Source of the DNA: Eledone cirrhosa
Lineage: Eukaryota
NCBI GenBank assembly: GCA_964016885.1
Contig: OZ024743.1
Coordinates: 280,674,001 to 280,738,000, forward strand
Length of the DNA stretch: 64,000 nucleotides
Direction of reading: 5' to 3'
Part shown: in pieces, positions 1 through 64,000 of the stretch
Layout: each line of letters opens with the position of its first letter
How positions within the stretch are numbered: the first letter of the stretch is position 1
The notes under the pieces: model-generated
The model's database searches: none
What the model was told of the DNA's origin: nothing
The model's input: only the letters and a program-made list of their open reading frames with translations
Position numbers and translations under genes: made by a program

Positions 1-4
1 ACCG

Positions 5-263
5 ATATTGTTATACTTTGGGAGGGTCATGTTGCCAATCAGAAACACACGCACCAGTTGCTTTCACTTCAATTTATTATAATAAATTTATAAATTTAGG
101 AATTTATAAATTTCCGGTTGGTTGGTTGGTTCCACAACCAGATGGTTGTTTATATATTGTCAAAGTTCTTTTCTCACACATTCTGTGACCTCTTCAGTGA
201 CTGGGGGTTATTTTCTTTGTTTTTTGTGCCTCTCCTTTGTTCTGTCCTACGCCATCTTGTTTT

Positions 264-268
<5 letters not shown>
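5..268 (-). mobile_element. Solo Penelope-like terminal repeat (pLTR), same family as 5640-5946
   Basis: The reverse complement contains aagatggcgtaggac and ends atgaccctcccaaagtataacaatat. These match aaaatggcgtagac (~5655) and atgaccctccccaagtataacaatat (5921-5946) downstream of the GIY-YIG ORF. It carries a hammerhead motif at the equivalent position. Confidence 0.75.
159..201 (-). ncRNA. Minimal type-I hammerhead ribozyme motif (degenerate)
   Basis: Minus strand reads gtca-CTGAAGA-gg-tcaca-gaatg-tgtga-GAAA-agaactt-tgac. Stem I is gtca/tgac and stem II is tcaca/tgtga. Confidence 0.6.
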
Positions 269-297
<29 letters not shown>

Positions 298-301
<4 letters not shown>

Positions 302-501
302 AAAGAATAGAGGTGTAACACACAAGTTATGATATATTGGTAAACAGAAAAGAAAATGCTGACAAATTGTTCACAGTGAAAAATAGTTTAATTAGGAATA
401 AGTGAGAATTAGTAATAGCATTGGTTAGTATTCAGTTTTGGTTTTAAGTTTTACCGGTTGCGCATTTCTAATGCTTTTCAAAAATAATTTTGAGATAGAG
501 C
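298..501 (-). mobile_element. Interspersed repeat fragment (probable PLE pLTR family B)
   Basis: Near-collinear with the reverse complement of 9600-9808 and overlaps 8979-9031 in sequence (ttttaccggttg..catttctaatgcttttcaaaaataattttgagatagag). It abuts (TA)n. Confidence 0.7.
449..484 (-). ncRNA. Variant minimal hammerhead motif (UUGAAAA...GCAA-CCGG-UA)
   Basis: Minus strand reads ttt-TTGAAAA-gcat-tagaa-atgc-GCAA-CCGG-TA-aaa. Confidence 0.55.
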
Positions 502-838
502 GTCCGTAAAAGAGATAACTAGGTAAACTTTATCTGGCTGTCCCTCGCGGAAGATAGTCTGTATCATTTGTCTATTATTTCTTCATAGTTACATTTTAAA
601 CTTATAGCCTCGTTTAAATGATTATTTATGTGGTTGATTTATACGGACTAAGGGGAGGAAATACTGTATATATTTTATCTAATAATTCTTCAAACTTGCA
701 ATTTTATATATAGCTCTGATTAATGATTATTTGCTTAATTAATTCTTCATTGAGCCACACCGTGAAAGGTAGCCAAACTCATATATGTATCTGTGACTAT
801 GTCAAATTATATATATATATATCCCTTTGAATTTTATA

Positions 839-1708
839 TTTCCGCAAAATACATATAGTTAGCACCCCAAACATAAAATTGGGATTATACTAAGGTATAT
901 CCTAATGTTTGTTGAGTGAGATGGTAGCCAGTCAGAGTATAGCTTAAGGCTTTCTCTGTTAATGTATTGAATATTTTACTCTTGATTTGGCCAGAGATGA
1001 ACATTTCCAGATACCTTTTAAGCGTAACTCTCCGTATTTATTATTATTATGAAATATTGATTGTTATTCTGGTATCATATCTCTGTTTTTAGCCTAAGAA
1101 AATACCTATATGCGTGTATAATTAATATATGCATACATTTATTTTTTTAAAATCTAATTGAGTTCTTAACACGCAGGGTTAAAATTGTTGAAAAAATTAA
1201 TTGACCCACGTGTAAATTATTTTACTTTCTTGTGTTTCGCGATTGCCTCCCTTTTCCGCTTCGTGATGCTGTGAAATTCCTCATTCTGAGACTGCTGGAA
1301 TTTCAAATTTGGCGGTCATTATGATGCGAGAAGGGACAATTTTCTGACACGAAAACTGACATTGGTAAGAGATTTTTTCTCATATCAATGTTTGACGGGC
1401 ATCCACTGATGATTTATAAGTGCCCACCTGCATATGTTCTTACAGAAAAATGTGCAGGCTTCTACATAACCCGGACACATTCTCCCAACTTGTAGAAAAC
1501 TTATAATGAAACAATTGTTTGGAAAGGGAGATATATTTTAATTTTAATTATATCTCATATAAAATAATACAACTGGCTTTCCGCAAAATACATATAGTTA
1601 GCACCCCAAACATAAAATTGGGATTATACTAAGGTATATCCTAATGTTTGTTGAGTGAGATGGTAGCCAGTCAGAGTATAGCTTAAGGCTTTCTCTGTTA
1701 ATGTATTG
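839..1708 (+). mobile_element. Unclassified non-coding structured element: 739-bp unit plus 131-bp terminal direct repeat, inside (TA)n
   Basis: 839-969 is identical by eye to 1578-1708. (TA)n lies at ~808-822 and ~1709-1725. The ORF track shows no ORF here, and multiple stems with G-U pairs form on the + strand. Confidence 0.6.
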
Positions 1709-1736
1709 TATATATATATATATATGTGTCTACTTT

Positions 1737-1815
1737 AGGCACAAGGCCAGCAATTACCCAGTTCATTACTGGTACTTTATTTTATCGACCCTGTAAGGAT
1801 GAAAGGCAAAGTCAA
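1737..1815 (-). mobile_element. SINE fragment (octopus-type tRNA-derived SINE body)
   Basis: actggtactttattttatcgaccctgtaaggatgaaaggcaaagtc shares actggtacttta...ttatcgaccc with ~2290-2315. The family assignment is recalled, not searched. Confidence 0.6.
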
Positions 1816-1890
1816 GGGAACGATAAAACTGAGATACAAAATATGTTACTAGTTTCACGCTTTATATAAAAAAGGGAAATATATATATGC

Positions 1891-2030
<140 letters not shown>

Positions 2031-2254
2031 GCGTGAACGAAAGCAAAAGTGAATAGAGACAGAAGGAAAGTGATAATGATTTATAGAACGAATAAATGTA
2101 AAAATGTATTTATAATATCACATTAAAGTTAATAAATGAATGAATAGGAAAGTAAAATTGATGTATGTTTAATTATGAATGAAAGAATAGAGAAAGGAAG
2201 TAAACAAGAAGAGATATAGATGACTAGAAAATTGTTTCTACGTTTAGCACAATG

Positions 2255-2405
2255 GAAGGGGTAAGGCAATGAAATTGCCCTCAGAACGTTACTGGTACTT
2301 TACTTATCGACCCCTTAGGCAGGATTTGAACATAAAGAGCCGTAACTCTATGCCGTAAAGCATGTTGTCTGACGCCCTACCGATAAAGCCAATCCACCGT
2401 CTTGT
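2255..2405 (-). mobile_element. Degenerate tRNA-derived SINE
   Basis: Minus strand has an A-box-like tggctttatcggtag and a B-box-like gttcaaatcc, followed by the body motif shared with 1737-1815. Confidence 0.6.
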
Positions 2406-2459
2406 TAGACGATTAAGTAATAAATATCAAAATATAATGAAATAAAGAACGAGAGGTAA

Positions 2460-2760
2460 GATAGATATAGATAGATAGAAAGATAGATAGATAGATAGAT
2501 TTCTTTATTTTCCACAAGGGCGCACAAGAAAAGGGGACAATACAAAGACACATGCCGGGGATTTTACATACAGTCGTGTAAAAATATTGAAACAAACAAT
2601 TATAACAATCGAAATCCCCAATAGGGGGGAAGCGCCACAAATGGGTTGTTTAATACGCCGTCGATAGAACAACCCTCAACTTGAGGAGCGTGTTGTGCAA
2701 GTTCTCCCTTCTTCCTTTTGCTCTTCTTTAACCTACAGGTTTATAAACAGAGAAGGTCAA

Positions 2761-2839
<79 letters not shown>

Positions 2840-2846
2840 CATAGAT
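2460..2846. repeat. (GATA)n tracts (2460-2500, 2761-2846) split by a ~260-bp insertion
   Basis: GATA runs lie on both sides of unique sequence. Confidence 0.9.
2500..2760 (-). mobile_element. Probable 3' end of a non-LTR retroelement inserted in (GATA)n
   Basis: Minus strand ends ...cccttgtggaaAATAAAgaaat directly into (CTAT)n. No coding remnant is recognised. Confidence 0.4.
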
Positions 2847-2999
2847 CTGGAGAGAGAGAGTAAGGGTTTAAAAGTAGTACAAGAGAACCTTTTAATATTT
2901 CAGATGTCAGAACACATTTGATATTTGTACATCATTTGGTGTTGTTTTTGTTGTTGATATTTCTGTTGTTTTTGTTTATCTGGGAAGATGAGTCAAAAT

Positions 3000-3185
3000 A
3001 AACAGCAGCAACAACAACATCAACAATGACGATGATATTGACTGGAACTACAAAAATTAGAAGAAAATAACATCAGCCATAATAACAAACTCAACAACAA
3101 CAACAACAACAACAACAATGACGACCATAACAACAATGAGAACGACAGCAACAACAACAACGAGATAAGTAAAGCAAATGTAGAG
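3000..3185. repeat. Degenerate (CAA)n low-complexity tract
   Basis: caacaacaa runs with cag/gac variants. Confidence 0.85.
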
Positions 3186-3659
3186 CAGAGCAATAGAAAG
3201 AAACTCAATAGTTAAATCAGCCATTTGTAAAGAAAACAAAATCATAAATAAATTAATTAATTAAAAATAAATAAATAAATACAATAAATAAAAAGTTATA
3301 CAATTACCTCTTCAGCAACAACAAAAAAGGAGGTAAAGAAATTTATTCTTTATTCGGTGCAGAGTAACAGAGTATTGTTATTTTGATGATGAAGAGTAGG
3401 ATGATGGCGGCGGTGACATATAACAACAAAAGTGAAATTGGTTTGTAGAACTGGAAACATTTTCTTATAGTTATCTGTCTATTTTGCTATTGTATTTTAT
3501 ATCATTTCATTTGATTTCGTTTGAATTTCTTTTCGTTGTTTTCTTCCATGAACATTTTTCAGTAAGACATATGTAAATTGTTAACGTTTATTTTGACTTA
3601 TGTCGTCCCAATCTGGCTTTCTGGCTTACGTAGAATTTTATTTTTTTCACTGTTCGTAA

Positions 3660-3889
3660 ATGTATGTATGTATGTATGTATGTATGTATGTATGTATGTA
3701 TGTATGTATGTATGTATGTATGTATGTATGTATGTATGCATGTATGTATGTATGTATGTACGTATGTATGTATGTATATATGTATGTATGTATGTACGTA
3801 TGCATGTATGTATGTATGTGTGTATGTATGCATGTATGTATATATGTATATATGCATATATATATATATGTATATATATATGTGTATGA

Positions 3890-3938
<49 letters not shown>
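3660..3938. repeat. (TATG)n grading into (TA)n
   Basis: Direct reading. Confidence 0.97.
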
Positions 3939-3943
<5 letters not shown>

Positions 3944-4404
3944 GTGAGGTTTTTTTTACAAAATGAAAAATAACCGAGGTGTCCTACACGAGTGAAAGTA
4001 TAAAGAAAAAAAGATGAAATCGAAAATGCAACTGGAGTCTTATTTTTTTTTAAAATATATATATTTTTATTTGGTTCCTTTACCGGTTTCGCAGTTCTTC
4101 TGCTTTTCAAAAGTAGAGTTGAGATGGAGGGTCTGTGGTTTTTCTCACATCTGGTTGGTCTCTGAATGTTACTTGTTTTATATGGCAAAAGTGGCTCGAA
4201 ATGCCAGGTTTTTCGAGAAGTAATTTGATTGGTTGGTCAATAATTATAATAAATTTCGCGCCAGTTCGCGTTACAATAGTTCTTCAAATAAGAGGGGGGG
4301 GTGTCACAGGTTGTTTTTTCATATATGAGTGTTTGAATCTCTTTTTACTTGAAAAAAGGGGCTCACGAAGGCTTTTTTTTTAAATAAGCGTAATTTGATT
4401 GGTT
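3938..4404 (-). mobile_element. Diverged member of repeat family B (pLTR-like)
   Basis: Shares ordered blocks with the 8979-9808 copies: gaggtgt, tttaccggtt.cgca, tgcttttcaaaa, ttgagat.gag, aaaagtggctc, ataaatttcgcgcca.ttcg. It is bounded by (TA)n. Confidence 0.65.
4078..4113 (-). ncRNA. Variant minimal hammerhead motif (U3-A8 core)
   Basis: Minus strand reads ctt-TTGAAAA-gcag-aagaa-ctgc-GAAA-CCGG-TA-aag. Stems I and II are intact, stem III is the palindrome ACCGGT, and the cleavage triplet is GUA. Confidence 0.7.
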
Positions 4405-4425
4405 ATATATATATATATATACTGG

Positions 4426-4469
<44 letters not shown>

Positions 4470-4510
4470 CGGCGGGGAATTAGTTTTGCGAGGTTTTTTT
4501 ATATGAAATC

Positions 4511-5449
4511 GTGTGTCGAAACAAACACTATGTTAAACCCATGGCCTCCAAATACCTGATACTCAAAAACTCAGCAATGTCCAGTAGTGCTAGGTTTAAT
4601 ATTCTGATCGCAGATTTGGTACGAGTGATGAAGAATGTGTCCCGCATGTGCGACCCAACAGAAATGGAAAGACACATCCAACACTTCATCAACCGCATGC
4701 AGTTCTCTGGCTACAACCAAAGAGACAGAGTCAGAGTATACAAAGGAGCCATGGAGAAGTATAAGACCCTCATAGAACTGGACATGAAAGGAATTTGCCC
4801 ATTATACAGGAGCAAATCATGGAATAGCTTAGATAGGGCTAGACATAAGATAGGGAAAGCCACCTCATGGTACGACAACCAGAGATACCAGAGTGTCATG
4901 TTTGTGGACGCTACCGCTGGAGGGAAATTAGCTAACCAGTGTAGAAAGGCCCTGAGAAAGACCCACTTAAAAATTAAGGTGGTAGAAAAGCCAGGAACCA
5001 CCATAAAATCCCTGATCAGCAAAACCTACCCTTTTAAGAAAACCCACTGTACCAATAGGAAATGTATCATATGTAAGGTAAACCCCCGGATAAACTGTAA
5101 AACTAGAAACGTAGTCTATAGCATAAGATGTACAGAGGGTACTTGCAGAAATATGACAAGAACATACATAGGTGAGACAGCTCGTAGCATAGGTGAAAGA
5201 ATAGACCAACACTGGGGGGAACTAAAAGGACGAAAAAACGAGTCAGTACTATACGAACATTCCAGACAACAACATGACGGTAACATAGACAACATAGAAA
5301 TTAGAATAATATCTAAACATAGAAATGACCCAGCAGATAGGCAAATCAGAGAGGCCAGTGAAATAGAACTTAGAAGACCAAAACTAAACAGAAAGAATGA
5401 ATGGAATAACAACACCCAAACAAACAACACTGACCTAAGAGAAGTATAA
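4511..5449 (+). CDS. 5'-truncated Penelope-like retroelement ORF: RT thumb, Cys-rich linker, GIY-YIG endonuclease
   Basis: YVKPMAS...SAM...RMQFSGY thumb region, CTNRKCIIC linker, NVVYSIRC...YIGETARSIGERIDQH...LYEH...H...RQIREA nuclease motifs. The frame is uninterrupted for 312 codons and the RT catalytic core is absent. The annotated start is probably not a real start. Confidence 0.9.
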   Translation: MCRNKHYVKPMASKYLILKNSAMSSSARFNILIADLVRVMKNVSRMCDPTEMERHIQHFINRMQFSGYNQRDRVRVYKGAMEKYKTLIELDMKGICPLYRSKSWNSLDRARHKIGKATSWYDNQRYQSVMFVDATAGGKLANQCRKALRKTHLKIKVVEKPGTTIKSLISKTYPFKKTHCTNRKCIICKVNPRINCKTRNVVYSIRCTEGTCRNMTRTYIGETARSIGERIDQHWGELKGRKNESVLYEHSRQQHDGNIDNIEIRIISKHRNDPADRQIREASEIELRRPKLNRKNEWNNNTQTNNTDLREV

Positions 5450-5938
5450 ATAAGTAAATAAAATAAAATAAATAAATAAATAAATAAATAAATACATACA
5501 CAAGCACATAAAAACACACTAGTCACCCAATCATGAACACACATCACACATCAAACAAAACACTATACACACACACAAACGCATGCGCAAAGAAGACAAA
5601 ATAGAATAAACAAACAAGCAAATAAATAAATAAATATATAGACAGACTGAATAAAAATGGCGTAGACATACAATACAACGGGAGGAAACAATAGCACCAC
5701 TGACGATGTTGCAGATGTGCAACGAAAGATTTATGATAAACTATATATATGTGTTTGTGTCTATATTGTATCTGTATTATTTTTGACCGTCGGTCAGTCA
5801 ATGGTAACATTGAGGACCGAGTAAATTAGGTTACCGATATAAAAGATACAGAAGCGAAAAGCGAAAACCAACCAAACAGTGAGTGTGTTCTGTTATTAAT
5901 TCTGGCAATATTACACAAATATGACCCTCCCCAAGTAT

Positions 5939-5946
<8 letters not shown>
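4520..5946 (+). mobile_element. Penelope-like element copy (ORF 3' half, UTR and pLTR with hammerhead), ending in (TA)n
   Basis: The ORF above, a hammerhead at 5696-5737, and a terminus matching the solo repeat at 5-268, followed by (TA)n. Confidence 0.85.
5696..5737 (+). ncRNA. Minimal type-I hammerhead ribozyme motif in pLTR
   Basis: acca-CTGACGA-t-gttgca-gatg-tgcaac-GAAA-gatt-TA-tgat. Stem II is a perfect 6 bp and stem I has one mismatch. PLE terminal repeats are known to carry minimal hammerheads. Confidence 0.75.
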
Positions 5947-6022
<76 letters not shown>

Positions 6023-6074
6023 ATATATATATATATTTATATATATATATTTAAGTATATGTATATATTCATAC

Positions 6075-6266
6075 ACACACACATTCTTCCTCTTCCCACA
6101 CTCGTCTATATTTGTATTTCTTCTTTTATTCGTCATTTTATCTTCTGATGAATGACTGAAGTCTAAAACGTTATGACACTTTTCCTACTATATCAAGCGT
6201 TAAACTAATATATATTCCTTCTACTGTAACATTCTTCAGAGTTGATCATCTGTTTACTATTTGCAT
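6075..6266 (+). mobile_element. pLTR-like relic (family C) with decayed hammerhead at 6141-6177
   Basis: tctt-CTGATGA-at-gac-tgaa-gtc-taaaacgtta, then agcgttaaactaata, ending atttgca+(TA)n. This parallels the minus strand of 8813-8925. Confidence 0.5.
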
Positions 6267-6276
6267 ATATATATAT

Positions 6277-6330
<54 letters not shown>

Positions 6331-6439
6331 CGTTTCTACGGGTTTGTTTACTAATTTTTCATTTATATGTTACGTATCTGTATGTGTGAGAATTTCTGTG
6401 TGGTGCAGCAATGCTTTATCCGTGTCATTGTGTGCGTGG

Positions 6440-7535
6440 ATGGGCAGATTAGAGGAAGAGAGGCGATGCATTTGGGCTATTGGAGGTAGATGTAACTAGG
6501 AAAAAATAACTCTCTGTTCCTTCTGGTGGCACGTGTTTTGGGGTCCGGTGCAGGAAGCGAGCTCGAACATAGTAAGCTGACCCGTGGAATAATTGGCAGT
6601 CGAGCCACCGAGGACGGGTTCGGCCCGGATATCCCGCAGATGTTCTACGAATCTCTCAGCCAGTCGACAGCCAGTATATGGCTTCGCATAGCGTACACCG
6701 GAGCCCAAAGACGAGGCTTGTGGAAGTGCAGTTGAAAGAGTCCCTAAAATGAAAGATACGGTTGTTAGGGCCGATGAGTTTGGTGGTCTGGGTGATGAAG
6801 CTGCATTTGTGGCAGTGAGGTTAGAAGCAGGGTTGGTATCCAATGAACGAGGTAGGGAACTGCGGACGAGAAGGTTCCTAATATTGCAAAGCATTTAAAA
6901 AAAGGAGGGGTGCTAGGGTAAGATGGGAGATTTAGAGGGATCCGACTGGAGCCGGCGGAAAATGCAAAGAATTTTCTTTGTGGGGGGGCAAGGTTGAAGG
7001 GTGGTAGGTAAAGGGAAATGATAGCTGGTTGGTGGGGGACGTAGTGTAAGGGCAAATATGCAATCGACTCCACAGCATGGGTGGGTGCGGCTTACATCAG
7101 GGTGAGAGGGGTATCTTCGCCGGGTGAATAGTTAAGCCATGTAATGAGCCTCAACCTCAAAATCATGGGTTCGATTTCAAAGACGGTAAAGATGAAGGAA
7201 TTGGGAGCAGGGGACGGAGTGTTTGCTGTCGAGGTAGGTGTGGAAGTCGGTGGATATAAAGAAGGTTAATATGATGAGGGACCAATTTGAAGGGTTTATA
7301 TAAACACAAATATCCATGAGGTGGACGGAACTGGTGGATACAGAGGTAGTTAAGTCAATGGCTGGTTGAAAGGAATAGAAGAAGGAGAGGCAGAAGGTGA
7401 GCTGTTCTCGAGTGAGATACGTGGGGCCGATGCAGTCGGTAATAGGATATCTGTATATCTCGGGATTTGCGCCGGTGCATTGGAAAAAGATTTGGGCCTC
7501 AACATAATCGACGAATAAGTTGGCGGGCCAGTTTA
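6440..7535 (-). pseudogene. Decayed Penelope/Poseidon-like RT plus GIY-YIG fragment
   Basis: ANLFVDYVE...EIYRYPITDCIG (degenerate RYIDD), TDFHTYLD, SVPCSQFL, then PLHYVPH, NIRNLLVRSSLP, TGCRLAERFVEHLRDIR and KEQRVIFS, spread over several frames with stops. Confidence 0.8.
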
Positions 7536-7765
7536 AGATGAAGGACATACACACATACATACATGATCTGATGGCTGCCCCCTTGTTATCGAGTATGGCC
7601 ATTGAATGATATACCATTATTAATAATTATTAATTAATTCTATCATGCAATGCCTGTGAGTGAAAATATTTTTAAAGTGAGGAAAGACTGTGCACTGAGC
7701 CAATCCCACTCTCTGAGCAACAGTAGCTATAACTCGAAAAGAAGAAAAGATCAACATCATCGGTA

Positions 7766-7910
7766 ACTACTGAGCCGCAGGTTTTATATCGGAGTAATCC
7801 CAGTTTCCTGAGTTGCCTCCTCCTAGAAGAATGCCCTGAGAAAGGCTAGGAGTCCATCGCTCCCAGTGGTTTAACCGCGTGATCGAGTGTCCAGTCCGAC
7901 TATTTCTATA
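7766..7910 (-). mobile_element. Possible RTE-type LINE 5'-UTR fragment
   Basis: The minus-strand motif tagcctt...ctaggaggaggcaactc resembles recalled RTE 5' UTRs. It is a GC-richer island abutting (CATA)n. Confidence 0.3.
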
Positions 7911-7934
7911 CATACATACATGCATACATACATG

Positions 7935-8013
<79 letters not shown>

Positions 8014-8186
8014 GATGTTATATTTAATTTGTTGGGATTCAACAAGCTTAAACATTTTTATAACTGATATAAATTTTTATAACTGAAAGCGCACCATAAT
8101 TATCCTTGGTTGCCCTTGAAATATGTATAATAAAATAAATATGGTTTTATAAATATAGTTTCCATTTATTAATATATTGTATATAT

Positions 8187-8284
<98 letters not shown>

Positions 8285-8292
8285 CATATGTG

Positions 8293-8356
<64 letters not shown>
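7908..8356. repeat. Compound (CATA)/(CA)/(TA)/(TG) microsatellites with a short unique spacer
   Basis: Direct reading. Confidence 0.9.
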
Positions 8357-8359
<3 letters not shown>

Positions 8360-8606
8360 CACTTTGGTCTCATTTATATCCGTTTTTCCACGCTTGCATG
8401 GATTGGATGGGTCCTTCTCAGCTCGGCATCTCTCTACTTGTTGCGTTCCTTCCTAAGCCACTCATCTGTGAAACGTTCGCAACTGAGCCTCATCATTGTA
8501 AAATCTTGTTATGTTCTTAATATATACACTCTGCTGTTGTATTGAGTGCTGATATTGGTACCTTTCTCGGTAAACTACGAATCTACTAAATCATTTAATA
8601 CATATA

Positions 8607-8652
<46 letters not shown>

Positions 8653-8775
8653 CACACACACACACACACATATATATATAGGAAAAAGTTTAACCCCGAC
8701 GGCAGAGCTTAAGCCGTTTCGACGACAATTTCTGGTGAGTTATGGTCCATCTGGTTCCTTACCACACATCTTTCG

Positions 8776-8812
<37 letters not shown>

Positions 8813-8815
<3 letters not shown>

Positions 8816-8960
8816 CAAATGTAGACGAGAACAAAACAGAGAGGCAGACAAATAAAGGTTTATTAGGTTCACGCTCTTGGGAGTGGGGGGGAACGACGTT
8901 TCGTGCATAAGCCCTTCTTCAGGATAAATAGGTTAGGAAGAGAGTTCCGAGGGTGTGTGG
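8813..8960 (-). mobile_element. pLTR-like relic (family C) with hammerhead motif at 8892-8925
   Basis: Minus strand reads atc-CTGAAGA-a-gggc-ttat-gcac-GAAA-CG-TC-gtt, then agcgtgaacctAATAAA...atttgcac+(TA)n. Confidence 0.65.
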
Positions 8961-8978
8961 AAATACATTTAGAAAAGC

Positions 8979-9804
8979 TTTTACCGGTTGCTCATTTCTA
9001 ATGCTTTTCAAAAATAATTTTGAGATAGAGCGCTCGTGATTTTTGCTCTAATCTGATCAGTTTTGGAAATTCTTCCTGTTTTATGTGAAAAAAGTGGCTC
9101 CAGAGGTATTAAGATTTGGTTGGTTGTTGAATGTCACGTGAATAAGCATATTTGTCTTAATAGACACCTGAACATGACCTTTCAACATGACTGCAACTCA
9201 TGCACATACACACACATCCCTACTGACCATTATCACATCAATGAACCACTTTACTAAACACACACAAACACATATTTGTCTTAATAGACATATTTTCAGT
9301 GACTTCTCAACATAACTGCAACTCAATCAAGCGGAAAAGGATACTCTTCGACAAACCTACATTTGGCGCGAAACCAGTTCGCGCTAAAATCAATTTTAAC
9401 ATTCGTGTGACTTCTACCGACCAATCAAAATTGTTTTGACTACAAGAATTTTTGCAACACGAATTGGCGCGAAATTTATAGTGCTTATTCACGTGACATT
9501 CAACAACCAACCAAATCTTAATACCTCCCAAGCCATTTTTTTCACATAAAACAGGAGGAATTTCCAAAACTGATCAGATTAGAGCAAAAATCACGAAGAC
9601 TCTATCTCAAAATTATTTTTGAAAAGCATAAGAGATGCGCAACCGGTAAACCTGAATACTAACTAATACTTATTACTAATTTATACTTATTACTAATTTA
9701 TACTTATTCCTAATTAAACTATTTTTCACTGGGAAAAATTTGTTAGCATTTTCTTTTCCTTTTTACTAATATATCACAACTCGTGCGTCACACCTCTATT
9801 TTTT

Positions 9805-9808
<4 letters not shown>
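8979..9808 (+). mobile_element. Family B element with inverted arm: 8979-9148 is the reverse complement of 9482-9650
   Basis: The ~170-bp arms carry scattered substitutions. Both contain the TTGAAAA-gcat...GCAA-CCGG-TA motif (8979-9014 minus, 9617-9650 plus). The element ends at (TA)n. Confidence 0.75.
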
Positions 9809-9852
<44 letters not shown>

Positions 9853-9938
9853 GTAGGAGGTGAGTTTTATTGTAGTACAATAAAGCAATGCAGATATCGG
9901 ATAAGAAGCACTCTACAGTTTGTAGGACTGGAGTATAC

Positions 9939-9992
<54 letters not shown>

Positions 9993-10214
9993 GGTCGCCC
10001 TTATTTTTCAACATACTAAAATACATATAGCCATATGTGGTTGACAGCTGAGAGAAATGAGTACTCGGTATTGAGTAATATATACATATATACATATATA
10101 TATATATATGTGTGTGTGTGATTTGTATATATACTCCCCTTACTATCCTTGCTTTCCTATTTCTCCTTCCTCTTCTTTTCTCATTGTATTTGTATATAAA
10201 CAAGTACATAGATA

Positions 10215-11000
10215 CAAGGAGAAAGGGGGAGCAAGGAGAAAAGGAGAGCAATAAGAAAAGGAGAGCAATGAGAGGGAGGTGAAAAGGAGAGCAATGAGAA
10301 ATGGAGAACAAGGATAGCAATAAGAAAAGGAGAGCAAGGAGAACAAGGATAAAAGGAGAGTAAGGAGAGCAATGGTAGAAAGAGAGCAATGAGAAAAGGA
10401 CAGGAAGGAGAAAGGGAGAGCAAGGAGAGCAATGAGAAAAGGAAAGCAATGAGATGAAGGTGAAAAGGAGAGCAATGAGAAAAGGAAAGCAATGAGATGA
10501 AGGTGAAAAGGAGAGCAATGAGAAATGGAGAGCAAGGATAAAAGGAGAGCAAGGAGAACAAGAATAAAAGGAGAATAAGGAGAGCAATGATAGAAGGGGA
10601 GCAATGAGAAAGGGAGATGAGGGAGAGGAAGGAGAGGAATGCGAAAAGGGAACAAGGAGAAAAGGAGAGCAAGGAGAGCAAGGAGAGTGAGGTGAAAAGG
10701 AGAGCAATGGGAAATGGAGAGCAAAGATAGCAATAAGAAAAGGAGAGCAATGAGAGGAAGAAGAGGAAGGCGAAAAGGAGAGCAATGAGAAATGGATAGC
10801 AAGGATAGCAATAAGAAAAGGAGAGCAAAGAGAACAAGGAGAAAAGGAGAGCAAGGAGAAAAGCAGAGCAAGGAAGGAATGCGAAAATGAGAACAAGGAG
10901 AGGAAGGAGAAAAGGAGAGCAAGGAGAGCAATGAGAAAATGAGAACAAGAATAAAAGGAAAGCAAGGAGAGCAGTGAGAAAAGGAGAACAAAGAGGGGTA
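10215..11000. repeat. Purine-rich degenerate minisatellite (core aaaaggagagcaa[tgag|ggag])
   Basis: Dozens of shuffled aggagagca/atgagaaa modules with strong AG strand asymmetry. Confidence 0.9.
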
Positions 11001-11029
11001 AGGAGAGGTTAAGGCAAATATTGCTCAAG

Positions 11030-11400
11030 TTATCCTGGAAGCAGACAAACGTGAAAAAATCAACTGAAGAGGTACATTCTGCACCAGAATGACGTTTCTT
11101 CCTTTACAAAAATTGAGTTTTCGTCTTTTGTAACTCCTGGTACAAAAACTTTCTTCGCGAGATTTTCTATCAGCACCGGTTTCCTCGGCAAAGACCCTTC
11201 ATCATGGAAGGATGATCCTGGTTACAAAAGTGGACTTGAAATACTTGAAAAGACAGTTGTGAACGATGTAGAAAGAGGTGTCAAACTCATTCAGGATTAC
11301 AATAACATTCTCACAAAAAATGAATTGAGAAACAATTTGTTTTACAGATCGTTACCGAAAGCTGTAAAACATACCCAACTACCACTAAATCCTTTCTGTA
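11030..11400 (+). pseudogene. DNA-transposase C-terminal relic, hAT (hATm-like) type
   Basis: Manual translation from 11121 gives SSFVTPGTKTFFARFSISTGFLGKDPSSWKDDPGYKSGLEILEKTVVNDVERGVKLIQDYNNILTKNE, then a frameshift, then EKQFVLQIVTESCKTYP. This matches the recalled VVNDxAERGVKL...KQxxLQ C-terminal motif. It is not in the ORF track. Confidence 0.7.
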
Positions 11401-11626
11401 CGGCTTAATTCGGGATGTTTTTTTACAAACACACCGAGCATTATAATAAATATTCGGTGAATCCATACGTACATATATATATGTGTGCATGTATGTATAT
11501 ATATATATATATACATACTACTGTACGTATGTATACATATGTGTTATGTGTACGTACGTATACATACTTATATTTAAATAACAGCCGTACTAAGAGTGAG
11601 AAATTAAATTTCGTTTCATTTTTTCC

Positions 11627-11690
<64 letters not shown>

Positions 11691-11929
11691 TCTTATGAGT
11701 GTGTTTATGTGTATTTCTATGTGTGTTTATGTGTATCTACCGTACATGTTATTTTTTCAGAAAAAGCTAAAAAATAAACACACCTAGTAGTCGTTAAGAA
11801 ACCAAGTGGATAGGTAACTAACTCAAACGGTGTTTACATTTTCTTCACCAAGCTGTTCCTCGGAGAATCTTTCACATAAACCGCCATGTTTTTCAATACA
11901 TTCATCAATAAATTATATATACATAAATA

Positions 11930-11971
11930 CATGGATATATATATACAAACATACATACATACATTACATAT

Positions 11972-12020
<49 letters not shown>

Positions 12021-12050
12021 TATATGTATATGTATGTATGTATATATGTA

Positions 12051-12098
<48 letters not shown>

Positions 12099-12142
12099 TA
12101 TATACATACATATATATATATATATATATGTATATGTATATG

Positions 12143-12199
<57 letters not shown>

Positions 12200-12224
12200 G
12201 TATGTATGTATATATGTATATATG

Positions 12225-12271
<47 letters not shown>

Positions 12272-12316
12272 TCATATATACATACATATACATATATATA
12301 TATATATATGTATATG

Positions 12317-12361
<45 letters not shown>

Positions 12362-12366
12362 GTATG

Positions 12367-12450
<84 letters not shown>
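11930..12450. repeat. (TA)n/(TATG)n compound microsatellite
   Basis: Direct reading. Confidence 0.95.
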
Positions 12451-12451
<1 letters not shown>

Positions 12452-12726
12452 CGTACGTATAAACAAATAGGAAAAAGATTTGTAATACGCAGATGATTTT
12501 TTTGTGTGAAGAAAATGAGAAGAGAAGACAATAAAGGATAAATATGATGTTAGAGAGGGAATGAAATCTGTCTGAGATATAGAGGACGTATGATAATATG
12601 TTCGGTGGCATGTAAGTATTTGTGTATGTGCATGGGAACGGGTGTGTGCGTATATTAGAGGGAGAGTGCGAAAGAGACAGACAGAGAGAATTGAATGAGA
12701 GCTAGACAATTATATATATGTGTGGG

Positions 12727-12727
<1 letters not shown>

Positions 12728-12822
<95 letters not shown>

Positions 12823-12854
12823 TATAGATATATGTATATATATATACATATATG

Positions 12855-12942
<88 letters not shown>
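12728..12942. repeat. (TA)n microsatellite
   Basis: Direct reading. Confidence 0.95.
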
Positions 12943-12945
<3 letters not shown>

Positions 12946-13578
12946 ATTATCCTTCTCTTCTCTACTTTCGCCCGACCACACCTTGAATACTGTTGTCCAC
13001 TGTGGTCTCCCCACACGAAACAAAGTATCATGAAACTTGAAGCTCCTCAAAGGGCAATCACGAAAAAGATAGATGGCATGTCAGACCTTGACTACTGGGG
13101 TCGATTGGAAAACCTGAAACTTTACTCACTCCAACGTCGCCGTGAGCGTTATATTATCTGCATGATGTGGAAAATGTTCCATCATCACTGCCCAAATGAT
13201 GTTGGCATCGCCTTCAAGATACGCCCAAGGCTTGGGCCCCGTGCTATCCGTCCCATTCAAAAATCTAAATCGCAACTCATAACAACAATACGGCACAATT
13301 ATTTCACCTCAATCGGCCCTGCTCTCTTCAACATCACACCAGGACACGTCAAAACAGAAACTGACCACACAAAATTCAAGAAGTCTTTGGACAAATTCCT
13401 CCAAGTAATCCCGGACAAACCACCCACACCCGGATATGTCTCCGCAAACAGTAATTCTCTTCTCGAATGGGCCATGGTGCCCAAATCCTGAATTGAAAGA
13501 CTTCGCCAGGTGGTGCTATTAAGTTAGACATGGCCTGGGCCAATACTGGCCAAAACATTTCAAAGTTATTCAAAGTTA
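12942..13578 (+). mobile_element. 5'-truncated CR1-group LINE (ORF2 C-terminus, stop 13489-13491, short 3' UTR) inserted in (TA)n
   Basis: [13 protein letters not shown]...[40 protein letters not shown] is the typical CR1-group post-RT motif. The frame is open to the stop, and the tail ttcaaagtta occurs twice before (TA)n. Confidence 0.88.
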
Positions 13579-14830
<1,252 letters not shown>

Positions 14831-14977
14831 TGAGCATACACGCGCGCACGCACTTGCGTATATTTACACGTATAAATATATTCATTTACAGTTACTCACT
14901 AGCCTACATACACATATACATTTATATCTGCAATCTGCATTTATGAGTTTATATGTCTGAGTATGCATTCTAGTGCA

Positions 14978-17900
14978 TTTGGGTGCATGTCTGGGTAAAT
15001 ATGTTTGTGGCTACGGTGTGTATGTCTGGGTAGATATGTTTGTGGCTACGGTGTGTATGTCGGGGTAAATATGTTTGTGGCTACGGTGTGTAAGTCGGGG
15101 TAGATATGTTTGTGGCCACAGTGTGTAAGTCGGGGTAGATATGTTTGTGGCTACGGTGTGTATGTCGGGGTAGATATGTTTGTGGACATGGTGTGTATGT
15201 CTGGGTAGATATGTTTGTGACCATGGTGTGTATCTCTGGGTAGATATGTTTGTGGCTACGGTGTGTATGACGGGGTAGATATGTTTGTGGCTACGGTGTG
15301 TATGTCGGGGTAGATATGTTTGTGGCTACGGTGTTTATGTCTGGGTAGATATGTTTGTGGCTACGGTGTGTATGTCGGGGTAGATATGTTTGTGGTCATG
15401 GTGTGCATGTCTGGGTAGATATGTTTGTGGCTACGGTGTGTATGTCGGGGTAGATATGTTTGTAGCTACGGTGTGTATGTCGGGGTAGATATGTTTGTGG
15501 CTACGGTGTGTATGTCGGGGTAGATATGTTTGTGGCTACGGTGTGTATGTCGGGGTAGATATGTTTGTGGCTACGGTGTGTATGTCGGGGTAGATATGTT
15601 TGTGGCTAGGATGTGTATGTCGGGGTAGATATGTTTGTGGCTAGGATGTGTATGTCGGGGTAGATATGTTTGTGGCCACGGTGTGTATGTCGGGGTAGAT
15701 ATGTCTGTGGCTACGGTGTGTATGTCGGGGTAAATATGTTTGTGGCTACGGAGTGTATGTCGGGGTAGATATGTTTGTGGCTAGGATGTGTATGTCGGGG
15801 TAGATATGTTTGTGGCCACGGTGTGTATGTCGGGGTAGATATGTTTATGGCTACGGTGTGTATGTCGGGGTAGACATGTTTGTGGCCATGGTGTGCATGT
15901 CTGGGTAGATATGTTTGTGGCCATGGTGTGTATGTCTGGGTAGATATGTCTGTGGCCACGGTGTGTATGTCTGGGTAGATATGTTTGTGACCATGGTGTG
16001 CATGTGTGGGTAGATATGTTTGTGACCATGGTGTGTATGTCTGGGTAGATATGTTTGTGGCTACGGTGTGTATGTCTGGGGAGATATGTTTGTGGCCATG
16101 GTGTGTATGTCTGGGTAGATATGTTTGTGGCTACGGTGTGTATGTCTGGGTAGATATGTTTGTGGCTACGGTGTGTATGTCGGGGTAGATATGTTTGTGA
16201 CCATGGTGTGTATGTCGGTGTAGATATGTTTGGACCATGGTGTGTATGTCGGGGTAGATATGTTTGTGGCCATGGTGTGTATGTCGGGATAGATATGTTT
16301 GTGACCATGGTGTGTATGTCGGGGTAGACATGTTTGTGGCCATGGTGTGTATGTCGGGGTAGACATGTTTGTGGCTATGGTGTGTATGTCTGGGTAGATA
16401 TGTTTGTGGCTACGGTGTGTAGGTCGGGGTAGATATGTTTGTGGCCATGGTGCGTATGTCGGGGTAGATATGTTTGTGACCATGGTGTGTATGTCGGGGT
16501 AGATATGTTTGTGACCATGGTGTGTATGTCGGGGTAGATATGTTTGTGGCCATGGTGTGTATGTCGGGGTAGATATGTTTGTGGCCATGGTGTGTATGTC
16601 GGGGTAGATATGTTTGTGACCATGGTGTGTATGTCGGGGTAGATATGTTTGTGGCTACGGTGTGCATGTCTGGGTAGATATGTTTGTGGCCACGGTGTGT
16701 ATGTTTGGGTAGATATGTTTGTGATCATGGTGTGTATGTGTGGGTAGCTATGTTTGTGACCACGGTGTGTATGTCTGAGTAGATATGTTTGTGGATACGG
16801 TGTGTATATCTGGGTAGATATGTTTGTGCTACGGTGTGCATGTCTGGGTAGATATGTTTGTGGCTACGGTGTGTATGTCGGGGTAGATATGTTTTTGACC
16901 ATGGTGTCTATGTCGGGGTAGATATGTTTATGGCCATCGTGTGTATGTCGTGTTAGATATGTTTGTGGCTACGGTGTGTATGTCGGGGTAGATATGTTTG
17001 TGACCACGGTGTGTATGTCTGGGTAGATATGTTTGTGGCTACGGTGTGTATGTCTGGGTAGACAATGTTGTGGCCATGGTGTGTATGTCTGGGTAGATAT
17101 GTTTGTGGCCATGGTGTGCATGTCTGTGTAGATATGTTGTGGCTACGGTGTGTATGTCTGGGTAGATATGTTTGTGCTCCGGTGTGCATGTCTGGGTAGA
17201 TATGTTTGTGGCTACGGTGTGTATGTCTGGGTAGATATGTCTGTGGCTACGGTGTGTATGTCGGGGTAGATATGTTTGTGGCTATGGTGTGTATGTCTGG
17301 GTAGATATGTTTGTGGCTACGGTGTGTATGTCTGGGGAGATATGTTTGTGGCCATGGTGTGTATGTCTGGGTAGATATGTTTGTGGCTACGGTGTGTATG
17401 TCTGGGTAGATATGTTTGTGGCTACGGTGTGTATGTCGGGGTAGATATGTTTGTGACCATGGTGTGTATGTCGGTGTAGATATGTTTGGACCATGGTGTG
17501 TATGTCGGGGTAGATATGTTTGTGGCCATGGTGTGTATGTCGGGATAGATATGTTTGTGACCATGGTGTGTATGTCGGGGTAGACATGTTTGTGGCCATG
17601 GTGTGTATGTCGGGGTAGACATGTTTGTGGCTATGGTGTGTATGTCTGGGTAGATATGTTTGTGGCTACGGTGTGTAGGTCGGGGTAGATATGTTTGTGG
17701 CCATGGTGTGTATGTCGGGGTAGATATGTTTGTGACCATGGTGTGTATGTCGGGGTAGATATGTTTGTGACCATGGTGTGTATGTCGGGGTAGATATGTT
17801 TGTGGCCATGGTGTGTATGTCGGGGTAGATATGTTTGTGGCCATGGTGTGTATGTCGGGGTAGATATGTTTGTGACCATGGTGTGTATGTCGGGGTAGAT

Positions 17901-20900
17901 ATGTTTGTGGCTACGGTGTGCATGTCTGGGTAGATATGTTTGTGGCCACGGTGTGTATGTTTGGGTAGATATGTTTGTGATCATGGTGTGTATGTGTGGG
18001 TAGCTATGTTTGTGACCACGGTGTGTATGTCTGAGTAGATATGTTTGTGGCTACGGTGTGTATATCTGGGTAGATATGTTTGTGCTACGGTGTGCATGTC
18101 TGGGTAGATATGTTTGTGGCTACGGTGTGTATGTCGGGGTAGATATGTTTTTGACCATGGTGTCTATGTCGGGGTAGATATGTTTATGGCCATCGTGTGT
18201 ATGTCGTGTTAGATATGTTTGTGGCTACGGTGTGTATGTCGGGGTAGATATGTTTGTGACCACGGTGTGTATGTCTGGGTAGATATGTTTGTGGCTACGG
18301 TGTGTATGTCTGGGTAGACAATGTTGTGGCCATGGTGTGTATGTCTGGGTAGATATGTTTGTGGCCATGGTGTGCATGTCTGTGTAGATATGTTGTGGCT
18401 ACGGTGTGTATGTCTGGGTAGATATGTTTGTGCTCCGGTGTGCATGTCTGGGTAGATATGTTTGTGGCTACGGTGTGTATGTCTGGGTAGATATGTCTGT
18501 GGCTACGGTGTGTATGTCGGGGTAGATATGTTTGTGGCTATGGTGTGTATGTCTGGGTAGATACGTTTGTGGCTACGGTGTGTATGTCTGGGGAGATATG
18601 TTTGTGGCCATGGTGTGTATGTCTGGGTAGATATGTTTGTGGCTACGGTGTGTATGTCTGGGTAGATATGTTTGTGGCTACGGTGTGTATGTCGGGGTAG
18701 ATATGTTTGTGACCATGGTGTGTATGTCGGTGTAGATATGTTTGGACCATGGTGTGTATGTCGGGGTAGATATGTTTGTGGCCATGGTGTGTATGTCGGG
18801 ATAGATATGTTTGTGACCATGGTGTGTATGTCGGGGTAGACAAGTTTGTGGCTATGGTGTGTATGTCTGGGTAGATATGTTTGTGGCTGCGGTGTGTAGG
18901 TCGGGGTAGATATGTTTGTGGCCATGGTGTGTATGTCGGGGTAGATATGTTTGTGACCATGGTGTGTATGTCGGGGTAGATATGTTTGTGACCATGGTGT
19001 GTATGTCGGGGTAGATATGTTTGTGGCCATGGTGTGTATGTCGGGGTAGATATGTTTGTGGCCATGGTGTGTATGTCGGGGTAGATATGTTTGTGACCAT
19101 GGTGTGTATGTCGGGGTAGATATGTTTGTGGCTACGGTGTGCATGTCTGGGTAGATATGTTTGTGGCCACGGTGTGTATGTTTGGGTAGATATGTTTGTG
19201 ATCATGGTGTGTATGTGTGGGTAGCTATGTTTGTGACCAAGGTGTGTATGTCTGAGTAGATATGTTTGTGGCTACGGTGTGTATATCTGGGTAGATATGT
19301 TTTTGACCATGGTGTCTATGTCGGGGTAGATATGTTTATGGCCATCGTGTGTATGTCGTGTTAGATATGTTTGTGGCTACGGTGTGTATGTCGGGGTAGA
19401 TATGTTTGTGACCACGGTGTGTATGTCTGGGTAGATATGTTTGTGGCTACGGTGTGTATGTCTGGGTAGACAATGTTGTGGCCATGGTGTGTATGTCTGG
19501 GTAGATATGTTTGTGGCCATGGTGTGCATGTCTGTGTAGATATGTTGTGGCTACGGTGTGTATGTCTGGGTAGATATGTTTGTGCTCCGGTGTGCATGTT
19601 CTGGGTAGATATGTTTGTGGCTACGGTGTGTATGTCTGGGTCGATATGTCTGTGGCTACGGTGTGTATGTCGGGGTAGATATGTTTGTGGCTATGGTGTG
19701 TATGTCTGGGTAGATATGTTTGTGGCTACGGTGTGTATGTCTGGGGAGATATGTTTGTGGCTACGGTGTGTATGTCTGGGTAGATATGTTTGTGGCTACG
19801 GTGTGTATGTCTGGGTAGATATGTTTGTGGCTACGGTGTATATGTCTGGGGAGATATGTTTGTGGCTACGGTGTGTATATCTGGGTAGATATGTTTGTGC
19901 TACGGTGTGTATGTCTGGGTAGATATGTTTGTGGCTACGGTGTGTATGTCTGGGGAGATATGTTTGTGGCTACGGTGTGTATGTCTGGGTAGATATGTTT
20001 GTGGCCATGGTGTGCATGTCTGTGTAGATATGTTTGTGGCTACGGTGTGTATGTCTGGGTAGATATGTTTGTGCTACGGTGTGCATGTCTGGGTAGATAT
20101 GTTTGTGGCTACGGTGTGTATGTCTGGGTAGATATCTCTGTGGCTACGGTGTGAATGTCGGGGTAGATATGTTTGTGGCCATGGTGTGTATGTCTGGGTA
20201 GATATGTTTGTGGCCATGGTGTGTATGTCGGGGTAGATATGTTTGTGGCCATGGTGTGTATGTCTGGGTGGATATGTTTGTGGATACGGTGTGTATGTCG
20301 AGGTAGATATGTTTGTGGCTACGGTGAGCATGTCTGGGTAGATATGTTTGTGGCCATGGTGTGTATGTCTGGGTAGATATGTTTGTGACCATGGTGTGCA
20401 TGTCTGGGTAGATATGTTTGTGACCATGGTGTGCATGTCTGGGTAGATATGTTTGTGGCCACGGTGTGTATGTCTGGGTAGATATGTTTGTGACCATGGT
20501 GTGTATGTCTGGGTAGATATGTTTGTGACTACGGTGTGCATGTCTGGGTAGATATGTTTGTGACCATGGTGTGTATGTCTGGGTAGATATGTTTGTGGCT
20601 ACGGTGTGCATGTCTAGGTAGATATGTTTGTGGCCATGGTGTGCATGTCTGGGTAGATATGTTTGTGGCCATGGTGTGTATGTCTGGGTAGATATGTTTG
20701 TGGCCACGGTGTGTATGTCGGGGTAGATATGTTTGTGGCCATGGTGTGTATGTCGGTGTAGACATGTTTGTGGCCATGGTGTGCATGTCTGGGTAGATAT
20801 GTTTGTGGCCATGGTGTGTATGTCTGGGTAGATATGTCTGTGGCCACGGTGTGTATGTCTGGGTAGATATGTTTGTGACTACGGTGTGTATGTGTGGGTA

Positions 20901-23900
20901 GATATGTTTGTGACCATGGTGTGTATGTCTGGGTAGATATGTTTGTGGCTACGGTGTGTATGTCTGGGGAGATATGTTTGTGGCCATGGTGTGTATGTCT
21001 GGGTAGATATGTTTGTGGCTACGGTGTGTATGTCTGGGTAGATATGTTTGTGGCTACGGTGTGTATGTCGGGGTAGATATGTTTGTGACCATGGTGTGTA
21101 TGTCGGTGTAGATATGTTTGTGGCTATGGTGTGTATGTCTGGGTAGATATGTTTGTGGCCATGGTGTGTATGTCGGGGTAGATATGTTTGTGACCATGGT
21201 GTGTATGTCGGGGTAGATATGTTTGTGACCATGGTGTGTATGTCGGGGTAGATATGTTTGTGGCTATGGTGTGTATGTCTGGGTAGATATGTTTGTGGCC
21301 ATGGTGTGTATGTCGGGGTAGATATGTTTGTGACCATGGTGTGTATGTCGGGGTAGACATGTTTGTGGCTATGGTGTGTATGTCTGGGTAGATATGTTTG
21401 TGGCCATGGTGTGTATGTCGGGGTAGATATGTTTGTGACCATGGTGTGTATGTCGGGGTAGATATGTTTGTGACCATGGTGTGTATGTCGGGGTAGATAT
21501 GTTTGTGGCCATGGTGTGTATGTCGGGGTAGACATGTTTGTGGTCATGGTGTGTATGTCGGGGTAGATATGTTTGTGACCATGGTGTGTATGTCGGGGTA
21601 GATATGTTTGTGGCTACGGTGTGCATGTCTGGGTAGATATGTTTGTGACCATGGTGTGTATGTCTGGGTAGATATGTTTGTGACTACGGTGTGCATGTCT
21701 GTGTAGATATGTTTGTGACCATGGTGTGTATGTCTGGGTAGATATGTCTGTGGCTACGGTGTGTATGTCGGGGTAAATATGTTTGTGGCTACGGAGTGTA
21801 TGTCGGGGTAGATATGTTTGTGGCTAGGATGTGTATGTCGGGGTAGATATGTTTGTGGCCACGGTGTGAATGTCGGGGTAGATATGTTTATGGCTACGGT
21901 GTGTATGTCGGGGTAGACATGTTTGTGGCCATGGTGTGCATGTCTGGGTAGATATGTTTGTGGCCATGGTGTGTATGTCTGGGTAGATATGTCTGTGGCC
22001 ACGGTGTGTATGTCTGGGTAGATATGTTTGTGACTACGGTGTGTATGTGTGGGTAGATATGTTTGTGACCATGGTGTGTATGTCTGGGTAGATATGTTTG
22101 TGGCTACGGTGTGTATGTCTGGGGAGATATGTTTGTGGCCATGGTGTGTATGTCTGGGTAGATATGTTTGTGGCTACGGTGTGTATGTCTGGGTAGATAT
22201 GTTTGTGGCTACGGTGTGTATGTCGGGGTAGATATGTTTGTGACCATGGTGTGTATGTCGGGGTAGATATGTTTGGACCATGGTGTGTATGTCGGGGTAG
22301 ATATGTTTGTGGCCATGGTGTGTATGTCGGGATAGATATGTTTGTGACCATGGTGTGTATGTCGGGGTAGACATGTTTGTGGCCATGGTGTGTATGTCGG
22401 GGTAGACATGTTTGTGGCTATGGTGTGTATGTCTGGGTAGATATGTTTGTGGCTACGGTGTGTAGGTCGGGGTAGATATGTTTGTGGCCATGGTGTGTAT
22501 GTCGGGGTAGATATGTTTGTGGCCATGGTGTGTATGTCGGGGTAGATATGTTTGTGACCATGGTGTGTATGTCGGGGTAGATATGTTTGTGACCATGGTG
22601 TGTATGTCTGGGTAGATATGTTTGTGGCCATGGTGTGTATGTCGGGGTAGATATGTTTGTGGCCATGGTGTGTATGTCGGGGTAGATATGTTTGTGACCA
22701 TGGTGTGTATGTCGGGGTAGATATGTTTGTGGCTACGGTGTGCATGTCTGGGTAGATATGTTTGTGGCCACGGTGTGTATGTTTGGGTAGATATGTTTGT
22801 GATCATGGTGTGTATGTGTGGGTAGCTATGTTTGTGACCACGGTGTGTATGTCTGAGTAGATATGTTTGTGGCTACGGTGTGTATATCTGGGTAGATATG
22901 TTTGTGCTACGGTGTGCATGTCTGGGTAGATATGTTTGTGGCTACGGTGTGTATGTCGGGGTAGATATGTTTTTGACCATGGTGTCTATGTCGGGGTAGA
23001 TATGTTTATGGCCATCGTGTGTATGTCGTGTTAGATATGTTTGTGGCTACGGTGTGTATGTCGGGGTATATATGTTTGTGACCACGGTGTGTATGTCTGG
23101 GTAGATATGTTTGTGGCTACGGTGTGTATGTCTGGGTAGACAATGTTGTGGCCATGGTGTGTATGTCTGGGTAGATATGTTTGTGGCCATGGTGTGCATG
23201 TCTGTGTAGATATGTTGTGGCTACGGTGTGTATGTCTGGGTAGATATGTTTGTGCTCCGGTGTGCATGTCTGGGTAGATATGTTTGTGGCTATGGTGTGT
23301 ATGTCTGGGTAGATATGTCTGTGGCTACGGTGTGTATGTCGGGGTAGATATGTTTGTGGCTATGGTGTGTATGTCTGGGTAGATATGTTTGTGGCTACGG
23401 TGTGTATGTCTGGGGAGATATGTTTGTGGCTACGGTGTGTATGTCTGGGTAGATATGTTTGTGGCTACGGTGTGTATGTCTGGGTAGATATGTTTGTTGC
23501 TACGGTGTATATGTCTGGGGAGATATGTTTGTGGCTACGGTGTGTATATCTGGGTAGATATGTTTGTGCTACGGTGTGTATGTCTGGGTAGATATGTTTG
23601 TGGCTACGGTGTGTATGTCTGGGGAGATATGTTTGTGGCTACGGTGTGTATGTCTGGGTAGATATGTTTGTGGCCATGGTGTGCATGTCTGTGTAGATAT
23701 GTTTGTGGCTACGGTGTGTATGTCTGGGTAGATATGTTTGTGCTACGGTGTGCATGTCTGGGTAGATATGTTTGTGGCTACGGTGTGTATGTCTGGGTAG
23801 ATATCTCTGTGGCTACGGTGTGAATGTCGGGGTAGATATGTTTGTGGCCATGGTGTGTATGTCTGGGTAGATATGTTTGTGGCCATGGTGTGTATGTCTA

Positions 23901-26900
23901 GGTGGATATGTTTGTGGCTACGGTGTGTATGTCGAGGTAGATATGTTTGTGGCTACGGTGAGCATGTCTGGGTAGATATGTTTGTGGCCATGGTGTGTAT
24001 GTCTGGGTAGATATGTTTGTGACCATGGTGTGCATGTCTGGGTAGATATGTTTGTGACCATGGTGTGCATGTCTGGGTAGATATGTTTGTGGCCACGGTG
24101 TGTATGTCTGGGTAGATATGTTTGTGACCATGGTGTGTATGTCTGGGTAGATATGTTTGTGACTACGGTGTGCATGTCTGGGTAGATATGTTTGTGACCA
24201 TGGTGTGTATGTCTGGGTAGATATGTTTGTGGCTACGGTGTGCATGTCTAGGTAGATATGTTTGTGGCCATGGTGTGCATGTCTGAGTAGATATGTTTGT
24301 GGCCATGGTGTGTATGTCTGGGTAGATATGTTTGTGGCCACGGTGTGTATGTCGGGGTAGATATGTTTGTGGCCATGGTGTGTATGTCTGGGTAGATATG
24401 TTTGTGACCATGGTGTGCATGTCTGGGTAGATATGTTTGTGACCATGGTGTGTATGTCGGGGTAGATATGTTTGTGACCATGGTGTGCATGTCTGCGTAG
24501 ATATGTTTGTGGCCATGGTGTGTATTTCTGGGTAGGTAGATATGTTTGTGACCATGGTGTGCATGTCTGGGTAGATATGTTTGTGACCATGGTGTGTATG
24601 TCGGGGTAGACATGTTTGTAGGCCATGGTGTGCATGTCTGGGTAGATATGTTTGTGGCCATGGTGTGTATGTCGGGGTAGATATGTTTGTGGCCATGGTG
24701 TGTATGTCTGGGTAGATATGTTTGTGGCTACGGTGTGTATGTATGGGTAGATATGTTTGTGACCATGGTGTGTATGTCGGGGTAGATATGTTTGTGGCCA
24801 TGGTGTGTATGTCGGGGTAGATATGTTTGTGACCATGGTGTGTATGTCGGGGAAGATATGTTTGTGACCATGGTGTGTATGTCTGGGTAGATATGTTTGT
24901 GGCTACGGTGTGTATGTCGGGGTAGATATGTTTGTGGCCATGGTGTGTATGTCGGGGTAGACATGTTTGTGGCTACGGTGTTTATGTCTGGGTAGATATG
25001 TTTGTGGCTACGGTGTGTATGTCGGGGTAGATATGTTTGTGGCCATGGTGTGTATGTCGGGGTAGATATGTTTGTGACCATGGTGTGTATGTCGGGGTAG
25101 ATATGTTTGTGACCATGGTGTGTATGTCGGGGTAGATATGTTTGTGACCATGGTGTGTATGTCGGGGTAGATATGTTTGTGACCATGGTGTGTATGTTGG
25201 GGTAGATATGTTTGTGACCATGGTGTGTATGTCGGGGTAGATATGTTTGTGACCCTGGTGTGCATGTCGGGGTAGATATGTTTGTGGCTACGGTGTGCAT
25301 GTCTGGGTAGATATGTTTGTGGCCACGGTGTGTATGTCTGGGTAGATATGTTTGTGATCATGGTGTGTATGTGTGGGTAGCTATGTTTGTGACCACGGTG
25401 TGTATGTCTGGGTAGATATGTTTGTGGCTACGGTGTGTATATCTGGGTAGAAATGTTTGTGCTACGGTGTACATGTCTTGGTAGATATGTTTGTGGCTAC
25501 GGTGTGTATGTCTGGGTAGATATGTTTGTGGCTATGGTGTGTATATCTGGGTAGATATGTTTGTGCTACGGTGTGCATGTCTGGGTAGATATGTTTGTGG
25601 CTACGGTGTGTATGTCGGGGTAGATATGTTTTTGACCATGTTGTGTATGTCGGGGTAGATATGTTTGTGGCTACGGTGTGTATGTCGGGGTAGATATGTT
25701 TGTGACCACGGTGTGTATGTCTGGGTAGATATGCTTGTGGCTACGGTGTGTATGTCGGGGTAGACATGGTTGTGGCCATGGTGTGTATGTCTGGGTAGAT
25801 ATGTTTGTGGCCATGGTGTGTATGTCTGGGTAGATATGTTTGTGGCTACGGTGTGTATGTCGGGGTAGACATGGTTGTGGCCATGGTGTATATGTCTGGG
25901 TAGATATGTTTGTGGCCATGGTGTGTATGTCTGGGTAGATATATTTTTGTCCACGGTGTGTATGTCTGGGTAGATATGTTTGTGGCTACGGTGTGTATGT
26001 CTGGGTAGATATGTTTGTGGCCATGGTGTGTATGTCTGGGTAGATATGTTTGTGGCCTTGGTGTGTATGTCTGGGTAGATATGTTTGTGACCATGGTGTG
26101 TATATCTGGGTAGATATCTTTGTGCTACGGTGTGTATGTCTGGGTAGATATGTTTGTGGCCATGGTGTGTGTGGCTGGGTAGATATGTTTGTGGCTACGG
26201 TGTGTATGTCCGGGTAGATATGTTTGTGGCTACGGAGTGTATGTCTGGGTAGATATGTTTGTGGCTACGGTGTGTATGTCTGGGTAGATATGTTTGTGGC
26301 CATAGTGTGCAAGTCTGGGTAGATATGTTTGTGGCTACGGTGTGTATGTCTGGGTAGATATGTCTGTGGCTACGGTGTGTATGTCGGGGTAGATATGTTT
26401 GTGGCTATGGTGTGTATGTCTGGGTAGATATGTTTGTGGCTACTGTGTGTATGTCTGGGGAGATATGTTTGTGGCTACGGTGTGTATGTCTGGGTAGATA
26501 TGTTTGTGGCTACGGTGTGTATATCTGGGTAGATATGTTTGTGCTACGGTGTGTATGTCTGGGTAGATATGTTTGTGGCTACGGTGTGTATGTCTGGGGA
26601 GATATGTTTGTGGCCATGGTGTGTATGTCTGGGTAGATATGTTTGTGGCTACGGTGTGTATGTCTGGGTAGATATGTTTGTGGCCACGGTGTGCATGTCT
26701 GGGTAGATATGTTTGTGGCCATGGTGTGCATGTCTGGGTAGATATGTTTGTGACCACGGTGTGCATGTCGGGGTAGATATGTTTGTGGCCATGGTGTGTA
26801 TGTCTGGGTAGATATGTTTGTGGGCATGGTGTGTATGTCGGGGTAGATATGTTTGTGGCCATGGTGTGTATGCCTGGGTAGATATGTTTGTGGCTACGGT

Positions 26901-29900
26901 GTGTATGTCGGGGTAGATATGTTTGTGGCTACGGTGTGCATGTCTGGGTAGATATGTTTGTGGCCATGGTGTGTATGTCTGGGTAGATATGTTTGTGACC
27001 ATGGTGTGCATGTCTGGGTAGATATGTTTGTGACCATGGTGTGCATGTCTGGGTAGATATGTTTGTGGCCACGGTGTGTATGTCTGGGTAGATATGTTTG
27101 TGAGCATGGTGTGTATGTCTGGGTAGATATGTTTGTGGCTACGGTGTGCATGTCTGGGTAGATATGTTTGTGACCATGGTGTGTATGCCTGGGTAGATAT
27201 GTTTGTGGCTACGGTGTGCATGTCTGGGTAGATATGTTTGTGGCCATGGTGTGCATGTCTGGGTAGATATATTTGTGGCCATGGTGTGTATGTCTGGGTA
27301 GATATGTTTGTGGCCACGGTGTGTATGTCGGGGTAGATATGTTTGTGGCCATGGTGTGTATGTCTGGGTAGATATGTTTGTGACCATGGTGTGCATGTCT
27401 GAGTAGATATGTGTGTGACCATGGTGTGTATGTCGGGGTAGATATGTTTGTGACCATGGTGTGCATGTCTGGGTAGATATGTTTGTGACCATGGTGTGCA
27501 TGTCTGGGTAGATATGTTTGTGGCCACGGTGTGTATGTCTGGGTAGATATGTTTGTGAGCATGGTGTGTATGTCTGGGTAGATATGTTTGTGGCTACGGT
27601 GTGCATGTCTGGGTAGATATGTTTGTGACCATGGTGTGTATGCCTGGGTAGATATGTTTGTGGCTACGGTGTGCATGTCTGGGTAGATATGTTTGTGGCC
27701 ATGGTGTGCATGTCTGGGTAGATATATTTGTGGCCATGGTGTGTATGTCTGGGTAGATATGTTTGTGGCCACGGTGTGTATGTCGTGGTAGATATGTTTG
27801 TGGCCATGGTGTGTATGTCTGGGTAGATATGTTTGTGACCATGGTGTGCATGTCTGAGTAGATATGTGTGTGACCATGGTGTGTATGTCGGGGTAGATAT
27901 GTTTGTGGCCATGGTGTGTATGTCTGGGTAGGTAGATATGTTTGTGACCATGGTGTTCATGTCTGGGTAGATATGTTTGTGACCATGGTGTGTATGTCGG
28001 GGTAGATATGTTTGTGGCCACGGTGTGTATGTCTGGGTAGATATGTTTGTGGCCATGGTGTGTATGTCTGGGTAGATATGTTTGTGACCATGGTGTGAAT
28101 GTCGGGGTAGATATGTTTGTGGCTACGGTGTGTATGTCGGGGTAGATATGTTTGTGGCTACGGTGTGTATGTCTCGGTAGATATGTTTGTGGCCATGGTG
28201 TGCATGTCTGGGTAGATATGTTTGTGGCCATGGTGTGTATGTCGGGGTAGATATGTTTGTGGCTACGGTGTGTATGTCGGGGTAGATATGTTTGTGGCTA
28301 CGGTGTGTATGTCGGGTAGATGTGTTTGTGGCTACGGTGTGTATGTCTGGGTAGATATGTTTGTGACCATGGTGTGTATGTCAGGGTAGATATGTTTGTG
28401 ACCATGGTGTGTATGTCGGGGTAGATATGTTTGTGACCATGGTGTGTATGTCGGGGTAGATATGTTTGTGGCCATGGTGTGTATGTCTGGGTAGATATGT
28501 TTGTGGCTACGGTGTGTATGTCTGGGTAGATATGTTTGTGACCATGGTGTGTATGTCGGGGTAGATATGTTTGTGGCCATGGTGTGTATGTCCGGGTAGA
28601 TATGTTTGTGGCCACGGTGTGTATGTCGGGGTAGATATGTTTGTGACCATGGTGTGTATGTCGGGGTAGATATGTTTGTGACCATGGTGTGTATGTCGGG
28701 GTAGACATGTTTGTGGCCATGGTGTGTATGTCGGGGTAGACATGTTTGTGGATACGGTGTGTATGTCTGGGTAGATATGTTTGTGGCTACGGTGTGTATG
28801 TCGGGGTAGATATGTTTGTGGCCATGGTGTGTATGTCGGGGTAGATACGTTTGTGACCATGGTGTGTATGTCGGGGTAGATATGTTTGTGACCATGTTGT
28901 GTATGTCGGGGTAGATATGTTTGTGGCCATGGTGTGTATGTCGGGGTAGATATGTTTGTGGCCATGGTGTGTATGTCGGGGTAGATATGTTTGTGACCAT
29001 GGTGTGTATGTCGGGGTAGATATGTTTGTGGCTACGGTGTGCATGTCTGGGTAGATATGTTTGTGGCCACGGTGTGTATGTTTGGGTAGATATGTTTGTG
29101 ATCATGGTGTGTATGTGTGGGTAGCTACGTTTGTGACCACTGTGTGTATGTCTGAGTAGATATGTTTGTGGCTACGGTGTGTATATCTGGGTAGATATGT
29201 TTGTGCTACGGTGTGCATGTCTGGGTAGATATGTTTGTGGCTACGGTGTGTATGTCGGGGTAGATATGTTTTTGACCATGGTGCCTATGTCTGGGTAGAT
29301 ATGTTTGTGGCCATCGTGTGTATGTCGGGGTAGATATGTTTGTGGCTACGGTGTGTATGTCGGGGTAGATATGTTTGTGACCACGGTGTGTATGTCTGGG
29401 TAGATATGTTTGTGGCTACGGTGTGTATGTCTGGGTAGACATGGTTGTGGCCATGGTGTGTATGTCTGGGTAGATATGTTTGTGGCCATGGTGTGCATGT
29501 CTGGGTAGATATGTTTGTGGCTACGGTGTGTATGTCTGGGTAGATATGTTTGTGGCCATGGTGTGCATGTCTGGGTAGATATGTTTGTGGCTACGGTGTG
29601 TATGTCTGGGTAGATATGTCTGTGGCTACGGTGTGTATGTCGGGGTAGATATGTTTGTGGCTATGGTGTGTATGTCTGGGTAGATATGTTTGTGTCTACG
29701 GTGTGTATGTCTGGGGAGATATGTTTGTGGCTACGGTGTGTATGTCTGGGTAGATATGTTTGTGGCTACGGTGTGTATATCTGGGTAGATATGTTTGTGC
29801 TACGGTGTGTATGTCCGGGTAGATATGTTTGTGGCTACGGTGTGTATGTCTGGGGAGATATATTTGTGGCCATGGTGTGTATGTTTGGGTAGATATGTTT

Positions 29901-32900
29901 GTGGCTACGGTGTGTATGTCTGGGTAGATATGTTTGTGGCCACGGTGTGCATGTCTGGGTTGATATGTTTGTGGCCATGGTGTTCATGTCTGGGTAAATA
30001 TGTTTGTGACCACGGTGTGAATGTCGGGGTAGATATTTTTGTGGCCATGTTGTGTATGTCTGGGTAGATATGTTTGTGGCCATGGTGTGTATGTCGGGGT
30101 AGATATGTTTGTGGCCATGGTGTGTATGTCTGGGTAGATATGTTTGTGGCTACGGTGTGTATGTCGAGGTAGATATGTTTGTGGCTACGGTGTGCATGTC
30201 TGGGTAGATATGTTTGTGACCATGGTGTGTATGTCTGGGTAGATATGTTTGTGGCTACGGTGTGCATGTCTGGGTAGATATGTTTGTGGCCATGGTGTGC
30301 ATGTCTGGGTAGATATGTTTGTGGCCATGGTGTGTATGTCTGGGTAGATATGTTTGTGGCCACGGTGTGTATGTCGGGGTAGATATGTTTGTGGCCATGG
30401 TGTGTATGTCAGGGTAGATATGTTTGTGACCATGGTGTGCATGTCTGGGTAGATATGTTTGTGACCATGGTGTGTATGTCGGGGTAGATATGTTTGTGAC
30501 CATGGTGTGCATGTCTGGGTAGATATGTTTGTGGCCATGGTGTGTATATCTGGGTAGGTAGATATGTTTGTGACCATGGTGTGCATGTCTGGGTAGATAT
30601 GTTTGTGACCATGGTGTGTATGTCGGGGTAGACATGTTTGTGGCCATGGTGTGCATGTCTGGGTAGATATGTTTGTGGCCATGGTGTGTATTTCGGGGTA
30701 GATATGTTTGTGGCCATGGTGTGTATGTCTGGGTAGATATGTTTGTAGCTACGGTGTGTATGTATGGGTAGATATGTTTGTGACCATGGTGTGTATGTCG
30801 GGGTAGATATGTTTGTGGCCATGGTGTGTATGTCGGGGTAGATATGTTTGTGACCATGGTGTGTATGTCGGGGTAGATATGTTTGTGACCAAGGTGTGTA
30901 TGTCGGGGTAGATATGTTTGTGGCCATGGTGTGTATGTCGGGGTAGACATGTTTGTGGCTACGGTGTGTATGTCTGGGTAGATATGTTTGTGGCAACGGT
31001 GTGTATGTCGGGGTAGATATGTTTGTGGCCATGGTGTGTATGTCGGAGTAGATATGTTTGTGACCATGGTGTGTATGTCGGGGTAGATATGTTTGTGACC
31101 ATGGTGTGTATGTCGGGGTAGATATGTTTGTGACCATGGTGTGTATGTCGGGGTAGATATGTTTGTGACCATGGTGTGTATGTCGGGGTAGATATGTTTG
31201 TGACCATGGTGTGTATGTCGGGGTAGATATGTTTGTGGCCATGGTGTGTATGTCGGGGTAGATATGTTTGTGACCATGGTGTGCATGTCTGGGTAGATAT
31301 GTTTGTGGCCACGGTGTGTATGTCTGGGTAGATATGTTTGTGAGCATGGTGTGTATGTCTGGGTAGATATGTTTGTGGCTACGGTGTGCATGTCTGGGTA
31401 GATATGTTTGTGACCATGGTGTGTATGCCTGGGTAGATATGTTTGTGGCTACGGTGTGCATGTCTGGGTAGATATGTTTGTGGCCATGGTGTGCATGTCT
31501 GGGTAGATATATTTGTGGCCATGGTGTGTATGTCTGGGTAGATATGTTTGTGGCCACGGTGTGTATGTCGGGGTAGATATGTTTGTGGCCATGGTGTGTA
31601 TGTCTGGGTAGATATGTTTGTGACCATGGTGTGCATGTCTGAGTAGATATGTGTGTGACCATGGTGTGTATGTCGGGGTAGATATGTTTGTGACCATGGT
31701 GTGCATGTCTGGGTAGATATGTTTGTGGCCATGGTGTGTATGTCTGGGTAGGTAGATATGTTTGTGACCATGGTGTTCATGTCTGGGTAGATATGTTTGT
31801 GACCATGGTGTGTATGTCGGGGTAGATATGTTTGTGGCCACGGTGTGTATGTCTGGGTAGATATGTTTGTGGCCATGGTGTGTATGTCTAGGTAGATATG
31901 TTTGTGACCATGGTGTGAATGTCGGGGTAGATATGTTTGTGGCTACGGTGTGTATGTCGGGGTAGATATGTTTGTGGCTACGGTGTGTATGTCGGGGTAG
32001 ATATGTTTGTGGCTACGGTGTGTATGTCGGGGTAGATATGTTTGTGGCCATGGTGTGTATGTCTGGGTAGATATGTCTGTGGCCATGGTGTGTATGTCCG
32101 GGTAGATATGTTTGTGGCTACGGTGTGTATGTGTGGGTAGATATGTTTGTGGCTACGGTGTGTATGTCGGGTAGATATGTTTGTGGCTACGGTGTGTATG
32201 TCTGGGTAGATATGTTTGTGACCATGGTGTGTATGTCAGGGTAGATATGTTTGTGACCATGGTGTGTATGTCGGGGTAGATATGTTTGTGACCATGGTGT
32301 GTATGTCGGGGTAGATATGTTTGTGGCCATGGTGTGTATGTCTGGGTAGATATGTTTGTGGCTACGGTGTGTATGTCTGGGTAGATATGTTTGTGACCAT
32401 GGTGTGTATGTCGGGGTAGATATGTTTGTGGCCATGGTGTGTATGTCCGGGTAGATATGTTTGTGGCCACGGTGTGTATGTCGGGGTAGATATGTTTGCG
32501 ACCATGGTGTGTATGTCGGGGTAGATATGTTTGTGGCCATGGTGTGTATGTCGGGGTAGATATGTTTGTGACCATGGTGTGTATGTCGGGGTAGATATGT
32601 TTGTGACCATGGTGTGTATGTCGGGGTAGATATGTTTGTGGCCATGGTGTGTATGTCTGGGTAGATATGTTTGTGGCTACGGTGTGTATGTCTGGGTAGA
32701 TATGTTTGTGACCATGGTGTGTATGTCGGGGTAGATATGTTTGTGGCCATGGTGTGTATGTCGGGGTAGATATGTTTGTGACCATGGTGTGTATGTCGGG
32801 GTAGATATGTTTGTGACCATGGTGTGTATGTCGGGGTAGATATGTTTGTGGCCATGGTGTGTATGTCGGGGTAGACATGTTTGTGGCTACGGTGTGTATG

Positions 32901-35900
32901 TCTGGGTAGATATGTTTGTGGCTACGGTGTGTATGTCGGGGTAGATATGTTTGTGGCCATGGTGTGTATGTCTGGGTAGATATGTTTGTGGCCACGGTGT
33001 GTATGTCGGGGTAGATATGTTTGTGGCCATGGTGTGTATGTCTGGGTAGATATGTTTGTGACCATGGTGTGCATGTCTGAGTAGATATGTGTGTGACCAT
33101 GGTGTGTATGTCGGGGTAGATATGTTTGTGACCATGGTGTGCATGTCTGGGTAGATATGTTTGTGGCCATGGTGTGTATGTCTGGGTAGGTAGATATGTT
33201 TGTGACCATGGTGTTCATGTCTGGGTAGATATGTTTGTGACCATGGTGTGTATTTCGGGGTAGATATGTTTGTGGCCACGGTGTGTATGTCTGGGTAGAT
33301 ATGTTTGTGGCCATGGTGTGTATGTCTAGGTAGATATGTTTGTGACCATGGTGTGAATGTCGGGGTAGATATGTTTGTGGCTACGGTGTGTATGTCGGGG
33401 TAGATATGTTTGTGGCTACGGTGTGTATGTCGGGGTAGATATGTTTGTGGCTACGGTGTGTATGTCGGGGTAGATATGTTTGTGGCCATGGTGTGTATGT
33501 CTGGGTAGATATGTCTGTGGCCATGGTGTGTATGTCCGGGTAGATATGTTTGTGGCTACGGTGTGTATGTGTGGGTAGATATGTTTGTGGCTACGGTGTG
33601 TATGTCGGGTAGATATGTTTGTGGCTACGGTGTGTATGTCTGGGTAGATATATTTGTGACCATGGTGTGTATGTCAGGGTAGATATGTTTGTGACCATGG
33701 TGTGTATGTCGGGGTAGATATGTTTGTGACCATGGTGTGTATGTCGGGGTAGATATGTTTGTGGCCATGGTGTGTATGTCTGGGTAGATATGTTTGTGGC
33801 TACGGTGTGTATGTCTGGGTAGATATGTTTGTGACCATGGTGTGTATGTCGGGGTAGATATGTTTGTGGCCATGGTGTGTATGTCCGGGTAGATATGTTT
33901 GTGGCCACGGTGTGTATGTCGGGGTAGATATGTTTGTGACCATGGTGTGTATGTCGGGGTAGATATGTTTGTGGCCATGGTGTGTATGTCGGGGTAGATA
34001 TGTTTGTGACCATGGTGTGTATGTCGGGGTAGATATGTTTGTGACCATGGTGTGTATGTCGGGGTAGATATGTTTGTGGCCATGGTGTGTATGTCTGGGT
34101 AGATATGTTTGTGGCTACGGTGTGTATGTCTGGGTAGATATGTTTGTGACCATGGTGTGTATGTCGGGGTAGATATGTTTGTGGCCATGGTGTGTATGTC
34201 GGGGTAGATATGTTTGTGACCATGGTGTGTATGTCGGGGTAGATATGTTTGTGACCATGGTGTGTATGTCGGGGTAGATATGTTTGTGGCCATGGTGTGT
34301 ATGTCGGGGTAGACATGTTTGTGGCTACGGTGTGTATGTCTGGGTAGATATGTTTGTGGCTACGGTGTGTATGTCGGGGTAGATATGTTTGTGGCCATGG
34401 TGTGTATGTCGGAGTAGATATGTTTGTGACCATGGTGTGTATGTCGGGGTAGATATGTTTGTGACCATGGTGTGTATGTCGGGGTAGATATGTTTGTGAC
34501 CATGGTGTGTATGTCGGGGTAGATATGTTTGTGACCATGGTGTGTATGTCGGGGTAGATATGTTTGTGACCATGGTGTGTATGTCGGGGTAGATATGTTT
34601 GTGGCCATGGTGTGTATGTCGGGGTAGATATGTTTGTGACCATGGTGTGCATGTCTGGGTAGATATGTTTGTGGCCACGGTGTGTATGTCTGGGTAGATA
34701 TGTTTGTGAGCATGGTGTGTATGTCTGGGTAGATATGTTTGTGGCTACGGTGTGCATGTCTGGGTAGATATGTTTGTGACCATGGTGTGTATGCCTGGGT
34801 AGATATGTTTGTGGCTACGGTGTGCATGTCTGGGTAGATATGTTTGTGGCCATGGTGTGCATGTCTGGGTAGATATATTTGTGGCCATGGTGTGTATGTC
34901 TGGGTAGATATGTTTGTGGCCACGGTGTGTATGTCGGGGTAGATATGTTTGTGGCCATGGTGTGTATGTCTGGGTAGATATGTTTGTGACCATGGTGTGC
35001 ATGTCTGAGTAGATATGTGTGTGACCATGGTGTGTATGTCGGGGTAGATATGTTTGTGACCATGGTGTGCATGTCTGGGTAGATATGTTTGTGGCCATGG
35101 TGTGTATGTCTGGGTAGGTAGATATGTTTGTGACCATGGTGTTCATGTCTGGGTAGATATGTTTGTGACCATGGTGTGTATGTCGGGGTAGATATGTTTG
35201 TGGCCACGGTGTGTATGTCTGGGTAGATATGTTTGTGGCCATGGTGTGTATGTCTAGGTAGATATGTTTGTGACCATGGCGTGAATGTCGGGGTAGATAT
35301 GTTTGTGGCTACGGTGTGTATGTCGGGGTAGATATGTTTGTGGCTACGGTGTGTATGTCGGGGTAGATATGTTTGTGGCTACGGTGTGTATGTCGGGGTA
35401 GATATGTTTGTGGCCATGGTGTGTATGTCTGGGTAGATATGTCTGTGGCCATGGTGTGTATGTCCAGGTAGATATGTTTGTGGCTACGGTGTGTATGTGT
35501 GGGTAGATATGTTTGTGGCTACGGTGTGTATGTCGGGTAGATATGTTTGTGGCTACGGTGTGTATGTCTGGGTAGATATGTTTGTGACCATGGTGTGTAT
35601 GTCAGGGTAGATATGTTTGTGACCATGGTGTGTATGTCGGGGTAGATATGTTTGTGACCATGGTGTGTATGTCGGGGTAGATATGTTTGTGGCCATGGTG
35701 TGTATGTCTGGGTAGATATGTTTGTGGCTACGGTGTGTATGTCTGGGTAGATATGTTTGTGACCATGGTGTGTATGTCGGGGTAGATATGTTTGTGGCCA
35801 TGGTGTGTATGTCCGGGTAGATATGTTTGTGGCCACGGTGTGTATGTCGGGGTAGATATGTTTGTGACCATGGTGTGTATGTCGGGGTAGATATGTTTGT

Positions 35901-38900
35901 GACCATGGTGTGTATGTCGGGGTAGACATGTTTGTGGCCATGGTGTGTATGTCGGGGTAGACATGTTTGTGGATACGGTGTGTATGTCTGGGTAGATATG
36001 TTTGTGGCTACGGTGTGTATGTCGGGGTAGATATGTTTGTGGCCATGGTGTGTATGTCGGGGTAGATATGTTTGTGACCATGGTGTGTATGTCGGTGTAG
36101 ATATGTTTGTGACCATGGTGTGTATGTCGGGGTAGATATGTTTGTGGCCATGGTGTGTATGTCGGGGTAGATATGTTTGTGGCCATGGTGTGTATGTCGG
36201 GGTAGATATGTTTGTGACCATGGTGTGTATGTCGGGGTAGATATGTTTGTGGCTACGGTGTGCATGTCTGGGTAGATATGTTTGTGGCCACGGTGTGTAT
36301 GTTTGGGTAGATATGTTTGTGATCATCGTGTGTATGTGTGGGTAGCTACGTTTGTGACCACTGTGTGTATGTCTGAGTAGATATGTTTGTGGCTACGGTG
36401 TGTATATCTGGGTAGATATGTTTGTGCTACGGTGTGCATGTCTGGGTAGATATGTTTGTGGCTACGGTGTGTATGTCGGGGTAGATATGTTTTTGACCAT
36501 GGTGCCTATGTCGGGGTAGATATGTTTGTGGCCATCGTGTGTATGTCGGGGTAGATATGTTTGTGGCTACGGTGTGTATGTCGGGGTAGATATGTTTGTG
36601 ACCACGGTGTGTATGTCTGGGTAGATATGTTTGTGGCTACGGTGTGTATGTCTGGGTAGACATGGTTGTGGCCATGGTGTGTATGTCTGGGTAGATATGT
36701 TTGTGGCCATGGTGTGCATGTCTGGTTAGATATGTTTGTGGCTACGGTGTGTATGTCTGGGTAGATATGTTTGTGGCCATGGTGTGCATGTCTGGGTAGA
36801 TATGTTTGTGGCTACGGTGTGTATGTCTGGGTAGATATGTCTGTGGCTACGGTGTGTATGTCGGGGTAGATATGTTTGTGGCTATGGTGTGTATGTCTGG
36901 GTAGATATGTTTGTGGCTACGGTGTGTATGTCTGGGAAGATATGTTTGTGGCTACGGTGTGTATGTCTGGGTAGATATGTTTGTGGCTACGGTGTTTATA
37001 TCTGGGTAGATATGTTTGTGCTACGGTGTGTATGTCTGGGTAGATATGTTTGTGGCTACGGTGTGTATGTCTGGGGAGATATATTTGTGGCCATGGTGTG
37101 TATGTTTGGGTAGATATGTTTGTGGCTACGGTGTGTATGTCTGGGTAGATATGTTTGTGGCCATGGTGTTCATGTCTGGGTAAATATGTTTGTGACCACG
37201 GTGTGAATGTCGGGGTAGATATGTTTGTGGCCATGTTGTGTATGTCTGGGTAGATATGTTTGTGGCCATGGTGTGTATGTCGGGGTAGATATGTTTGTGG
37301 CCATGGTGTGTATGTCGGGGTAGATATGTTTGTGGCCATGGTGTGTATGTCTGGGTAGATATGTTTGTGGCTACGGTGTGTATGTCGAGGTAGATATGTT
37401 TGTGGCTACGGTGTGCATGTCTGGGTAGATATGTTTGTGACCATGGTGTGTATGTCTGGGTAGATATGTTTGTGGCTACGGTGTGCATGTCTGGGTAGAT
37501 ATGTTTGTGGCCATGGTGTGCATGTCTGGGTAGATATGTTTGTGGCCATGGTGTGTATGTCTGGGTAGATATGTTTGTGGCCACGGTGTGTATGTCGGGG
37601 TAGATATGTTTGTGGCCATGGTGTGTATGTCAGGGTAGATATGTTTGTGACCATGGTGTGCATGTCTGGGTAGATATGTTTGTGACCATGGTGTGTATGT
37701 CGGGGTAGATATGTTTGTGACCATGGTGTGCATGTCTGGGTAGATATGTTTGTGGCCATGGTGTGTATATCTGGGTAGGTAGATATGTTTGTGACCATGG
37801 TGTGCATGTCTGGGTAGATATGTTTGTGACCATGGTGTGTATGTCGGGGTAGACATGTTTGTGGCCATGGTGTGCATGTCTGGGTAGATATGTTTGTGGC
37901 CATGGTGTGTATGTCGGGGTAGATATGTTTGTGGCCATGGTGTGTATGTCTGGGTAGATATGTTTGTGGCTACGGTGTGTATGTATGGGTAGATGTGTTT
38001 GTGACCATGGTGTGTATGTCGGGGTAGATATGTTTGTGGCCATGGTGTGTATGTCGGGGTAGATATGTTTGTGACGATGGTGTGTATGTCGGGGTAGATA
38101 TGTTTGTGACCATGGTGTGTATGTCGGGGTAGATATGTTTGTGGCCATGGTGTGTATGTCGGGGTAGACATGTTTGTGGCTACGGTGTGTATGTCTGGGT
38201 AGATATGTTTGTGGCTACGGTGTGTATGTCGGGGTAGATATGTTTGTGGCCATGGTGTGTATGTCGGAGTAGATATGTTTGTGACCATGGTGTGTATGTC
38301 GGGGTAGATATGTTTGTGACCATGGTGTGTATGTCGGGGTAGATATGTTTGTGACCATGGTGTGTATGTCGGGGTAGATATGTTTGTGACCATGGTGTGT
38401 ATGTCGGGGTAGATATGTTTGTGACCATGGTGTGTATGTCGGGGTAGATATGTTTGTGGCCATGGTGTGTATGTCGGGGTAGATATGTTTGTGACCATGG
38501 TGTGCATGTCGGGGTAGATATGTTTGTGGCTACGGTGTGCATGTCTGGGTAGATATGTTTGTGGCCACGGTGTGTATGTCTGGGTAGATATGTTTGTGAT
38601 TATGGTGTGTATGTGTGGGTAGCTATGTTTGTGACCACGGTGTGTATGTCTGGGTAGATATGTTTGTGGCTACGGTGTGTATATCTGGGTAGATATGTTT
38701 GTGCTACGGTGTGCATGTCTGGGTAGATATGTTTGTGGCTACGGTGTGTATGTCGGGGTAGATATGTTTTTGACCATGCTGTGTATGTCGGGGTAGATAT
38801 GTTTGTGGCTACGGTGTGTATGTCGGGGTAGATATGTTCGTGACCACGGTGTGTATGTCTGGGTAGATATGTTTGTGGCTACGGTGTGTATGTCGGGGTA

Positions 38901-41900
38901 GACATGGTTGTGGCCATGGTGTGTATGTCTGGGTAGATATGGTTGTGGCCATGGTGTGTATGTCTGGGTAGATATGTTTGTGGCTACGGTGTGCATGTCT
39001 GGGTAGTTATGTTTGTGACCATGGTGTGTATGTCTGGGTAGATATATTTTTGACCACGGTGTGTATGTCTGGGTAGATATGTTTGTGGCTACGGTATGTA
39101 TGTCTGGGTAGATATGTTTGTGGCCATGGTGTGTATGTCTGTGGAGATATGTTTGTGGCCTTGGTGTGTATGTCTGGTAGATATGTTTGTGACCATGGTG
39201 TGTATATCTGGGTAGATATCTTTGTGCTACGGTGTGTATGTCTGGGTAGATATGTTTGTGGCCATGGTGTGTATGGCTGGGTAGATACGTTTGTGGCTAC
39301 GGTGTGTATGTCCGGGTAGATATGTTTGTGGCTACGGAGTCTATGTCTGGGTAGATATGTTTGTGGCTACGGTGTGTATGTCTGGGTAGATATGTTTGTG
39401 GCCATGGTGTGCATGTCTGGGTAGATATGTTTGTGGCTACGGTGTGTATGTCTGGGTAGATATGTCTGTGGCTACGGTGTGTATGTCGGGGTAGATATGT
39501 TTGTGGCTATGGTGTGTATGTCTGGGTAGATATGTTTGTGGCTACGGTGTGTATGTCTGGGGAGATATGTTTGTGGCTACGGTGTGTATGTCTGGGTAGA
39601 TATGTTTGTGGCGACGGTGTGTATATCTGGGTAGATATCTTTGTGCTACGGTGTGTATGTCTGGGTAGATATGTTTGTGGCTACGGTGTGTATGTCTGGG
39701 GAGATATGTTTGTGGCCACGGTGTGCATGTCTGGGTAGATATGTTTGTGGCCATGGTGTGCATGTCTGGGTAGATATGTTTGTGACCACGGTGTGCATGT
39801 CGGGGTAGATATGTTTGTGGCCATGGTGTGTATGTCTGGGTAGATATGTTTGTGGCCATGGTGTGTATGTCGGGGTAGATATGTTTGTGGCCATGGTGTG
39901 TATACCTGGGTAGATATGTTTGTGGCTACGGTGTGTATGTCGGGGTAGATATGTTTGTGGTTACGGTGTGCATGTCTGGGTAGATATGTTTGTGGCCATG
40001 GTGTGTATGTCTGGGTAGATATGTTTGTGACCATGGTGTGCATGTCTGGGTAGATATGTTTGTGACCATGGTGTGCATGTCTGGGTAGATATGTTTGTGG
40101 CCAGGGTGTGTATGTCTGGGTAGATATGTTTGTGACCATGGTGTGTATGTCTGGGTAGATATGTTTGTGGCTACGGTGTGCATGTCTGGGTAGATATGTT
40201 TGTGACCATGGTGTGTATGTCTGGGTAGATATGTTTGTGGCTACGGTGTGCATGTCTGGGTAGATATGTTTGTGGCTACGGTGTGTATGTCTGGGTAGAT
40301 ATGTTTGTGGCCATGGTGTGTATGTCGGGGTAGATATGTTTGTGGCCATGGTGTGTATGTCTGGGTAGATATGTTTGTGACCATGGTGTGTATGTCTGAG
40401 TAGATATGTTTGTGGCCATGGTGTGTATGTCCGGGTAGATATGTTTGTGATCATGGTGTGTATGTCTGGGTAGATATTTGTGTGGCTAGGGTGTGTATGC
40501 TTGGGTAGATATGTTTGTGGCCACGGTGTGTATGTCTGGGTAGATATGTTTGTGGCCATTGTGTGCATGTCTGGGTAGATATGTTTGTGGCTACGGTGTG
40601 TATGTCTGGGTAGATATGTTTGTGACCATGGTGTGTATGTCTCGGTAGATATGTTTGTGGTTACGGTGTGTATGTCTGGGTAGATATGTTTGTGGCTACG
40701 GTGTGTATGTCGGGGTAGATATGTTTGTGGCCATGGTGTGTATGTCTGGGTAGATATGTTTGTGACTACGGTGTGTATGTCGGGGTAGATATGTTTGTGG
40801 CCATGGTGTGTATGTCTGGGTAGATATGTTTGTGACCATGGTGTGCATGTCTGGGTAGATATGTTTGTGACCATGGTGTGTATGTCGGTGTAGATATGTT
40901 TGTGACCATGGTGTGCATGTCTGGGTAGATATGTTTGTGGCCATGGTGTGTATGTCTGGGTAGGTAGATATGTTTGTGACCATGGTGTGCATATCTGGGT
41001 AGATATGTTTGTGGCTACGGTGCGTATGTCTGGGTAGATATGTTTGTGACCATGGTGTGTATGTCGGGGTAGATATGTTTGGGGCCATGGTGTGTATGTC
41101 GGGGTAGATATGTTTGTGACCATGGTGTGTATGTCGGGGTAGATATGTTTATGACCATGCTGTGTATGTCTGGGTAGATATGTTTGTGACCATGGTGTGT
41201 ATGTCGGGGTAGACATGTTTGTGGCCATGGTGTGTATGTCGGGGTAGACATGTTTGTGGCTACGGTGTGTATGTCTGGGTAGATATGTTTGTGGCTACGG
41301 TGTGTATGTCGGGGTAGATATGTTTGTGGCCATGGTGTGTATGTCGGGGTAGATATGTTTGTGACCATGGTGTGTATGTCGGGGTAGATATGTTTGTGAC
41401 GATGGTGTGTATGTCGGGGTAGATATGTTTGTGACCATGGTGTGTATGTCGGGGTAGATATATTTGTGGCCATGGTGTGCATGTCTGGGTAGATATGTTT
41501 GTGGCCATGGTGTGCATGTCTGGGTAGATATGTTTGTAACCATGGTGTGTATGTCGGGGTAGATATGTTTGTGACCATGGTGTGTATGTGTGGGTAGCTA
41601 TATTTGTGATAACGGTGTGTATGTCTGGGTAGATATGTTTGTGGCTACGGTGTGTATATCTGGGTAGAAATGTTTGTGCTACGGTGTACATGTCTGGGTA
41701 GATATGTTTGTGGCTACGGTGTGTATGTCTGGGTAGATATGTTTGTGGCCATGGTGTGTATGTCGGGGTAGATATGTTTTTGACCACGGTGTGTATGTCT
41801 GGGTAGATATGTTTGTGGCTACGGTGTGTATATCTGGGTAGAAATGTTTGTGCTACGGTGTACATGTCTGGGTAGATATGTTTGTGGCCATGGTGTGTAT

Positions 41901-44900
41901 GTCGGGGTAGATATGTTTTTGACCACGGTGTGTATGTCTGGGTAGATATGTTTGTGGCTACGGTGTGTATATCTGGGTAGATATGTTTGTGCTACGGTGT
42001 GCATGTCTGGGTAGATATGTTTCTGGCTACGGTGTGTATGTCGGGGTAGATGTGTTTGTGACCACGGTGTGTATGTCTGTGTAGATATGTTTGTGGCTAC
42101 GGTGTGTATGTCGGGGTAGACATGGTTGTGGCCATGGTGTGTATGTCTGGGTAGATATGTTTGTGGCCATGGTGTGTATGTCTGGCTAGATATGTTTGTG
42201 GCCATGGTGTGTATGTCTGGGTAGATATGTTTGTGGCCATGGTGTGTATGTCTGGCTAGATATGTTTGTGGCCATGGTGTGTATGTCTGGGTAGATATGT
42301 TTGTGGCCACGGTGTGTATGTCGGGGTAGATATGTTTGTGGCCATGGTGTGTATGTCAGGGTAGATATGTTTGTGACCATGGTGTGCATGTCTGGGTAGA
42401 TATGTTTGTGACCATGGTGTGTATGTCGGGGTAGATATGTTTGTGACCATGGTGTGCATGTCTGGGTAGATATGTTTGTGGCCATGGTGTGTATATCTGG
42501 GTAGGTAGATATGTTTGTGACCATGGTGTGCATGTCTGGGTAGATATGTTTGTGACCATGGTGTGTATGTCGGGGTAGACATGTTTGTGGCCATGGTGTG
42601 CATGTCTGGGTAGATATGTTTGTGGCCATGGTGTGTATGTCGGGGTAGATATGTTTGTGGCCATGGTGTGTATGTCTGGGTAGATATGTTTGTGGCTACG
42701 GTGTGTATGTATGGGTAGATGTGTTTGTGACCATGGTGTGTATGTCGGGGTAGATATGTTTGTGGCCATGGTGTGTATGTCGGGGTAGATATGTTTGTGA
42801 CCATGGTGTGTATGTCGGGGTAGATATGTTTGTGACCATGGTGTGTATGTCGGGGTAGATATGTTTGTGGCCATGGTGTGTATGTCGGGGTAGACATGTT
42901 TGTGGCTACGGTGTGTATGTCTGGGTAGATATGTTTGTGGCTACGGTGTGTATGTCGGGGTAGATATGTTTGTGGCCATGGTGTGTATGTCGGAGTAGAT
43001 ATGTTTGTGACCATGGTGTGTATGTCGGGGTAGATATGTTTGTGACCATGGTGTGTATGTCGGGGTAGATATGTTTGTGACCATGGTGTGTATGTCGGGG
43101 TAGATATGTTTGTGACCATGGTGTGTATGTCGGGGTAGATATGTTTGTGACCATGGTGTGTATGTCGGGGTAGATATGTTTGTGGCCATGGTGTGTATGT
43201 CGGGGTAGATATGTTTGTGACCATGGTGTGCATGTCGGGGTAGATATGTTTGTGGCTACGGTGTGCATGTCTGGGTAGATATGTTTGTGGCCACGGTGTG
43301 TATGTCTGGGTAGATATGTTTGTGATTATGGTGTGTATGTGTGGGTAGCTATGTTTGTGACCACGGTGTGTATGTCTGGGTAGATATGTTTGTGGCTACG
43401 GTGTGTATATCTGGGTAGATATGTTTGTGCTACGGTGTGCATGTCTGGGTAGATATGTTTGTGGCTACGGTGTGTATGTCGGGGTAGATATGTTTTTGAC
43501 CATGCTGTGTATGTCGGGGTAGATATGTTTGTGGCTACGGTGTGTATGTCGGGGTAGATATGTTCGTGACCACGGTGTGTATGTCTGGGTAGATATGTTT
43601 GTGGCTACGGTGTGTATCTCGGGGTAGACATGGTTGTGGCCATGGTGTGTATGTCTGGGTAGATATGTTTGTGGCCATGGTGTGTATGTCTGGGTAGATA
43701 TGTTTGTGGCTACGGTGTGCATGTCTGGGTAGTTATGTTTGTGACCATGGTGTGTATGTCTGGGTAGATATATTTTTGACCACGGTGTGTATGTCTGGGT
43801 AGATATGTTTGTGGCTACGGTGTGTATGTCTGGGTAGATATGTTTGTGGCCATGGTGTGTATGTCTGTGGAGATATGTTTGTGGCCTTGGTGTGTATGTC
43901 TGGTAGATATGTTTGTGACCATGGTGTGTATATCTGGGTAGATATCTTTGTGCTACGGTGTGTATGTCTGGGTAGATATGTTTGTGGCCATGGTGTGTAT
44001 GGCTGGGTAGATACGTTTGTGGCTACGGTGTGTATGTCCGGGTAGATATGTTTGTGGCTACGGAGTCTATGTCTGGGTAGATATGTTTGTGGCTACGGTG
44101 TGTATGTCTGGGTAGATATGTTTGTGGCCATGGTGTGCATGTCTGGGTAGATATGTTTGTGGCTACGGTGTGTATGTCTGGGTAGATATGTCTGTGGCTA
44201 CGGTGTGTATGTCGGGGTAGATATGTTTGTGGCTATGGTGTGTATGTCTGGGTAGATATGTTTGTGGCTACGGTGTGTATGTCTGGGGAGATATGTTTGT
44301 GGCTACGGTGTGTATGTCTGGGTAGATATGTTTGTGGCTACGGTGTGTATATCTGGGTAGATATGTTTGTGCTACGGTGTGTATGTCTGGGTAGATATGT
44401 TTGTGGCTACGGTGTGTATGTCTGGGGAGATATGTTTGTGGCCACGGTGTGCATGTCTGGGTAGATATGTTTGTGGCCATGGTGTGCATGTCTGGGTAGA
44501 TATGTTTGTGACCACGGTGTGCATGTCGGGGTAGATATGTTTGTGGCCATGGTGTGTATGTCTGGGTAGATATGTTTGTGGCCATGGTGTGTATGTCGGG
44601 GTAGATATGTTTGTGGCCATGGTGTGTATGCCTGGGTAGATATGTTTGTGGCTACGGTGTGTATGTCGGGGTAGATATGTTTGTGGTTACGGTGTGCATG
44701 TCTGGGTAGATATGTTTGTGGCCATGGTGTGTATGTCTGGGTAGATATGTTTGTGACCATGGTGTGCATGTCTGGGTAGATATGTTTGTGACCATGGTGT
44801 GCATGTCTGGGTAGATATGTTTGTGGCCACGGTGTGTATGTCTGGGTAGATATGTTTGTGACCATGGTGTGTATGTCTGGGTAGATATGTTTGTGGCTAC

Positions 44901-47900
44901 GGTGTGCATGTCTGGGTAGATATGTTTGTGACCATGGTGTGTATGTCTGGGTAGATATGTTTGTGGCTACGGTGTGCATGTCTGGGTAGATATGTTTGTG
45001 GCTACGGTGTGTATGTCTGGGTAGATATGTTTGTGGCCATGGTGTGTATGTCGGGGTAGATATGTTTGTGGCCATGGTGTGTATGTCTGGGTAGATATGT
45101 TTGTGACCATGGTGTGTATGTCTGAGTAGATATGTTTGTGGCCACGGTGTGTATGTCCGGGTAGATATGTTTGTGATCATGGTGTGTATGTCTGGGTAGA
45201 TATGTTTGTGGCTACGGTGTGTATGCTTGGGTAGATATGTTTGTGGCCACGGTGTGTATGTCTGGGTAGATATGTTTGTGGCCATTGTGTGCATGTCTGG
45301 GTAGATATGTTTGTGGCTACGGTGTGTATGTCTGGGTAGATATGTTTGTGACCATGGTGTGTATGTCTCGGTAGATATGTTTGTGGTTACGGTGTGTATG
45401 TCTGGGTAGATATGTTTGTGGCTACGGTGTGTATGTCGGGGTAGATATGTTTGTGGCCATGGTGTGTATGTCTGGGTAGATATGTTTGTGACTACGGTGT
45501 GTATGTCGGGGTAGATATGTTTGTGGCCATGGTGTTTATGTCTGGGTAGATATGTTTGTGACCATGGTGTGCATGTCTGGGTAGATATGTTTGTGACCAT
45601 GGTGTGTATGTCGGGGTAGATATGTTTGTGACCATGGTGTGCATGTCTGGGTAGATATGTTTGTGGCCATGGTGTGTATGTCTGGGTAGGTAGATATGTT
45701 TGTGACCATGGTGTGCATATCTGGGTAGATATGTTTGTGGCTACGGTGCGTATGTCTGGGTAGATATGTTTGTGACCATGGTGTGTATGTCGGGGTAGAT
45801 ATGTTTGGGGCCATGGTGTGTATGTCGGGGTAGATATGTTTGTGACCATGGTGTGTATGTCGGGGTAGATATGTTTATGACCATGCTGTGTATGTCTGGG
45901 TAGATATGTTTGTGACCATGGTGTGTATGTCGGGGTAGACATGTTTGTGGCCATGGTGTGTATGTCGGGGTAGACATGTTTGTGGCTACGGTGTGTATGT
46001 CTGGGTAGATATGTTTGTGGCTACGGTGTGTATGTCGGGGTAGATATGTTTGTGGCCATGGTGTGTATGTCGGGGTAGATATGTTTGTGACCATGGTGTG
46101 TATGTCGGGGTAGATATGTTTGTGACGATGGTGTGTATGTCGGGGTAGATATGTTTGTGACCATGGTGTGTATGTCGGGGTAGATATATTTGTGGCCATG
46201 GTGTGCATGTCTGGGTAGATATGTTTGTGGCCATGGTGTGCATGTCTGGGTAGATATGTTTGTAACCATGGTGTGTATGTCGGGGTAGATATGTTTGTGA
46301 CCATGGTGTGTATGTGTGGGTAGCTATATTTGTGATAACGGTGTGTATGTCTGGGTAGATATGTTTGTGGCTACGGTGTGTATATCTGGGTAGAAATGTT
46401 TGTGCTACGGTGTACATGTCTGGGTAGATATGTTTGTGGCTACGGTGTGTATGTCTGGGTAGATATGTTTGTGGCCATGGTGTGTATGTCGGGGTAGATA
46501 TGTTTTTGACCACGGTGTGTATGTCTGGGTAGATATGTTTGTGGCTACGGTGTGTATATCTGGGTAGAAATGTTTGTGCTACGGTGTACATGTCTGGGTA
46601 GATATGTTTGTGGCCATGGTGTGTATGTCGGGGTAGATATGTTTTTGACCACGGTGTGTATGTCTGGGTAGATATGTTTGTGGCTACGGTGTGTATATCT
46701 GGGTAGATATGTTTGTGCTACGGTGTGCATGTCTGGGTAGATATGTTTCTGGCTACGGTGTGTATGTCGGGGTAGATGTGTTTGTGACCACGGTGTGTAT
46801 GTCTGTGTAGATATGTTTGTGGCTACGGTGTGTATGTCGGGGTAGACATGGTTGTGGCCATGGTGTGTATGTCTGGGTAGATATGTTTGTGGCCATGGTG
46901 TGTATGTCTGGCTAGATATGTTTGTGGCCATGGTGTGTATGTCTGGGTAGATATGTTTGTGGCTACGGTGTGCATGTCTGGGTAGTTATGTTTGTGACCA
47001 TGGTGTGTATGTCTGGGTAGATATGTTTTTGACCACGGTGTGTATGTCTGGGTAGATATGTTTGTGGCTACGGTGTGTATGTCTGGGTAGATATGTTTGT
47101 GGCCATGGTGTGTATGTCTGGGTAGATATGTTTGTGGCCATGGTGTGTATGTCTGGGTAGATATGTTTGTGACCATGGTGTGTATATCTGGGTAGATATG
47201 TTTGTGCTACGGTGTGTATGTCTGGGTAGATATGTTTGTGGCCATGGTGTGTATGGCTGGGTAGATATGTTTGTGGCTACGGTGTGTATGTCCGGGTAGA
47301 TATGTTTGTGGCTACGGAGTGTATGTCTGGGTAGATATGTTTGTGGCTACGGTGTGTATGTCTGGGTAGATATGTTTGTGGCCATGGTGTGCATGTCTGG
47401 GTAGATATGTTTGTGGCTACGGTGTGTATGTCTGGGTAGATATGTCTGTGGCTACGGTGTGTATGTCGGGGTAGATATGTTTGTGGCTATGGTGTGTATG
47501 TCTGGGTAGATATGTTTGTGGCTACGGTGTGTATGTCTGGGGAGATATGTTTGTGGCTACGGTGTGTATGTCTGGGTAGATATGTTTGTGGCTACGGTGT
47601 GTATATCTGGGTATATATGTTTGTGCTACGGTGTGTATGTCTGGGTAGATATGTTTGTGGCTACGGTGTGTATGTCTGGGGAGATATGTTTGTGGCCATG
47701 GTGTGTATGTCTGGGTAGATATGTTTGTGGCTACGGTGTGTATGTCTGGGTAGATATGTTTGTGGCCACGGTGTGCATGTCTGGGTAGATATGTTTGTGG
47801 CCATGGTGTGCATGTCTGGGTAGATATGTTTGTGGCCACGGTGTGTATGTCTGGGTAGATATGTTTGTGACCATGGTGTGTATGTCTGGGTAGATATGTT

Positions 47901-50900
47901 TGTGGCTACGGTGTGCATGTCTGGGTAGATATATTTGTGACCATGGTGTGTATGTCTGGGTAGATATGTTTGTGGCCATGGTGTGCATGTCTGGGTAGAT
48001 ATGTTTGTGGCCATGGTGTGTATGTCTGGGTAGATATGTTTGTGGCCATGGTGTGTATGTCTGGGTAGATATGTTTGTGACCATGGTGTGCATGTCTGGG
48101 TAGATATGTTTGTGACCATGGTGTGTATGTCGGGGTAGATATGTTTGTGACCATGGTGTGCATGTCTGAGTAGATATGTTTGTGGCCATGGTGTGTATGT
48201 CTGGGTAGGTAGATATGTTTGTGACCATGGTGTTCATGTCTGGGTAGATATGTTTGTGACCATGGTGTGCATGTCTGGGTAGATATGTTTGTGGCCATGG
48301 TGTGCATGTCTGGGTAGATATGTTTGTGGCCATGGTGTGTATGTCTGGGTAGATATGTTTGTGGCCATGGTGTGTATGTCTGGGTAGATATGTTTGTGAC
48401 CATGGTGTGCATGTCTGGGTAGATATGTTTGTGACCATGGTGTGTATGTCGGGGTAGATATGTTTGTGACCATGGTGTGCATGTCTGGGTAGATATGTTT
48501 GTGGCCATGGTGTTTATGTCTGGGTAGGTAGATATGTTTGTGACCATGGTGTTCATGTCTGCTTAGATATGCTTGTGACCATGGTGTGTATGTCGGGGTA
48601 GATATGTTTGTGACCATGGTGTGCATGTCTGGGTAGATATGTTTGTGACCATGGTTTGTATGTCGGGGTAGATATGTTTGTGGCTACCGTGTGTATGTCG
48701 GGGTAGATATGTTTGTGGCTACGGTGTGTATGTCTGGGTAGATATGTTTGTGGCCATGGTGTGCATGTCTGGGTAGATATGTTTGTGGCCATGGTGTGTA
48801 TGTCGCGGTAGATATGTTTGTGGCTACGGTGTGTATGTCGGGGTAGATATGTTTGTGGCTACGGTGTGTATGTCGGGGTACATATATTTGTGGCCACGGT
48901 GTGTATGTCTGGGTAGATATGTTTGTGACCATGGTGTGTATGTCTGGGTAGATATGTTTGTGGCTACGGTGTGCATGTCTGGGTAGATATGTTTGTGGCC
49001 ACGGTGTGTATGTCTGGGTAGATATGTTTCTGACCATGGTGTGTATGTCTGGGTAGATATGTTTGTGGCTACGGTGTGCATGTCTGGGTAGATATGTTTG
49101 TGACCATGGTGTGTATGTCTGGGTAGATATGTTTGTGGCTACGGTGTGCATGTCTGGGTAGATATGTTTGTGGCCATGGTGTGCATGTCTGGGTAGATAT
49201 GTTTGTGGCCATGGTGTGTATGTCTGGGTAGATATGTTTGTGGCCATGGTGTGTATGTCTGGGTAGATATGTTTGTGACCATGGTGTGCATGTCTGGGTA
49301 GATATGTTTGTGACCATGGTGTGTATGTCGGGGTAGATATGTTTGTGACCATGGTGTGCATGTCTGAGTAGATATGTTTGTGGCCATGGTGTGTATATCT
49401 CGGTAGGTAGATATGTTTGTGACCATGGTGTTCATGTCTGGGTAGATATGTTTGTGACCATGGTGTGCATGTCTGGGTAGATATGTTTGTGACCATGGTG
49501 TGTATGTCGGGGTAGATATGTTTGTGACCATGGTGTGCATGTCTGGGTAGATATGTTTGTGGCCATGGTGTTTATGTCTGGGTAGGTAGATATGTTTGTG
49601 ACCATGGTGTTCATGTCTGGGTAGATATGTTTGTGACCATGGTGTGTATGTCGGGGTAGATATGTTTGTGACCATGGTGTGCATGTCTGGGTAGATATGT
49701 TTGTGACCATGGTGTGTATGTCGGGGTAGATATGTTTGTGGCTACCGTGTGTATGTCGGGGTAGATATGTTTGTGGCTACGGTGTGTATGTCTGGGTAGA
49801 TATGTTTGTGGCCATGGTGTGCATGTCTGGGTAGATATGTTTGTGGCCATGGTGTGTATGTCGGGGTAGATATGTTTGTGGCTACGGTGTGTATGTCGGG
49901 GTAGATATGTTTGTGGCTACGGTGTGTATGTCTGGGTCGATATGTTTGTGGCCATGGTGTGTATGTCTGGGTAGATATGTTTGTGGCCATGGTGTGTATG
50001 TCTGGGTAGATATGTTTGTGGCCATGGTGTGTATGTCTGGGTAGATATGTTTGTGGCTACGGTGTGTATGTCGGGGTAGATATGTTTGTGACCACGGTGT
50101 GTATGTCTGGGTAGATATGTTTGTGGCTACGGTGTGTATGTCTGGGTAGACATGGTTGTGGCCATGGTGTGTATGTCTGGGTAGATATGTTTGTGGCCAT
50201 GGTGTGCATGTCTGGGTAGATATGTTTGTGGCTACGGTGTGTATGTCTGGGTAGATATGTTTGTGGCCATGGTGTGCATGTCTGGGTAGATATGTTTGTG
50301 GCTACGGTGTGTATGTCTGGGTAGATATGTCTGTGGCTACGGTGTGTATGTCGGGGTAGATATGTTTGTGGCTATGGTGTGTATGTCTGGGTAGATATGT
50401 TTGTGGCTACGGTGTGTATGTCTGGGGAGATATGTTTGTGGCTACGGTGTGTATGTCTGGGTAGATATGTTTGTGGCTACGGTGTTTATATCTGGGTAGA
50501 TATGTTTGTGCTACGATGTGTATGTCTGGGTAGATATGTTTGTGGCTACGGTGTGTATGTCTGGGGAGATATATTTGTGGCCATGGTGTGTATGTTTGGG
50601 TAGATATGTTTGTGGCTACGGTGTGTATGTCTGGGTAGATATGTTTGTGGCCATGGTGTTCATGTCTGGGTAAATATGTTTGTGACCACGGTGTGAATGT
50701 CGGGGTAGATATGTTTGTGGCCATGTTGTGTATGTCTGGGTAGATATGTTTGTGGCCATGGTGTGTATGTCGGGGTAGATATGTTTGTGGCCATGGTGTG
50801 TATGTCGGGGTAGATATGTTTGTGGCCATGGTGTGTATGTCTGGGTAGATATGTTTGTGGCTACGGTGTGTATGTCGAGGTAGATATGTTTGTGGCTACG

Positions 50901-53900
50901 GTGTGCATGTCTGGGTAGATATGTTTGTGACCATGGTGTGTATGTCTGGGTAGATATGTTTGTGGCTACGGTGTGCATGTCTGGGTAGATATGTTTGTGG
51001 CCATGGTGTGCATGTCTGGGTAGATATGTTTGTGGCCATGGTGTGTATGTCTGGGTAGATATGTTTGTGGCCACGGTGTGTATGTCGGGGTAGATATGTT
51101 TGTGGCCATGGTGTGTATGTCAGGGTAGATATGTTTGTGACCATGGTGTGCATGTCTGGGTAGATATGTTTGTGACCATGGTGTGTATGTCGGGGTAGAT
51201 ATGTTTGTGATCATGGTGTGCATGTCTGGGTAGATATGTTTGTGGCCATGGTGTGTATATCTGGGTAGGTAGATATGTTTGTGACCATGGTGTGCATGTC
51301 TGGGTAGATATGTTTGTGACCATGGTGTGTATGTCGGGGTAGACATGTTTGTGGCCATGGTGTGCATGTCTGGGTAGATATGTTTGTGGCCATGGTGTGT
51401 ATGTCGGGGTAGATATGTTTGTGGCCATGGTGTGTATGTCTGGGTAGATATGTTTGTGGCTACGGTGTGTATGTATGGGTAGATGTGTTTGTGACCATGG
51501 TGTGTATGTCGGGGTAGATATGTTTGTGGCCATGGTGTGTATGTCGGGGTAGATATGTTTGTGACGATGGTGTGTATGTCGGGGTAGATATGTTTGTGAC
51601 CATGGTGTGTATGTCGGGGTAGATATGTTTGTGGCCATGGTGTGTATGTCGGGGTAGACATGTTTGTGGCTACGGTGTGTATGTCTGGGTAGATATGTTT
51701 GTGGCTACGGTGTGTATGTCGGGGTAGATATGTTTGTGGCCATGGTGTGTATGTCGGAGTAGATATGTTTGTGACCATGGTGTGTATGTCGGGGTAGATA
51801 TGTTTGTGACCATGGTGTGTATGTCGGGGTAGATATGTTTGTGACCATGGTGTGTATGTCGGGGTAGATATGTTTGTGACCATGGTGTGTATGTCGGGGT
51901 AGATATGTTTGTGACCATGGTGTGTATGTCGGGGTAGATATGTTTGTGGCCATGGTGTGTATGTCGGGGTAGATATGTTTGTGACCATGGTGTGCATGTC
52001 GGGGTAGATATGTTTGTGGCTACGGTGTGCATGTCTGGGTAGATATGTTTGTGGCCACGGTGTGTATGTCTGGGTAGATATGTTTGTGATTATGGTGTGT
52101 ATGTGTGGGTAGCTATGTTTGTGACCACGGTGTGTATGTCTGGGTAGATATGTTTGTGGCTACGGTGTGTATATCTGGGTAGATATGTTTGTGCTACGGT
52201 GTGCATGTCTGGGTAGATATGTTTGTGGCTACGGTGTGTATGTCGGGGTAGATATGTTTTTGACCATGCTGTGTATGTCGGGGTAGATATGTTTGTGGCT
52301 ACGGTGTGTATGTCGGGGTAGATATGTTCGTGACCACGGTGTGTATGTCTGGGTAGATATGTTTGTGGCTACGGTGTGTATGTCGGGGTAGACATGGTTG
52401 TGGCCATGGTGTGTATGTCTGGGTAGATATGGTTGTGGCCATGGTGTGTATGTCTGGGTAGATATGTTTGTGGCTACGGTGTGCATGTCTGGGTAGTTAT
52501 GTTTGTGACCATGGTGTGTATGTCTGGGTAGATATATTTTTGACCACGGTGTGTATGTCTGGGTAGATATGTTTGTGGCTACGGTGTGTATGTCTGGGTA
52601 GATATGTTTGTGGCCATGGTGTGTATGTCTGTGGAGATATGTTTGTGGCCTTGGTGTGTATGTCTGGTAGATATGTTTGTGACCATGGTGTGTATATCTG
52701 GGTAGATATCTTTGTGCTACGGTGTGTATGTCTGGGTAGATATGTTTGTGGCCATGGTGTGTATGGCTGGGTAGATACGTTTGTGGCTACGGTGTGTATG
52801 TCCGGGTAGATATGTTTGTGGCTACGGAGTCTATGTCTGGGTAGATATGTTTGTGGCTACGGTGTGTATGTCTGGGTAGATATGTTTGTGGCCATGGTGT
52901 GCATGTCTGGGTAGATATGTTTGTGGCTACGGTGTGTATGTCTGGGTAGATATGTCTGTGGCTACGGTGTGTATGTCGGGGTAGATATGTTTGTGGCTAT
53001 GGTGTGTATGTCTGGGTAGATATGTTTGTGGCTACGGTGTGTATATCTGGGGAGATATGTTTGTGGCTACGGTGTGTATGTCTGGGTAGATATGTTTGTG
53101 GCGACGGTGTGTATATCTGGGTAGATATCTTTGTGCTACGGTGTGTATGTCTGGGTAGATATGTTTGTGGCTACGGTGTGTATGTCTGGGGAGATATGTT
53201 TGTGGCCACGGTGTGCATGTCTGGGTAGATATGTTTGTGGCCATGGTGTGCATGTCTGGGTAGATATGTTTGTGACCACGGTGTGCATGTCGGGGTAGAT
53301 ATGTTTGTGGCCATGGTGTGTATGTCTGGGTAGATATGTTTGTGGCCATGGTGTGTATGTCGGGGTAGATATGTTTGTGGCCATGGTGTGTATACCTGGG
53401 TAGATATGTTTGTGGCTACGGTGTGTATGTCGGGGTAGATATGTTTGTGGTTACGGTGTGCATGTCTGGGTAGATATGTTTGTGGCCATGGTGTGTATGT
53501 CTGGGTAGATATGTTTGTGACCATGGTGTGCATGTCTGGGTAGATATGTTTGTGACCATGGTGTGCATGTCTGGGTAGATATGTTTGTGGCCAGGGTGTG
53601 TATGTCTGGGTAGATATGTTTGTGACCATGGTGTGTATGTCTGGGTAGATATGTTTGTGGCTACGGTGTGCATGTCTGGGTAGATATGTTTGTGACCATG
53701 GTGTGTATGTCTGGGTAGATATGTTTGTGGCTACGGTGTGCATGTCTGGGTAGATATGTTTGTGGCTACGGTGTGTATGTCTGGGTAGATATGTTTGTGG
53801 CCATGGTGTGTATGTCGGGGTAGATATGTTTGTGGCCATGGTGTGTATGTCTGGGTAGATATGTTTGTGACCATGGTGTGTATGTCTGAGTAGATATGTT

Positions 53901-56900
53901 TGTGGCCATGGTGTGTATGTCCGGGTAGATATGTTTGTGATCATGGTGTGTATGTCTGGGTAGATATTTGTGTGGCTAGGATGTGTATGCTTGGGTAGAT
54001 ATGTTTGTGGCCACGGTGTGTATGTCTGGGTAGATATGTTTGTGGCCATTGTGTGCATGTCTGGGTAGATATGTTTGTGGCTACGGTGTGTATGTCTGGG
54101 TAGATATGTTTGTGACCATGGTGTGTATGTCTCGGTAGATATGTTTGTGGTTACGGTGTGTATGTCTGGGTAGATATGTTTGTGGCTACGGTGTGTATGT
54201 CGGGGTAGATATGTTTGTGGCCATGGTGTGTATGTCTGGGTAGATATGTTTGTGACTACGGTGTGTATGTCGGGGTAGATATGTTTGTGGCCATGGTGTG
54301 TATGTCTGGGTAGATATGTTTGTGACCATGGTGTGCATGTCTGGGTAGATATGTTTGTGACCATGGTGTGTATGTCGGTGTAGATATGTTTGTGACCATG
54401 GTGTGCATGTCTGGGTAGATATGTTTGTGGCCATGGTGTGTATGTCTGGGTAGGTAGATATGTTTGTGACCATGGTGTGCATATCTGGGTAGATATGTTT
54501 GTGGCTACGGTGCGTATGTCTGGGTAGATATGTTTGTGACCATGGTGTGTATGTCGGGGTAGATATGTTTGGGGCCATGGTGTGTATGTCGGGGTAGATA
54601 TGTTTGTGACCATGGTGTGTATGTCGGGGTAGATATGTTTATGACCATGCTGTGTATGTCTGGGTAGATATGTTTGTGACCATGGTGTGTATGTCGGGGT
54701 AGACATGTTTGTGGCCATGGTGTGTATGTCGGGGTAGACATGTTTGTGGCTACGGTGTGTATGTCTGGGTAGATATGTTTGTGGCTACGGTGTGTATGTC
54801 GGGGTAGATATGTTTGTGGCCATGGTGTGTATGTCGGGGTAGATATGTTTGTGACCATGGTGTGTATGTCGGGGTAGATATGTTTGTGACGATGGTGTGT
54901 ATGTCGGGGTAGATATGTTTGTGACCATGGTGTGTATGTCGGGGTAGATATATTTGTGGCCATGGTGTGCATGTCTGGGTAGATATGTTTGTGGCCATGG
55001 TGTGCATGTCTGGGTAGATATGTTTGTGACCATGGTGTGTATGTGTGGGTAGCTATATTTGTGATAACGGTGTGTATGTCTGGGTAGATATGTTTGTGGC
55101 TACGGTGTGTATATCTGGGTAAAAATGTTTGTGCTACGGTGTACATGTCTGGGTAGATATGTTTGTGGCTACGGTGTGTATGTCTGGGTAGATATGTTTG
55201 TGGCCATGGTGTGTATGTCGGGGTAGATATGTTTTTGACCACGGTGTGTATGTCTGGGTAGATATGTTTGTGGCTACGGTGTGTATATCTGGGTAGAAAT
55301 GTTTGTGCTACGGTGTACATGTCTGGGTAGATATGTTTGTGGCCATGGTGTGTATGTCGGGGTAGATATGTTTTTGACCACGGTGTGTATGTCTGGGTAG
55401 ATATGTTTGTGGCTACGGTGTGTATATCTGGGTAGATATGTTTGTGCTACGGTGTGCATGTCTGGGTAGATATGTTTCTGGCTACGGTGTGTATGTCGGG
55501 GTAGATGTGTTTGTGACCACGGTGTGTATGTCTGTGTAGATATGTTTGTGGCTACGGTGTGTATGTCGGGGTAGACATGGTTGTGGCCATGGTGTGTATG
55601 TCTGGGTAGATATGTTTGTGGCCATGGTGTGTATGTCTGGCTAGATATGTTTGTGGCCATGGTGTGTATGTCTGGGTAGATATGTTTGTGGCCATGGTGT
55701 GTATGTCTGGCTAGATATGTTTGTGGCCATGGTGTGTATGTCTGGGTAGATATGTTTGTGGCCACGGTGTGTATGTCGGGGTAGATATGTTTGTGGCCAT
55801 GGTGTGTATGTCAGGGTAGATATGTTTGTGACCATGGTGTGCATGTCTGGGTAGATATGTTTGTGACCATGGTGTGTATGTCGGGGTAGATATGTTTGTG
55901 ACCATGGTGTGCATGTCTGGGTAGATATGTTTGTGGCCATGGTGTGTATATCTGGGTAGGTAGATATGTTTGTGACCATGGTGTGCATGTCTGGGTAGAT
56001 ATGTTTGTGACCATGGTGTGTATGTCGGGGTAGACATGTTTGTGGCCATGGTGTGCATGTCTGGGTAGATATGTTTGTGGCCATGGTGTGTATGTCGGGG
56101 TAGATATGTTTGTGGCCATGGTGTGTATGTCTGGGTAGATATGTTTGTGGCTACGGTGTGTATGTATGGGTAGATGTGTTTGTGACCATGGTGTGTATGT
56201 CGGGGTAGATATGTTTGTGGCCATGGTGTGTATGTCGGGGTAGATATGTTTGTGACCATGGTGTGTATGTCGGGGTAGATATGTTTGTGACCATGGTGTG
56301 TATGTCGGGGTAGATATGTTTGTGGCCATGGTGTGTATGTCGGGGTAGACATGTTTGTGGCTACGGTGTGTATGTCTGGGTAGATATGTTTGTGGCTACG
56401 GTGTGTATGTCGGGGTAGATATGTTTGTGGCCATGGTGTGTATGTCGGAGTAGATATGTTTGTGACCATGGTGTGTATGTCGGGGTAGATATGTTTGTGA
56501 CCATGGTGTGTATGTCGGGGTAGATATGTTTGTGACCATGGTGTGTATGTCGGGGTAGATATGTTTGTGACCATGGTGTGTATGTCGGGGTAGATATGTT
56601 TGTGACCATGGTGTGTATGTCGGGGTAGATATGTTTGTGGCCATGGTGTGTATGTCGGGGTAGATATGTTTGTGACCATGGTGTGCATGTCGGGGTAGAT
56701 ATGTTTGTGGCTACGGTGTGCATGTCTGGGTAGATATGTTTGTGGCCACGGTGTGTATGTCTGGGTAGATATGTTTGTGATTATGGTGTGTATGTGTGGG
56801 TAGCTATGTTTGTGACCACGGTGTGTATGTCTGGGTAGATATGTTTGTGGCTACGGTGTGTATATCTGGGTAGATATGTTTGTGCTACGGTGTGCATGTC

Positions 56901-59900
56901 TGGGTAGATATGTTTGTGGCTACGGTGTGTATGTCGGGGTAGATATGTTTTTGACCATGCTGTGTATGTCGGGGTAGATATGTTTGTGGCTACGGTGTGT
57001 ATGTCGGGGTAGATATGTTCGTGACCACGGTGTGTATGTCTGGGTAGATATGTTTGTGGCTACGGTGTGTATCTCGGGGTAGACATGGTTGTGGCCATGG
57101 TGTGTATGTCTGGGTAGATATGTTTGTGGCCATGGTGTGTATGTCTGGGTAGATATGTTTGTGGCTACGGTGTGCATGTCTGGGTAGTTATGTTTGTGAC
57201 CATGGTGTGTATGTCTGGGTAGATATATTTTTGACCACGGTGTGTATGTCTGGGTAGATATGTTTGTGGCTACGGTGTGTATGTCTGGGTAGATATGTTT
57301 GTGGCCATGGTGTGTATGTCTGTGGAGATATGTTTGTGGCCTTGGTGTGTATGTCTGGTAGATATGTTTGTGACCATGGTGTGTATATCTGGGTAGATAT
57401 CTTTGTGCTACGGTGTGTATGTCTGGGTAGATATGTTTGTGGCCATGGTGTGTATGGCTGGGTAGATACGTTTGTGGCTACGGTGTGTATGTCCGGGTAG
57501 ATATGTTTGTGGCTACGGAGTCTATGTCTGGGTAGATATGTTTGTGGCTACGGTGTGTATGTCTGGGTAGATATGTTTGTGGCCATGGTGTGCATGTCTG
57601 GGTAGATATGTTTGTGGCTACGGTGTGTATGTCTGGGTAGATATGTCTGTGGCTACGGTGTGTATGTCGGGGTAGATATGTTTGTGGCTATGGTGTGTAT
57701 GTCTGGGTAGATATGTTTGTGGCTACGGTGTGTATGTCTGGGGAGATATGTTTGTGGCTACGGTGTGTATGTCTGGGTAGATATGTTTGTGGCTACGGTG
57801 TGTATATATGGGTAGATATGTTTGTGCTACGGTGTGTATGTCTGGGTAGATATGTTTGTGGCTACGGTGTGTATGTCTGGGGAGATATGTTTGTGGCCAC
57901 GGTGTGCATGTCTGGGTAGATATGTTTGTGGCCATGGTGTGCATGTCTGGGTAGATATGTTTGTGACCACGGTGTGCATGTCGGGGTAGATATGTTTGTG
58001 GCCATGGTGTGTATGTCTGGGTAGATATGTTTGTGGCCATGGTGTGTATGTCGGGGTAGATATGTTTGTGGCCATGGTGTGTATGCCTGGGTAGATATGT
58101 TTGTGGCTACGGTGTGTATGTCGGGGTAGATATGTTTGTGGTTACGGTGTGCATGTCTGGGTAGATATGTTTGTGGCCATGGTGTGTATGTCTGGGTAGA
58201 TATGTTTGTGACCATGGTGTGCATGTCTGGGTAGATATGTTTGTGACCATGGTGTGCATGTCTGGGTAGATATGTTTGTGGCCACGGTGTGTATGTCTGG
58301 GTAGATATGTTTGTGACCATGGTGTGTATGTCTGGGTAGATATGTTTGTGGCTACGGTGTGCATGTCTGGGTAGATATGTTTGTGACCATGGTGTGTATG
58401 TCTGGGTAGATATGTTTGTGGCTACGGTGTGCATGTCTGGGTAGATATGTTTGTGGCTACGGTGTGTATGTCTGGGTAGATATGTTTGTGGCCATGGTGT
58501 GTATGTCGGGGTAGATATGTTTGTGGCCATGGTGTGTATGTCTGGGTAGATATGTTTGTGACCATGGTGTGTATGTCTGAGTAGATATGTTTGTGGCCAC
58601 GGTGTGTATGTCCGGGTAGATATGTTTGTGATCATGGTGTGTATGTCTGGGTAGATATGTTTGTGGCTACGGTGTGTATGCTTGGGTAGATATGTTTGTG
58701 GCCACGGTGTGTATGTCTGGGTAGATATGTTTGTGGCCATTGTGTGCATGTCTGGGTAGATATGTTTGTGGCTACGGTGTGTATGTCTGGGTAGATATGT
58801 TTGTGACCATGGTGTGTATGTCTCGGTAGATATGTTTGTGGTTACGGTGTGTATGTCTGGGTAGATATGTTTGTGGCTACGGTGTGTATGTCGGGGTAGA
58901 TATGTTTGTGGCCATGGTGTGTATGTCTGGGTAGATATGTTTGTGACTACGGTGTGTATGTCGGGGTAGATATGTTTGTGGCCATGGTGTTTATGTCTGG
59001 GTAGATATGTTTGTGACCATGGTGTGCATGTCTGGGTAGATATGTTTGTGACCATGGTGTGTATGTCGGGGTAGATATGTTTGTGACCATGGTGTGCATG
59101 TCTGGGTAGATATGTTTGTGGCCATGGTGTGTATGTCTGGGTAGGTAGATATGTTTGTGACCATGGTGTGCATATCTGGGTAGATATGTTTGTGGCTACG
59201 GTGCGTATGTCTGGGTAGATATGTTTGTGACCATGGTGTGTATGTCGGGGTAGATATGTTTGGGGCCATGGTGTGTATGTCGGGGTAGATATGTTTGTGA
59301 CCATGGTGTGTATGTCGGGGTAGATATGTTTATGACCATGCTGTGTATGTCTGGGTAGATATGTTTGTGACCATGGTGTGTATGTCGGGGTAGACATGTT
59401 TGTGGCCATGGTGTGTATGTCGGGGTAGACATGTTTGTGGCTACGGTGTGTATGTCTGGGTAGATATGTTTGTGGCTACGGTGTGTATGTCGGGGTAGAT
59501 ATGTTTGTGGCCATGGTGTGTATGTCGGGGTAGATATGTTTGTGACCATGGTGTGTATGTCGGGGTAGATATGTTTGTGACGATGGTGTGTATGTCGGGG
59601 TAGATATGTTTGTGACCATGGTGTGTATGTCGGGGTAGATATATTTGTGGCCATGGTGTGCATGTCTGGGTAGATATGTTTGTGGCCATGGTGTGCATGT
59701 CTGGGTAGATATGTTTGTAACCATGGTGTGTATGTCGGGGTAGATATGTTTGTGACCATGGTGTGTATGTGTGGGTAGCTATATTTGTGATAACGGTGTG
59801 TATGTCTGGGTAGATATGTTTGTGGCTACGGTGTGTATATCTGGGTAGAAATGTTTGTGCTACGGTGTACATGTCTGGGTAGATATGTTTGTGGCTACGG

Positions 59901-62900
59901 TGTGTATGTCTGGGTAGATATGTTTGTGGCCATGGTGTGTATGTCGGGGTAGATATGTTTTTGACCACGGTGTGTATGTCTGGGTAGATATGTTTGTGGC
60001 TACGGTGTGTATATCTGGGTAGAAATGTTTGTGCTACGGTGTACATGTCTGTGTAGATATGTTTGTGGCCATGGTGTGTATGTCGGGGTAGATATGTTTT
60101 TGACCACGGTGTGTATGTCTGGGTAGATATGTTTGTGGCTACGGTGTGTATATCTGGGTAGATATGTTTGTGCTACGGTGTGCATGTCTGGGTAGATATG
60201 TTTCTGGCTACGGTGTGTATGTCGGGGTAGATGTGTTTGTGACCACGGTGTGTATGTCTGTGTAGATATGTTTGTGGCTACGGTGTGTATGTCGGGGTAG
60301 ACATGGTTGTGGCCATGGTGTGTATGTCTGGGTAGATATGTTTGTGGCCATGGTGTGTATGTCTGGCTAGATATGTTTGTGGCCATGGTGTGTATGTCTG
60401 GGTAGATATGTTTGTGGCTACGGTGTGCATGTCTGGGTAGTTATGTTTGTGACCATGGTGTGTATGTCTGGGTAGATATGTTTTTGACCACGGTGTGTAT
60501 GTCTGGGTAGATATGTTTGTGGCTACGGTGTGTATGTCTGGGTAGATATGTTTGTGGCCATGGTGTGTATGTCTGGGTAGATATGTTTGTGGCCATGGTG
60601 TGTATGTCTGGGTAGATATGTTTGTGACCATGGTGTGTATATCTGGGTAGATATGTTTGTGCTACGGTGTGTATGTCTGGGTAGATATGTTTGTGGCCAT
60701 GGTGTGTATGGCTGGGTAGATATGTTTGTGGCTACGGTGTGTATGTCCGGGTAGATATGTTTGTGGCTACGGAGTGTATGTCTGGGTAGATATGTTTGTG
60801 GCTACGGTGTGTATGTCTGGGTAGATATGTTTGTGGCCATGGTGTGCATGTCTGGGTAGATATGTTTGTGGCTACGGTGTGTATGTCTGGGTAGATATGT
60901 CTGTGGCTACGGTGTGTATGTCGGGGTAGATATGTTTGTGGCTATGGTGTGTATGTCTGGGTAGATATGTTTGTGGCTACGGTGTGTATGTCTGGGGAGA
61001 TATGTTTGTGGCTACGGTGTGTATGTCTGGGTAGATATGTTTGTGGCTACGGTGTGTATATCTGGGTATATATGTTTGTGCTACGGTGTGTATGTCTGGG
61101 TAGATATGTTTGTGGCTACGGTGTGTATGTCTGGGGAGATATGTTTGTGGCCATGGTGTGTATGTCTGGGTAGATATGTTTGTGGCTACGGTGTGTATGT
61201 CTGGGTAGATATGTTTGTGGCCACGGTGTGCATGTCTGGGTAGATATGTTTGTGGCCATGGTGTGCATGTCTGGGTAGATATGTTTGTGGCCACGGTGTG
61301 TATGTCTGGGTAGATATGTTTGTGACCATGGTGTGTATGTCTGGGTAGATATGTTTGTGGCTACGGTGTGCATGTCTGGGTAGATATATTTGTGACCATG
61401 GTGTGTATGTCTGGGTAGATATGTTTGTGGCCATGGTGTGCATGTCTGGGTAGATATGTTTGTGGCCATGGTGTGTATGTCTGGGTAGATATGTTTGTGG
61501 CCATGGTGTGTATGTCTGGGTAGATATGTTTGTGACCATGGTGTGCATGTCTGGGTAGATATGTTTGTGACCATGGTGTGTATGTCGGGGTAGATATGTT
61601 TGTGACCATGGTGTGCATGTCTGAGTAGATATGTTTGTGGCCATGGTGTGTATGTCTGGGTAGGTAGATATGTTTGTGACCATGGTGTTCATGTCTGGGT
61701 AGATATGTTTGTGACCATGGTGTGCATGTCTGGGTAGATATGTTTGTGGCCATGGTGTGCATGTCTGGGTAGATATGTTTGTGGCCATGGTGTGTATGTC
61801 TGGGTAGATATGTTTGTGGCCATGGTGTGTATGTCTGGGTAGATATGTTTGTGACCATGGTGTGCATGTCTGGGTAGATATGTTTGTGACCATGGTGTGT
61901 ATGTCGGGGTAGATATGTTTGTGACCATGGTGTGCATGTCTGGGTAGATATGTTTGTGGCCATGGTGTTTATGTCTGGGTAGGTAGATATGTTTGTGACC
62001 ATGGTGTTCATGTCTGCTTAGATATGCTTGTGACCATGGTGTGTATGTCGGGGTAGATATGTTTGTGACCATGGTGTGCATGTCTGGGTAGATATGTTTG
62101 TGACCATGGTTTGTATGTCGGGGTAGATATGTTTGTGGCTACCGTGTGTATGTCGGGGTAGATATGTTTGTGGCTACGGTGTGTATGTCTGGGTAGATAT
62201 GTTTGTGGCCATGGTGTGCATGTCTGGGTAGATATGTTTGTGGCCATGGTGTGTATGTCGCGGTAGATATGTTTGTGGCTACGGTGTGTATGTCGGGGTA
62301 GATATGTTTGTGGCTACGGTGTGTATGTCGGGGTACATATATTTGTGGCCACGGTGTGTATGTCTGGGTAGATATGTTTGTGACCATGGTGTGTATGTCT
62401 GGGTAGATATGTTTGTGGCTACGGTGTGCATGTCTGGGTAGATATGTTTGTGGCCACGGTGTGTATGTCTGGGTAGATATGTTTCTGACCATGGTGTGTA
62501 TGTCTGGGTAGATATGTTTGTGGCTACGGTGTGCATGTCTGGGTAGATATGTTTGTGACCATGGTGTGTATGTCTGGGTAGATATGTTTGTGGCTACGGT
62601 GTGCATGTCTGGGTAGATATGTTTGTGGCCATGGTGTGCATGTCTGGGTAGATATGTTTGTGGCCATGGTGTGTATGTCTGGGTAGATATGTTTGTGGCC
62701 ATGGTGTGTATGTCTGGGTAGATATGTTTGTGACCATGGTGTGCATGTCTGGGTAGATATGTTTGTGACCATGGTGTGTATGTCGGGGTAGATATGTTTG
62801 TGACCATGGTGTGCATGTCTGAGTAGATATGTTTGTGGCCATGGTGTGTATATCTCGGTAGGTAGATATGTTTGTGACCATGGTGTTCATGTCTGGGTAG

Positions 62901-64000
62901 ATATGTTTGTGACCATGGTGTGCATGTCTGGGTAGATATGTTTGTGACCATGGTGTGTATGTCGGGGTAGATATGTTTGTGACCATGGTGTGCATGTCTG
63001 GGTAGATATGTTTGTGGCCATGGTGTTTATGTCTGGGTAGGTAGATATGTTTGTGACCATGGTGTTCATGTCTGGGTAGATATGTTTGTGACCATGGTGT
63101 GTATGTCGGGGTAGATATGTTTGTGACCATGGTGTGCATGTCTGGGTAGATATGTTTGTGACCATGGTGTGTATGTCGGGGTAGATATGTTTGTGGCTAC
63201 CGTGTGTATGTCGGGGTAGATATGTTTGTGGCTACGGTGTGTATGTCTGGGTAGATATGTTTGTGGCCATGGTGTGCATGTCTGGGTAGATATGTTTGTG
63301 GCCATGGTGTGTATGTCGGGGTAGATATGTTTGTGGCTACGGTGTGTATGTCGGGGTAGATATGTTTGTGGCTACGGTGTGTATGTCTGGGTCGATATGT
63401 TTGTGGCCATGGTGTGTATGTCTGGGTAGATATGTTTGTGGCCATGGTGTGTATGTCTGGGTAGATATGTTTGTGGCCATGGTGTGTATGTCTGGGTAGA
63501 TATGTTTGTGGCTACGGTGTATATGTCGGGGTAGATATGTTTTTGACCATGGTGTGTATGTCGGGGTATATATGTTTGTGGCTACGGTGTGTATGTCGGG
63601 GTAGATATGTTTGTGACCACGGTGTGTATGTCTGTGTAGGTATGTTTGTGGCTACGGTGTGTATGTCGGGGTAGACATGGTTGTGGCCATGGTGTGTATG
63701 TCTGGGTAGATATGTTTGTGGCCATGGTGTGTATGTCTGGCTAGATATGTTTGTGGCCATGGTGTGTATGTCTGGGTAGATATGTTTGTGGCTACGGTGT
63801 GCATGTCTGGGTAGTTATGTTTGTGACCATGGTGTGTATGTCTGGGTAGATATGTTTTTGACCACGGTGTGTATGTCTGGGTAGATATGTTTGTGGCTAC
63901 GGTGTGTATGTCTGGGTAGATATGTTTGTGGCCATGGTGTGTATGTCTGGGTAGATATGTTTGTGGCCATGGTGTGTATGTCTGGGTAGATATGTTTGTG
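14978..64000. repeat. 35-bp satellite DNA array, consensus GGTGTG[T/C]ATGTC[T/G]GGGTAGATATGTTTGTG[G/A]C[C/T]A[T/C], ~1,400 monomers, runs off the window end
   Basis: Uninterrupted head-to-tail 35-mers in a single orientation, with occasional 34-bp and 39-bp variants and no spacers. Copy number is length divided by 35. Confidence 0.99.

Follow-up and report, generated by a model that had tools for sequence, protein, structure and literature searches.

A candidate non-LTR retrozyme with a split type I hammerhead in a (TA)n-inserted repeat family of Eledone cirrhosa

The window analysed here is a 64,000-nt stretch of the Eledone cirrhosa genome, and the feature under study is a non-coding repeat near its start that lies between two (TA)n runs (Table 1). 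An exact terminal repeat with a period of 739, (TA)n on both sides and the lack of an ORF had been reported in the initial annotation, and all three were reproduced: the two repeat copies were 100% identical over 131 nt, the TA runs were found at 808-822 and 1709-1725, and only stop-to-stop frames of 50-56 aa overlapped the unit. The element had been placed at 823..1708; the repeat within these limits stood, but the start did not. As most other copies found in a DNA search of the genome matched only from 839 (query position 17) onward, the filler at 823-838 was excluded from the element. Moreover, since the copies end at or near 1708 and extend upstream to variable extents, 970-1708 was taken as the unit and 839-969 as a truncated upstream copy. 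An internal module of ~240-270 nt (979-1215, approximate limits) is doubled in a subfamily with units of 989-1,009 nt, as judged by eye from loci L066, L079 and L089. Elsewhere in the window, the 3' end of a LINE-like frame (12944-13577; a 261-aa stop-to-stop frame) lies between TA runs, and a 35-nt satellite with strong G/T skew occupies 14983-64000, as an array up to 20000 and as sequence of like composition to the window end.

Table 1. Features of the element and its flanks, in window positions
Feature	Position	Strand	Basis
Upstream (TA)n run, inferred to belong to the target microsatellite	808..822	.	sequence
16-nt filler from TA run to element start; outside the element	823..838	.	match limits of other copies
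Upstream copy of the unit's 3' domain, 5'-truncated; pseudo-LTR-like partial tandem	839..969	+	100% identity to 1578-1708
One full 739-nt unit, non-coding	970..1708	+	sister-copy cut-to-cut periods of 738-743 nt
Three-hairpin module, ~240-270 nt, approximate limits	979..1215	+	by eye from L066, L079, L089; unit lengths
GGGCA/UGCCC pairing, strand before helix I to insert start	1397..1425	+	pair counts, minimum-energy fold
Type I hammerhead, split	1402..1523	+	comparison of subfamilies, RNAalifold, pair counts
Hammerhead helix I	1402-1405/1520-1523	+
Hammerhead CUGAUGA core	1406-1412	+
Hammerhead helix II	1414-1420/1500-1506	+
Helix II insert, 79 nt, hairpins 1427-1458 and 1460-1497	1421..1499	+	RNAalifold consensus, pair counts
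Hammerhead GAAA	1508-1511	+
Hammerhead helix III, palindromic	1511-1518	+
Predicted cut after GUU	between 1519 and 1520	+
3' multibranch domain, conserved, with AAUACA/UGUAUU as closing stem; base of the domain is where insertions end	1566..1707	+	pair counts, 3' ends
(TA)n run directly 3' of the fixed end	1709..1725	.	sequence; same junction in 79/88 sampled loci

The whole genome (3.0 Gb) was searched for copies. The DNA search returned 3,384 first-look candidates, and the 40 scored contained 56 matches of 89-100% identity on many contigs, nearly all ending at or close to the position equivalent to 1708. A 20-nt motif of the 3' domain gave 6,937 exact matches genome-wide and one 3' junction pattern gave 1,065, with 0 matches for the control in either case. 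The family consists of thousands of dispersed copies. In other loci the upstream partial copies span 30 nt to over one unit, and the longest copies exceed two units. A second subfamily is 72-76% alike to the window family and is young, its best 40 matches being 98-99% alike. The periods between predicted cut sites are 700-707, 738-743 and 989-1,009 nt, plus one deleted form of 517 nt.

Insertion ends were determined in a sample from the 3'-motif list, consisting of the first 30 loci and 60 of the 65 next ones (5 upstream tandem duplicates were dropped). These 90 loci, all within the first 68 Mb of contig C1, represent 88 distinct insertions, and in 79 of the 88 the element stops at TGTATT, with (TA)n within 12 nt. 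Units adjoin either another unit or (TA)n, and the ends are a fixed 3' junction and a variable 5' truncation, unlike those of LTRs. Two cut sites were present in 8 sampled loci, and about 6 of the 88 keep two whole ribozymes. By eye, no autonomous element with the same 3' domain was seen among the 88 loci; Penelope-like protein fragments occur in some flanks and were read, by flank inspection only, as separate nested insertions. The copy-number search proposed by the initial annotation therefore agreed with its suggestion of a retroposed repeat, as the element is multicopy, dispersed, of more than unit length and has a fixed 3' end in (TA)n. None of the three outcomes that it had named as refuting, namely, a single copy with a non-significant fold, a match to an annotated UTR or LTR, and a local duplication, was observed.

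A structured plus-strand RNA had also been proposed, and folding was in line with this: the window element had z-scores of -8.7 on the plus and -3.1 on the minus strand (20 shuffles). Strand asymmetry was weaker for a sister copy folded as a circle (-8.9 on plus versus -7.8 on minus, 12 shuffles), and a longer subfamily folded in the same way had -6.7 on plus versus -4.1 on minus. In the circular folds of the plus strand 63-66% of the bases were paired, as in a self-paired monomer. The stems listed earlier were kept in 12 divergent units, with 58-99% of cells paired depending on the stem: 98-99% for attggga/tcctaat and ttctaca/tgtagaa, 91% for cctgcatat/atgtgcagg, 89% for gggcat/gtgccc, 73-85% for the stems within 992-1213, and 58-82% for parts of the rod at 1242-1340, a stretch that aligns less well and in which another hairpin competes. 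In the same units, ACUGG/CCAGU in the 3' domain was paired in 60 of 60 cells, with a double change in 4 of 5 pairs. This domain is the predicted enzyme-binding site and internal start of reverse transcription. In the rod, two pairings are available to the conserved ACUGCUGG (1272-1317), namely, tgaaattcc/ggaatttca at the rod centre (82% paired) and a hairpin involving UGGCGGUC (76%), and together they could form a pseudoknot. A SECIS-like reading of the rod was weighed by eye and dropped.

The initial annotation had found no complete hammerhead and had considered a different or unknown processing motif. Neither statement survived, as a complete type I hammerhead with an ordinary core lies at 1402-1523, its halves CUGAUGA (1406-1412) and GAAAC (1508-1512) being 95 nt apart. 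A CUGANGA and GAAA core, an NUH triplet and helices I-III are all present, with the open helix I of type I topology. UCCA/UGGA forms helix I (CCCA/UGGG in family B) and UUAUAAG/CUUAUAA forms helix II (AUUAUAGGA/UCCUAUAAU in family B); helix III is the palindrome ACAAUUGU, with ACGAUCGU or longer in others and GUU or GUC as the triplet. Of the three abutting hairpins described before, the pairing was kept but not their status as separate units, since two make up the helix II insert and the third overlaps the ribozyme. The insert adds a second multi-way junction to the predicted fold. The third pairing, GGGCA/UGCCC, belongs to the minimum-energy fold of the window copy; it was 94% paired with 3 G-C pairs and no double change. 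It was considered as a tertiary contact between helices I and II, and is predicted to be either a pseudoknot or a competing inactive fold. Genome-wide, the split-core pattern had 2,491 exact matches (control, 0). The suggested comparison with Rfam ribozymes missed the split hammerhead: the scan of 600-2000 gave 10 matches at E up to 10, the best at 0.31, with no gathering score and no hammerhead.

The hammerhead was evaluated with two alignments. From the 22 representatives of alignment A1, L020 and L046 (false positives) and L017 and L025 (near-duplicates) were excluded, and from the 13 of A2, L066. Unaided, RNAalifold returned the three-way junction with two hairpins within helix II for 18 variants and again for 12 whole units. 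In the hammerhead pairs, 94% of 701 cells were paired and a double change was seen in 12 of 39, a result reached by 0 of 500 shuffles, while controls slid along the alignment gave 37-54%; these covariation counts are inflated, as the subfamilies are related and the structure was derived from the same alignment. Because the rows of A1 and A2 were picked by the core pattern, core invariance in them is circular, and the test was repeated without this bias on those members of the 3'-motif sample with enough upstream sequence, 50 loci in all, which were chosen without the core. All 11 core bases were intact in 47 of these 50 copies, and mean conservation was 0.99 in the core versus 0.82 elsewhere (reached by 0 of 5,000 permutations). 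N7 was U in 39 copies, A in 8 and C in 3, and N17 was U in 25, C in 23, A in 1 and a gap in 1, never G. Hammerhead rules predict this very pattern, N7 being free and N17 any base but G. Core positions were numbered after PMC4209133 and PMC3088659. The element likely cuts its own RNA.

Nevertheless, the hammerhead could be an inactive pseudo-LTR relic disabled by the insert, which would leave the element a passive non-autonomous repeat. The hammerhead fold lies above the minimum-energy fold, by 6.7 kcal/mol for the window copy and 4.8 for family B (calculated without dimer or pseudoknot terms), family A combines the GUU triplet with a U-U pair at 10.1-11.1, and 8 of 9 Xenopus retrozyme dimers stayed uncut in vitro (10.64898/2026.07.22.740005). 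However, the core is kept across subfamilies that are only 72-76% alike while the free positions N7 and N17 vary, helices I-III covary, and U10.1-U11.1 is a tolerated natural variant (PMC3088659). The 5' ends of the copies also pile up after the predicted cut, as described below. The gap of 6.7 kcal/mol suits a ribozyme assisted by dimer formation or by protein (PMC4209133, PMC11167929). A relic is accordingly considered improbable.

A DNA-level origin, either as a Helitron-like rolling-circle element or as a locally duplicated satellite with incidental structure, was regarded as still less probable. One-ended rolling-circle transposition also yields one fixed end and tandem units, and thus fits this part of the data. 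But the RNA structure covaries, the hammerhead core is on one strand, the fixed 3' and truncated 5' ends follow the orientation of the ribozyme, and the copies are dispersed over many contigs.

The position of the 5' ends bears on how the RNA is used as a template. Between the predicted cut and the fixed 3' end downstream of it lie 189 nt, which puts the start of copying within the RNA. A Poseidon element was shown in vitro to initiate internally on unprocessed RNA, with no need for hammerhead cleavage (PMC11167929). Each 5' end was assigned from a local alignment with the closest reference, and the placement is rough for a few loci where the length of the reference or of the locus set a limit. 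Fourteen of the 88 lie at +6 to +19 relative to the predicted cut (scan p = 0.00015 versus uniform); 46 ends map from -200 to +99, and each remaining 20-nt bin of this range holds 0-5 of them. Three further ends lie at about -1, +11 and +18, one unit farther upstream. The pile-up overlaps an ATATAT tract at +11, and microhomology with the target may contribute; no comparable peak, however, is seen at seven further tracts of ATAT type. As 65 of the 88 copies run past the predicted cut, circular or uncut RNA must be copied too.

Together, the non-coding units in tandem or partial-tandem copies agree with a retrozyme, and the 5' truncation, partial tandems, fixed internal 3' end and (TA)n target agree with a non-autonomous Penelope-like element. 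The unit contains no RT plus GIY-YIG ORF as an autonomous Penelope-like element does, and, with type I topology and ends unlike LTRs, it differs from the plant-type LTR retrozyme, which has a type III hammerhead in two LTRs. We infer that the element is a non-LTR retrozyme, with self-cut RNA that is likely circularised and likely copied into (TA)n by a Penelope-like enzyme; this reading is given a probability of roughly 0.65. Under it, a locus bearing two ribozymes would be transcribed, and the hammerheads would cut at the predicted site, probably as dimers through the palindromic helix III, freeing a monomer of 700-1,000 nt. Ligation of some monomers would follow, with a host RtcB-type ligase as the probable agent. 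The (TA)n would be nicked by a Penelope-like RT/GIY-YIG protein, for which the young Hydra-clade family described below is the likeliest source, and copying would start internally at the base of the 3' domain, ~190 nt past the cut. If the RNA is cut and linear, the RT would run off near the cut and leave copies of ~180 nt; if it is circular or uncut, the RT would pass the cut and the copies would exceed one unit. With one ribozyme only, the window copy would release no monomer alone.

The same family and kind of enzyme could also work without a circle. The templates would then be linear multimers, uncut or cut in part, that stem from tandem loci and are copied from within, and the hammerhead would trim 5' ends only. 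Internal initiation on unprocessed RNA, as in the Poseidon element (PMC11167929), would allow this, partial tandems are normal among Penelope-like elements (PMC8557442), and the Hydra element of this genome makes tandems of 6.68 kb. Moreover, neighbouring units differ at sites polymorphic elsewhere, 37 in family A and 10 in family B. In family A, neighbouring units of one locus were closer to each other than to units of other loci in 24 of 24 loci (2.4% versus 5.6%), with 206 shared versus the 37 discordant sub-lineage variants; in family B the within-locus likeness was weak (5 of 8 loci). Such likeness fits one template lineage per insertion, which may equally be a circle or a homogeneous linear multimer. 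Against linear multimers, two whole ribozymes are kept in so few loci (~6 of 88) that multimer sources are few, yet copies of more than two units occur, and the related coral, mussel and axolotl retrozymes were shown to be circular (PMC7229834). Hence linear templating alone is considered rather unlikely, although it is the foremost competitor of the circular route.

Sequencing-run contigs were counted neither way. Run X4, which lacks a library record, behaves like RNA, as a host gene in it shows a GT..AG spliced joint. Its contigs cover 26 of 30 element bins and give no ends, strand, level or circularity. As X4 also holds an intronic element copy and other intron pieces, read-through could explain the coverage. 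The intronic copy (L181:1380-1650) is a deleted variant with a changed core, and the exons flanking it, of a gene that we take to be filamin-like, are spliced in X4. Element pieces were also recovered from run X5 (organism B, a small share).

The source of the enzyme was sought among the Penelope-like elements of the genome. A looser core pattern gave 5,212 matches, some double-counted (control, 57), and listed families with different inserts, one of which sits before the start of a Penelope-like ORF. With the protein of that ORF as query, many 830-aa open frames were found in the 150 scored of 16,134 candidates. These frames bear the RWR, DKT and CxCx5C motifs, which PMC8557442 describes for the Hydra clade; clade labels given here to Penelope-like proteins rest on the motifs in that paper. 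In the hammerhead of this Hydra family, helix I is 10 bp long, helix II spans 104-115 nt and helix III is ACGAUCGU, as in one retrozyme subfamily; the motif has 6,716 exact matches in the genome. In about half of 30 loci its 3' ends are at AATATTTTAT, directly followed by (AT)n, just before CTTGA. The retrozyme junction AATATTTTACTCTTGA resembles this 3' end, and TTGAGTTCTT lies downstream in both. Beyond such short motifs, no significant homology was found between the retrozyme profile and the Hydra pseudo-LTR (nhmmer best E 0.27).

Owing to its similar split hammerhead and 3' junction, the young Hydra family is the likeliest enzyme donor, and on sequence grounds it is favoured at somewhat better than even odds. 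A Naiad is an unlikely partner, even though published cephalopod Naiads prefer (TA)n (PMC8557442), and a Neptune-type element is unlikely to the same degree; some other element would be surprising. A second young Hydra family had no split hammerhead in 30 of 30 loci and no significant homology to the retrozyme. A copy of the favoured Hydra family (L222:2009-4951; G000:C1:183748000-183757999) has an 830-aa frame in a 6.68-kb tandem unit, with a long TA/TG-rich untranslated part and a split hammerhead with a rod-like helix II; the motif matches of the family often lie in short inverted pairs. In the window itself, TA runs enclose the 3' part of a Penelope-like element (4484-5943), whose 321-aa frame has a CX4CxxC linker and a GIY-YIG-like C-terminus. 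By motif this (TA)n-inserted element is of Neptune/Nematis type (4484-5449), and by eye a short-helix hammerhead core lies near 5700-5730. A Pfam search returned no name for either Penelope-like protein.

Compared with known systems, the element is closest in kind to the metazoan non-LTR retrozymes (Cervera and de la Pena 2020, PMC7229834; Li et al. 2026, 10.64898/2026.07.22.740005). Both are non-coding, are repeated in tandem or partial tandem, have a single type I hammerhead in each unit, are low in GC and strongly self-paired, and co-occur with Penelope-like elements. The units here are longer (700-1,009 nt versus ~170-400 nt for invertebrate retrozyme RNAs, with a vertebrate consensus to 972 bp), and they differ in the 79-nt branched helix II insert, the strict (TA)n target and the fixed internal 3' end. 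The copies here are mostly dispersed and truncated and are known from genomic sequence, whereas those retrozymes are known from RNA circles. The minimal hammerheads in pseudo-LTRs of Penelope-like elements (Cervera and de la Pena 2014, PMC4209133) likewise have a 4-bp helix I, a helix II of 7-9 bp and a short palindromic helix III, a form of helix III that suits dimer cleavage according to that source; here U-U or A-U replaces G10.1-C11.1, loop 2 is huge and structured, and no ORF lies between the ribozymes.

Elements of the Hydra clade (Craig et al. 2021, PMC8557442) share the (TA)n insertion, 5' truncation and partial tandems, and the Hydra-type family of this genome has the split hammerhead and short junction motifs in common with the retrozyme, but the retrozyme encodes no protein and has no extended pseudo-LTR homology to them. 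Published Hydra elements were described with canonical hammerheads (PMC8557442). Chlamys elements, e.g., MRC1, are likewise non-coding Penelope-like parasites with pseudo-LTRs and head-to-tail copies, although non-autonomous Chlamys elements generally share 3' sequence with an autonomous family and the clade has been described as having no canonical hammerheads (PMC8557442). In the discontinuous hammerhead of mammalian Clec2 mRNA (PMC6155905) the core halves are also split by a long insert. That ribozyme is of type III, with an insert of 150-1,500 nt in helix I in a host mRNA, whereas here it is of type I, with the insert in helix II of a mobile repeat. In the available, mainly non-subscription literature, which included parts of PMC3088659 and PMC10085705, neither this family nor such inserts in helix II of Penelope-like elements were found to be described. 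Against this literature, the kind of element is known and the ribozyme architecture, a branched helix II insert, is new.

Split hammerheads were not confined to this family. A relaxed type I scan of 307 loci, family-enriched by design, gave 198 matches versus 1 in the reversed sequence, with spacers of 13-18, 26-38, 45-65, 89-97 and 104-114 nt. Other (TA)n families (L004 near 400, L088 near 316 on the minus strand, L196 and L021) have core halves 50-55 nt apart; L004 and L088 are partial tandems of roughly 480 nt with no ORF, and their families are probably further retrozymes. In addition, older repeats (75-85% alike; L182-L186, L288-L307) have a split hammerhead with a 91-93-nt spacer and a GUA triplet, and end in (TA)n; no ORF could be linked to them. 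As the hammerhead descriptor of PMC8557442 uses a spacer of 7-17 nt and, like Rfam, misses abundant hammerheads with 50-115 nt spacing, animal ribozymes may be undercounted.

The role of the hammerhead in Penelope-like elements has been placed between a circle model (PMC4209133) and cleavage that is dispensable in vitro (PMC11167929). With thousands of insertions, cut and start sites 190 nt apart, and a young candidate enzyme with many open frames, this role becomes testable in the genome and at the bench. Tentatively, and with the chances rather against it, hammerheads with a long helix II may be an overlooked architecture of (TA)n-targeting Penelope-like elements. If this is true, the telomerase-like RT would bind to a platform made up of the insert together with the recurring structural modules, and reports of a 'half core' for some clades, as in octopus and squid Naiads (PMC8557442), would be explained. 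The 5'-end pile-up would then be a genomic record of cutting in vivo, and cut and re-joined RNA would both be retrotransposed.
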